DNA of 64,000 bases from Octopus sinensis (GCF_006345805.1 NC_043011.1:26052464-26116463), one strand, 5' to 3'. Counted from the stretch's first letter, positions 1 through 64,000 are shown. Notes: a model not told the origin generated them from the letters alone. Numbers and translations are program-made.

Positions 1-704
1 TTTGTTTTTGATTTTGCTGACTACACATTACAGTAGGGTCAGTTGGGCACCATCTGCGAGAAGAAAACAGCACCATGACGCAATTCAGTTTGCCAGAAAT
101 TTAGAAACAACATGCTGTACTGCTTAGCATTTGTGCCGGAAGCTCCAATACGAACATTTCAGAGTGTTTGGGTGTCAATCTGAGGACAGTGCAATCTGAG
201 AACATGTATATATATATATATATATATCCATTTAATTTGTTTTGGGCTTTATTAATTTATCATAACATATGTTTCTGCATCCCACATGTTCATCATAAGT
301 GTGGGAGTTTTTCATATTCATATGATATTATTTAAGATTATTCATAATGTCTATGAATTTCAAGTTTTCCTCCATTACAATGTGTATGCTTCTTCGGGTG
401 TTATATTTGTGCTTTGCACGAATATGAATAATCTTAAATAAAGCACTCAGCCCACTCTACAGATTGGTTGGTGTTAGGAAGGGCATCCAGCTGTAAAATC
501 CATGCCGAAACAGACACAGAAGCTGGGCCAGTTCCTGTCAAACCATTCAACCTATGCCAGCATGGAAGGAGGATGTTAAACAATGATGATAATGATGATA
601 TCTTATGAATATGAAAAATTCTTAACTTATGAACATGTGGGGTGCAAAAACATGTTGTGATACATTAATAAAGCCTGTAAATTTCCATCCAGAAGTTATT
701 ATCA

Positions 705-741
<37 letters not shown>

Positions 742-783
742 ATATATATATAAATATATACATATATATATATATATAAATAT

Positions 784-836
<53 letters not shown>

Positions 837-890
837 TATATAATATATATATAAATATAGACATATATATACATATACATATATATATAA

Positions 891-921
<31 letters not shown>

Positions 922-1065
922 AATATAGACATATATATACATATACATATATATATAGACATATATATACATATACATATATATATATATACATATACAT
1001 ATATATATATATAATATATACATATATAATATATATATATATGTATGTATGTATGTGTGTGTGTG
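705..1065. repeat. (TA)n-rich microsatellite; similar TA/CA/TAA/GTA tracts at 40640-40790, 46300-46490, 48690-48910, 49770-49880 and 55100-55450
   Basis: Direct inspection; these tracts produce the IYIY/CVCV pseudo-ORFs. Confidence 0.97.
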
Positions 1066-1325
1066 GAGGCACAATGGCCCAGTGGTTAGGGCAGCGGACT
1101 CGCGGTCGTAGGATCGTGGTTTCGATTCCCAGACCGGGCGTTGTGAGTGTTTATTGAGCAAAAACACCTAAAAGTTCCACAAGGCTCCGGCAGGAGGTGG
1201 TGATCCCTGCTGTACTCTTTCTTCTGTTGGCCTGCTCGCTTAGCCAGCGGGGTGGCGTCATTCGAAGGCTAAAACAATGCGAACGCATTGTGACCAGCAA
1301 TATGTAACAACATCTGATGGTCTGG
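1065..1325 (+). mobile_element. tRNA-derived SINE, third family
   Basis: TGGCCCAGTGG A-box and GGTTTCGATTCCC B-box followed by a non-tRNA body. Confidence 0.7.
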
Positions 1326-1334
1326 TCAGTCAAA

Positions 1335-1371
<37 letters not shown>

Positions 1372-1564
1372 CACCTGTGTCGGTGGCACATAAAATCACC
1401 CACTACACTCTCGGAGTGGTTGGCGTTAGGAAGGGCATCCAGCTGTAGAAACACTGCCAGATCTGACTGGCCTGGTGCAGCCTTCGGGCTCCCCAGACCC
1501 CAGTTGAACCGTCCAACCCATGCTAGCATGGAAAGCTGACGTTAAATGATGATGATATATAATA

Positions 1565-1600
<36 letters not shown>

Positions 1601-2149
1601 GATAAAACTTACTTGGAAATGGATGCGTGGCGTATGATCATATAATAACATAAATAATATATAAACATAGGTATATATTCATACATATATGTACATACCT
1701 ACATCTATATTTATATATACATCCATATATGGGTACAGGACACCAAAAAAACGTTGAACACAATGAGAAACGAAAACAAAAACAAAAACATGGAAACAAA
1801 CTTTTTTTCAAACAACAAAAAAACAGAGTACAAGACATACAACACAAGGAATATTCCCCTTCTTCAGTTGTCCCTGTTTCGTCTACTCCGCATTTCGAAG
1901 GTAAGGACAAGATGCGACTTCATTGAAACAGTCCTTCCCGCAAAGCAAATTAAATAAAATTTGGGATTTTTTTGTGGAGGGGTAAAAGTGGTAACAAGAA
2001 CAGGACAGTAAAAACAGTACAAATAAAAACAGTAAAAGACAGAACAAAGAGAATAACACAATAAAAACAAACGATGAGGGCTGTTAAGCCAAGATGATGG
2101 AAAAATTATTTTGAATGCATTGAGGAGACAGCTTATGAGAAGGACAGGA

Positions 2150-2400
2150 TAAGCCGTTGCCATCTCAAATACCTTTCTTTTACCTTGGAAGTCTCCTCTC
2201 AATGCAATGCAACTCTAGAGCAGGATATGGAAAACAGGATTCTTCATGCTGGCCATGTTGCTCTTAGCAGATTACAAATTCAGAAACAAAATTTTAAGTC
2301 AAGAAACCAAACTCATGGTGTATCATTTCACCATTACTGTATGGATGTAAAACATGGACCCTGAACTGTTGAAACATCAAGATATTTGAAGCAGAAACTT
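2150..2400 (+). mobile_element. RTE-like LINE fragment
   Basis: Degenerate YLGS...RI...TKLMVY...LLYGCKTWTL. Confidence 0.65.
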
Positions 2401-3249
2401 TGATCAATTGTAGTCATCAAAGGTCACAATAGTAACAAACTGTGCTCCTTGTGTGTCTGATTGGGCCTAACCCTTTTACTGCAGAATTAAATTCTTGGTT
2501 ATTCCAGTAACCATTTAGCAATCAGATTTCTCTGTCAAATGTAATGCTTATATATTCGCATCTTTGAAGTAATCATACATTATCTTGTAGTCTTGAGATT
2601 TTAATGATGTGATTGTTTACTTTTAGAGTGACATTGTTTGATAAGTGTGAGAGGCCGGATCTGGCCAGGTTGCACATAGAACATGCAGAATATTTAGGCC
2701 GGATATGACCAGTTTAATTGCTAAAGGGTTAAAATCTACCAAAAAATAGAACTGGTATTTTGTACAAGTCATGTTATCTTAATAATGTTGACATATCTCA
2801 ACAGAAAATAGTCTCAAATATGGCATTTCTCAACAAAAGATAAATTGGTATATAAAACTACTTTCTGCACTTAAGGGAAATGAAATTTTGAGTAAATAGA
2901 TCTGCCTTCTAGAGTAAAAGGGTTAACATGAAGAAATTGAGATTTATGTATGTTTACATGGACAAACTTTGGTATCAACTTTGGTACAATAAAGAAACAG
3001 AACTGACATCAAAAGTCAAGAATTTATCAATAATTCACCAATAGTTTAATCTGAACAATTTAAAATTTATTTTCAGCTTACAAAATGTATTCACAATTTT
3101 TTTTTTTTAAATGTAAAACAAAAATGGTCAACAGTCAAAGAATTTCCAGAAATCCCCAACAGTACCACAACAATAATCACCACAATCATCAACAAGGGAG
3201 CCTTATATAATTACTTGATTTGCTAGAAATAGCAATCAAATTCCCTTAA

Positions 3250-3469
3250 CCCTTTAGCATTCAGATTTCTCTATCAAACGTAATACTCATTTATTCGTAT
3301 TGATATGAATTCATCATGCATTGCCTTATTGCTCTGAGATTTTGACAATGTGATTGCTTATTTTTAGAATAACATTAAAGCGTAGTGTGAGAAGCCAGAA
3401 TCTAGCTGATTTGAACATAAAGCAGGTAAAATATTTTAGATGGATATGGCTGCCTTAGATGCTAAAGGG
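3250..3469. mobile_element. piggyBac-like MITE of about 220 bp (others 2510-2728, 4990-5212, 57928-58147)
   Basis: TTAA|CCCTTTAGCA...TGCTAAAGGG|TTAA. Confidence 0.8.
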
Positions 3470-5658
3470 TTAAAGCACACACTAGTTGTTATCGAAGACT
3501 ATAGTCTTTATAGTCTTTACTCTTAGATATACAAAAAGACAGGATGGTCGTGGTTGCAATGTCTTTTTATCACAGATCTGCTCAGCCAAGGTTGACTTGG
3601 GACCAAACAACATATGTACTTCACTATTTTTTAATATTTTTTTTTATATAAAAAGAGGTGCAGACAGAACTGGTTCAGAAGTTTCTTTTGCAACCAAATG
3701 GTTCCAGGTCCATTCCTGCTGTATGGGCACATTAAATATTTCTTCCTATAGCTCTAGATTGACTAATACCATGCAGGAAATATTAAGAAAAAAAAGTCTG
3801 ACAATTTATCAAATAGAGAAAAAAAGCAAAGAGAGAGGAAGAAGTAAGAAGAATTTGAATGTAGCAAGATTTGGACTCTTGAGTGACTCATTTCTTCATG
3901 TCTTGGCCCTACTAATGTAGCCCTACAGCTATTCCCCAACCCTTACTACTACAAATAATAACAGCATTAACTGAGCACTGCCAGTATTATTTGCTCCAAA
4001 TATGTATTTAGCCACAGGTCAGCCTTGACAGGGTTGACAAACATATGATCAATGACATCATATGTCTCATTGTTTATTCAGGCATAGTGTATCTAGGATT
4101 ACATAATCCAAATGGTTCAAATGAAACAAGGTAGTGATGTAGTTTAGCTGCAGGTTAATCCTGATCAAACAGACATTCCAGCCATGACCTCACCATCTTA
4201 TATTCAGACACTGGAATATTTAGAACTATATTTGCCAATATCTTCTTCCTTCTCCTTTTTTTAAAGACATTAGGATGACTTAGGAGATAATTGACTGCTT
4301 TCTCCCACATTTTGAGTGACCATGTAGAAGCCCTCTTATTGGTTTGTGTGTAGGAAAGTCCCTACTGCAGCTGTTTAATCCTACATTAATTTTGACTGAG
4401 AAGGCATTTAATAGAAGACATCCCAGCCATGACCATCCCTTCTTTTTTTTTCATTCAAAAGTATGAATGTACTTACGACTTCTTATCTTGGATACATATG
4501 TATTCTTCCCTTTTTAAAATCAATTAGGAATATTTACAGAAAGTTTACACAGCCTTTTCTAGTTGGCCAAGTGACATTGTAGAGGCTGTAGTGTTACTGT
4601 TGTTGTTTAGCCCTAGTTTAGCCCTGATGGAAAAAAAAGCCTATGATTAAAGGTAATCCAGACATGCCCATCTTGCCTTTTTCCTCTATACAAGGAAATC
4701 AAGAACATATTAGACAAGTGACCACTATTTTTTAAGTCAATCAGATGATTTGAGAGAGATTTAGTTACTTTTTCTAGCAGATCAAGTGACCACATAAAGG
4801 CTTCCTTTCATTGACTTGAGTGTAGTGATGATGATGATATGGTTATTTTTTTTGCCATTGTTGTTTAGCTACAGGTCATCTTTGACCAAGGAGATGAACA
4901 ATCAAAGACATTCCATCCATGCCAATACCATCTTTTTCCAATATGCAAACATCCAGAATGACTTAATCCAATAAATCCTTTCAAATTAACCCTTTATCAT
5001 TCAGATGTAACACTTATTTATTTGATACTTATTTATTCACTTTGTTTTGAATTAATCATACTTTATCTCATAACTTTGAGATTTCAAGGATGTGATAGTA
5101 TATTTTTAGAATGACATTGAAGAGTAAGTGTGAGAGGCCACATATGCCCAGTTTGGACATAAAACTGGTAGAACATTTGGGCTGGATAATTACCGGTTTA
5201 AATGATAAAGGGTTAAGACAGCTTGATACAATCTGAGGAGACTTAAGTTACAATTTCTAACAGATCAAGTAACCAGACCACATAGAGATCCCCCTTCGTT
5301 GGTTTGTGCTAAGTGATGTAGTTTGTAAAAATGGTATAAGCTGGGAAAAAAATGTGAAGTTGACTTAATAGCAGAGTTATAAAATGTTCTGATTGCTTGT
5401 CACCACAGTTTAGCAGTTCATAGAAAACTGTATTTAATGGCATATAGGACATACTATTTTCCCACCAACAAATGTCTCAAAAAAATCACTTTGGGTCTTA
5501 TGTACAAAGTTGGGCTTCCCATAAGTGTTAATGCACTAAAATCTTTATCTCCTGAATATGTGCTGTTGAAATTAGAGTGCATCTAACATGCCCGTGCATC
5601 TTTAATGCTATCAAATATGAAAGTTCTAAACGGCATGACACACATTGCTTCCTTGTCA

Positions 5659-5767
5659 TCAATCAGATGATAACATTGTTGACGAGAATATCTGTTGTAA
5701 TATCTGAGGTAGTTTGTCTGTATCCATGCACACAAAAGCTCGGCCCATTGGAAGCTGTTTTGTCAAC
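5659..5767 (-). CDS. VWA8: VWA8 terminal coding exon (LTKQLPMGRAFVCMDT...QQIFSSTMLSSD*)
   Basis: tatctag acceptor, TGA at 5661-5659; matches the VWA8 C-terminus. Confidence 0.96.
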
Positions 5768-7059
5768 CTAGATAGAAAAACAATATAAAATATAAAGAAA
5801 GAATAATATTTTAAAAATTAGATGCATTTAATTTGGTCCTCTAAAGTACTTTGTCTTAACAAACAATGGTCTTTCGCACTCACATAAACATAGAAACACA
5901 CACACACATATATGAATATATAAATCTGTGTGTACGTATTTATAAATAGATAATTTTTTAAGAGATAAATAAATATTTATACATCCATAATACACACTCT
6001 TTTCCCACGCACTCATTCTACAAAAAATTTATGTACATGATGTATATAAACATATATATGTCTGTATGTATGTATACATTTGTGTGTGTGTGTGTGTATA
6101 TATATATATAATATATATATATATATATACATATATACATCTATATGTGTGTGCGTATATATATATATATCTACACACACACACAAACACACATATATAT
6201 ATAGATAAACACATCTATATACATATATATGCACACAGCACACACAGTTATTATGCTTGCAAATTAATACATGCATGCACACATACACATATATCCCTAT
6301 AGTTTTTATGAAAGAAACCATTAAATCACATGCTTCAAAAAATGAGTGTAGAAACTCTCTCTTTCTTTCTTCTTTCTTTTTTCTTTTTTCTCTCTCTATC
6401 TCTCTCACACACACATACACTCACACACAGAGGCAGAGAGAGAGAGAGAGAAGGTAATGGAGATTATGAAATGCAACATTGTATATTGTGGTATAGGTAT
6501 CCAAGCAAATGTCTCCAATTCTCAGTGGGCAGAAAGTCAGTGATCCACAGATATCAAATCAGATATCCCACATAAAAACAGAGAAGAGATTTAATTGTCT
6601 AGCTTTCTACACACACATACAGATGCACACACTTAGATATACACTCGGCTATACATCAATACATTATATACATATCTACATATATATACCATCATCATCA
6701 TCATCATCATCATTCAACATCCGCTTTCCATGCTGGCATGGGTTGGACAGTTTCATTGAGGACTGGCAAGCCAGTAGGCCACACCAGGCTCCAATCTGAT
6801 CTGGCAATGTTTCTACAGCTGGATGCCCTTCCTAATGCCAATCCCTCCGAGAGTGTAGTGGGTGCTTTTACGTGCCACCAGCACGCAGGCGAGTCAGGCA
6901 GTACTGGTGACAGCCACACTCAAATGGTGGTTTTTATGTGCCACCTGCACAGGAGCCAGTCCAGCGGCACTGCCAATGACTGCTCGAATGTTTTTTCACA
7001 TGCCACCAGACAAGTGCCAGTAAGGCAACACTGGTAACATGGCTGTTTAATTTATATAT

Positions 7060-7960
7060 GGGTGTTGTGGTGAGAGAGGTAAATGATAGAACCTTTGGTA
7101 GGGAAGCCCAAATGGTGGGAGAAAATGGAGAGAAATGACAGGTGGTGAGTCAATTGTTGTTTGTTGATGATACAACACTGGTGGCAGATTCGGAAGAGCA
7201 ACTGAGGAGACTGATGATAGAGTTGGAAGAACGTGTGAGAGGAGGAAACTGGAAGTGAATGTAGCTAAGAGTAAGGTGATGAGATGTTTGAGAGATGAAA
7301 TGGCTGGCGATGGATGGATGGATGTGAGTATAAGTGATTAGATGTTAGAGGAGGTGAGTGTTTTTAAGTATCTGGGATCACATGTGACGAGAAATGAGAT
7401 ATAGAGTGAGAGAGAAGAGTAAGATTCTTGGAGTTGTGAAAGGTATGCTGAGAGATAAAAAGGTGAGGATGAAAGCAAAAAGAGGTGTGTAGGAGGGCAT
7501 GATTGTGCTGACAATGTTCTATGGTGCAGAGATGTGGGGGCTGAGAGAGGTGGAGAGGAGGTGACTAGATGTGTTTGAAATGAGATGCTTGAGGGCTATG
7601 GTTGGTGTGACACAGATTGACAGGATGAGGAATGAGGAGGTGTGAAGGTGAGCAGGAATGAGAGAAAACTAACAACCGAAATGGATAGATGAATGTTGAG
7701 GTGGTTTGGCCACATGGAGAGGATGGATAAATAGATGGTAAGGAGGGTGATGAAGGCAGAAGTGGTAGGCAGTAGAACCAGAGGCAGACCTCAATTTATG
7801 TAGATGGATTGAGTGAGAAAAGCTTTGGTGGTTAGAGGTATTGGAGTGAGAGAGGCAAGAGAATTTATAAATGGTAAGAAACCTTGGAGAGTGTTTATGG
7901 ATGGATGAGTGAACTAAATATTGCTCAAAGGGGCACAAAACCAGCATGATGCAGCAAGGG
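7060..7960 (+). mobile_element. RTE-like LINE 3' RT remnant
   Basis: LFVDDTTLVADSEEQL, FKYLGS and YGAEMWGL-like motifs, degraded. Confidence 0.8.
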
Positions 7961-8418
7961 TAAACCAGCATATGCTGTCATGCCCCACTGCTGATAAATG
8001 GGAGTTGTGTTCTATGCCTTGACCCAAGAGATCGCTTCTTTGAGCTGAGAAATGCTTGTTGTGGCTACCCACTTCTAAAAGAATGGGGAATAGGCCTGGG
8101 TATATAATAAAATATATGTATATATACATATCATCATCATATCATTGTTTAACATCGGCTTTCCATGCTAGCATGAGTTGGATGGTTTGACTGAGGACTG
8201 GCAAGCCAGTAGGCTGCACCAGGCTCCAGTCTGATCTGGCAAGGTTTCTACAGCTGGATGCCCTTCCTAAAACCAAACACTCTGAGTGTGTAGTGGGTGC
8301 TTTTTATATTCCACCAGCATAGGAGCCAGTCAGGGGACACTGGCATCAACCACGTTCGGATGGTGCTTTTTACATGCCACTGGTACAATACACACTTATA
8401 TGTATGTATGTATGTATG

Positions 8419-8458
<40 letters not shown>

Positions 8459-8480
8459 TACAGACACACACACACATATA

Positions 8481-8521
<41 letters not shown>

Positions 8522-9135
8522 TTTTATTCGTTTCAGAAGAAATGGAAACTGTCCTAAAGGACTATAGACATGGGAGTGATATAGCAAGGACCAAAGAGAA
8601 TCGTTGTAGAAATATTCTTCGAATATTTTTGTGTCACTCTGTCCCTTTACTTTGCTTCTCTTTTAATTTCCTTTCTCTCTCTCTCTTTCTTTCTTCCTCT
8701 CTTTCCTTTCTCTCACTACCATGTGACCCGTGACAACCTAAGGCAGTGTCATTCGTTTTCGCATTGCCTTGGACTGGACCAGTTATGATTTATTATATTA
8801 GATTTATATACCTATATACATATACATGCATGTGTATGTTTGTGTCTCCTCATCTTGACATCCCATGATTGTTGTAAATGAAAGTCAAACATTTCCAGTA
8901 TTCTGCAAAATCATGTTTGCTTGGAAAAAGGTGAGAGCTGGTGACAGGAAGGGCCATAGAATATCTGCCTCACTAAACTCTATCTGACCCATTCAAGCAT
9001 GGAAAAGTGGACATTAAAGCAATGATGATGATGATGATAATGGTGATCTCAACAATAATTTCAGCTGTAATTTTTTAATATTTGAAGACAAACTAAAATT
9101 GTAATTCTTGATAATGGTAAAGAGCTTGCCCTTAC

Positions 9136-9374
9136 CTGACAGCCTGGTCTCCAAGAGATCCAATGAAAATGGCAAAAGCATTCACTTCCTTGTTTTCGGT
9201 GAGCAGTTCTGAGAACTTCCTAGCACTGATACCATACCGTTCAAAGTTGGCATCACTTAGGATGATGACAAAGTGTTCATCAGCTTCTTCTTTGGCAACC
9301 GAGTCGATAGCATGCTTCGTTGCTTCTAAAGTGTTGTCTCCGCTCAGGCAGAACTGTGAGTGCGCATGCATAGT
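9136..9374 (-). CDS. VWA8: VWA8 exon 19 (TMHAHSQFCLSGD...NAFAIFIGSLGDQAV)
   Basis: ttacag acceptor and GTAAGG donor; conserved VWA segment. Confidence 0.97.
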
Positions 9375-9878
9375 CTGTAATAGAGTAACAACAAAAAACA
9401 ACAATAATAATAATGTATGATGATAACTGGAGATCAAATGGATTAAAATGCTTTCATCCATGGGCACAGGAATGGATGTGTGGTTAAGAAATTCACTTTG
9501 CAATTACATGGTTTCATGATAAATTATTAAGGACGGAAACAGTATTAATACCAAAAAGTAATCTTTACATCCAACTTAATATAGATGTATTGTTGGAACA
9601 CCAAATACTGCATTATTAGTCTGAGAGACCCTCTCATACTCTTTATTCTCTTTTACTGTTTTACTTGTTTCAGTCATTTGACTGTGGCCATGCTGGAGCA
9701 CCGCCTTTTAGTCGAGCAAATCAACCCCAGGACTTATTCTTTGTAAGCCTAGTACTTATTGTATCGGTCTCTTTTGCCGAACCGCTAAGTTATGGGGACG
9801 TAAACACACCAGCATTGGTTGTCAAGCGATGTTGGAGGGACAAACACAGACACACAAACATATACACACACCCACACC

Positions 9879-9916
<38 letters not shown>

Positions 9917-10671
9917 TATGACGGGCTTCTTTCAGTTTCTGTCAACCAAATCCACTCACAAGGCTTTGGTTGGGCCGAGGCTATAGTAGAAGGCACTTGT
10001 CCAAGGTGCCACGCAGTGGGACTGAACCTGGAACCATGTGGTTCATAAGCAACCTACTTATCCCACAGCCACTCCTATGCCTATATACATGTTTGGGACA
10101 TAAAAGCACACACATAAATCTTAGCAGATGAAATCTCAAAAGTATGAGATAATGCATTATTAATTCAAACTAATTTGAATAAATAAGCATTACATTTTAC
10201 CAACTAATCTGAATGCTAATGGGTTAAAGGTTTTAACATAGTGTGGACTGGATGCTTTCTGGTGCAATGTAAAAAGCATCCTGTCCACACTGTGAAGTGG
10301 TTGGCATTTAGAAGGGTACTTAACTGTAAAAACCATGCCAAAACTGACCTCACCTGAGCTGGTGCCACACAAAAAGCACTCAGTTCATTCTGTGAGGTGA
10401 CTGGTGTTAGGAAGGGCATCGAGTTGTAAAAACCATGCCAAAACTGACCTCACCTATGCTGGTGCCAAACAAAAAGCACTCAGTTCATTCTGGTGTTAGG
10501 AATAGTCTTCTACCTAGCTGACTCCTGTCAAACCATCCAATCCATGCCAGCAAGGAAGGCAGACAAACAATAATGACGATGATGATCACACTAAAACAGG
10601 AAGTTGGTATCATAGAACCAGGGGCAGTTTGAAGCGGGAGGGGGGTTGTATCAAAAGGGTAAACATAATAC

Positions 10672-10770
10672 CTTTAAAACAACAAGTCTCTCTTTCTTGT
10701 TCTTCGGAGCTTGATCAGCTTTCACAAAGGGTGCGTCATAGTTCTCTCCAGAATGACCAAAGATTTCGTA
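10672..10770 (-). CDS. VWA8: VWA8 exon 18 (YEIFGHSGENY...KERLVVLK)
   Basis: ttacag acceptor and GTATTA donor; GHSG motif. Confidence 0.96.
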
Positions 10771-10963
10771 CTGTAAACAGTAAAATACAAAGATTCAGTT
10801 CAACAAATGTTGATAGATTTTAGTGATTGAGCATATTTAAATGTATCAGCTGGTTAATAATTAAATGGAGTATTTCAAGAGATACATGTTACAAAGATAT
10901 TTGAGTATATGTAGAGGAAAATATACACAATTATAAGCTACTATAATACACACACCCACACAC

Positions 10964-11209
10964 ATTGTTATAATTGGGAATGGTCATATTTTGCCAATTA
11001 AACGCATGCACTATATTTTTTTTTTTTGTCTTCACTTCAAATTATTATTACCATTATAGTTTCTCTGTCAAAGGCCTTTTGTCACACATCCTGTGACCTC
11101 TTCAGTGACTCTCTAACCTATATGTCTCCGCTTAGTCCACAGGTGGGATAAAGAGCTGCTGAAGAGGCCACAGGGTGTGTAATGAAAGAGCTTTTGACAA
11201 AGAAACTAA

Positions 11210-11242
<33 letters not shown>

Positions 11243-11314
11243 GCTGAAGTGAAGACCAAATATACAGTGTGTGTGTTTGATTGGCAAAATATGACCGTCC
11301 CTAAGTATAACAAT
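10964..11314. mobile_element. Foldback MITE-like element
   Basis: Imperfect inverted arms over most of its length. Confidence 0.7.
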
Positions 11315-11337
11315 ATCTATTTCAACAAACAATCTTG

Positions 11338-11373
<36 letters not shown>

Positions 11374-11637
11374 CAATTAAGGACAACTACTTAATAAGGA
11401 AAACTTAACAAGAAATTGTCAGGTAGATAGCGTAAAAACCTCATAAGAGAAAAAATTTCGAAAATAATTATTTCTTATTGAACATATTAATTTATATATA
11501 GAGGGCATTATACATACATGCCAGGAGGCATTCTACATACACGCCATACGCTAAGAGGGACAATCAGTCATTTCTACCAAAAATATTACTAATCCCACCG
11601 AATGCAATTTTTCAAAGAAAGACATTTAAAAATATAT

Positions 11638-11685
11638 AGACCTGTATCACAGTGATTTCATACTTACGTAATCATCAGCAGGCCT
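11638..11685 (-). ncRNA. Type I hammerhead ribozyme motif, family 1, copy 1
   Basis: aggccug CUGAUGA uuac-guaa-guau GAAA ucac-u-guga UA^ caggucu: 7-bp helix I (one G-U), intact core, palindromic helix III, AUA triplet; the 10.1-11.1 pair is U-U. Confidence 0.75.
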
Positions 11686-12119
11686 GAATATACTATAAAT
11701 AAACAACGACCCCGCCTCGCTTAAGCCGATCAGCTAACTGATCAACATCAACGAAGCACATGGGTGGGCTTTATATATACTATATCCGGATGAATGGCAA
11801 ACTTTTACGAATTGCATTTCGGGAGAGGAAAAGTTTTTTCGGAATAAAAATTTAGCAATTAAGGACAACTACTTAATAAGGAAAACTTAACAAGAAATTG
11901 TCAGGTAGATAGCGTAAAAACCTCATAAGAGAAAAAATTTCGAAAATAATTATTTCTTATTGAACATATTAATTTATATATAGAGGGCATTATACATACA
12001 TGCCAGGAGGCATTCTACATACACGCCATACGCTAAGAGGGACAATCAGTCATTTCTACCAAAAATATTACTAATCCCACCGAATGCAATTTTTCAAAGA
12101 AAGACATTTAAAAATATAT

Positions 12120-12167
12120 AGACCTGTATCACAGTGATTTCATACTTACGTAATCATCAGCAGGCCT
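12120..12167 (-). ncRNA. Type I hammerhead ribozyme motif, family 1, copy 2
   Basis: Identical to copy 1, offset by 482 bp. Confidence 0.75.
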
Positions 12168-13034
12168 GAATATACTATAAATAAACAACGACCCCGCCTC
12201 GCTTAAGCCGATCAGCTAACTGATCAACATCAACGAAGCACATGGGTGGGTTTATATATACTATATCCGGATGAATGGCAAACTTTTACGAATTGCATTT
12301 CGGGAGAGGAAAAGTTTTTTCGGAATAAAAATTTAGCAATTAAGGACAACTACTTAATAAGGAAAACTTAACAAGAAATTGTCAGGTAGATAGCGTAAAA
12401 ACCTCATAAGAGAAAAAATTTCGAAAATAATTATTTCTTATTGAACATATTAATTTATATATAGAGGGCATTATACATACATGCCAGGAGGCATTCTACA
12501 TACACGCCATACGCTAAGAGGGACAATCAGTCATTTCTACCAAAAATATTACTAATCCCACCGAATGCAATTTTTCAAAGAAAGACATTTAAAAATATAT
12601 AGACCTGTATCACAGTGATTTCATACTTACGTAATTAGTAATGGGATTAGTAATATTTTTGGTAGAAATGACTGATTGTCCCTCTTAGCGTATGGCGTGT
12701 ATGTAGAATGCCTCCTGGCATGTATGTATAATGCCCTCTATATATAAATTAATATGTTCAATAAGAAATAATTATTTTCGAAATTTTTTCTCTTATGAGG
12801 TTTTTACGCTATCTACCTGACAATTTCTTGTTAAGTTTTCCTTATTAAGTAGTTGTCCTTAATTGCTAAATTTTTATTCCGAAAAAACTTTTCCTCTCCC
12901 GAAATGCAATTCGTAAAAGTTTGCCATTCATCCGGATATAGTATATATAAACCCACCCATGTGCTTCGTTGATGTTGATTAGTTAGCTGATCGGCTTAAG
13001 CGAGGCGGGGTCGTTGTTTATTTATAGTATATTC

Positions 13035-13082
13035 AGGCCTGCTGATGATTACGTAAGTATGAAATCACTGTGATACAGGTCT
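13035..13082 (+). ncRNA. Type I hammerhead ribozyme motif, family 1, inverted copy
   Basis: Exact reverse complement of 12120-12167. Confidence 0.75.
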
Positions 13083-13248
13083 ATATATTTTTAAATGTCT
13101 TTCTTTGAAAAATTGCATTCGGTGGGATTAGTAATATTTTTGGTAGAAATGACTGATTGTCCCTCTTAGCGTATGGCGTGTATGTAGAATGCCTCCTGGC
13201 ATGTATGTATAATGCCCTCTATATAAATATATATATATATATATATAC

Positions 13249-13337
<89 letters not shown>

Positions 13338-13408
13338 GAAAACAAAAGAATGAGACCTCAATATTAGGTAAATAGAGGAATTTATAGTTTAGGACAATCA
13401 GTAAGTCA

Positions 13409-13477
13409 TCATAATAGGACTCAGAGTTTCAAATGCCGGAGCTAAGAGCTACGATGCATTCTCATCAGCTATTATGA
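13409..13477 (-). ncRNA. Type I hammerhead ribozyme motif, family 2, copy 1
   Basis: ucauaauag CUGAUGA gaaugc..gcauuu GAAA cuc-u-gag UC^ cuauuauga: perfect 9-bp helix I, intact core, GUC triplet, palindromic helix III. Confidence 0.85.
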
Positions 13478-13753
13478 CAATAAACGCTATAAAAAATCCA
13501 TTGAATAAAATGGAAATTACTCTAGTAGGTAGGAAAAAATATTTAAAAAATACATGCAACCATATTCTCACAATACATAGACATAAAAACCTCCTGCGTT
13601 TATAATGTCTACATATGTACACACTAACAAACATATATAACAATATATATGTATTTGCCCATACACACACAAACATATATGTACATTTACGTATTCATAC
13701 ACGTATAACACACACACATATATATATTCAATGTGTTTTTTATAGTGTCTATT

Positions 13754-13824
13754 GTCATAATAGCAAATGAGAATGCATTGTAGCTCTTAGCTCCGACATT
13801 TGAAACTCTGAGTCCTATTATGAC
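13754..13824 (+). ncRNA. Degenerate family-2 hammerhead (core CAAAUGA); second copy at 14478-14548
   Basis: Helices retained, but two substitutions in the CUGAUGA core; probably inactive. Confidence 0.65.
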
Positions 13825-13844
13825 AACTTACTAATTGTCCTAAA

Positions 13845-13902
<58 letters not shown>

Positions 13903-13977
13903 ACATATATATATATATATATACAAACAAATATATACAATATAAATATATATATATATATACATATAATAATAATA

Positions 13978-14060
<83 letters not shown>

Positions 14061-14131
14061 GAAAACAAAAGAATGAGACCTCAATATTAGGTAAATAGAG
14101 GAATTTATAGTTTAGGACAATCAGTAAGTCA

Positions 14132-14200
14132 TCATAATAGGACTCAGAGTTTCAAATGCCGGAGCTAAGAGCTACGATGCATTCTCATCAGCTATTATGA
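14132..14200 (-). ncRNA. Type I hammerhead ribozyme motif, family 2, copy 2
   Basis: Identical to 13409-13477, offset by 723 bp. Confidence 0.85.
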
Positions 14201-14568
14201 CAATAAACGCTATAAAAAATCCATTGAATAAAATGGAAATTACTCTAGTAGGTAGGAAAAAATATTTAAAAAATACATGCAACCATATTCTCACAATACA
14301 TAGACATAAAAACCTCCTGCGTTTATAATGTCTACATATGTACACACTAACAAACATATATAACAATATATATGTATTTGCCCATACACACACAAACATA
14401 TATGTACATTTACGTATTCATACACGTATACACACACACACATATATATATTCAATGTGTTTTTTATAGTGTCTATTGTCATAATAGCAAATGAGAATGC
14501 ATTGTAGCTCTTAGCTCCGACATTTGAAACTCTGAGTCCTATTATGACAACTTACTAATTGTCCTAAA

Positions 14569-14604
<36 letters not shown>

Positions 14605-15091
14605 ACACATATATATATATATATATATATACAAACAAATATATACAAATATAAATATATATATACAAACAAATAATTACAGAGGTATCAAGTTGCTGGA
14701 TCAAGTAATGAAGGTCACAGAGAGGGTCATAGCCCAACTAATTAGAGAGAGAATCAGTTTAGATGAGATGCAGTTTGGGTTCATGCCAGGGAAAAGCACC
14801 ATTGATGCTATATTCCTGGTAAGACAGCTGCAGGAGAAATACCTAGCCAAAGATAAACCTCTGTACCTGACTTTCATTGACATGGAGAAAGCCTTTGACA
14901 GGGTCCCCCGATCCCTTATCTGGTGGTCAATGAGGAAACTAGGGATAGATGAATGGTTAGTGAGAGCTGTGCAAGCCATGTACAGGGAAGCTGTTAGTAA
15001 GGTGAGGGTTGGCAAAGAGTACAGTGAAGAATTCTGGGTAGAGGTAGGGGTCGACCAAGGTTCAGTCCTCAGCTGCCTCCTATTTATCATA

Positions 15092-15274
15092 ACGGGAAAG
15101 TTTACGAAAATAAACAAAAGACGAAGGCAGGTGGAGTACAAACAAACAAATGTATTAGTATAGCGCTCAGGAATAGAAATAGAAAAAGTCTTTTACGTTT
15201 CGAGCCTACGCTCTTCAACAGAAAGATACACAGAAAAAAACAAAGAGAGAAAAAAATGCGTGTAGGAGCTAACG
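15092..15274 (-). mobile_element. 183-bp HHR-bearing mini-element with ATCATA target-site duplication
   Basis: ATCATA at 15086-15091 and 15275-15280; related copy near 45058-45245. Confidence 0.75.
15189..15226 (-). ncRNA. Minimal hammerhead motif, variant core CUGUUGA
   Basis: ucuuu CUGUUGA a-gagc-guag-gcuc GAAAC GUA^ aaaga; A6U substitution. Confidence 0.6.
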
Positions 15275-16157
15275 ATCATAGTTCTCCAGGCAATAACAGA
15301 GGAATTCAAGACTGGATGCTCCTGTGAGCTCCTCTATGCTGATGACCTTGCTCTAATTGCTGAGTCACTATCAGAACTGGAGGAGAAGTTTCAGATGTAG
15401 AAGCAAGGATTAGAATCGAAGGGCCTTAGAGTCAACCTAGCTAAAACAAAAGCCCTGATAAGTAGGAAGGTAGACAAACCACAAACGCCTTCATGTAGAT
15501 GGCCCTGCTCAATCTGTAGAAAAGGTGTAGGTAGAAACTCTATAAGATGTACCCAGCGTAAGCTATGGACACATAAGAGGTGCAGCAATGTCAAAAGAAG
15601 GCTAACTAGGAAGATAGTTTTTGTATGTGGCAGATGCTCAGGAGCAATAAACATAGAAATGTGTAGAGAACAACTTCTGTCACATTCCAAGGAGAAAAAC
15701 TAGAAGTGGTTGATAGCTTCGGCTACCTAGGTGACCAAGTCAGTAGCGGGGGCGGGTGTGCTGAAAGTGTAACTGCTAGAGTAAGAATAGCCTGGGCAAA
15801 GTTCAGAGAGCTCTTACCTCTGCTGGTAACAAAAGGCCTCTCACTCAGAGTAAAAGGCAGACTGTATGATGCATGTGTATGAACAGCCATGCTACATTTC
15901 AGTGAAACATGGGCCATGACTGCTGAGGACTTGCATAAGCTTGCAAGGAATGAAGCCAGTATGCTCCGATGGATGTGTAATGTCAGTGTACATACTCAAC
16001 AGAGTGTAAGTACTTTGAGAGAAAAGTTGGACCTAAGAAGCATCAGCTGTGGTGTGCAAGAGAGACGATTACACTGGTATGGTCGTGTGGTGAGAATGGA
16101 TGAAGATAGGTGTGTGAAAAAGTGCAGACACACAAACATATATACACACACATGCAC

Positions 16158-16204
<47 letters not shown>

Positions 16205-16634
16205 ATAAAGGATTGACAGTAAGGTCAAAACAATGTGAAGTAAATGTAAGGTAAATCATAAGAAAAGAAATATATGAATTAATGTAGACTTACCTTGCAT
16301 TCAATATTTCGGGGTCATGAGCCCATTTTCAAGATAATAAACAAATACTTCGCATTGTTATGGCCTTACCCAATATATTCTATTCAATACTTCATAGTAA
16401 TTATTCCATTATAATATATATATATATATATACATACATATATATGCATACATATATATAGATACAAACATATATATGTATAAATATGTATATATATATA
16501 TACATACACACATATATATATACATGCATATCTGTGTGTGTAGTATTTTGTATAAGAATGCATATTGTTTTGCTTTGTAAATGATCACATGACATTACAA
16601 TGAACCAATAGAAACAAACACCAATTAGGCATAC

Positions 16635-16793
16635 CTTCAGTTTGGTATCGTAGCCTTCAAGCGCTTCCATTACCATCAACACTGCACTCATTTCTCTTTC
16701 GAGCCGACGATCGTGACCGTTGAAGCGGTACATGCTGCCAGATACATCAACGACAAGGCGGAGACGCTTCGGTAGTTCCATTGGTGCTCCAAG
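16635..16793 (-). CDS. VWA8: VWA8 exon 17, start of VWA domain with MIDAS-region DVSGS (LGAPMELPKRLRLVVDVSGSMYRFN...KLK)
   Basis: tcacag acceptor and GTATGC donor; DxSxS motif. Confidence 0.97.
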
Positions 16794-18304
16794 CTGTGAT
16801 AGACGTGAGAGGGAGAGACAGTAGTAGTAATAGTAGTAGTAGTAGTAGTAGTAGGAAGAGGAGGAGGAGTAAATATCAGTAGATGTAGTTGATGATTAGT
16901 TCCTCCTCATTTATCAGACGAGATGGAGAAGAGTTTGGAAGCGGAAAGGAAAACAAAAACATGTGAAGCAATCAATCAATTAGTTCTCGTCCATTATTTC
17001 ATGAAATACACTGAGAGGTATAAATTTGCCCAAGTGGGGAAATTAGTAGACTGTTAATACCTGATTCCTGGGTTCAAGTCTAGAGCAAATAATTGCTTCT
17101 TTTTTTCTGTTGTTCTTTGTTTTTTGGGGGGTTTTTTCACATTTTTGTTCTTTTAGCTTTTTACTATTTGTTTTTTTTTACTAGTTTCAGTCACTGGACT
17201 GCAGCCATACTGGGGCATTTCTTTAAAAGGTTTAGTCAAACAAATTTACTTCAGTACTTATTTTTAAGTTTAGTACTTATTCTATGGGACTCTTTTGCTG
17301 AAGTTCCAGAGACCAGAGACATAAGCAAACACCAATTGTCAAGTGGAGCGGTGGGGGGCATGCACAAATACACACACACATACATACATATGTATATATA
17401 TGTATATATGTATGTATCTTTTACTTGTTTCAGTCATGATACTGCGGCCATGCTGGGGTACCACCATGTATAATTGTTAGTTAAATGTATCAATTCTTGT
17501 ACTTTTTTTTTCAAGCCTGGTACTTATTCTATTAGTCACTTTTGCTGAACTGCTAGGTAACAGGACATAAACACACCAACACCAGCTGTCAAATAGAGAT
17601 GGGGGGGGACAAACACAGACATAAAGACACACATATACATAGATATATATGTGCATATAAAATGGGCTTCTTTCAGTTTCCGTCTACCAAATTCACTCAC
17701 AAGCTTTGGTTAGTCCAACGCTATAGTAGAAGAGACTTGCTCAAGGTGCCATGCAGTGGAACTGAACATGGAACTATGTGGTTGGGAGGCAGGCTTGTTG
17801 CCACACAGCCATGCCTGCTCCTAAAAAGAAATTCATGTCAGAAATATAAATATATATATGACAGGCTTCCACACAGTCTTCATCTACTAAATTCACTCAA
17901 ACTGCTTAGTTTTTTGTCAATGATTGCATGACTGTATTCTTTTATTCTTTTACTTGCTTCAGTCATTTCACTGTGGCCATGCTGGAGTATTGCTCGGAAG
18001 GGTTTTAGTCAAACAAATCAAACCCAGGACTTTTTTTCTTTAAAGCCTAGAACTTATTGTCTTTCTCGTTTGCCAAACTGCTAAGTTACGGGGAAGTAAA
18101 CACATCAACACCAGTTGTCAAGTGGTGATGGGGGGAGGACAAACACAGACACAAAGACAAACATAGATATAAGCATACATATATACATATATATATATAC
18201 ATAGTTAATCCAAACATGAAAACACAAAGAGAAAACACAACAACGCGAGGACGTGGAACAAGTATAGTATTATTGGACACTCAGGAAAGAAGGAAAGAAG
18301 GAAG

Positions 18305-18339
18305 GCTTAACGTTTCGAGCGTAGCTCTTCGTCAGAAAC
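18305..18339 (-). ncRNA. Minimal hammerhead motif (Penelope-type)
   Basis: guuu CUGACGA a-gagc-uac-gcuc GAAAC GUU^ aagc; intact core, only a 4-bp helix I. Confidence 0.6.
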
Positions 18340-18959
18340 ATAGGAAAAGGAAAGATCCAAAGAAGGGAAGATGGAGAAAAAAAAATCGCCAACGGTACAC
18401 AAGCAGTCACATTTTGAATATATACATATATATATATAGGCGTAGGAGTGGCTGTGTGGTAAGTAGCTTGCTTACCAACCACATGGTTCCGTGTTCAGTC
18501 CCACTGCATGGCACCTTGGGCAAGTGTCTTCTTGTGTATAGGAAAGAAAGTTATTTTATTCCACACAGGTAGAAATGTAGTAAAAAGAAGCTGAAATGCA
18601 CTGGGAGTCATTTAGATGATTTATTTTTAAATAAATCAGCTTCACAGATTTTTTTGGGTTTTCAAGAGTTAAGTGAGATAGAAAGATCTGGGGTTATGCG
18701 ACAACTGGAGTCTGAAATTTCTCTTGTTTTTATGGAGAGAACATGGCCCAAATTAGTATCTGTTTAGGATACAATTTGATTGGCAGAGAATGATCACATG
18801 ATTAGGCTTAGAAATTTTTGTTAGCTCCACCCTCCCCTGCTGCCACCACTATGTTAATGTCATATGACTAGACAAGGATGAGTGACAGTTCCAAACAATC
18901 AAGGCTCTCTAAATTTAATTTGTCAAGTGGTAGAGTGGATAGGAATTGTTTGTATGTTG

Positions 18960-19230
18960 TCATTGAATTTTGTTAGCTCTCCTTTATTATCCATGGGTTA
19001 GTGTTTGAGTGGCTTGCTGATGTATTTTTGTGTAAATATATTTTATTTATTTATTCACGTTTGAATTGTGGTATTGTTTGAATTAAGATAAGTGAAAAGA
19101 CTTGGAATTTGGGGAAATTAATTGTCCTACATAAGTCTAGACAAGAAAAGTAATCCGAAAGTTAAAGTTGTGTTTCACTGCATGTGACTATTGAGAGTGA
19201 AAAAAAATCAAGGCCTTGCAAATTTAGAAT
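18960..19230 (-). mobile_element. Older degenerate Penelope-like 3' fragment
   Basis: Nucleotide similarity to 20020-20230. Confidence 0.4.
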
Positions 19231-19327
19231 ATCCAGAGGCTGAATGGATATGATTTATTTGTTTGTGTGTTTGGATGTATGTATGTGTGTGCATGTGCGT
19301 GTGTATGTATGTGTGTGTGTAATGTAT

Positions 19328-19725
19328 AGGCGTAGGAGTGGCTGTGTGGTAAATAGCTTGCTTACCAACCACATGGTTCTGGGTTCAGTCCCACTGTGTG
19401 GCACCTTGGGCAAGTGTCTTCTACTACAGCCTCGGGCCAACCAAAGCTTTGTGAGTGGATTTGGTAGACAGAAACTGAAAGAAGCCCATCGTATGTATAT
19501 GTATATATATGTGTGTGTGTTTGTGTGTCAGTGTTTGTCCCCCCACAACATCGCTTGACACTGATGCTGGTATGTTTATGCCCCGTAACTTTGCGGTTCA
19601 GCAAAAGAGACCGATAGAATAAGTACTAGGCTTACAAAGAATAAGTCCTGGAGTCGATTTCCTCGACTAAAGGCGGTGCTCCAGTATGGCCACGGTCAAA
19701 TGACTGAAACAAGTAAGAGTAAAAG
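19328..19725 (+). mobile_element. tRNA-derived SINE family A, full length (other copies about 9645-10082, 21225-21566, 23370-23882, 26965-27390, 47712-48100, 50745-51155, 55985-56365)
   Basis: A/B-box-like head (TGGCTGTGTGG, GGTTCAGTCCC), conserved body, more than 15 copies on both strands. Confidence 0.88.
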
Positions 19726-19879
19726 AATATGTATGTATGTATGTATACAAGTATGTATGTATACAAGTATGCATGTACAAAAGTATATATGTATATATGT
19801 ATGTGTGTATGTATATATGTATGTGTATATGTGTATGTATGTATGTACATACATAAGTGTGTATGTATGTAGGCATAAA

Positions 19880-21090
19880 ATTTTGATCTCCACTAAATTC
19901 ATACATTTGTGTCATGTGAGAAAAAGTCATGATTGTGCCCAAAGTTAAGGTTGTTGGCTGTGTAAATTCAACACATCAAGACTAGAATGTGTTTATGTGC
20001 AACTAGTTGTTGGTGAATATATCTTGTTAAATTTTATTCAGTCATGGTTTGTACTTTTGTGTGAATATATTTTCTTTCTTTACTCACATTTTATCTGTGG
20101 TATTGACAGGAAAAAGGCAAAGTGGGAAGACTTGGAATTTTGTGGACTTATTTTTTAAACATGCTTATGTGTCCACTCAGTGGGATCTGTCTTGTACTAG
20201 AGTCTCATATATGTTGACAATGAATAATCAGTCTAATTCTGAGAGTAAGTTTTGTTTGACCTATGTAATCCTTATTACATCCTTTACATTTAATAGCAGA
20301 TATTATATCTCTTGACAAACAGCTAAAACAATTTTTTATGGCCAAAATCTGTCTTGATTTAAATTTATGTTTTATTATCAATGAGGTTGATGCAGGTGCC
20401 ACAATTAAGGTAGCCACACTTTCTGGACATTGGTGTGAGGTCTGTGGAGGGTAATTTAATACTTGTGAGTAGGTTTTGAAGGATTTTGATTGTCTTTTAT
20501 TGTTTTGTGCATTTCAAGTGCTTGATTCATTCTTAGGTCTTGTCTCAGTAGTGGAATGATCTGGTGGATAATGTTGTAAATCTCTGTATTTGGGGGGGGG
20601 GGGTTCGTGTATTGTAATAAAGGGTAGAGTATTGGGCTGTATCTTAAGTGTTTTTTGTAGTTCTTGAATGTCTATTGTTTTGGAACATTATATTTCGTTA
20701 TCTATTAACATTGATGGACTCTGTCTTTCAAGTGGTGTTTGCTTTAATTCCTGGAGTCTTTTATTACAAGATTCGTAATTTGAAACATTTGTGCAGATTC
20801 TTCTTACTAGATTAAATGGAATATTAATCTTCATGTGTTTGGGATGGCATGAGGAGAACAGCAAGTATTGTTTAGAATCTGTTGGTTCGTAATGAATGTC
20901 TGTTTCAATGTTTGTGTCTGTTTTGATGATTAGACTGCCCAGGCATGGTAGGTGAGTTTCACTGTATTCCATAGTGAAGTTAATACTATTGTATATGCTG
21001 CTAATTCGGAAATTTTTGAAATTAATAAGCTGGTCAAATGTATGCATCCACAGAATCAGGCAGTCATCTAAGTAAAGTTTCTAGTAAATA
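19880..21090 (-). mobile_element. Penelope-like element remnant (RT C-terminus plus GIY-YIG endonuclease)
   Basis: YLDDCLILW, PTDSKQYLLFSSCHPKH..NIPFNL and IKCKGCNKDYIGQT..LRIR; stops and frameshifts present. Confidence 0.88.
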
Positions 21091-22088
21091 TTTATGAAAG
21101 TCTTATACATACAACTGAAAGAGCTACTAATAGTTTTATGCCTATATGACACTTTAACTCAGCATATTTGTAAAATATGTCATGTATCTCCAAACAATCT
21201 TTCAAGTTCTGTTTATGCATTACTCTTTACTCTTTACTTGTTTCAGTCATTTGACTGCGGCCATGCTGGGGCACCACCTTTAGTCGAGCAAATCGACCAC
21301 GGGACTTATTCTTTGTAAGCCCAGTACTTATTCTATCGGTCTCTTTTGCCGAACCGCTAAGTGACGGGGGACGTAAACACACCAGCATCGGTTGTCAAGC
21401 AATGCTAGGGTGACAAACATATACACACATACTTATATATATATAGATACGACAGGCTTCTTTCAGTTTCCGTCTACCAAATCCACTCACAAGGCATTGG
21501 TCGGCCCGGGGCTATAGCAGAAGACACTTGCCCAAGATGCCACGCAGTGAGACTGAACCCGGAACCATAAAAACAACGATGCTGGACAGTGAGAAAAAAA
21601 GCAAAAAAATGAAAAGAAAACCATGAAGGCTGATGCAAAAAGTGGAATGAGAAGAAAGAAACAAAAGCAAGATACCAAGATTCCCGACCTCTTTGATTGC
21701 AGAATCTACAATTAATGCAACAGGTACAGAACAAAAATATGTCAAAGTCTGCTCGACAGCAACTCAATCCAGAACAGGTGGTGTCCTCCAGTTCGACAGA
21801 GGGATCCTGTTCTTGTGTTTGCACCTGCAAAGAATTTCAAATTTCCTTCCCTTTTCTGCCAAACTAATATTCACTATTGATTAGCCACACCTCAACCATG
21901 TGCCTCATTCACTGGGACCACCCCAATCTTCATCTCTTAACCATCTGTCTCATTTTTCAATTTCTCACAAACTTACCTACCTACACTCTCTGTTCCTCTA
22001 ACCCTTTCCCTCACTGTCTTGCCCTCACCCTTTCCTTCTCTCACTCCCTTGGTCTCACCCTCTCTTTCTCTAGATCTCTAATTCTTAC

Positions 22089-22214
22089 CTCAGGTTCTTG
22101 CTCTCCTCGGCGCTTATAAATTGCTTTCTCACCAGCAATTCCTTCAATCAACTTTGTTTCATCAAGATCTCCCTGAGGCTGCTGTTTTAACCATTGACGT
22201 TCCTTGCCTTTTGC
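22089..22214 (-). CDS. VWA8: VWA8 exon 16 (AKGKERQWLK...GEKAIYKRRGEQEPE)
   Basis: ctccag acceptor and GTAAGA donor; conserved. Confidence 0.97.
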
Positions 22215-23588
22215 CTGGAGAAACAAAACAAAACCAAAAATAAGATAAGACAACAAAAATCTTTTCAATAATAAGCACAAGGCCTGATATTTTGAAGAAG
22301 GAGGCAAGTTCATTATATCAACCCCCAGTACTTGACTGGTACTTATTTCATTGACCCCAAAAAGATAAAGTCAACCTCAGCGGAATTGAACTCAGGACAG
22401 AAAACTGGAAGAAATGCTACTAAGCATTTAGCTTGCTGTGTGAATGATTTTGCCAGCTCACAACAGCAGCAGCAGTAGTTCAAAGCCAGAACTTTTGTGG
22501 GAGAAAGTTAGCTGACATCATCAGCTCCTAGGCTTGACTGATACTTTTTATCAACCCTAAAACGATATCAAAAGCAGTCCTGTATAGCTTTTGTTTACCA
22601 AATTTCACTCACAAGGCATTGGTTAACCTGAGTCTTTATAATAGAAGAGATTTGCTTAAAGTACCATGCAGCGAGATCAAACATGAAAACAAATGGTTAC
22701 AAAGTGAACAGCTTGTTCTCTGTTTAGTATATATATTTGTTACATTTAGCTAAGTTGTAGAAATATGAGGTACATTTTGGGGAGTTAAATAGATTAAAAA
22801 GCACCATCCGATCGTGGCCGTTGCAGCTTCGCCTGGCCCCCGTGCCGGTGGCACGTAAAAAGCACCATCCGATCGTAGCCGTTGCCAGCCCCGTCTGGCA
22901 CCTGTGCAGGTGGTACGTAAAAAGCACCCACTACACTCACGGAGTGCTTGGCGTTAGGAAGGGCATCCAGCCGTAGAAACATTGCCAGATCAGACTGGGC
23001 CTGGTGCAGCCTTCTGGCTTCCCAGACCCCAGTTGAACCGTCCAACCCATGCTAGCATGGAAAGCGGATGCTAAATGATGATGATGATGATGATGATACA
23101 GCTGTCAAGCTCAGAAAAGCAGCAGCCAGCATAATAACAGTAGAAAAAAAGTGTCGGCTTAAAGTGAGTGTGGGGTTATTGGAGAGCAGCCTGTATCAGC
23201 ATTTTCTAAAAGATCATATGGCTGTTTAACAGAATAACATCAGGGCACCAGAGAAGGTTATGAAATAAATGTGAAATGAACCTAAGTAAATGAAATACTT
23301 GTGCCACTAACTATTTGCAATAAATTCTCAGATATTTTTACGAAGGAGATGTCAGAGGACCAAGATATACTCTCTTTTACTCTTTTATTTGTTTCAGTCA
23401 TTTGACTGTGGCCATGCTAGAGCACTGCCTTTAGTCAAGCAAATCAACCCCAGGGCTTATTATTTGTAAGCCTAGTACTTATTCTATCGGTCTCTTTCGC
23501 CGAACTGCTAAGTTAGGGGGACGTGAACACACCAGCATCGGTTGTCAAGCGATGGTAGGGGGGACAAATACAGACACACAAATATATG

Positions 23589-23642
<54 letters not shown>

Positions 23643-24291
23643 ATATTAATGAATAAAATAAAACATATGCATATATATAAACATATATGTACGTACATAT
23701 ATATATATATATACATACGACAGGCTTCTTTCAGTTTCTGTCTACCAAATCCACTCACATGGCTTTGGTCGGCCCGAGGCTATAGTAGAAGACACTTGCC
23801 CAAGATGCCATACAGTGGGACTGATCCCAGAACCATGTGGTTGGTAAGCAAGCTACTTACCACACAGCCACTCCTATGCCTATATGTAACACATTGCTGT
23901 ACTTGAGAAAACCCACCCACCATAACAGAATTGAGATCCTAAAACCAAGGTACCATGTAAAAAGCATTGCTATGGGTGGTGGAGCCAAATAAAAAGCACT
24001 GGTGCTGGTGCCACACAGAAAGCACTGATGCTAGTGCCATGTAAAAAGCACTGGTGATGGTACCGCATCAAAAGTACTAGTGATGGTGCCATGTAAAAAG
24101 TATTCAGTACCCTCTATAAAGAGGTTGGCATTAGGAAGGGCATCCAGCTGTAAAAAGCAAGCCAAAACAGACTATGGAACTTGGTGCAGCCCCTGGCCTT
24201 GCTAGTTCCTGTCAAGCCATCCAATCTATGCCAATATAGAAAACGTACATTAATTGTTGATGACAATGATGATGATGATGACATTACCTAC

Positions 24292-24400
24292 CTGGAGAGT
24301 ATCAAGTATCACCCGGAGTGACTGCACTTGACGTCGGACAGACTGGGCAAAACTGTCATAGGTTTCAGCATCATATTCACTCATATTAATCTCCCTTAAT
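24292..24400 (-). CDS. VWA8: VWA8 exon 15 (LREINMSEYDAETY...VRRQVQSLRVILDTLQ)
   Basis: gagcag acceptor and GTAGGT donor; conserved. Confidence 0.96.
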
Positions 24401-24782
24401 CTGCTCAGATAAATAAACAAATACAAATCAGATTAGAGAGAAATATTAGAATTTCATTTATTTGTAAATCAACATGTTTTAATTCAATCATCTGTGTATC
24501 AGATTTAAAAAAGTTTTTTTAATCTTTTTTTTCTTTTAATAGCCTCATATATATGTGTCATGGGTGGGGAAGCTTCTCACTGTCTCATTTAATATGGGAT
24601 ATCTGATTTTTCTTCCAGCGTTTTTCTTCAGCAAGTGCCTTATCATAGTACTGAGATATTTACTCGTAACTTTTTGATGTGCTATTTGGGAAATTACACT
24701 TAAGATGAATTAAGATATATTCCATTGCACTCATGCCTATCTTACTGTCTATACATGCATATATGTATGCATGCATATGAAA

Positions 24783-24818
<36 letters not shown>

Positions 24819-25163
24819 TTTATCTTTTACTTGTTTCAGTCATTAAACTGCAGCCATGCTGGGGCATCACTTTGAAAATTTTTAGTCAAATGAATTCACT
24901 CCAGTACTTAATTTTAAGCCTGATATTTATTCTATTGGTCTCTTTTGTTGAACTGCTAAGTTACACAAACACAGACATAAAGATACACATGCACACACAC
25001 ACACACACATACACACACATGATGGGCTTCTTTCAGTTTCTGTCTACCAAATCTACTCACAAGACTTTGGTGGACCCAAGGCTATAGTAGATGACACCTG
25101 TCCAAGGTGCCATTCTTTTGGACTGAACCCGGAACCATGTGGTCAGGAAGGAAGCTTTTTACC

Positions 25164-25391
25164 TATTTCTTTACTACCCACAAGGGACTAAACACAGAGA
25201 GGACAAACAAGGACGGACAAACGGATTAAGTTGATTATATCGACCCCAGTGCGTAACTGGTACTTATTTAATCGACCCCGAAAGGATGAAAGGCAAAGTC
25301 GACCTCGGCGGAATTTGAACTCAGAACGTAGCGGCAGATGAAATACCGCTAAGCATTTCGCCCGGCGTGCTAACGTTTCTGCCAGCTCACC
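25164..25391 (-). mobile_element. tRNA-derived SINE family B nested in a family-A SINE (others about 22310-22460, 35975-36125, 40195-41390)
   Basis: GAGCTGGCAGAA A-box and GAGTTCAAATTCC B-box; near-duplicated aagctttt.acc flanks. Confidence 0.8.
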
Positions 25392-26607
25392 ACAAGCTTT
25401 TCACCACACAGTCACTATCCATCAGCTGTTGACTAAAATACTACAATACAAAAAAGTTACAAGTGTACATTTAAACATCAATTGTGTCTTGCTGTACAAA
25501 TAAACACTGTAATTAAACCAAAGGACTCCTTCTGAAGGACAGACTGAAGTAAAACAGTTTGACTAGTTTCACCTGGTCATGACCAGCTCATCAGGAATGT
25601 TAACCTCATCCATTCTACAGATAGAGAGACAGTAATTTACATGTATTTATGAAAAAATTGATGAGCAATTGACACTACTTTTGATTAATTTGTGCGTATC
25701 AGTAATTGATTGAAAAAGCATATTGATTAACTAAAATATTATTTACAAATAAGTTTGTAAGGTGGTTGGTGTTAGGAAGGGCATCCAGCCATAAAAATCC
25801 TGCTGAAACAGACAGTCAAGTCTGGTGCAGTTTTCTGCCTAGGCAACCTCTGTCAAACCATCCAAAATCAACAAAAATGAACATATGAGGAGGATGATGA
25901 TGTGTCTTTAAAAATCCACATTTAAAAAGCACCCATTACACTCTTGGAGTAGTTGGCATTAGGAAGGGCATCCAGCCATAGAAACCATACTAAATCAGAT
26001 TGGAACCTGGTGCAGCCCTCCAGCTTGCCAATTTCAGTCAAACCGTCTAATCCATGCCAGCATGGAAAACATACGCTAAATGACAATGATGATGATGATG
26101 ATAATGATGATGATGATGATGATTTAGCTTTGCAGTGAAATGAGACCCAAAATATTTATGCAAATTTATTTACAACCTGTTGGCAAATGTGTCATACAAG
26201 CAGTGTCAGTGTTGTTATTGTTATTGTTCTTGTTATAGGTGTTGTGTAGGTAACAGTACCATCATTACTGCTGTTGCTGTTGTTGTTGTTGATGATGATA
26301 ACGATGATGATGATGATGATGATGATGATGTTCTAATTATGCAAACACTAATTGGTATACATTGCTGTAAGGTGATTTTTGAAATCTAATTGATATTTAT
26401 AAATATTCTATTAGGATTTACTGTTGTTTTTTATTATTATGGCTGTTGCTGAATTTACTTTTACTGTTGTCAAAGTTTATAATACTATTGTGTGACTGTT
26501 GCTGCTATTACTATCACTGTTGTTACTGTTATTTTGTTGTTATTGTTGTTGTGTTGTTGCTACTGTTATTGTTGTTGTTGTTGTTGTAGCTGTCACTTCA
26601 TACTTGC

Positions 26608-26654
26608 CTTTCTTTGAATGCTTTTGCAGCCATTTCTTGAGCAGCTCTTCGAAC
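26608..26654 (-). CDS. VWA8: VWA8 exon 14 (VRRAAQEMAAKAFKE), followed by a GC donor
   Basis: ttgcag acceptor and AG|GCAAGT donor; resembles human VKRAAREMGQRAFQQ; the 47-nt length gives the required phase. Confidence 0.92.
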
Positions 26655-26883
26655 CTGCAACATATTTATCAGATATATATAAATTACATCAATTAATTCA
26701 ACATACTTGTTATATGATATATGATATTAGAATATAATTATTCATCTTTATCAATGTCTGCTCTGTCGCAACCACCATCTTAGAGAGCCCAAAATTTCTC
26801 TGAGCAACCACCAGTCACCTGTATTCCACACAGAACTGGAGTCAGCAAACCCTTTCAGTAATCTAAGGGATACTATTTGTATG

Positions 26884-26921
<38 letters not shown>

Positions 26922-27176
26922 CACATGCATATACATGTGTGCATGTATGTACATATGTAAGTATACTCTTTTACTATCTTTCAGTCATTTGACTGCGGCC
27001 ATGCTGGAGCACCGCCTTTAGTCGAGCAAATCAACCTCAGGACTTATTCTTTGGAAGTCTAGTATTTATGCTATCAGTCTCTTTTGCCAAACCGCTAGGT
27101 TACGGGTACGTAAACACACCACCATCGGTTATCAAGCGATGTTGGGAGACAAACAAAGATGCACAAACATATACAC

Positions 27177-27233
<57 letters not shown>

Positions 27234-27997
27234 CGACAGGCTTCTTTCAGTTTCCGTCTACCAAATCCACTCACAAGGCTTTGGTTGGCCCGAGGCTATA
27301 GTAGAAGACACTTGCCCAAGGTGCCACGCAGTGGGAATGAACCCGGAACCATGTGGTTGATAAGCAAGCTACTTACCACACAGCCACTCCTGCACCTATA
27401 TATATGTATATATGTATGTATATATATATGCATGTGTGTATGTATGTAAGTGCATTTGTACATACATATGTGGTTATATGTATGTACATATGAAAGTATA
27501 TACACATGTTTGTATTTATGTATGTATGTATGTATGTAGGTAGCTAGATAAGTAGGTAGTTAGGTATGTTTTCTTTGAGATTTAAGTTCTTCTTCATGGA
27601 TCTCAAATCAGCCACTAACAAAGCAACAAGAACTTTTACTTGTTTCAGTCATTTGACTGTGGCCATGGGAACATAAACACACCAACACCAGCTGTCAGGT
27701 GGTGGTGGTGGGGGGACAAACACACACACACGATGGTTGGCCTGAAGCTATAGTAGAAAACATTTGTCCAAGGTGTTGCACAGTGGGACTGAACCTGGAT
27801 TCAAGTGGTGTGGAAGCAATCTTCTTACCACACAGACATGCCAATGCCTATAAGCCATACCTGCATATATATATATATATATTAGACATGATACATAGAT
27901 GGCTGTTTTAGGCTAATAGACAAAAAGATTGCTAATCAGCTAAATTAATAGGTAAACAGCTATATAAAAGAGTTAATAGATGACTAAAGTGACTCAC

Positions 27998-28107
27998 CTC
28001 TTCTGGGACAGCATCTTTTTCAGCTTGGGAAACCTGGAAGACGTTGTGTCCACTGTCAAGCCGATATGGACCACCAATTCCACCTAAACCAGCTGTGTCA
28101 CGACCCC
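27998..28107 (-). CDS. VWA8: VWA8 exon 13 (GRDTAGLGGIGGPYRLDSGHNVFQVSQAEKDAVPEE)
   Basis: ttacag acceptor and GTGAGT donor; near-identical to the human segment. Confidence 0.97.
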
Positions 28108-30494
28108 CTGTAATTAAAAACAGAGCAAGAAAGAAAAATTGAAAGCAAGCAGGAAAGAGAAGTAGAACAGAAAGAAGTCACAGAGTGGGAAGTAGATAAA
28201 GAGAGAGATAAAAATGTATGAGAAAGAAAGAAAAAGAGAAAGATACAGAAGACAGAAAAACAAATAAGGATGAAGACAGAGTAAGAGAGAAAATGGGAAC
28301 AGGTAGATCAAATGAGGAGAGAGAGAGAGAGAATTTAAGAAATAGACAGAAGGAGTATGCTTAAGTGTGTGTTCACTGTAACACGTAACCCTGTTCAGAT
28401 TGTTGGTGACTGATTTGGCTGCCCTATCAGGGTTGCCTGGTGAGGAGGGGGTTTTTTGGGGGTTTTTTTAAAGTTTCAGCTCAGGGCTGCGGCCATGCTG
28501 ATGCACCGCCATTAAGAACTCAGGAAGATGGAAACAAGACCTGGTGAGAATATAATGAACAAATGCCAGTATAGGGTTAAGGACTATTCAGTCATATGTA
28601 AGGACACAAATACACAAGATAATGAATGAATGCAGTGTAAGATCATTTTTGAGAGTGATGAATCCTTAGTTCTTGACAAAACATCCGCCGATGAAAAGTA
28701 TACTCTGATCTAAAACATGAGGATAGTTCAGTTTTTGGTCACCCTGTACAATTTGGGGCCAACAGAGAAAAACTATTCTATATGAAAAGTGAGTGTAGTA
28801 CAATGCATGCTTCATTTATACACAAGCAGAAACCAGAGAACAGATTTTTTTTCAAAATGGGTCAAAATCATTGCAGCATTTGGAGTGTTATATGCACCAG
28901 TGACACTGAAATCTCACATATTTAACCCATATATGCCTATAAAAAAATGAAGTCTTAAAATTTTACTGTATTTAGATTAAATGTTATGTTAAGCTTTCAC
29001 AATCTGGAAGAGAAGGACAGTATGCAATTGTTAGCTATAGGTGTCAACTACCTACATAACATTTTGTATGCTTAGTCAGATGCTTCCTAGCGAGTTCATG
29101 TCCAAACAAGTAGGGGCAGGTTTTGTGTTGTGAAAATGCGACCTGGGGTGTGCCGGTGGCACCTAAAAGCACCATCCATACGTGGCCGATGTTAGCACTG
29201 CCTTGACTGGCTTCCATGCCAGTGGCACGTAAAAAGCACCAACCGATCATGGCTGTTGCCAGCCTCCCCTGGCACGTAAAAAGCATCCACTACACTCATG
29301 GAGTGGTTGGTGTTAAGAAGGGCATCCAGCTGTAGAAACACTGCCAGATCAGACTGGAGCCTGGTGCAGCGTCCTGGCTTCCCAGACCCCGGTCGAACCG
29401 TCCAACCCATGCTAGCATGGAAAACGGACGTTAAACGATGATGATGAGATGATGATGATGGGTTAACAGTTTACCAACTTGTTACAGCATACAATTTGAT
29501 GTAAGTTAGATGATAGCAGTTGCATTTCTATTTGTAAAAAGCAACAGCAACATCCTCTGTTAATTTATATTCCAAACACCAGTTTAATGATGACAAAGTT
29601 CCTTTACTAAATTCTTTATCATTTTCAAGATTAACTGAAACATGGGTAGTGGGTTTCAACAAAAATATGGTAACAAAAGATTTAAACATAGCTACTGACA
29701 TTTGATGGGTATCTAAGTTTAGCTTATGTACCCATCACAAGATCCACTTGTTGTTGCAATGTGAAGCATGTGTACCTCAATGAACACTGAGAGCTGTATT
29801 AGTGGAACATAAACTCTTGGGAGGACCTTCCATGCTGGACAGGTCAAAGGTTAGAGGTCAGACTAATATAGTCCACCTCTTCCCAGAAGTAAAATTGGGT
29901 TTGCATAGAGCCAACACTCCTAACTAGAAAAAGCAGTAACAGAAGCGTTGAGAGGAAGGCCTTCTCTTAGGGAAACATATGACATCTTAAAAATAGCTGG
30001 AGAAGGGATACTGAGGCAAAACTGAAAGAGCAGGAACCCAACTTGAGAGAAGCAGAAAATACAATCCAGTGTCAAAAACAGTAGACAAAAGTCATTGATG
30101 TTCTATACTCCATAAGTAAAGACCCCCTTTGGGTCACGAATGAGCATGGGATTGCACCTAGAAAGTTTCTTTCCAAGGTACAAAGCCAGGCAAGAATGTT
30201 TATGGAAGACAGCAGTTGACCATACATACCAGCCTCCCCTCTCCATGCCATCACTGTTATCGAAGGGAAAGGCAAAGGCCTATACACCTTGGTACCAATG
30301 ACATTGCAACTCATTTCTACAGCTCAATGGACTGGAGTAACACAAAATAAGCTTCTTGCTCAAAAACACAACACACAGTCTGGTCTGGGAATCAAACTCA
30401 CTACCTCATGAATGTGAGCCTGACACTCTAATCACAGAGCTATGTGATAGTGAAGAGCTTAATACCAAACAATCTTAAATATGTATATATTTAC

Positions 30495-30603
30495 CAGTTC
30501 CTCCAGCCCAGGTATTTCCCCCAACATGTGGGGCATTCTCAGGATCTATTTTCCCATGTTTAGGGAACTCAGCTGACTTGCCACTGTCACGCTCATAGTT
30601 AAT
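30495..30603 (-). CDS. VWA8: VWA8 exon 12 (INYERDSG...PKHGKIDPENAPHVGGNTWAGGT)
   Basis: ttccag acceptor and GTAAAT donor; highly conserved motif. Confidence 0.97.
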
Positions 30604-32042
30604 CTGGAAAACAAAATATATTCATGAGATTGGTTAGTTACTAGTTTTGGAGAGTTTGGTTGCTTGAATGATTAACTATTCTGAGGGAACTTTCTCTTTA
30701 TCTATGCTTATAATGGAAAAGAGAGTTGTTATGTTTTATAAAAAATTTACATTTTTCAATATGAAATAGATTTTTTTTTCTTTCAGATCATGCATTTAAA
30801 AATAACAACAAAAATTCTGTAAGGTAAGTGCAGATATCACTCTACAGTTGAGAAGCTTGATTCTCAGCCATGTAGTCTTTGGTTCAGTTCCACAACACAT
30901 CCTTGGGCAAATGTTTCTACAATGTATGTGTGTGTGTGTGTGTGCATGTGTGTTGTGTGTGTGTGTTGTGTACATTTGTCTAGATACCACAAGAGGGTTG
31001 TAAATGGGTTTCATCATCATACAAGCGAGGTTGTTTGTTGTCAATCTTCCATGAAAAACATGTCTAGCTATGGGAAAATATTAACTTGGAGACAGGAGAG
31101 GGTTGGCAACAGGAAAGGTATCTGGCCATAGAAAATTTACCTCAACAAATTTTGTGTGAACTGTATAAGCATGATAAAGTGGATGATAAATGATGATGAT
31201 GAAGATATCCCACAGGAAATGAATTAATAGCATATTTGAAGACATATCTACCTATTGTAGTTACTGTTTAGTTCCACCTGTAAAGGGAACTGGTTGATTC
31301 TTTACACTTTTTGGGTGCAACTTGGGTGCAACACAATTTCCTTTCTTTTTGTTTCCAGAAACTACCAGTCAGGAACAAAACGCAACTTTAAAAATATATA
31401 TGATTCTTTATTCTCTTATTTACAAATGAAGCACGTTGGTATATTGGTATCCACTTGGTTCAATATAGCAAGGCTGAATTTTAACATTTGTAAGATTCTT
31501 ACAACAAATTCAGCAGCAACAGAGCAGGTCAAATCCCAAGCGTCTGGAACAGGAGAATGGCTGATCACACATTTAACAAACAAATCCTTTCTCTTCAATA
31601 GCTGTGTCTCAAGTCAACGACGCTAACAAGGAACGTGATAGAATTTTCTTCCCCAGTCTCTAGCGCATGTGCATGAGGGAACTTCCTTAGGCCTTTCCAG
31701 AAGGTTCCAGCCCCACACACGCACACTGAAGAATGACGTTCCGCACACGCACACTGAAGAATGACGTTGCGTGTGCGCACACTGGAAAATGACGTCACTA
31801 CACACCTGTTTCAGCCTTGAAGAAGCAGATGTGCAATCAATGATATTCAATCCATTATCATCCAGTATTCTTTTAAGGAGTAATGCAACAAACAAAGACA
31901 ATACAGGGTCTTAAGTTTTTTAGAACATGGCAACCTCTTCTGTGCTGATACTTTGATGCCCTTCCTGTTTCTAAAGCCTACTTTTTTCACATGAGGGAAC
32001 TCTTACTTCACACATCTCTGAGAGGGCAGAATTCCGATTTAA

Positions 32043-32532
32043 GCACACCATATAACCCCTAACATTTCTATTTTGTGGGATTTTCAGAAAATTTTTGTGA
32101 ATTTGAGTTCCACACATGGGAATTCATATGATTATACAAAACATAATTTTTGTGTGTGTGATTTAAGGGCAATTTAGCTGTTATTTTAGCACATCTCACA
32201 ACCACCTGAAACCTTCATTTCTTTGTCACTCTGACATGCATTGATATTTTTCAATATTTTTGTCCTCATAAACACATTCAATGGAATGATGATGCACCCA
32301 ACAGTTGTCCATTGCTGGGATTTAAGCTAAAAATTTGGGCTGTCCATGTTTTAAACTCTGATTTAAAAATAAAAATGGAACTTTTACAGTTTAGGGGAGG
32401 TGGTGTTATAAAATTGAAAGAAAAACACCTTTTTTCATAATCATATGAAGTCCCGTATGCAGAGCACAAATTCACAAAAGATTTCTGAAAAATCCCCAAA
32501 ATGAAAAAGTTATGAGGGGTTATGTGGGGTCC
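32043..32532. mobile_element. 490-bp MITE with roughly 90-bp imperfect TIRs and TTAA flanks
   Basis: TTAA at 32039-32042 and 32533-32536; ends are inverted. Confidence 0.65.
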
Positions 32533-33259
32533 TTAAACCAGAATTCCACCTTTGAATGTATAAAATGAATAATGATTTGTTGACAGGTGAAGTCACAACA
32601 ACACTAATCAGAGCCCATGACTTTTGTAGAGCACAAATGTAAACAAACACACAGTCACACATACCTGCACATGCACATACATATCATACATGTAGATTTG
32701 TATGTTACATAATATTTTTATTTTGGTTGAGTTGATCTCTTGCTACTGTGAATGTCACCTGTAGGTACACAGGATCTTCAGACAAGTTATGAGTAATAAC
32801 TTGCTTGAAGACCCAGCGTACCTACAGGCGAAACCCAGAGTAGCAAGAGAGTGACTCAACCAAAATAAAAGCATTATTTATCTCTCCAATGGTAATGAAT
32901 ACTCCTTCTTCCAGCAGTTAACACCAAACATATGTACACACACACAACTTACACACATACATGTACATACATACATTGTGGGTTTCTGTCAGTTTCTATC
33001 CATAAAATCACTGCACAAAGTTTTGGTCAATTTCAGGCTTTAATAGACAGCACTTGCCCAAGGTACCATGCAGTAAGACTAGACAAAATAAAAAACTATT
33101 TGGTTTTTCTTAATCACACACATACACACACAGAGGCATGATGTCCACACACAAATGAATAAAGAAAAATTCGAAACAAATGAAGAGTTTCCAAATAAAA
33201 CAAAGTATATTTTAAAAAAACAAAGTATATTTTAAAAAAACAAAGTATATTTTTAAAAA

Positions 33260-33520
33260 ACCGTGCCGGTGGCTCGTAAAAAGCACCTTCCAACCGTGGC
33301 CGTTTGCCAGCCCCGTCTGGTGCCTGTGCCGGTGGCATGTAAAAAGCACCCACTACACTCACGGAGTGGTTGGCGTTAGGAAGGGCATCCAGCTGTAGAA
33401 ACATTGCCAGATCAGACTGGGCCTGGTGCAGCCTTCTGGCTTCCCAGACCCCAGTTGAACCGTCCAACCCATGCTAGCATGGAAAGCGGACGCTAAATGA
33501 CAATGATGATGATGATGATA
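33260..33520 (+). mobile_element. Non-autonomous SINE-like family with (GAT)n tail (copies about 445-600, 1370-1555, 6690-7035, 8130-8385, 22795-23100, 29140-29460, 52380-52550 and more)
   Basis: Conserved ggttggcgttaggaagggcatccagctgtagaaac...ccatgctagcatggaaagcggacg body. Confidence 0.82.
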
Positions 33521-33575
33521 TTTTTAAAAAACACATACATACAAAGCAATATAACAAACAGCAAGTAAAACTCAC

Positions 33576-33780
33576 ATGGAGTGGGCGTGTATCTTCATAA
33601 CCAATCATATTACGCCATTCCTGGAGGGAGCGCTGTAAATGGACCAACGATGTCTCCCACAGTTGTACATAACCACTGGAGTCAACTGTTACAAGTCCTT
33701 CACCACTGAGTGAGGCTAACTTCAGACTTGTGTCAGCGGGCTGCATCAGCCAGAAACTATATGGTGGAGAACGTCCTGAG
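33576..33780 (-). CDS. VWA8: VWA8 exon 11 (SGRSPPYSFWL...LWETSLVHLQRSLQEWRNMIG...PLH)
   Basis: tttcag acceptor and GTGAGT donor; LWET...LQRSL.EWRNMIG conserved. Confidence 0.96.
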
Positions 33781-35186
33781 CTGAAAGGGAACAGAAATCA
33801 GATGTCTGTTTGTCACTTATCTTTCATTATCATCATCATAATCACCATTAAAATAATTATTACCATTACCATTACATTAAATTAATAATAATAATGGTAA
33901 TGGTAATAATTATTTTAATGGTGATTATGCTGTCTGTCTAATCTGTAAGTATAATGCTCACTCCTTTATATCAGCAACAATATAACAAGATAAAACTATG
34001 CTATTTCATCCATCTTAATATTCTGAGTTCAAATTCCAGTGAGGTCAACTTTGCCTCTCATCCTTTTGGGTGTCAATAAAACAAGAACCAGTTAAGCACT
34101 GGAGTTGATGTAATTAATTTAACTACTCCTCAGAAAGACTATAAAAACTGAACCCCTCTGCCAAACCATGTCAAGCCAGTGTGGCAGAATAGGCTCATCA
34201 AGTGAGTACAATCTCAAGCTGAAATTAACAGCCCCAACATCAGACCATGTTTGGTGAAGAGAAAAAATACTGAGGCCTTTGCATTGCAGTGGACTGAACA
34301 GCAGCAATCAAATCTAATTCAATATGCAATGAAGGCAATACTAAATTAAAATAGCTACCTATATATCATACTTAATATATACATGCTACATATACTCAGC
34401 AGTGTGGATACTGACACTTCGTTGTTTACGACGACTAGGGTCCCAACAGGTCCAATCATTGGAACAACCTGCTTGTGAAATTAACATGCAAATGGCTGAG
34501 CACTTCACAGATACACACAGCCGAATGTAGTTGTCAAGGAGAGTCAGCATGATACAGAATGTGATGAGGTTGGCCCTTTGAATTACAAGGACAACTCATT
34601 TTTGCCTAGCTGAGTGAACTTGAGCAAAGTGAAATAAAGTGTTTTGCTCAAGGAAACAAAACACTACCAGGAATCAAACCCATGGCCTTACAATCATTTG
34701 TTGAATACCCTAACCACTAAGCCACACAACTTCACTCAGCAGTGTGTATATGCAGTGATATACACACTCATTGATACATACACAACATTGGAGTGTAATG
34801 TACTGACTAGACTGTACCAGTGATTAACAGGGTTCAGACAGCGTCCCAAACAGTGTCCCAAACAGCATCACACTGATTCTACCTCAATATTATGCTAATG
34901 GTACAAAATGTCTGTGGAATACTCAGCCACTAATAAACTACAATACAATGAGTTGCAAGTGTCTTTGATTGAGACAAAAGATAAGTCACACTTCTAAAGC
35001 TTAATCCTTCTATTTGTCCAGCAACTGGAACATTCATGCGGAAATTGTGGGAGTTCCGTCACATGTTTATGTGTGCGTGTGTGTGTGTGTGTGTGTATGT
35101 ATGCATCTGCATGTATAATCTGTAAGTATAATGCTCAACCCTTTATATCAACAACAATATAACAATATAAAACAGTGTATACAAAC

Positions 35187-35268
35187 CTTGGGACATTCAA
35201 ATATCTTAATTTCTTGTTCACTAAATCAGCAATTTCAAGAAAACCTGCAGCATCTAGTAAATCATTTT
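35187..35268 (-). CDS. VWA8: VWA8 exon 10 (NDLLDAAGFLEIADLVNKKLRYLNVP)
   Basis: ttgcag acceptor and GTTTGT donor; resembles human GYIEVTDLQSKKLRYIPIP. Confidence 0.92.
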
Positions 35269-36877
35269 CTGCAAGTAACACAATTTACAATAAATAAATA
35301 AAGCAGTTCAGCAAAAGAGATCGATAGAATAAGTACTGGGCTTACAAAGAATAAGTCCTGGGGTCAATTTGTTTGACTAAAGGCAATGCTCCAGCATGGC
35401 TGCAGTCAAATGACTGAAACAAGTAAAAGAATAAATACATATCCTGTTGTGTCTGGGGAGAGTCATTTTCTTTTTGTGTCTTATAATTTGACACATAGTC
35501 AAGACTATTGAAGAGGCTGCAAGACGCAACGAAAATTTTAGGAAAATAAAAATAAGAAATAAGTATAAAATTTACCGGTGAGTGTGTTAAATTATAATGC
35601 ACAAAAAGAAAATGACTCTCCCAGACACAACAGAATATGCTTCAACACACGAACTCATATAAAGAATTTTGCAAACCAAATCCAAAAACGAAAAATATAT
35701 ACATACAGGCATTCATATACACACACACACAAACACATACAGGCATATATATACATACAGTAGATAGGATTGGATTGCCTATGCTCAGTTCACTGCAGAA
35801 CAAGGGCCTCAGTATGTTCTCTTCACCAACCTCAGTTTGATGTGGAGGTTGTGATTTTGAGTTTAAGATCACACTGGTTTGATAAGCCTACTCTGTCACA
35901 CTGGCTTGACATAGGTTGGCAGAGGGGTGTAGATTTTTCTTTTATATATATATACTCATACCCCCAGGAGTAGTTAAATTGATTACATTGACCCCAGTGC
36001 TCAACTAGTATTTATTTTATCGATTCCAAAAGGCTGAAAGGCAAAGTTGACCTCAACAGAATTTGAACTCAGAACATAAGGATGGACGAAATACTGCTAA
36101 GCATTTCACCCACTGTGCAAACGATTCTGTGTGTATGTGTGTGTATGAATGAAATAGTACCACAGCTAATTACCAAAGACTAGAAATTGTAACAACTTCA
36201 TAATAAGCAAGCAAAAAAATGATATATACATATTTCTTGGCACCTTCTTCCTTAACTTCAAATTCAAAATACTGTCTTCTAGGGGACACCAAGTACACAC
36301 ATACACACACACATGTATGTACATATGTATGTATGTATGTGAAGGCTGATGGCTTAGTGGTTACGGCATTTGGCTCATGATTGTAAGGTTGAGCGTTCAA
36401 TTCCTGTCAGCATGGTGTGCCCCTGAACAAGACTCTTTACTCCATGTTATTTCAGTTCACCCAGCTAGCAAAAATGAGCTGTAGCTGTAATTTAAAGGGC
36501 CAGCCTTGTCACATTCTGTGTCATACTGAATCTCCCTGAGAACTACATTAATGGTATGCCTGTCTGTGCAGTGCTCAACTACTTGCACGTTAATTTCATG
36601 AGCAGGCTGTTCTGTTGATCGGATCAGCTGAAACACTCGTTATCATAACTGATGGAGTGCTAGTTAGTTAGTTAGTTAGGATATATGTATAAATGAATGT
36701 ATAGTGCTTAGAGGTTAAGCTAACAATTGCAAGGTCCATGAGCTGAGCAACAGATTGTATTCTTAAGCAATACACTAATTTCTTGAGTACTAGTGGCAGC
36801 TGAGAGTAGGATAAGCCTGACATGGTGGATTATTGACAAAGTTTGAAAGGAGTCTTGCATGCACTGTTAACTACTTA

Positions 36878-36908
<31 letters not shown>

Positions 36909-37487
36909 TACAATGAGATTTTGCACAGACAGTTGATATGTCAAAAGAGCTTGAGGAAATTGTTAAGGGAAATTCTGCAGAGGTGACATATAAAAGACCT
37001 CTTTTTGTGTGTGTGTGTGTGTGTGTATGTGCATGTGTGTGTGCGCACACGTGTGTGCATGTGTGTGTGTGCATGCATGTGTGTACACTCACACACACAT
37101 GCATACATACTATAAACAAACTTCGGAAGCACCCAAATGTGTTGAAAAACAGTAGAGAAAGATAGGGAATTTACCCTTAGAAGATAGGGAAAAAAGGTGT
37201 TGCTGCTTGCTAGCAGCTATTTTTTAGACTTCTAAAGGTAAATAGCCAATTTTTCTCTGCTATTTTCACAGCTATACTGTGTTCAATATTTCCATGCTGT
37301 CATGAGTTGGATGAGACATTTTGGAGCAATAATTTATAGCCAAATGCCTTTCCTGATGCCTCTTATGACATATAGTGATATGGTGTGCAAATTTCAAAAG
37401 ATAAGGACATACAAGGTCTCATACATGCATGCACACACATACACACACAGATATGAGATCCAAGATTTTTAAAAATAATCCACTTAC

Positions 37488-37680
37488 TTGTGACTTCAGC
37501 TGACTTAGGCACATACTCAGGCTCAATAGCACGGACAACTTGACCAGATTCTGGTAGTAACACAGGTACACTTGACTGTGGAGGCACATGTTGACGGAGT
37601 TTGTGTAAACTGAGAAAGTCATCATTACTAACATAAGTCTGCTCCCCTCGAGGAATCTGGTAAACCTCATTTGTTGTAGT
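37488..37680 (-). CDS. VWA8: VWA8 exon 9 (TTTNEVYQIPR...LLPESGQVVRAI...AEVT)
   Basis: ttgtag acceptor and GTAAGT donor; EVY and QVVR motifs. Confidence 0.9.
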
Positions 37681-38674
37681 CTACAATAGTAAAATGAATA
37701 AATGGATTTTACTCTGATGCTTCTCCAGCAGAGCACTCCTAATCGTGTGGGCTTGTAGATGCTGGTGCCTTGTAAAAAGTACCCGTACCAGTGCCACATA
37801 ATCGCATTTGTGCTGATGCTACATAAAAGCACCCTGTACACTTTGTAAAGTGATTGGTGTTAGGCAGGGCATCCAGTCATAGAAACTATGCCAAAATACA
37901 CATGGAGCCTGGCTGGCTCCTATCAAACCATTTCAGCATGGAAAACAGACATTAAATGATGGTGATGATGATGAAGATAATGATGGTTCACTGGAGATCA
38001 CTATACCAAAATCCCAGGATACTAACATAGACGCATTATACGACAATAACTAGAGACACTATATATGCATATATTAATACACACACATATCTCATCATTG
38101 TTATCATTATTTTTTATGTCTGTATTCGATGCTGGCATGGGTTGGATGATTCAACAGGGTCCAACTAGGATGAGGGCTGCACTGGTCTCCAAGTCTGTCT
38201 TGGCAAGGTTTCTACAGCTTGATGTCCTTCCTAACACCCACCACTTTACAGAATGTACTGGGTGCTTTTTTTTTTATGGCACCAGCACTAGTGAGGTCAC
38301 CAAGTAACTGACAAGACAGGACTCTTTAACGGAGTGAGGTTGCAGTATTGAGAGAGATGGTTTTGTGCCAGGTGTAGAGAGGCTAGAATAGAAAAGGATA
38401 GGAACAGGTGTTTTGCTGTAGAGGAGATACATAGCTACATGACTAGTCCAGCAAAAAAGGAAGAAAGTATGGTGGAGATGAGATATCAGGGCATATCCTC
38501 AAGGTACAAGAAGGTGGATAAAGAGAGAATAGGGGAAAGAAAATAGGTTCCCTAAGAAAACTGAAACTTGTAACATGTTAGTTCTGTTAAAAGATATAAA
38601 CTCCACTTAAACACAGTTTTGAGAAACTAATGTGAATTATATAAAGTGAAGTCAATAAGTCATATTCAACAAAC

Positions 38675-38835
38675 CTCACTATTTGGTGGGAAGCCAAGGG
38701 TAAGAACTGCATAGGTATCAGGTGTAGTGAGGAGACGGTTAGGACCTGCAGAAGTGTCATCTCCTAGTATCTTCTTCACAGTGATTTCGTCACATGGCCG
38801 TGATGTGGCAGCTGTTATTTCATTGTCAATCTCAC
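38675..38835 (-). CDS. VWA8: VWA8 exon 8 (EIDNEITAA...PNRLLTTPDTYAVLTLGFPPNSE)
   Basis: gtccag acceptor and GTTTGT donor; PNR.L...YA....GFP motif. Confidence 0.9.
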
Positions 38836-39029
38836 CTGGACAACAAATAGAAACTTTATAAAAATTTTTGAATCTGATTGGTAATATGAGTGTGGAATGT
38901 TGAGATTGCATCTGAGTGTAACATAGCAAGATGGAAACAAGGTGATGGGGGTGGGGGAGAAAGGTAGAGATGGAGTGAAAACTTGAGATTGTGGAAAAAT
39001 GAGAGGTAATGCACTAGAGTGTAACAATA

Positions 39030-39840
39030 ACATCAGAGTGTAACTATAACATCAGAGTGTAACTGTAATACCAGAATGTAATTGTATCACCTGAGTGAAC
39101 AACAGTAACACCAGAGTGCAAAACTGTAACTCTGGAGTTCATTTGTAACACCAGAATTCAATAATAACAGCCGGCTGCAACTGTGACATTCATATGCAAC
39201 TGTAACACTGGAGTTTAATGTAATACCAGAGTGCATTTATAACATCAGAATGTAGTTGTAAAACCAGATGGCAATTATAAGATCAGATTGCAGCTCTGAT
39301 ACTAATATTCAACTGGAACACTAGAGTATGATAGCAAAATGCAACTGTAACACCAAAATGCAGCTGTAACACCAGAGTGCAATTGTAACGTAAGAGTGCA
39401 ATTGTAATATCAGGATGCATTTGTGATATTAATATGTAACAGTGACACCAGAGTATAACTCATAGCATGGTGTGGCTGTGTCACCAGAATGTAACTGTAA
39501 TACCAGAATGACACAGTAATATATACTTGTAACAACAGAATAGTGTAATAAACTATAACTAAAAAATGTGTAACTGAAATGGTGGTTATGTATATATCTG
39601 TGACACAAGAGGGCAGCTGTATCACTGATGTGTCAGCAATGTAGCAACACATTATAACTGTATAACAAAATGGTGTTACTATAATGCAAGAGTATAACTG
39701 TAATGCCAGAGTGTAGTTGTAACAGCAGACTATAACTGTAACACCATAGTGTGGTTGTCACACCAATAAATTTACAATATAATACCAGAATGTAACAGCA
39801 ATTCTGTAGTAACATAGATAATTAGCCAAAGTAACATAGA
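39030..39840. repeat. Degenerate minisatellite of about 20 bp (tgtaactgtaataccagag-like)
   Basis: Recurrent motif throughout. Confidence 0.75.
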
Positions 39841-39925
39841 TAATTAACTGCCTGTAACACCAAGGTAAAATTACAGTTCGGGACACACAACAAAAACAAA
39901 ATTTCAGCAAGTGTACAAGACTTAC

Positions 39926-39990
39926 CGTCATGTTCTTCAATGAATTGTAAACGGAATTGGTCAGCTTCTTTTGATGTTAGTAAATATTTC
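39926..39990 (-). CDS. VWA8: VWA8 exon 7 (KYLLTSKEADQFRLQFIEEHD)
   Basis: cttcag acceptor and GTAAGT donor; Q|KYLLT as in human. Confidence 0.9.
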
Positions 39991-40139
39991 CTGAAGTTAA
40001 AGAATGTTAAAAGAGATATGTATTTGTTGAGATCAAAAACTTGGACAACTGTGGCACACACATCACAAATCCACATCTTATATACTTGCCTTAAACTCTC
40101 AGATTTTGTTCCCATATAAGGTTCAAGGAATTAAATGGA

Positions 40140-40172
<33 letters not shown>

Positions 40173-40409
40173 TCGTTATTATTATTTTTATTTATGTGGT
40201 AAGCTGGCAGAATCATTAGCACACATGGAAAAATGTTTAGCGGCATTTTGTTCATCGTTACATTCTAAGTTCAAATTTTGTCACGGTCAACTTTGCCTTT
40301 CATCCTTTTGAGGTTCATAAAATTAGTAACAGTCAAACAGTGGGATCAATGTAGTTAACTATTTCCTAAAATTGCTGGCCTTGTGCCAAAATTTGAAATT
40401 GTCGTCATC

Positions 40410-40450
<41 letters not shown>

Positions 40451-40663
40451 AGGTGGTGAGCTGGCAGAATCGTTAGTATACTGGGTGAAATGCTTAGCAG
40501 TATTTTGTCTGCCGTTATGTTCTGAGTTCAAATTCCACCGAGGTCGACTTTGCCTTTCATCCTTTTGGGGTTGATAAAATTAGTACCAGTTATTCACTGG
40601 CATTGATATAATCAACTTAATCCCCTCCCCCAAATTTGAGGCCTTGTGCTTCCAGTAGAAAGG

Positions 40664-40701
<38 letters not shown>

Positions 40702-41869
40702 CATTATTATTATTATCATTATTATTATTATCATCATTATCATCATTATTATTATCATCATTATCATCATTATTATTATTATTATGCCAGGTAAAATGCT
40801 TAGTAGTATTTGCTCCAGCATTACATCCCGATATCAAATCCTGCCAGGGGTGAATTTACTTTTCATCCCTTCAGGGTTGATAAAATAAGTGCCATAAAAA
40901 GATCTGAGGCCTTGTGCTTATTACAGAGAATACTATTATTATTAAAGGCAGCAAGCTGGCAGAATCATTACTGTGCTCGACAAAATGCCTAGTGGTATTT
41001 CATCTGTCGTTTACATTCTGAGTTCAAATTCCATCAAGGTCAACTTTGCCTTTCATCCTTTCAGGGTCAATAAAATAAGTAGAAGTTAAACACTGAGATG
41101 GATGTAATCAACTAGACAAAATTTCAAGCTTTGTACCTATAGCAGAAATTTTTTTAAAATTATCATCACCATCATCAAAGAAGCAAGCTGGCAGGAACAT
41201 TACTACACCTGAAAACTGCTTAGTGGCATTTCTTCTGGGTCTTTATATTTTGAGTTCAAATACCACTGAGGTCAACTTTGCTCATCATCTTTTCAGGATT
41301 GATAAATTAAAGTACCAGTCAAGTATTGCAGTCAATGTAATTGACTAACTTTCTCCCATCAAAATTACTAACCTACTGCCAAAATTAGAAAAATTTATTA
41401 TTGTTGCTGTCATTTTTTTTAACACAACTGCCTTAAACACTATCACAGTATTGTGAAGGGTAAACACCCACTTCGGTCATGAATGACCATGGGATTGCAC
41501 CTAGAAAGTTACCCTCCAAGGCACAAGTCCAAGTAAAGTTGTTTATGGAAGACCAGCAGTTGCCCATGCATACCAAACTCCCCAATCCATGCCACTGATT
41601 TTATCCAAAGGAAAGGTACAGGCCGATATACAACTTGGCATCAATGATGTTGCAACTCATTTTGACAGATGAGTGAACTGGAGCAATGTGAAATAAAGTC
41701 TCTGGCTCAAGAACACAACATACAGCCCGGTCCAGGAATCAAACTCACTAGCTCATGATTGTGAGCCTGGTCCTTTAACCTTCACTATTGTATCATATAC
41801 ACTGTATTGTATAGCACAGTGGTGTTTCTCTCTCAATATGTATATACTTTGAGCTAGGTATCTCATTAA

Positions 41870-42212
41870 ACTCTCATGTTTAATGAGATACCTAGTCTTC
41901 CATACTTATCAATCCCCTTCCTCCATTTGCTCTCTTCATGTGTAGGCGATCAGTATCTTCATGTGGATGATGGGCTCCATGCATCGTCAGGAGCTCTCTT
42001 GATTTCCTGTCCATCTCCTTTAGCTCCTCCTCTGTCAACTTCAGGATTCCAGCACCATACCGAACTACTGAGACTGCACACAAGTTTATTGCTGAAATTA
42101 TGTTTCTAGCAAGCCAAAATTTTACTCACTCACTGCAGGTACTCTTTTCTAGTCTTTTCCTTCATGTTGTGGTGTTTGATTCCATCTGCCTCAAGTATCC
42201 CCAGGATCATCA
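41870..42212 (-). mobile_element. R4/Dong-like non-LTR retrotransposon RT-thumb remnant
   Basis: LGILEADGIKH, AVSVVRYGAGIL and DRLHMKRANGGRGLISMED. Confidence 0.75.
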
Positions 42213-44449
42213 TCATTATTATCATTATTATTATTGAGTGAGAGAGCAGTGCATGCCATCAAAGTGACACTGGGGTAAAATATACGAAGCCCAGTTTACA
42301 CATCATGACTACCCGTCTGATAAGGGTACACTAGGTACATGCATCACAACCATATGTGCGCGACATGGTGATTTCATATCAAGATAAACAACACATGACC
42401 TTGCAGGTGGGGCCCAGTTAGAATTTTCTTCTGGTTGAGTAGCCCATCCCACTCAGAAGGTCCCTGAATAAGGGTTGTTTAAGGATGTTGGACGAAACAC
42501 CCATGTTTCCAGAGGTGAATTATTCAAACCCCAAAGAATCCCTCTCAACGCATGGCTATTATGCTCCCCCACTTCTTCTGCTCGTGATCAGAGATGCACA
42601 TATCGTCAGCCACTAATGGACATGCTCAACTGGTTATGGTCAAACAACTGACATGCAAATCTGTGGTATTGAGCAGAATATTTGCTTCAGCCCATCTTTT
42701 ACACCAAGACAAAACAATGTACATGATAACACTTCCAATTAGTTAAGATCAGAAGCCATGAGAGCCACTGCCTGGTACTGCATCAGGGCATAGGGGCTTA
42801 TTATTATTATTATTATTATTATTATTTGCCTTTCATCCTTCCAGAAACACTGGGGTTTACATAATCGACTAGTTGTCTTTCCCTAAATTTCAGGCCTTGT
42901 GCCTATATAAAAAGGATTATTACTATTATTATCATTATTCATTTTGTTTATCATCCATGTATTCATCGTTATTTTATTCATTTCCTTCAATTTTAGAAAA
43001 ACTGAAGCATGTCTTTGACAATTCCAGAGCATATTGAACTTATTATGTGCATGACCTTTGGCCCACCCTGTATTTACTTAATGTATCAATGTATCCATTT
43101 GTATGTCTGTATATATGTATGTATGAAAGTTAAAGACGGGTGGGGTTATAAACATAAGAGCAGTGAACATTAATTGAATAAAGGACTCACATGTGTATAG
43201 AGTTAGATGTTTTTGAGAAATTTTAAAGTCATTCTCAATAGTGCACATGTGTGTGTGTGTGTGTGTGTGTGTGTACACATATCATCATCATTATCATCAT
43301 TTTAATATCCACTTTTCCATGTTTGCCTGGTTTGGACAGAGTTTATTGAGGAAGATTTTCTCTGGCCAGATGCCCTTCCTATCACCAACCCTCACCTGTT
43401 TCCCAGCAAAGTAATATTTCCTCGTGGCCAGACATATTTTCACAGAATATCAGAAATGAATAACACTCATTTACAACCATCACATGACATCTAGACAAGG
43501 AGAAACAAACATATGTGCGCGCGCACACACACACACACACATTACATATGAAAAGATGTAGCCCCAAACACCTGTACTTCTGTTTATTTATCTCCTACAA
43601 CATGGTGCCACTGATGATGATTTGCACAAAAATATATATTGGACATTTAACACCATTCTTTGCATTTTTAGCTTAACACTGAAGAGGTAACTAAATGGGA
43701 TTATATAATGTTTCAACAAGCAATTATGTAATCCTGGCAGTAACTTTACCAAAACATGTATATGTTTTATAAAACATAAAATATCATACATGCTTTCTAT
43801 ATTTTATTCCTACATGTGTGTGTGTTCTATTCTGGCCCCTTCTCTCATGAGTATAAAGCAGACTACTTCTTTTACTGTAGCCCCACTCAGTCAAAAGGGA
43901 TCTTAGTCCTGCAAGCTGTTTAGTGACCTCACCAGTGCTGATACCACAAAAAGCAACCACTACACACTGTAAAATGGTTAGCATTAGGAAGGGCATCCAG
44001 CCAAAGGAGACATTATTAAGCAGTGTTATTCATTTCTGAAATTCTGTGAAAATATGTCTGGCCATGGAGAAATATTACTTTGCTGGAAAACAGGTGAGGG
44101 TTGGTAACAAGAAGAGCATCCTGCCATAGAAAACTCAGTCATAGAACCCATCAGATCCTGACAAGCTGACAGCATAGAATATGAATGTTCAATGATGATG
44201 ATGATGTTTTCATGTTATCTTTTACTTGTTTCAATCATTAGACTGCAGCCATGCTAGGACACCACCTTGAAGAATTTTTAGCCGACTGAATCAACCCCAG
44301 TACTTTCTTTTTAATCCTGGTCTTTTTTGCTGAACTGCTGGTTACAGGGATGTAAATACACCTACACCAGTTGTCAAGTGGTGGTGAGAGGACAAACACA
44401 GACACAAAAACTGACATGTACATACATATATATACATACATACATGGTG

Positions 44450-45000
44450 GCTGCCCCCTCGTTATCGAGTATGGCCATTGCACGAAGCTTAATCAATGTT
44501 GTTATCGTGCAATGCCTATGCAAGAAGATTTTTTTTTAAAGTGAGGAAAGGCTGTGCACTGAGTCAATCCCACTCACTAAGCAACAGCAGCCATAATCCG
44601 AAAAGAAGAACAAGTCAACATCATCGGTAACCACTGAGCCGCAGGTTTTATGTCGGAGTTATCCCAGTTACCTGAGTTATCTTCTCCTAGAAGGATGCCC
44701 TAACAAAGGCTAGGAGTCCTTCCTTCCCAATGGTTTAACCGCACGATCGGGTTTTCAGTCCGATTATTTCTATGTGCCCGTGCATGATACAGCCTTAAGA
44801 CATTTATTGAATGGCTGTTGACTCTCAAGAGTTTCTCGGCCCTTTGACGGGTTTTGTTTTTCATCCCACAGGGTGTCCAATAAACACCCTCCTCACCAAG
44901 CAAGCTTGGTGAGGTTGCCAGTTTAGTCGCCGACGACCCGACCATGCAACAGGTTGTACTGGGTTACATATTACCAGTAGCACTCGAAAGCGACCTGATA
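44450..45000 (-). mobile_element. Probable RTE-family 5' UTR, GC-richer and hairpin-rich
   Basis: Contains tctaggagaag..aactc, which I recall from RTE 5' UTRs, plus several local hairpins; no ORF. Confidence 0.45.
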
Positions 45001-45025
45001 TACATACATACATACATACATATAC

Positions 45026-45056
<31 letters not shown>

Positions 45057-46413
45057 GTGAGAATTTACAACAAAAAAACAAAAGACGAAGACGGGTGTGT
45101 AAAGAACAAACAGATGTATTAGTTTAACGCTCAGGAAGTGAGAAAGTCTTTTACGTTTCGAGCCTGCGCTCTTTGATAGAAAGGAACACAGAAATAAACA
45201 GGGAGAGAAAATAAAAAAGGTTTAGTGGTTAGCGATCTATCATGGCAAATGTATATATACATACAATAAACTTCTTTCAGTTTCCATCTACCAAGTCCAT
45301 TCACAAGGCTTTAGTCAGCCTGACACTATAGTAGAAGACACTTGGCCAAGGTGTCAAGCAGTGGGACTGAACCTGGAACCATGTGGTTGGGAAGCAAACT
45401 TCTTACCACACTCCACTCTTGCACCTATGTATGTATGTATGTATATATGTATGTATGAGCTACAACACAGTTTTCATCTTCCAAATTCCACACACAAAGC
45501 ATTAGTCAACCCAAAGTTACAGTATTATAGAAGACACTTGCACAAAGTGTCATGCAGTGGGACCGAACTCAGAACCACACAGTTGTACAGCAAACTTCCT
45601 AACCACATGGCTATGCTAACGCCTATTCTTTATATATTTAAATTTTTTCTGTTATTTCAAAGCCAAGACTTTACCAGACTTAAAAAATAACAATCGATTC
45701 GATCGACCGAGGATGAAGACATTGGGTACAGGGCGGGTGGGGGGGAAGAGATGCAAGACAGACAAACTAACAATAACAGCAACAACAATAACCACGGCAA
45801 CAATAGCAAATAACAATTGTAACAAGATTTCTGCAAACCTTAATGCGCTTTCCATGCACAGTTTAAAAGAAAAGTGATGAGTTATCATATAAATAAAGTT
45901 GACACTAAAAATTAATCTGTTTTTGCTCAGGTTTCTTTCTTCTTCACTTAAAAACATTGCTTTCATTTCATATTTTTTTTTTTTTTGATTCTTTCACACT
46001 TCTTTCTCTTCACCTTAAACCTACCGTTCCACTCTGCCCTCTTTGTATGTTTTTTTCTTATTGTTTCTGCTGCTGCCATCGCTGTTTTTGTTTGCTGCTG
46101 TCATTATTGTGGCTATTTTTTCTTCTTGTTTCTCCAGGAAGATCGGTGGCAGAGATGGGATGGGAGGCGGGGTTTCATTTCTCAGGCTTTCATACTGCAT
46201 ACAACTTAAGATTTACATATTTCTGTACCGTTCTGTACTGTAATGTGCATGGTACTTTTTCATTCATTCACTATTGTTGTTGTTTTGCACTATGCTTGTG
46301 CAGCAGCAGTAGTAGTAGTAGTAGTAGTAGCGGTGGTGGCGGTAGTAGTGGTGGTGGTGATAGTAGTAGTAGTGGTGGTGGTAGTGGTGGTGGTGGTAGT
46401 GGTGGTGGTGGTA

Positions 46414-46452
<39 letters not shown>

Positions 46453-46586
46453 TTGGTGGTGGTGGTAGTAGTAGTAGTAGCTGCCGCTGCTGTTAATCTC
46501 AAAGTTTATTTTCTGTTGTATATTGTTTATTCCATATTATGCAAAGTTTGTTCAAAGGCTGTTGTTGTTTGTACTATGTATGTATG

Positions 46587-46617
<31 letters not shown>

Positions 46618-48105
46618 GGTGGTGCGTATACTACTATGTATGTGTTGTTGCTGTTGTTCTTCTTCTTCATGTTTTTGTAGCTTAAACTCAAACTTCATAT
46701 GTTATCTCGTATTCTATATTGTGTTTTTTTTGGGAGGGTTTGTTTATATACTGTTGTTGTTGTCGTTGTTGTTGTATTGTTTGTAGTTGTACTGTTTGTT
46801 GTTGCATTGTGTTGGTGTATTTTTGTTTTTAGTTGTATTTATGTGTTGTTTGTATTTTTTGTTGTTTAACTCAAAAAAAGTATTTCCCATGTTACATTGC
46901 AGGTTTGTTTTAAATGTTGTTCTTGTTGCAGTTGCAGAAGTGTACATTTTGTGTTTGTTGTTATTGTTGCTGTCTCCTCTATTTTTTTTTTTTTTTGTTT
47001 TTCATCACAAAAATACATATTTAATCCATGTTTCCTACCATACCCACTCCTTCGAACTCAATTTATTTACATTAAATTTTGCTGCTTTATAAAATACTTC
47101 TTTTGTGGGGGGAACGGGTCAATGGTTGCCATTGTTTTTTTTTGGGGTTTTGTTTTATTTTTCATCTTTAACTTTAAATTTTGTTGTTGCTTATTTTGTT
47201 TTTGTTTTCTAGTTTCATTTTTGCAATTGTTTTTTTTTTTCTTTTTTTGCAACAGTTGCTGCTGCTGTTAAGGTTGATGATGATGATGATAATGATGAAG
47301 ATGTTGCTGCTGCTGTTATTGTTGTTGTACAATTATCTAAAACTCAGATTTCATCTAGATTAAAATCTCCCTCTCCTCTCTCTCTTTCCTCACCAGTACA
47401 CCATTTCTCCATACATAATATAACACTACAATCCCTCTACTTCTCTATCTAGCTATCTATCTATCTATCATCATTATTTTACATACACTTCCCATGCTAG
47501 CATGAGTTGGATGAGTAATCACAGTCACCAGCAAGTATTTGGGAGTACTACTTACCTAGAGGGATGAGAAGACCCACATATGTGTGTGTGTGTAGGTGTG
47601 TGTGTGTGTGTAGGTGTGTGTGTGTGTGTGTAGGTGTGTGTGTGTGTGTGTGTGTCTATCTATCTACCTAGCTATTTATCCAATTGCTTATGTTCCAAAG
47701 CAACTCTCTATAGGTGCAGGCATGGCTGTGTGGTAAGAAGCTTGTTTCCCAACCACATGGTTCCAGTTTCAGTCCCACAGCATGGCACCTCGGCCAGATG
47801 TCTTCTACTATAGCCTTGAGCAGGCCAAAGCCTTCTGAGTGGATTTAGTAGATAGAAACTGAAAGAAATCCATTTTATGTGTGTGTGTGTGTGTGTGTGT
47901 GTATTTGTCCACCCATCACCACTTGAAAGCCAGTGTTAGTGTGTTTACATCCCTCTGACTTAGTGGTTCAGCAAAAGAGACTGATAGAGTAAGTACTAGG
48001 CCTAAGAAATAAGTCCTGAGGTTGATTTGTTTGAGTAAAATCCTTCAAGGCAGTGCCCCAGCATGGCCACAGTCAAATGACTGAAACAAGTGAAAGAATA
48101 AAGGA

Positions 48106-48150
<45 letters not shown>

Positions 48151-48697
48151 CTTCTTGCTAATCCAAACCCCTATCTCCCCATATAATCTCTTTTCCTACT
48201 AAAAATATATTTTTCACCGTTTTCTTCAATTCCTGCAAGTGTGATTATGTTAATGTCATTCCAGTTGTTGTTTGTTATTGATGTTATTCTTGATGACTAT
48301 GTTGTTAGTTTATTTATTTAAAAAAAAAATATACATATTATTACTGTTTTTTGTTTTTTTTTTGATATATAAGCAAAAAAAATTAAAATATAAAAATCAA
48401 ATATAAAAAATTAAATATCAAATATGTGTGTGCAAATAAGTGTTTGTGCAAAATAAAGAGAAATCATACATGCGTGTGTGTGTGTGTGTGTGTGTGTGCT
48501 TGCATATATAAATGTGTGTGCTTATGCGTGTGTGAGTATCATGTTTAAAAAAAAACATACAAGCATGCATGCTTACATGTAGACATGTGTGTGTTTGTGT
48601 GTATATGTCTATATATATATGTGTGATATATGTGCAAGCATGTATGTGCAAATATATACCACAATAAAAAATACATAAACATACATTTACATTTAGC

Positions 48698-48749
<52 letters not shown>

Positions 48750-48793
48750 AACACATATATATCCATACACACATATTTGTATGGTATGTGCAT

Positions 48794-48910
<117 letters not shown>

Positions 48911-49796
48911 TGTATGCATAGAAGTATGTGATTGTGTTGTGTTAAAAAATATACCAATATACATGAGCAAATATGCATATGTATACATGTCTACATCTGA
49001 ATATAAATGCATGTATGCATGTGAGTGTGAGAATTTTAATAAAAGTATAAATAAATGAGATATTGGATAAAAAAAAAGCAGAAAACAAACAAAATACAAT
49101 GCACACACACACACACACACAAACAAACAAACATACATACACAGAACAATAACAGGACAATAAAAATAGCACCCTGCCATCTGCCCATGCCTATCCCCAT
49201 GAAACAACAACACAATACAACACAAAATAATTCGAAAGTAATAAAAAAAAAAGCAAACACAAAAAAAATATGGTATAATAAATAAAATTCAACAAAATAA
49301 TTAAAAGAAAAGTTGAACTTTTAAAAGAAAAAAAAATGTTGACAGATTTATTGGGAAAATATTGGGGGGGGGAGGGACTGGAGATAGCAAGTGGAGAGGA
49401 ATCTTTCAACTTTCTGTCTCACACTCTCTTTCTCTCTATTACAGACTCTTACTTTCTCTCTCACTCTCACAGACTCATTCTTTCCTTCTCTCTCTATGTC
49501 TTTTTGCTCCAGAACAATTGTTTTAGGACAAAGAAAGAAAGGAAAAAATATGAAGAATTTTTCTCAATTTCTTTCTCACTCTTTCTCTCCCTCTCTGTCA
49601 CTCTCCTTCTCTTTAAAAAAAAAACAAAAACCAATTGTTTTAAACAGAAAGAAAAGGGAAAGAAAGAAAAGGGGAAAGTAAGGTAAAAGGGGAAAATGAT
49701 ATTTGTTGATTTATATGTCTTATTTTGTATCAGACATTTGGAAAGAGGTAGGGTGGAGCAAATTTCAATTTCTCTCTCTCTCTCTCTCCTCTCTCT

Positions 49797-49843
<47 letters not shown>

Positions 49844-50065
49844 TACTCTCTCTCTCTCACTCTCTCTCTCTCTCTCTTTCTAAAACAATATTTTGGGACA
49901 GAAAGGAGAGAGGGGAGAGAGGGGAAAATGGCATTTGTTTGATATATTCTTTATTCTAGAGCAGACAAAGCAGTGGTGGGGGAGGAAGAACAAGGGGTCT
50001 GGTGGGGGTGAATAAATGGACAGAAAGAAGAAAAGAAGAAAAGAAGAAAGAATCAACAAACTTAC

Positions 50066-50191
50066 TGGTTAGTACTGGAGTCCGTAATAATCCATTTATT
50101 GGCGTCGACAATCTGAAGGCAGCGGATTTTCACTGGCAGAATGACTTGGTGAGAGAGACACTGGAGTGGGTCGACAAGAATAACAGTGTCA
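50066..50191 (-). CDS. VWA8: VWA8 exon 6 (DTVILVDPLQ...NKWIITDSSTN)
   Basis: Long pyrimidine tract ending tctag, GTAAGT donor; resembles human LP...DKWLLVESKTNQ. Confidence 0.9.
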
Positions 50192-53056
50192 CTAGATTGA
50201 AGAAGGAAAATGAGAATAACAAAGTAGTAGTAGTAGTAGTAGTAGTAGTAGAGGTAGTGGTGTTGGTGGTAGCAGTAGCAACAACAACAACATTGGAAAA
50301 TAACAAATTTTGGAAGTGAGGAAGTTGTAGTTAATTAAATCAACCCCAGTACATAACTTAGTTCTTTATTTCATTGAGCCCCTACTTTAAACCACACCCA
50401 CCAGTTTCCTTTCTCCATGCCACCAATGTTGTCCACAGTAAAGGCAAAGGGCAACTCATTTCTACAGCTGAGTGAACTAGAGCAATAGGAAATAAAGTAT
50501 CTTGTTCAAGAACACAACACACAGCCCAGTCTGAGAATTGAACTCACTACCTCATGATTGTCAGTCCAACACTCTAACCACTGAGCCATGCACCTTCACC
50601 AGACATTCAAATATTAACTATATGTATACATACATACACTTTTATGTGTTGATTTTTATAGTTTTTATGAGGGAAGTGACTTTGTGCCAGGTGATAAGAG
50701 GTTATAGCATGAGAGAGGGACACTTTTATGCATTGAGTTTTATAGGCGCAGAAGTGGCTGTGTGGTAAATAGCATGCTTACGAACCACATGGTTCCGGAT
50801 TCATTCCCACTGCGTAGCACCTTGGGCAAATGTCTTCTACTATAGCCTCGGGCCGACCAAAGCCTTGTGAGTGAATTTGGTAGACGGAAACTGAAAGAAG
50901 CCCATCGTATATATGTATACATATATATATATATGTATGTATGCGTGTGTTTATGTGTTTGTTTGTCCCCCCAACATCGCTCAACAACCAATGGTGGTGT
51001 GTTCATGTTCCCATAACTTAGCGGTTCAGCAAAAGGGGCTGATAGAATAAGTACTAGGCTTCCAAAGAATAAGTCCTGGGGTCGATTTGCTCGACTAAAG
51101 GCGGTGCTCCAGCATGGCCACAGTCAAATGACTGAAACAAGTAAAAGAGTAAAAGAGTTAATAGAGGTCCAAATATTAACTATAAAAATCAACACACAAA
51201 AGTGTATTTATGTATGCATGTATATACATCAATAAAGATGCTATTTATCTTCTTTGCTGCAAGACATCTGTTTCTGTCCCCCTCTCGTACTATAACCTCT
51301 CATCACCTGGCACAAAGTCACTTCCCTCAATAGTATTCCTCCCTCAGTATAGGAGTCTCGTCTTGCACATTACTTGGAGACCTCACTGGTGCTGGTGCCA
51401 CATCAAAAGTATCCAGTATATTCTGTAAAGTAGTTGCCATTAGGAATGGCATCCAGCCATAGAAACCATATCAAAGCTTGGTACAGTAGGGCTTGGTACA
51501 GTCTTCTGAATTGCCAGCTCCTGTTAAACCATCCAGCTCATGCCAGCATGGAAGGCCGATGTTAAATGATGATGATGATGATTATTGTATGTATGTATGC
51601 ATGCATGTATATATGTCTGAAGGTGTGTGGCTTAGAGGTTGGGGTATTCATGTCACAATCGCAAGGCCATGAATTCAACTTCCTAGCAGCACATTGGGTC
51701 CTAGAACAAGACTCTTTATTTCATGTTGCTCCAGTTCACTCAGCGAGCAAAAATGAGTGGTACCTGTAATTCAAAGGGCCAGCCTTGTCACATTCTGTGC
51801 CACACTGAATCTCCCTGAGAAGTACGTTAAGGTACATGTGTCTGTGGAGTGCTCAGCCACTTGCAAATTAATTTCATGAGCAGGCTGTTCTGTTGATCGG
51901 ATCAACTGGAACTCTTGCTATCATAACTGATGGAGTGCTAGTTACGTGTGAGTGTGTGGTTTACACAGAAATACTGCCTTCTTTGAAAAACAAATAAGGG
52001 TTGGTGATAGGAAGAGTGCTTGGCTGTAGAAAATTTGCCTCAGTAAACTCCATCCAACCCATGCAAGTATGGAAAAGTGGATGTTAAAAAAATGATGATG
52101 ATGAAAAAGCACCTATGTCAGTGACACATACTAGTATTCATGTCAGTGACATGTAATAGTACCCATGCAGGTGACATGCAAAGCAGCTGTGCCAGTGACA
52201 CATAAAGCACCTGTGCTGGTGACACATAATAGCACTCATGCTAGTGATGTGTAATGGCACCTGTGCAGGTAACATGTAAAAGCACCCATGCCAGTGACAC
52301 ATAGCAGCATACATGTCAAGGACATGTAATTGCCCCCGTGGCAATGGCATGTAAAAGCATGTGCTGGTGTCATGTAAAAGCACCCGCTACACTCATAGAG
52401 TGGTTGGCATTAGGAAAGGCATCCAGCCATAGAAACCTTGCCAAATCAGACTGGAATCTTGTAAAGCTCTCTGGCTTACCAGTTCCGGTCAAACTATCTA
52501 ACCCATGCCGGCATGGAAAGTGGATGCTAAATAAAGATGATGATGATGATGAATTTTAACATCCACACAAAGGTCACATACATGGGAAGAAGAAATAACA
52601 GTGATATTGACCTGTGAGAGATGACCGAAGAGTCTAACCCAACAGCTACCAGGAACCTCTAGATAATTGCTCAACCAGCTTGAACAGCAGAAATCCCTTA
52701 AATCATATCTAGCCATCTTTAACAATAAAGACACACATTAAATACACCCAAGCTAGGTGACCCTCTAAGACTACAAGATGGCTGCAGCCAGAATATTTTT
52801 GGAAAATGCTCTGAGTCAGGGTTAATTGTCCTTAACTAACTGCATTCATCTCACTTCACTAAACATTATTGATGCTCTTAGAAAAAGCATTAATGTTACA
52901 ACTTCCTACTCATCCTCGCCTACACATCCAAAAATTTTGATGCTTTGTTGTAAAAACAAAAAAAAAAATCAAACACAAAACAAGAAAAGAAAACAAAAAT
53001 GAAACAAAATCTCGTTTAATTTGGTCAGTTTAATTAAGTAATGAAGATTTATTTAC

Positions 53057-53124
53057 CTGTTTTCTTTGTAAAAGGTGATAATGTTGGAATCTGGTAGAGT
53101 GGAACCAAGCATGACAAATGGATT
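53057..53124 (-). CDS. VWA8: VWA8 exon 5 (NPFVMLGSTLPDSNIITFYKEN)
   Basis: tgccag acceptor and GTAAAT donor; FYKE motif; supplies the phase 0 to 2 change needed between its neighbours. Confidence 0.88.
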
Positions 53125-53342
53125 CTGGCAATAGAATAGAGAGTTTATATAAATATATATGTATATATACGTATGTGTATTTGTGTGTGTGTATGTATGT
53201 GGGTGTATGTATGTGGGTGTATGTATATATATATATTTATATATTATATATATATTTTTTATATAAACATATACATATTATATATAAATGATATATATAT
53301 ATATAATATATATACACACACACACACACACATATATATATA

Positions 53343-53383
<41 letters not shown>

Positions 53384-54467
53384 GCTGTGTGTGTGTATGT
53401 GTATGTATATATATATATATATACAGTAGGGTATATAATACCACTTGCTAAAATCAAAGCCAAAGTTCGAAAACCATCAGAAACTCACAATAAAGATACA
53501 CATGAACAATGCAATGAACATATGAGAAATAGGCTTACCTTTGCATTGAATACATCAGTAAGTAATGTATATTTCAATGCCAATTGATTTCACCCTCTGT
53601 ACAACCAACATATTCATGTGTATCTTTATTGTGAGGCTTTGGTGGTTTTGGAGCCTTGGCTCTGATTTTAGCAAGTGGTGTTATATACCAGAACTTGCTG
53701 GCCACCTTATTATTACCTTATTAATATATATCATTAATAACGGTAATAATACATCTGTATTGAAAATTTATTCTTCCTCACAATAGTTTTCTTTTAAACG
53801 GAGGAGGATGTTTAAAGTAAGGAACACACACAAGCTAATGTAGTGCATATTTTAGAAATAGAATGTTAAAAAGTTATTTTCAACTGAAGATCTCAAAGTA
53901 TGCTGGTCATACAGAGGGTGAAATCAATTGGCATTGAAATACACATTACTTACCGATGTATTCAATGCAAAGGTAAGCCTTTTTCCCATATATTTATTGC
54001 ATCGCTTGTATACATCTTTATTGTGAGTTTCTGGTGATTTTTGAGCCTTGGCTCTGATTTTAGCAAGTGGTATTATATAACCTACTGTATCTAAGTTTGC
54101 CTTATATTGTGCTTGTAATGGTGTGAACTTGATGGCCACCTTATTATTACCTTATTAATATCATTAATAATGGTAATAATACATCTTTATTTTATATATA
54201 TATCTTTTATCTCTTTTACTTGTTTCAGTCATTTGACTGCGGTCATGCTGGAGCACCACCTTTAGCCGAGCAAATCAACCTCAGGACTTATTCTTTGGAA
54301 GCCTAGTACTTATTCTATCGGTATCTATTTACATTTGACGGATATTTGTCCTCATCGTGTTTGTTGTTAACGCAACATTTCAGCTGATATACTCTCCTGC
54401 CTTCATCAGGTGTCTTGGGGAAATTTCGAACCTGGGTTCGCATTCCTAAGGTATTTTTCGATGTTAC

Positions 54468-54523
<56 letters not shown>

Positions 54524-54779
54524 TCACTGCCTGGAATCAAACTTGGAATCTTGGGGTTAGTAGCCCACGCTTTTAATCACTACGCCATATGCCCGTGGGC
54601 AATTATGGAGTGAATTTTAGGGCTTATAAATCTATTTTCCTATCCTTCCTTAATACTGGTTCCCATATGCTACTCATATCTGCACTTGGTCTGCTTAGGA
54701 GGTTATTATGTCCTAGCTGCTTCTTTTAGTTTTCGTATTCTCAGTAGTGCTTTTCCATACATGATCAGCTATATCTGAT

Positions 54780-55075
54780 TTATCAATATCTCCTTGTGTC
54801 ACAGCTTTTATACCAGAGACTACCAAAAGTAACATTGAAGATACAGCACAGAAGGATGAGGCCAGCTGGACACTGCATCAGATGTACCAAGAAATTGCTA
54901 ACAAGTTAGTGCTCTGGCAACTAATGGAAGGAAGAACCAGGAGAGGAAGGAGAAAGATGACCTATATCGACTTGTTGGAGGATACTGGAGTGGGAGGGGT
55001 ACAGGAGCTGAGGACCATTATGGAAGATCGAAATGAATGGGGGAAAACATGTGGAAACAGTCATGGGGCATCCTG
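54780..55075 (+). mobile_element. RTE-like LINE 3' tail remnant
   Basis: LW...GRTRRGRRKMTYIDLLEDTG...MEDRNEW. Confidence 0.7.
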
Positions 55076-55150
55076 AGGGACAGCCTAGATAGGTAGATAT
55101 ATTTATATATATGTATGTGTATATATGTGTGTGTGTGTGTATGTGTGCGC

Positions 55151-55256
<106 letters not shown>

Positions 55257-55354
55257 GTATGCATATGCATGTATATATATATAATGTATATATATACCAA
55301 TATATATGTATAGCAAGTACATGTATATAAACATGTGCTTACTCATGTGTGTGT

Positions 55355-55447
<93 letters not shown>

Positions 55448-55671
55448 TGTGTGTAATAGATATAATGGACTTACATACAGTTTCTGTCTGCCTAATTCAC
55501 TCATAAGGCATTGGTCAACCCAGAGTTATAGCAGAAAACATGCAGTAGGACTGAACCCAAAACCATGTGGTTGCAAAGCAAGCTTCTTAACCACACAACC
55601 AGAACATAATTAATTAACAACTAAAAGTGAGCTAATTGATAAAGAATAAATTAAGGAAAAGGGACACTCAC

Positions 55672-55797
55672 ATTCTTTTTGGGTTTAACACCATACTGCA
55701 GGAATTTCCTCTTCTCTATTGCAATCTCTGGTAAATATTCAGACTTTAGTCGTGCCACTTCCCCTGTTTCGTAGTTAAGGCTCATCAGTGCATTTGT
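55672..55797 (-). CDS. VWA8: VWA8 exon 4 (TNALMSLNYETG...VKPKKN)
   Basis: ctgcag acceptor and GTGAGT donor; phase 0/0, 42 codons. Confidence 0.88.
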
Positions 55798-57084
55798 CTG
55801 CAGAAATGGTAAATTTATATAAGTTACATGGCTTACACATTTTAACAAGCAACACAGCTGAAACATGAACAGAAACAGACCTCTTATCCAGTTTCTAGAA
55901 ATTCAGAATTTTGAGAAATCCAGGAATACTGGATTGAAGTTGGTTAATTTGCACATGGTGTGTTAAAAATAGTTTTGCTACTCTTTACTTATTTCAGTCA
56001 TTTGACTGTGGTCATGCAGGAGCACCACCTTTAGTCGAGCAAATCGACCCCAGGACTTATTCTTTGGAAGCCTAGTACTTATTCTATCAGTCTCTTTTGC
56101 CAAACCGCTAAGTTACAGAGACGTAAACACACCAGCATCGGTTGTCAAGCGATGGTGGGGGGCACAAGCACACACACACACACACACATATACATATATA
56201 TGACGGGCTTCTTTCAGTTTCTGTTTACCAAATCCACTCACAAGGCTTTGGTCGGCCTGAGGCTATAGTAGAGGACACACGCCCAAGGTGCCATGCAGTG
56301 GGACTGAACCCGGAGCCATGTGGTTGGTAAGCAAGCTACTTACCACACAGCCACTCCTACGCCTATTTACTTTTTATGTAGATTAATAAAGATTAAACAT
56401 ACTCTGCTTCAGAAATGTATTAATTTGTACAGTTTTAATGTGTACCTGTATCTGTTACATAAGATCATGTACTTTACTTCCCTTCATTTAATTTTCAGAT
56501 TATAAACATTATACTGGATACATGGTACAGTGTGATATATTTTAAGAATAAATTTTAAGTGGATTAATAGATATCAAATGGACCCTGTTTTAGAAATGTA
56601 TTAATTTGAATATGTTAGATACAATTTAGTTCTTTACTTTCCATAGTTCATTTTATATTTCAAGTATATATTGAGGCTGTCTCCAGAAAATCCAGAAATC
56701 TAGGCAACTTCCGATCCCAAGTCTCTTGGATATGTGATCTGGTACTGTATTAGATGACACAGCTGTCAATATATCTAGATATGTACAACATGATGTAATT
56801 GTCAGCATAGACATTTATTACAATGAACAAACTGCGAACATGCCCAGCTATGAACATTACGTAGGAATTGTTAACATATACAGACATATGCCTTATAAAA
56901 AGCATTGGAAACAAACATAACAACATACAATATATACATATACTCTCATATATAAAACATTAGCATACACAGACATCCACTTGTGTGAAAGTAGAATGGA
57001 GAAGCTCACTTAACAATATATCAGGTAGAATTGAAAATGAGAGAATATAAATATAATAACCCACAGAACTGGCACCATGTTGTC

Positions 57085-57895
57085 AGGTACCAATATTCGA
57101 ATCAATTACATGATCATTACAAACAGCTGACCAACATCTATACCAATCATGTGGTCACTACAATCAGCTGAGCAATATCTATGTTAATCATGTGGTCAGT
57201 AAAATCAGCTGACCAACAACTACGTCAATCATGTGATTACAAAATTCAGCTGACCAACATCTATGCCAATCATGTGGTCACTATTATCAGGTGACTAACA
57301 TTGACACCAATGACATGATCATTACAAACAGTGCTCAATATCTACATGACATGGTCACTATAAACAATGATTAATATCTACATGATGTGATCGCTACAAT
57401 CACCTTGTCTTCACAAACAAGTATATATATATAAGTAGAGTTACAATAATCAGTATGCTGTTATAATAGTACTCAGAGTTTCAAATGCCAGAGCTAAGGG
57501 CTACAATGCATTCTCATCGGCTATTAATGGCAACAGACACTATGAAAAGCCATCGAATAAAACATCCACACCAAAGAGATCACGAAAATTACATGACAAT
57601 CATTCATGCCAAACCTCTCATGATAATCAACTGACCAACATCTACACCATCAAAGTGGCTACTGCAGTTAATCAGTTGACCAACATCACACTTTCCATGT
57701 GGTCACTACAACCAATCAGTTGATCAAAATTCACACCATCCATGTAGTCACTACAATAATTCAGTTGGCCAACATCTACAACAACCAAGTGGTTGTTAGA
57801 ATAAATCAACTGACCAGCATCAACATCATCCATGTAGTCACAACAGTAAATCAACTGGCCAACATCCACACCACTGATACTGCGGTCATCAATAT
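57085..57895. repeat. Minisatellite (41-bp block and 45-bp block) interrupted by an HHR-bearing fragment
   Basis: Cores at 57124, 57165, 57206, 57247, 57288 and at 57628, 57673, 57717, 57762, 57807, 57852. Confidence 0.85.
57464..57526 (-). ncRNA. Diverged family-2 hammerhead (core CCGAUGA, GUA triplet)
   Basis: Clear homology to 13409-13477 with a U4C core change. Confidence 0.6.
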
Positions 57896-58211
57896 CAATA
57901 ATAGTCGCTTGTATCATACTTACTTAACCCTCTAGCACTCACATTACTCTGTCAACGGAATGGTTATTTATTGATGTTGCTTTGAATTTATCATGCATTA
58001 TCTCGTAGCTTCAAGATTTTGATGATGTGATTGTTTATTTTTAGAATGATATGGTAGGGTATGTGTGAGAAGCCAGATCTGGCCAGTTTGAGCATAAAAT
58101 AGGTAGAAAATTTAGATCAGATATGGCCAGTTTAAATGCTAATGGATTAGCAGCTGGTTTAACTGCTGCTATCTTCTCCCTTTTCCTATAGTTACAGGTT
58201 CAAAAACTTAC

Positions 58212-58429
58212 GCATTCCTCATGTAGTATTAGTGTATCATCAAGTGGTGCAGAGAGGGCTGTCAGTTTCACTTTTGGCCGATATGCCATGCTGACTGGTG
58301 GGAACAGTTCATACAGTTCAGTGAGTTTCCCGTGAACAGACTTGGCATCAATGCTAATCACTGAAATTGGGTTACATGTGGCCACATGGATCATATCTTT
58401 GATAGATTGGCCAGCACTACGATGCTCAG
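58212..58429 (-). CDS. VWA8: VWA8 exon 3 (EHRSAGQ...VATCNPIS...LILHEEC)
   Basis: tttcag acceptor and GTAAGT donor; VATCNP and LHE motifs. Confidence 0.93.
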
Positions 58430-58989
58430 CTGAAACAAACAAACAATGGTACCATTATCATCATCATCATTATTATCATTAAAATGTTTATTGTTTCATA
58501 CAAAGTCTACTTTTCTGTAACTTGTCTGTAATTCAATTGTTGCACCTCCAGTATATCCATAGTTTGCACTGGGAACATTGCATGAAATTTCTATCTGTTT
58601 TTTTTTTTTTGTTCAACAAACTGTGCAAGGCCCTTTACCTGATGAGAATAGGACTCCACCTGTTTTCATGCTTTCACCTCTTCAGCAAGGCATTTGTTTC
58701 TGACCCTCTATCATACTTTCATATCCTTCAGTGCAATACCACACTCAGTTGAGGGGGTCTTGTCTTGCAAGTACATGATGATCTCACTATTGCCATGGAA
58801 AAAGCACCCAATACACTCTGTAAAGTGACTGACATTCAGAAGGGCATTGAGCTGTAGAAACCATGCCAAAGTACACATTGTATGTATGTATGCATGTATG
58901 TATGTATGTCTCTTCTATTTTTTAATTATATACATTTTTCACTGAGGAGGGAACCAGTTTCCAACAAACATACAAGGCTCTGTCTTTGG

Positions 58990-59700
58990 GATGTAGTTAA
59001 TACAGACAAATTTACATTTGGAACTTGAGAAAAGTCTTGCATATTTTTACTGTTCCACTTGCAGATTGCACTTGTAATGTACGAATTAGCCAGTCGATTT
59101 CTCTTTCAGAAAATCCCAGTTTATCCAGATTCTCCTTTAAACATTTACTAGCAAAACTTAGTGCTCCAATTATTAATGGTATGAAAATAAATTCATAGTC
59201 TGGATATAGAAGCTGACAGTTTCGAAGCTGTTGTCCATAGATATCCTCTTGTTCTTGGATTTTCAAAGAGATATTTATATCTGTCGGGCAGCTGACCTCT
59301 ATGATGGTACTTACCTTTGCCCCTCTGTCCCAAACAACAATATCCGGTCTGTTATGCTTACATTTTTTCAGAAGTTTTGATGAGAATATTCCACCAGTAT
59401 TCCTTGAGTTGGTGTTTATGAATGTATTCCATAACAGAGGGGTTTTCTAAGTTTATTTCAGGACAGTCTTTTTGCGGATAGCATTTTAAATTGTTTTAGC
59501 AACAACATCATGCCACATAGAGAAGTAGTACCATGACAACATTTTGTCATGATGCCTTCTACAGAAACTTGACATAGCCTACACATGTGGTTGCACCTTG
59601 GGATTACAAGAGCATCACTGTCCCTCTTGTTCACTAGGTACTTTGCGACAATCTCCTGTATGTATGAGTGTATGTATGTATTTTGTAAAGGGAAATATGA
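58990..59700 (-). mobile_element. RLE-type (R4/Dong-like) LINE 3' end: zinc knuckle plus restriction-like endonuclease
   Basis: CRLC knuckle, HNRPDIVVWD..IIEVSCP (PD-D/ExK type) and IPLIIGAL. Confidence 0.82.
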
Positions 59701-59711
59701 GAATGACCAAC

Positions 59712-59850
59712 CTTTGGTAACAGCCAAATCAGCGACAATGTTACCTTCATCAAGGGGAAGCAAACATTGGGCTTCTCTCTCAGTAAATGTATTGGAACGA
59801 CTTTCAGTCCGGTCAATAGTTATAACTTCTTGTGGCAGTGGCAGCGGTCC
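59712..59850 (-). CDS. VWA8: VWA8 exon 2 (GPLPLPQEVITIDRTESRSNTFTE...LPLDEGNIVADLAVTK)
   Basis: ttctcag acceptor and GTTGGT donor; resembles human GPALINIQEYPIERHEERSLNFTEE...IPLDEINIICDIA. Confidence 0.9.
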
Positions 59851-60289
59851 CTGAGAATACAGAAAAAATTATAAATAAAAACATTAATTCTTTTTTACTC
59901 CAAAAAAAAAGAGAAACAATCACCATGAGGATTGATGATGATAACAATGATGTTGATGATTATAGTGACAATGACAAAAACGATGATGATGATGATAATG
60001 ATGATTATGACAATGATGATGATGATCTTGACACACTTGATCCTAACACCAATACATCACTGCATTCAGATCATATAGACACAGGCACAGTTGTGTGGTT
60101 ATGAAACTTGGTTTCAGGCTCAGTCCCACTTTGTGACACACTGGGAAAGTGTCTTCTGCTATAATCCGTGGGTTGACCGATGCCTTGTGAATGAATTTGG
60201 TAGATGGAAACTGTGAAGAAACCTGTTGACAGCATATGAAACTATTAATCTAGACAATTTTTTTCCCTCCCTCTGTTTTTTCTCCTCTC

Positions 60290-60930
60290 TTGCAGTCCAC
60301 ACACTTTTTCCATCAGTGTTGCAGTGCTTGGATCCCTTCATGAAGAAACTTTCGCCCTGTTGGTCAAAAAAGTTATCAACAGCAGATATGACATCATCAT
60401 CACTGCAATACTGCTTCCCAGACAAGTGTTTTTCATGTTGGGGAACAGATGAGAATCAAATGGAGCCAAATCAAAAGAACAGGGAGACTGATCAACCAGT
60501 TCAAAGCTACAATTCCACACAGCAGCCATTGAAAGCAAAAACTTGTGTGCTGGAGCATTGTCCTGATCAAACAAAACCCCTTTCGTCAGTTTCTCAGAGC
60601 ATTTGGTAAGATAGCTTTTTATAACTGTCTCAGCATAGGACTTTTCATTGATGGTGTAGTCTTTTTGAAAATAGTCAATAAACACAATGCCTTTTGCATC
60701 TCAAAAAGCTGAGCCCATCATCTTCCCTGCTGATGAAACGACCTTGGTTTTCTTTGGAGTAGGTGAAGAAGAGTGTTTCCACTCCAGCTCAAAGTGATGA
60801 ACCCAATACTCATCCTTGGTTAGGAAACATTCAAGGAAACCAGCAGGATCTGCCTGAAGCAGTGTCAAATTTTCCCATGATGTAATTAGCCTGGTGTGCT
60901 TTTGATCAGATGCTAGAAGACATCCTTCAC
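60290..60930 (-). mobile_element. Mariner transposase pseudogene
   Basis: TKDEYWVHH, AGKMM, DQDNAPAH, SFDLAPFDSHLFPNMK. Confidence 0.88.
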
Positions 60931-60934
60931 CTTT

Positions 60935-62545
60935 CATGATTTGCTAAAAAAGAAAGGTGAAACTTCTAATGAAAAACCCTTTTTGGTAGGTAATGGCTGA
61001 ATTTGCACAACATAAAAATGACTGGTGAAATTGCAAGCACTGATACAGAGGCTGCAACTAATTATCCTGAGCAGCTGAAGAAAAGTATGTAATGTCGATG
61101 AAACTTCACTTTTCCAGAAGTGCATGCCCGCTAAAACTTCTGTTTTCTAAGAAAAATCAGCTTCCAAAAATTGTCTGACACTGCTTTTATGAGGAAATGC
61201 TGCTGGTGATATGAAATTAAAACCCCCTACATGTGTATCACCCAGAAAATTTAAGGACTTTCAAGAGTTACACCAAGTTTAATCTACCTCTGATTTTATA
61301 TTCAAATAAGAAAGCAGGGATGACTAAGAGCCTTTTCAAAGAGAGCTTTACAAACATTTCTCATTCTGTTATAGAAAGGAACAGTTCCAGATATAATATT
61401 TCCAACAAAGCATTGCTTTTTTTGGACAATGCACCAAGCCATCTAGCAAACTTATATGATCTTTCTGATAATGTGAGAGTAGACTATATCCCCAATACAA
61501 CTTTCTTTGCTCCAGCCAATGGATCAAGATAAAATAGCAAATGCCAAGGTATATTATATGAGAAGATTATGAAAACTTTCAAACAACTCGTGAAAGCAAT
61601 TGACAAGGAGAATAAACCTACTGTCAGAGATTTCTGGAAGAAATTCAACATAACGGATGCTGTAGATAATAAAGCAGAGACGTGGGATGAAGTGAAACCT
61701 TCAACTTTGAATAGTGCTTGGAAAAGTATATGGCCAGACTGTATCCATGACATTACAAGCCTTCCTCAAGCAGAAAATCTACATCAAATTCGGAAAGATA
61801 TTGTGACAATTACAAGTTATAATACTGAAGAAGTCATAGAGGATGATGTGACTGAGTTGCTAGTGTCCCAGAGAAAAAGTTCATTTAACAAAGAGTTGAT
61901 ATTGTTAGAAAAAGAAAAGATGAGACAACAGAAGTACTGCCTAGACCACTTAAATTGCCTATAAAAATTATTGCTAAAGAGTTGGCACATATAGAGAAAA
62001 GTCTGTTGGATCTTGAAGATAATGATCCCAATCATGAACATGACGTAAAAATTAATAGAGGAGTTTACAATGAGCTCAGTTTTTTATATTGAGCTGTACA
62101 AAGAGACAATGTGTCATAAACAAGAAATATTTTTGGATAAGTTCTTCACCCCTCAAGCTGATGTTCATGATAATGAACAATAAAAAAAATATTGTCCCTC
62201 GTGCTTCTAGTAATGCCCATTCCACCACCACCTCTCACACAGCAGCCAACATCTTTTGTGATAAGAACGTACTCTAATGATATTACAATACTTATTAATT
62301 CCCTAACTTATCCCTCTTGAAATGATTTTTATGTTTTTACATATCTATATTGTGCCATGTCTGTTTAAAAATAGTCATTTTCATATATAAAGCTGATCAT
62401 GTTACTTGTTCTCTATTGTTTTCTAATACTTTTTTTTCCTCAAAAAAGTTTGTAGAAATGCAATCTCAATAATATGAAAATCAATTGGAAAATTAATTTC
62501 GCATTATGAAATTTCGTGTTACAGCCAGATTTTCAGGAAGCGAAG
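60935..62545 (+). mobile_element. Tigger/pogo transposon remnant (DDE_1 transposase, frameshifted)
   Basis: NVDETSLF, NAAGDMKLKP, ALLFLDNAPSH, QPMDQ and WDEVKPSTLNSAWKSIWP; outer boundaries approximate. Confidence 0.85.
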
Positions 62546-62819
62546 GATTCCCATAAAAGATAGAGATATAACTAGACTGAAGAGGCAGGTTAGACTCTTT
62601 TCAGGGCCTCAAAGGTTGTTTGAAAGAAGTTAGGAAAGAAGTGAGGAACCAGAGCCAGAAAACCTGGCCTGAATGCTTGCAAAAGGAGGCAAGGACTCTG
62701 GTAAAAATACCAAAAAAGCCAGATGATGATGATGTTAAACCAGATAAACATATCATGCCTACCACTCTTGGCTAACATCTAATAAAATTTGAAGGCTTAC
62801 CACAATAAATTTCACTAAC

Positions 62820-62931
62820 CTTTATATCAAGAGGCTTGGTGGTTACAGGGCAGCTGAAGATGTTTTGCTGCCGAATGCCTGAAGAAGCAACTCTCCATTG
62901 TCCAAGACGTTCAAATTTTGGTAAAGGAAGC
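62820..62931 (-). CDS. VWA8: VWA8 in-window exon 1 (LPLPKFERLGQWRV...CPVTTKPLDIK)
   Basis: ttttgcag acceptor and GTTAGT donor; resembles human LTLPEQTFMGYWTI...CPVETHHIDIK. Confidence 0.85.
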
Positions 62932-63749
62932 CTGCAAAATAAGGAGAGCAGAAGAATTTTCCAAAACAGCCACAGAAATCATATGAAGGCAGACACTGAC
63001 ACCAAAGCATGATACAATCCATGACACCACTTGATCCTGTCAAACTATTCAACCCATGCCAGCATGGAACATAAACTTTCAATGATTATGACGATGATGA
63101 TAATGTAAAGTGGTTGGCATTTAGAAGGGCATCTAGCTGTAAAAATTATGCCAAAACTAACCTCGTATGTACTAGTGTCACGTAAAAGGCACTGAATTCA
63201 GTCTGTAGAGTGGCTGGTGTTAGAAAGGGTATCCAGCTGTAAAAACCCTGCCAAAATAGATACAGTAGCCTAGAGTCATTTTTCTACAAGTCCAGCTCCT
63301 GTCAACTGTCCTATGCATCTATGCATGGAAGATGGACATTAAATGATGATGATGATGATATAGTTTGATAAGAGCCAACACACAAAGCTCTTAGCGCTTG
63401 AGTCACTCTGCCGCTTCTGCTAAATATTAATAAAAATATACAAATACTCATATTTTGAGTTCTGTTTTTCCTGTTTGCATCACCATACCTATATATATGT
63501 ATGTGTTTGTGTGTATGTACCCAAGTACATACGTGTATGTATACCCTTTTCTTGATCTCATGTAATGGTTGTAAATGAGCATCACTTTTTTAAATATGTA
63601 TTTTTGTTTGTTGTAATACTTAAGTTAAATAAATTATAGTACATATCATTTTAGTTTTCCCAGAACTTATACTCAGTAAGCCGAAGTCTGAGCAATGTTT
63701 GCTTCACTTATAGACTGAAATACTAGAGATCATACATCAGAAGTTTATA

Positions 63750-64000
63750 TGCACAAACCTGTACAATTCTTTACTGCTCCAGAAGCTGAACAGGAGGCAG
63801 TAAGAATTGATTACATCAACATCGAAGAAAAGGATGTAATGCTAGCAATAGATGATATCGATGCAAACTCAGCTGCTGGCCCTGATGGATTCCCAGCAAT
63901 CCTCCTCAAGTCATGCAAATACGTCCTTGCAAAACCATTGCAGCTACTTTTTCAGGGCTTCCTCACAAATGGTAGGCTCCCGGATAAACTAAAGGAGGGA
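63750..64000 (+). mobile_element. CR1/L2-like LINE RT N-terminal fragment, running off the window
   Basis: NSAAGPDGFPAILLKSCKYVLAKPLQLLF. Confidence 0.8.

What the first reader, a model, noticed from the sequence alone, without database searches (positions are those of the whole stretch)
10771..16634. One 5.9-kb intron carries four intact-core hammerheads on the pre-mRNA strand, between the first two VWA-domain exons
Seen: minus-strand HHRs at 11638, 12120, 13409 and 14132, a variant at 15189, and several foldbacks. Inference: co-transcriptional cleavage before splicing could cut the transcript ahead of the last three exons. The gene would then have to splice across a severed intron, be protected by the inverted arms, or be down-tuned. 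This is a possible ribozyme and antisense control module on a conserved gene.
Basis: inference. Interest (0 to 1): 0.75.

Follow-up and report, generated by a model that had tools for sequence, protein, structure and literature searches.

The report
Repeat-borne hammerhead motifs in an intron
The four hammerhead ribozyme motifs on the sense strand of this intron are real, but they sit in recently inserted repeats of known kinds, so this is most likely mobile-element cargo and not a gene control device.

Summary
Observation confirmed. The intron 10771-16634 (5,864 bp, GT..AG) lies on the minus strand between an exon encoding a DxSxS (MIDAS) motif and the first of the last three exons. It holds four complete hammerhead motifs on the pre-mRNA strand. 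Predicted cuts follow 11645, 12127, 13418 and 14141. These four and a fifth copy on the plus strand (13035-13082) are the only full motifs in the 64 kb; about 0.003 are expected by chance.

The four copies are two sequences, each duplicated locally. Family A is a 481/482-bp tandem array that resembles an animal non-LTR retrozyme, followed by an inverted duplication. Family B is a ~130-nt element in inverted pairs within a 723-bp tandem duplication. The "variant" at 15189 is a decayed minimal hammerhead of the Penelope-element type (A6 to U) in a SINE-like element.

The same intron in two related genomes is 924 and 1,266 bp and has none of this. In predicted folds three of the four motifs are buried in long duplexes with antisense copies transcribed first. 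All four have a weak helix III.

Cleavage competing with splicing is physically possible and has precedent. Nothing here supports a selected control module. This is an ordinary new member of a known kind.

The parts
16635..16793 (-). Exon upstream of the intron. It encodes LGAPMELPKRLRLVVDVSGSMYRF...DTKLK, with a DxSxS MIDAS motif.
   Evidence: tblastn of 120 homologous fragments. The donor AAG|GTATGC was read.
10771..16634 (-). The intron: 5,864 bp, GT..AG, phase 0. It is almost wholly made of repeats.
   Evidence: The orthologous introns are 1,266 bp (L001) and 924 bp (L002).
10672..10770 (-). Exon downstream of the intron (YEIFGHSGENYDAPFVKADQAPKNKKERLVVLK), the first of the last three exons.
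11362..12635 (-). Family A tandem array: 2.65 units of 481/482 bp, 99-100% identical, 33.8% G+C, with the hammerhead on the gene's sense strand.
   Evidence: The 482-nt monomer between cleavage sites folds with z = -5.0.
11638..11685 (-). Hammerhead A1: AGGCCUG-CUGAUGA-U.UAC-GUAA-GUA.U-GAAA-UCA(CUG)UGA-UA|CAGGUCU. The predicted cut follows A at 11645, 874 nt upstream of the acceptor. It is the only sense copy left unmasked in the predicted pre-mRNA fold.
12120..12167 (-). Hammerhead A2, same sequence as A1. The predicted cut follows 12127. All 48 of its bases pair with the antisense copy at 13035-13082 in the predicted fold.
12642..13236 (+). Inverted duplication of family A (1.24 units). With 11966-12560 it forms a 595-nt palindrome that is 99% complementary, with an 81-nt loop. 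The junction lies at the TTACGTAA octamer of helix II, which cuts off a third sense hammerhead.
   Evidence: (I1-I5).
13035..13082 (+). Fifth intact family A hammerhead, on the plus strand and so antisense to the gene. In the pre-mRNA it supplies the mask for A2.
13220..14661 (-). Family B block: a 723-bp unit duplicated in tandem (95.6% identity). Each unit holds microsatellites and a pair of 128-nt inverted arms that are 91% complementary.
13406..13480 (-). Hammerhead B1. Helix I is 12 bp, the core is CUGAUGA, helix II is a 31-nt extended stem, then GAAA and helix III ACUC-U-GAGU. The predicted cut follows C at 13418.
   Evidence: Rfam Hammerhead_1 scores 19.8 bits over the full model. The motif is sequestered in the predicted fold.
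14129..14203 (-). Hammerhead B2, identical to B1. The predicted cut follows 14141.
13725..13852 (+). Antisense arm of B unit 1. Its hammerhead core is dead (CAAAUGA). In the pre-mRNA it is transcribed before the sense arm.
14449..14576 (+). Antisense arm of B unit 2, with the same dead core.
15090..15290 (-). SINE-like element of about 180-200 nt inserted into a LINE fragment. This is a minimal hammerhead of the Penelope-element type with A6 changed to U.
   Evidence: No Rfam hammerhead hit.
14690..16100 (+). LINE reverse-transcriptase fragment, antisense to the gene and split by the SINE-like insert.
   Evidence: ORF. Homologues carry PF00078.
10964..11314 (.). MITE-like foldback with 57-nt arms (82% complementary) and an inner hairpin at 11073-11194.
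   Evidence: (I25). One search gives sub-threshold miRNA-like hits only.

Best explanation
The intron grew from roughly 1 kb to 5.9 kb through lineage-specific insertion and local duplication of repeats. Two of the repeat families carry their own type I hammerhead ribozyme.

Family A is a 481/482-bp tandem repeat. It has low G+C, a strongly self-paired monomer and one hammerhead per unit. This is the layout of animal non-LTR retrozymes and hammerhead satellites, where the ribozyme cuts multimeric transcripts into monomers that a cellular ligase can circularise. Family B is a ~130-nt hammerhead element, present here as an inverted pair that was then duplicated.

The hammerheads serve the repeats and not the host gene. 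Their sense orientation reflects two insertion events.

The expected effect on the host transcript is small, for three reasons.
1. Both motifs have the weak, near-palindromic helix III typical of slow, dimer-dependent metazoan hammerheads.
2. For three of the four motifs an antisense copy is transcribed first, and the predicted fold locks the motif in a duplex of 128 to 595 bp.
3. The one free motif (A1) lies only 874 nt upstream of the acceptor.

Shown here: the motifs, the repeat structure, absence from two orthologous introns, and the predicted masking. Inferred: that the motifs self-cleave at all, that cleavage is slow, and that there is no selected function for the host.
For: - Only five full hammerhead motifs occur in 64 kb, all in this intron, against about 0.003 expected.
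- Family A has a tandem period of 481/482 bp with 99-100% identical units. Family B has a 723-bp duplication at 95.6% identity and 128-nt inverted arms at 91%.
- A decayed family B copy lies elsewhere in the window (57412-57562, core CCGAUGA), so B is a dispersed repeat.
- The family A monomer is 33.8% G+C. It folds at z = -5.0, and helix I closes the molecule.
- These features match those published for animal non-LTR retrozymes: type I hammerhead, tandem repeats of 150-450 bp, low G+C, self-paired RNA. A U-U mismatch at the base of helix II is also seen in the axolotl HHR_Amex2 motif (PMC7229834).
- The orthologous introns in L001 and L002 are 1,266 and 924 bp. They share no similarity with the inserts and hold no hammerhead.
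- In pre-mRNA MFE folds, A2 has 48 of 48 bases paired to antisense and B1 and B2 have 73 of 75. A1 folds locally.
- Helix III pairing probability is at most 0.02 in the monomers. The dimers gain about 4 to 8 kcal/mol.
- About 43% of Xenopus retrozyme copies are intronic.
Against: - No RNA data exist for this locus, so neither cleavage nor its absence is shown.
- Family A gets no Rfam hammerhead hit. It has no relatives in any collection I could search, so its status rests on the motif rules and the context alone.
- The unit length of 481/482 bp is slightly above the published 150-450 bp range.
- Family B is not in simple head-to-tail tandem, so it is not a textbook retrozyme.
- MFE folds ignore co-transcriptional kinetics, helicases and proteins, so the masking may be incomplete in vivo.
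- In Xenopus, retrozymes are under-represented in introns after normalising for size. This hints that such insertions can be mildly harmful, meaning they do affect their hosts.
Confidence: 0.7

Rival explanations
1. One reading: the sense hammerheads and their antisense arms form a selected module that tunes the host gene. Co-transcriptional cleavage cuts off the last three exons unless the arms mask the ribozymes.
For: Four intact cores lie on the pre-mRNA strand. Each of three motifs is preceded by an antisense copy. Intronic ribozymes that compete with splicing are known (PMC10919898).
Against: The repeats are absent from two orthologous introns. The copies are 96-100% identical, so they are very recent duplications. 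The four motifs trace to only two insertion events, so the shared orientation carries no statistical weight. Helix III is weak. Intronic retrozyme copies are commonplace.
Confidence: 0.06
2. Hitch-hiking. The repeats use the host gene's transcription. Double cleavage of the pre-mRNA or the excised intron would release a 482-nt unit (12126 to 11645) and a 723-nt unit (14140 to 13418). Each would have 5'-OH and 2',3'-cyclic phosphate ends, which a tRNA ligase could circularise. This does not exclude the best explanation.
For: The tandem sense copies have a self-paired monomer closed by helix I. Retrozyme circular RNAs of this kind are abundant in invertebrates, mussels included (PMC7229834).
Against: A2, B1 and B2 are masked in the predicted fold, and release of a unit needs two cuts. 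There are no expression data. The 723-nt unit is mostly microsatellite and inverted arms.
Confidence: 0.2
3. Only family B is a true hammerhead. The family A motif is a chance look-alike inside an ordinary satellite.
For: There is no Rfam hammerhead hit even in a 101-nt search. Helix II is only 3 bp plus a U-U mismatch, with a pairing probability of 0.25. About 0.003 chance motifs per 64 kb still amounts to on the order of a hundred per gigabase-sized genome. No relatives are available to test covariation.
Against: All invariant core positions are present. Helix II carries a GNRA tetraloop, helix III is near-palindromic, and helix I is 7 bp and closes the monomer fold. There is exactly one motif per tandem unit, as in retrozymes. 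The same U-U feature is seen in the self-cleaving axolotl motifs.
Confidence: 0.2
4. Part of the structure is an assembly artefact. Fold-back chimeric long reads or collapsed or expanded tandem copies could create the 99% palindrome and inflate the number of copies.
For: The arms are 595 nt and 99% complementary, with a short loop and a junction at a palindromic octamer. The tandem units are near-identical.
Against: The arms are not 100% identical, and the phase of the array differs between the two sides. Family B shows 4-9% divergence between copies, as real duplicates would. Even if part is artefact, at least one copy of each hammerhead would remain.
Confidence: 0.12
5. The long intronic hairpins are what matters. 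They would be substrates for dsRNA editing (ADAR) or dicing into small RNAs that silence families A and B, and the hammerheads would be incidental.
For: The predicted pre-mRNA fold holds a 595-bp near-perfect duplex and 128-bp duplexes (duplex energy -190.7 kcal/mol for one B pair).
Against: There are no small-RNA or editing data. Such inverted repeats arise by chance in repeat-rich introns.
Confidence: 0.12

Closest known systems
Animal non-LTR retrozymes and hammerhead satellites (Cervera and de la Pena 2020, PMC7229834). From my own knowledge, the classic examples are newt satellite 2, Schistosoma Sm-alpha and the cave-cricket pDo500 repeats.
   Same: Family A has a type I hammerhead with an open helix I and one motif per unit. 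It is arranged head to tail, has low G+C (33.8%), a strongly self-paired monomer and a weak near-palindromic helix III that favours dimers. Like the axolotl HHR_Amex2 motif, it has a U-U mismatch at the base of helix II.
   Different: The unit is 481/482 bp, just above the published 150-450 bp. Only 2.65 units are present, followed by an inverted duplication. Genome-wide copy number, expression and circular RNA are unknown. Family B is a ~130-nt element in inverted pairs and not a simple tandem, and its helix II is unusually long (31 nt).
Minimal hammerheads of Penelope-like elements (Cervera and de la Pena 2014, PMC4209133)
   Same: The motif at 15188-15226 and its relatives at 18305-18339 and ~45100 share three features with this class. 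One base is bulged before helix II, helix III is reduced to ACGU and can only form in a dimer, and helix I is short.
   Different: The copy in this intron has A6 changed to U, and the copy at 45.1 kb has three core changes. Only the copy at 18305-18339, outside the finding, keeps an intact core (CUGACGA). No Penelope reverse transcriptase or GIY-YIG ORF was seen next to them. They sit in a SINE-like element of about 180 nt.
[quoted passage not shown]
   Same: A self-cleaving motif on the sense strand of an intron in a conserved protein-coding gene. Its cleavage could compete with splicing.
   Different: Those ribozymes are single-copy and conserved at the orthologous position across large clades. 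The motifs here are young repeat copies that are absent from the orthologous intron of two relatives.

Membership tests
Hammerhead ribozyme | Invariant core: C3 U4 G5 A6 N7 G8 A9, G12 A13 A14, the A15.1-U16.1 pair, and H17 not G | tested here: met
   All positions are present in A1, A2, A(+), B1 and B2. They are not all present in the 15189 variant (A6 to U), the B antisense arms (CAAAUGA) or the 57.4-kb copy (CCGAUGA).
Hammerhead ribozyme | Three helices around the core | tested here: met
   Family A has helix I of 7 bp, helix II of 3 bp plus a U-U mismatch with a GUAA loop, and helix III of 4 bp with a 3-nt loop. Family B has helices of 12 bp, 6 bp plus an extension, and 3 bp. Helix III has a pairing probability of at most 0.02 in the monomer and forms between molecules in predicted dimers.
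Hammerhead ribozyme | Score at or above the curated Rfam threshold | tested here: not met
   There is no hit at gathering score. Family B scores 19.8 bits against 34 for RF00163, over the full model, with E = 0.009 only in a 111-nt search. Family A gets no hammerhead hit.
Hammerhead ribozyme | Tertiary contact between helix I and loop 2, which fast natural hammerheads need | tested here: inconclusive
   Family A has a GNRA loop 2 and a 2-nt bulge after 7 bp of helix I. Family B has a continuous 12-bp helix I and a long helix II. Neither shows the canonical loop motif, and no three-dimensional test was possible.
Hammerhead ribozyme | Covariation that supports the helices | tested here: inconclusive
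   Family A copies are 99-100% identical. The three distinct family B sequences show C-G, U-G and U-A at one helix II pair and G-U changes in helix I. These changes sit at CpG sites, and ordinary CpG decay explains them as well as selection does.
Hammerhead ribozyme | Site-specific self-cleavage | not testable with these tools
   This needs in vitro transcription or mapping of RNA ends.
Animal non-LTR retrozyme | Type I hammerhead inside head-to-tail repeats of about 150-450 bp | tested here: met
   Family A has 2.65 units of 481/482 bp with one motif per unit, slightly above the published size range. Family B does not meet this feature as a simple tandem. Its 723-bp period comes from a local duplication.
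Animal non-LTR retrozyme | Low G+C and a highly self-paired monomer RNA | tested here: met
   G+C is 33.8%. The monomer MFE is -128.2 kcal/mol against -98.2 +/- 6.0 for shuffles, z = -5.0.
Animal non-LTR retrozyme | Many genomic copies, expressed as linear and circular RNA | not testable with these tools
   The source genome is not in the searchable collections. Family A has only this one locus in the window.
Conserved intronic regulatory ribozyme (HH9, HH10 or CPEB3 type) | Conservation at the orthologous intron position in related species | tested here: not met
   L001 (87% identity in the flanking exon) and L002 (79%) have introns of 1,266 and 924 bp. These show no similarity to the inserts and hold no hammerhead motif.

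The most novel reading that the evidence does not exclude
The sense-strand hammerheads, each preceded by an antisense copy, act as a conditional switch. When the long duplexes are unwound or edited, the ribozymes are freed. They then cut the intron, lower the output of the last three exons, and release circular RNAs from the intron of a host gene.
Probability: 0.04. Interest if true: 0.7.

Novelty: new member of a known kind. Interest (0 to 1): 0.25.

Why it matters
As it stands this is a clean annotated example, in an unidentified AT-rich and microsatellite-rich animal genome, of hammerhead-bearing repeats swelling an intron of a conserved gene about five-fold. That phenomenon is already documented in several animal phyla.

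It would matter more if RNA data showed cleavage of the host pre-mRNA. The locus would then be a natural experiment on two questions. One is how well splicing tolerates a severed intron. The other is whether antisense copies can neutralise a ribozyme in cis. Both have so far been studied mainly with synthetic constructs and the CPEB3 ribozyme.

Tried and rejected
- **Rfam.** A gathering-threshold scan of the whole window found nothing. A permissive scan of 10000-17500 gave only microsatellite-driven miRNA-like hits and a weak HH9 hit at 17234-17308 (16.7 bits, E = 4.1), which I dismissed as chance.
- **Strict descriptor.** It missed family A because of the U-U closing pair, so I relaxed it. 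A further hit at 1780-1867 has a helix III of only 2 bp and a T-rich helix I, and I judged it to be chance.
- **Source genome and other repeat copies.** Exact-ORF look-ups found nothing. Two metagenome pattern scans gave 0 hits. A protein search with a family A ORF found no candidates.
- **Naming the organism.** A search with the LINE reverse transcriptase returned only unnamed ENA contigs.
- **Confirming the gene as VWA8.** Pfam gave no hit on 186 aa of joined exons, and PDB gave only chance hits. The VWA8 name is therefore unverified. What is shown is the DxSxS motif, wide conservation across metazoan contigs, and one homologue that JGI names as a vWA-domain protein.
- **tRNA-derived SINE heads.** None found.
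- **Covariation in family B.** CpG decay explains it.

Full report
**1. Gene and intron**

tblastn of homologous protein fragments retrieved with the two flanking exons places minus-strand exons at ~24289-24411, ~22086-22220, 16635-16793, 10672-10770, ~9135-9374 and ~5665-5769. The stretch 10771-16634 is a 5,864-bp, phase-0, GT..AG intron (sequence read). The upstream exon encodes DVSGSM, a DxSxS MIDAS motif.

I could not confirm the VWA8 name. Pfam and PDB searches of 186 aa of joined exons gave nothing significant.

**2. Are the hammerheads there?**

Yes. I scanned with a generic descriptor: CUGANGA, helix II, GAAA, A15.1-U16.1, H17 not G, and helix I of at least 6 bp. It finds five motifs in the whole 64 kb on both strands, and all five are in this intron.

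| Motif | Strand | Span | Predicted cut follows |
|---|---|---|---|
| A1 | minus | 11638-11685 | 11645 |
| A2 | minus | 12120-12167 | 12127 |
| B1 | minus | 13406-13480 | 13418 |
| B2 | minus | 14129-14203 | 14141 |
| A(+) | plus | 13035-13082 | 13075 |

In 300 Markov simulations of the window the mean was 0.003 motifs.

Three caveats apply.
- The four sense motifs are two sequences, each duplicated locally, so there are two independent occurrences.
- Rfam does not call any of them at gathering score. Family B aligns to the full Hammerhead_1 model at 19.8 bits against a threshold of 34, and only in a 111-nt search. Family A gets no hammerhead hit.

**3. Anatomy of the two motifs**

- **Family A** reads AGGCCUG / CUGAUGA / U-UAC-GUAA-GUA-U / GAAA / UCA-CUG-UGA / UA| / CAGGUCU. 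Helix I is 7 bp. Helix II is 3 bp under a GNRA loop with a U-U mismatch at its base. Helix III is near-palindromic.
- **Family B** has a 12-bp helix I, a 31-nt extended helix II and helix III ACUC-U-GAGU.

In the monomers, helix III has a pairing probability of at most 0.02, and helix II of family A only 0.25. Predicted dimers form an intermolecular helix III and gain about 4 to 8 kcal/mol. A weak palindromic helix III and dependence on dimers are the published norm for metazoan type I hammerheads (PMC4209133; PMC7229834). A U-U mismatch at the base of helix II is described for the self-cleaving axolotl HHR_Amex2 motif.

**4. What carries them**

Family A is a 481/482-bp tandem array at 11362-12635, with 2.65 units at 99-100% identity. 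It is followed by an inverted duplication at 12642-13236. The two together give a 595-nt palindrome that is 99% complementary. The junction falls at the TTACGTAA octamer of helix II and cuts off a third sense copy. The 482-nt monomer between cleavage sites is 33.8% G+C. It folds far better than shuffled versions (z = -5.0), and helix I closes the molecule.

Family B is a ~130-nt element. Here it forms an inverted pair of 128-nt arms at 91% complementarity. The sense arm has an intact core and the antisense arm has CAAAUGA. The pair sits in a 723-bp unit that was duplicated in tandem at 95.6% identity. A solo, decayed copy with core CCGAUGA lies at 57412-57562, so B is a dispersed repeat.

**5. 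The 'variant' at 15189**

This is UCUUU-CUGUUGA-A-GAGC-GUAG-GCUC-GAAAC-GUA|AAAGA. It has the architecture of the minimal hammerheads of Penelope-like elements: one bulged base before helix II, and helix III reduced to ACGU (PMC4209133). It also has A6 changed to U.

It lies in a SINE-like element of about 180 nt that interrupts a plus-strand LINE reverse-transcriptase fragment. Homologous copies lie at ~45050-45225, with three core changes, and at 18200-18385, with an intact CUGACGA core in the next intron upstream. Rfam finds no hammerhead in it. I read it as a dead relic.

**6. Rest of the intron**

The remainder is a MITE-like foldback (10964-11314) and microsatellites. Almost the whole intron is repeat.

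**7. Comparison with relatives**

Two contigs from related genomes carry the same exons. L001 has 87% amino-acid identity in the upstream exon and L002 has 79%. Their orthologous introns are 1,266 and 924 bp. Neither has any similarity to the inserts or any hammerhead motif. The inserts are therefore lineage-specific, and the near-identity of the copies says the duplications are recent.

**8. Would they cut the pre-mRNA?**

Transcription runs from high to low coordinates, so each antisense copy is made before its sense partner.
- In the MFE fold of 13300 to 11300, A2 is fully paired (48 of 48 bases) with the antisense copy at 13035-13082. A1 folds locally with helices I and II. One antisense copy can mask only one of the two sense copies at a time.
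- In the fold of 14720 to 13340, both B motifs are buried, with 73 of 75 bases paired to antisense arms.
- The only free motif, A1, is 874 nt from the acceptor. At commonly cited polymerase II elongation rates of a few kb per minute (my own knowledge), the polymerase covers that distance in well under a minute.
- Published co-transcriptional rates for invertebrate retrozyme hammerheads are about 0.1 to 0.8 per minute.
- Slow ribozymes in introns did not affect splicing in the work summarised in PMC10919898.

I therefore expect at most a small loss of product. This is inference. MFE folding ignores kinetics and proteins.

**9. Comparison with what is known**

Family A meets the testable features of animal non-LTR retrozymes. 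Its unit is slightly larger than published, and copy number and expression cannot be tested here. Family B is a hammerhead-bearing short repeat that is not in simple tandem.

Intronic location is common. In Xenopus, 42-44% of retrozyme copies are intronic, although they are under-represented after normalising for size. The conserved intronic ribozymes (HH9, HH10, CPEB3) differ in being conserved at the orthologous position, and that test fails here.

**10. Verdict**

The finding is a new member of a known kind, of modest interest, and RNA-end mapping would settle it.

No relatives of either family could be retrieved. The organism remains unidentified.

Noticed in passing
window 13035-13082 (+): A fifth intact-core family A hammerhead lies on the plus strand, antisense to the gene. 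It would need antisense transcription to act, and in the pre-mRNA its complement masks the sense copy A2.
   Followed up: yes
window 11966-12560 and 12642-13236: A 595-nt palindrome, 99% complementary, with an 81-nt loop. Its junction sits at the TTACGTAA octamer inside helix II of the hammerhead. It could be a real fold-back duplication, a source of long dsRNA for editing or small RNAs, or an assembly artefact.
   Followed up: partly
window 18305-18339 (-): A minimal hammerhead of the Penelope-element type with an intact core (GUUU-CUGACGA-A-GAGC-UAC-GCUC-GAAAC-GUU|AAGC). It is in the next intron upstream, also on the sense strand, inside a copy (18200-18385) of the same SINE-like family as the 15189 variant.
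   Followed up: partly
window 45050-45225 (-): Another copy of the SINE-like element, about 80% identical to 15090-15290. Its hammerhead core has decayed to CUAUCAA.
   Followed up: partly
window 57412-57562 (-): A solo, decayed copy of the family B hammerhead element (core CCGAUGA, helix I degraded), about 80-84% identical to the arms in the intron.
   Followed up: partly
window 532, 8180, 10522, 24206, 25847, 37917, 51518, 63034: A dispersed short repeat containing GGATGGTTTGACAGGAG matches 8 times (0.14 expected). Seven of the eight matches are on the minus strand, which is the sense strand of the gene wherever they fall inside it. This looks like a marked orientation bias for a SINE-like family.
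   Followed up: no
L001 6823-8088; L002 10160-11083: The orthologous introns in two related genomes are 1,266 and 924 bp. The L002 gene is compact throughout, with downstream introns of about 340 and 1,300 bp against about 1,300 and 3,400 bp in the window.
   Followed up: partly
window 14690-16100 (+): A LINE reverse-transcriptase fragment (its homologues carry PF00078) lies antisense to the gene and is split at 15090-15290 by the SINE-like insert. The best database hit is labelled Escherichia coli, evidently a contaminated record.
   Followed up: partly
window 11073-11194: A strong hairpin lies inside the MITE-like foldback 10964-11314. It gives sub-threshold miRNA-family hits (mir-9261 34 bits against a gathering score of 86), which I take to reflect the inverted repeat and not a microRNA gene.
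   Followed up: no
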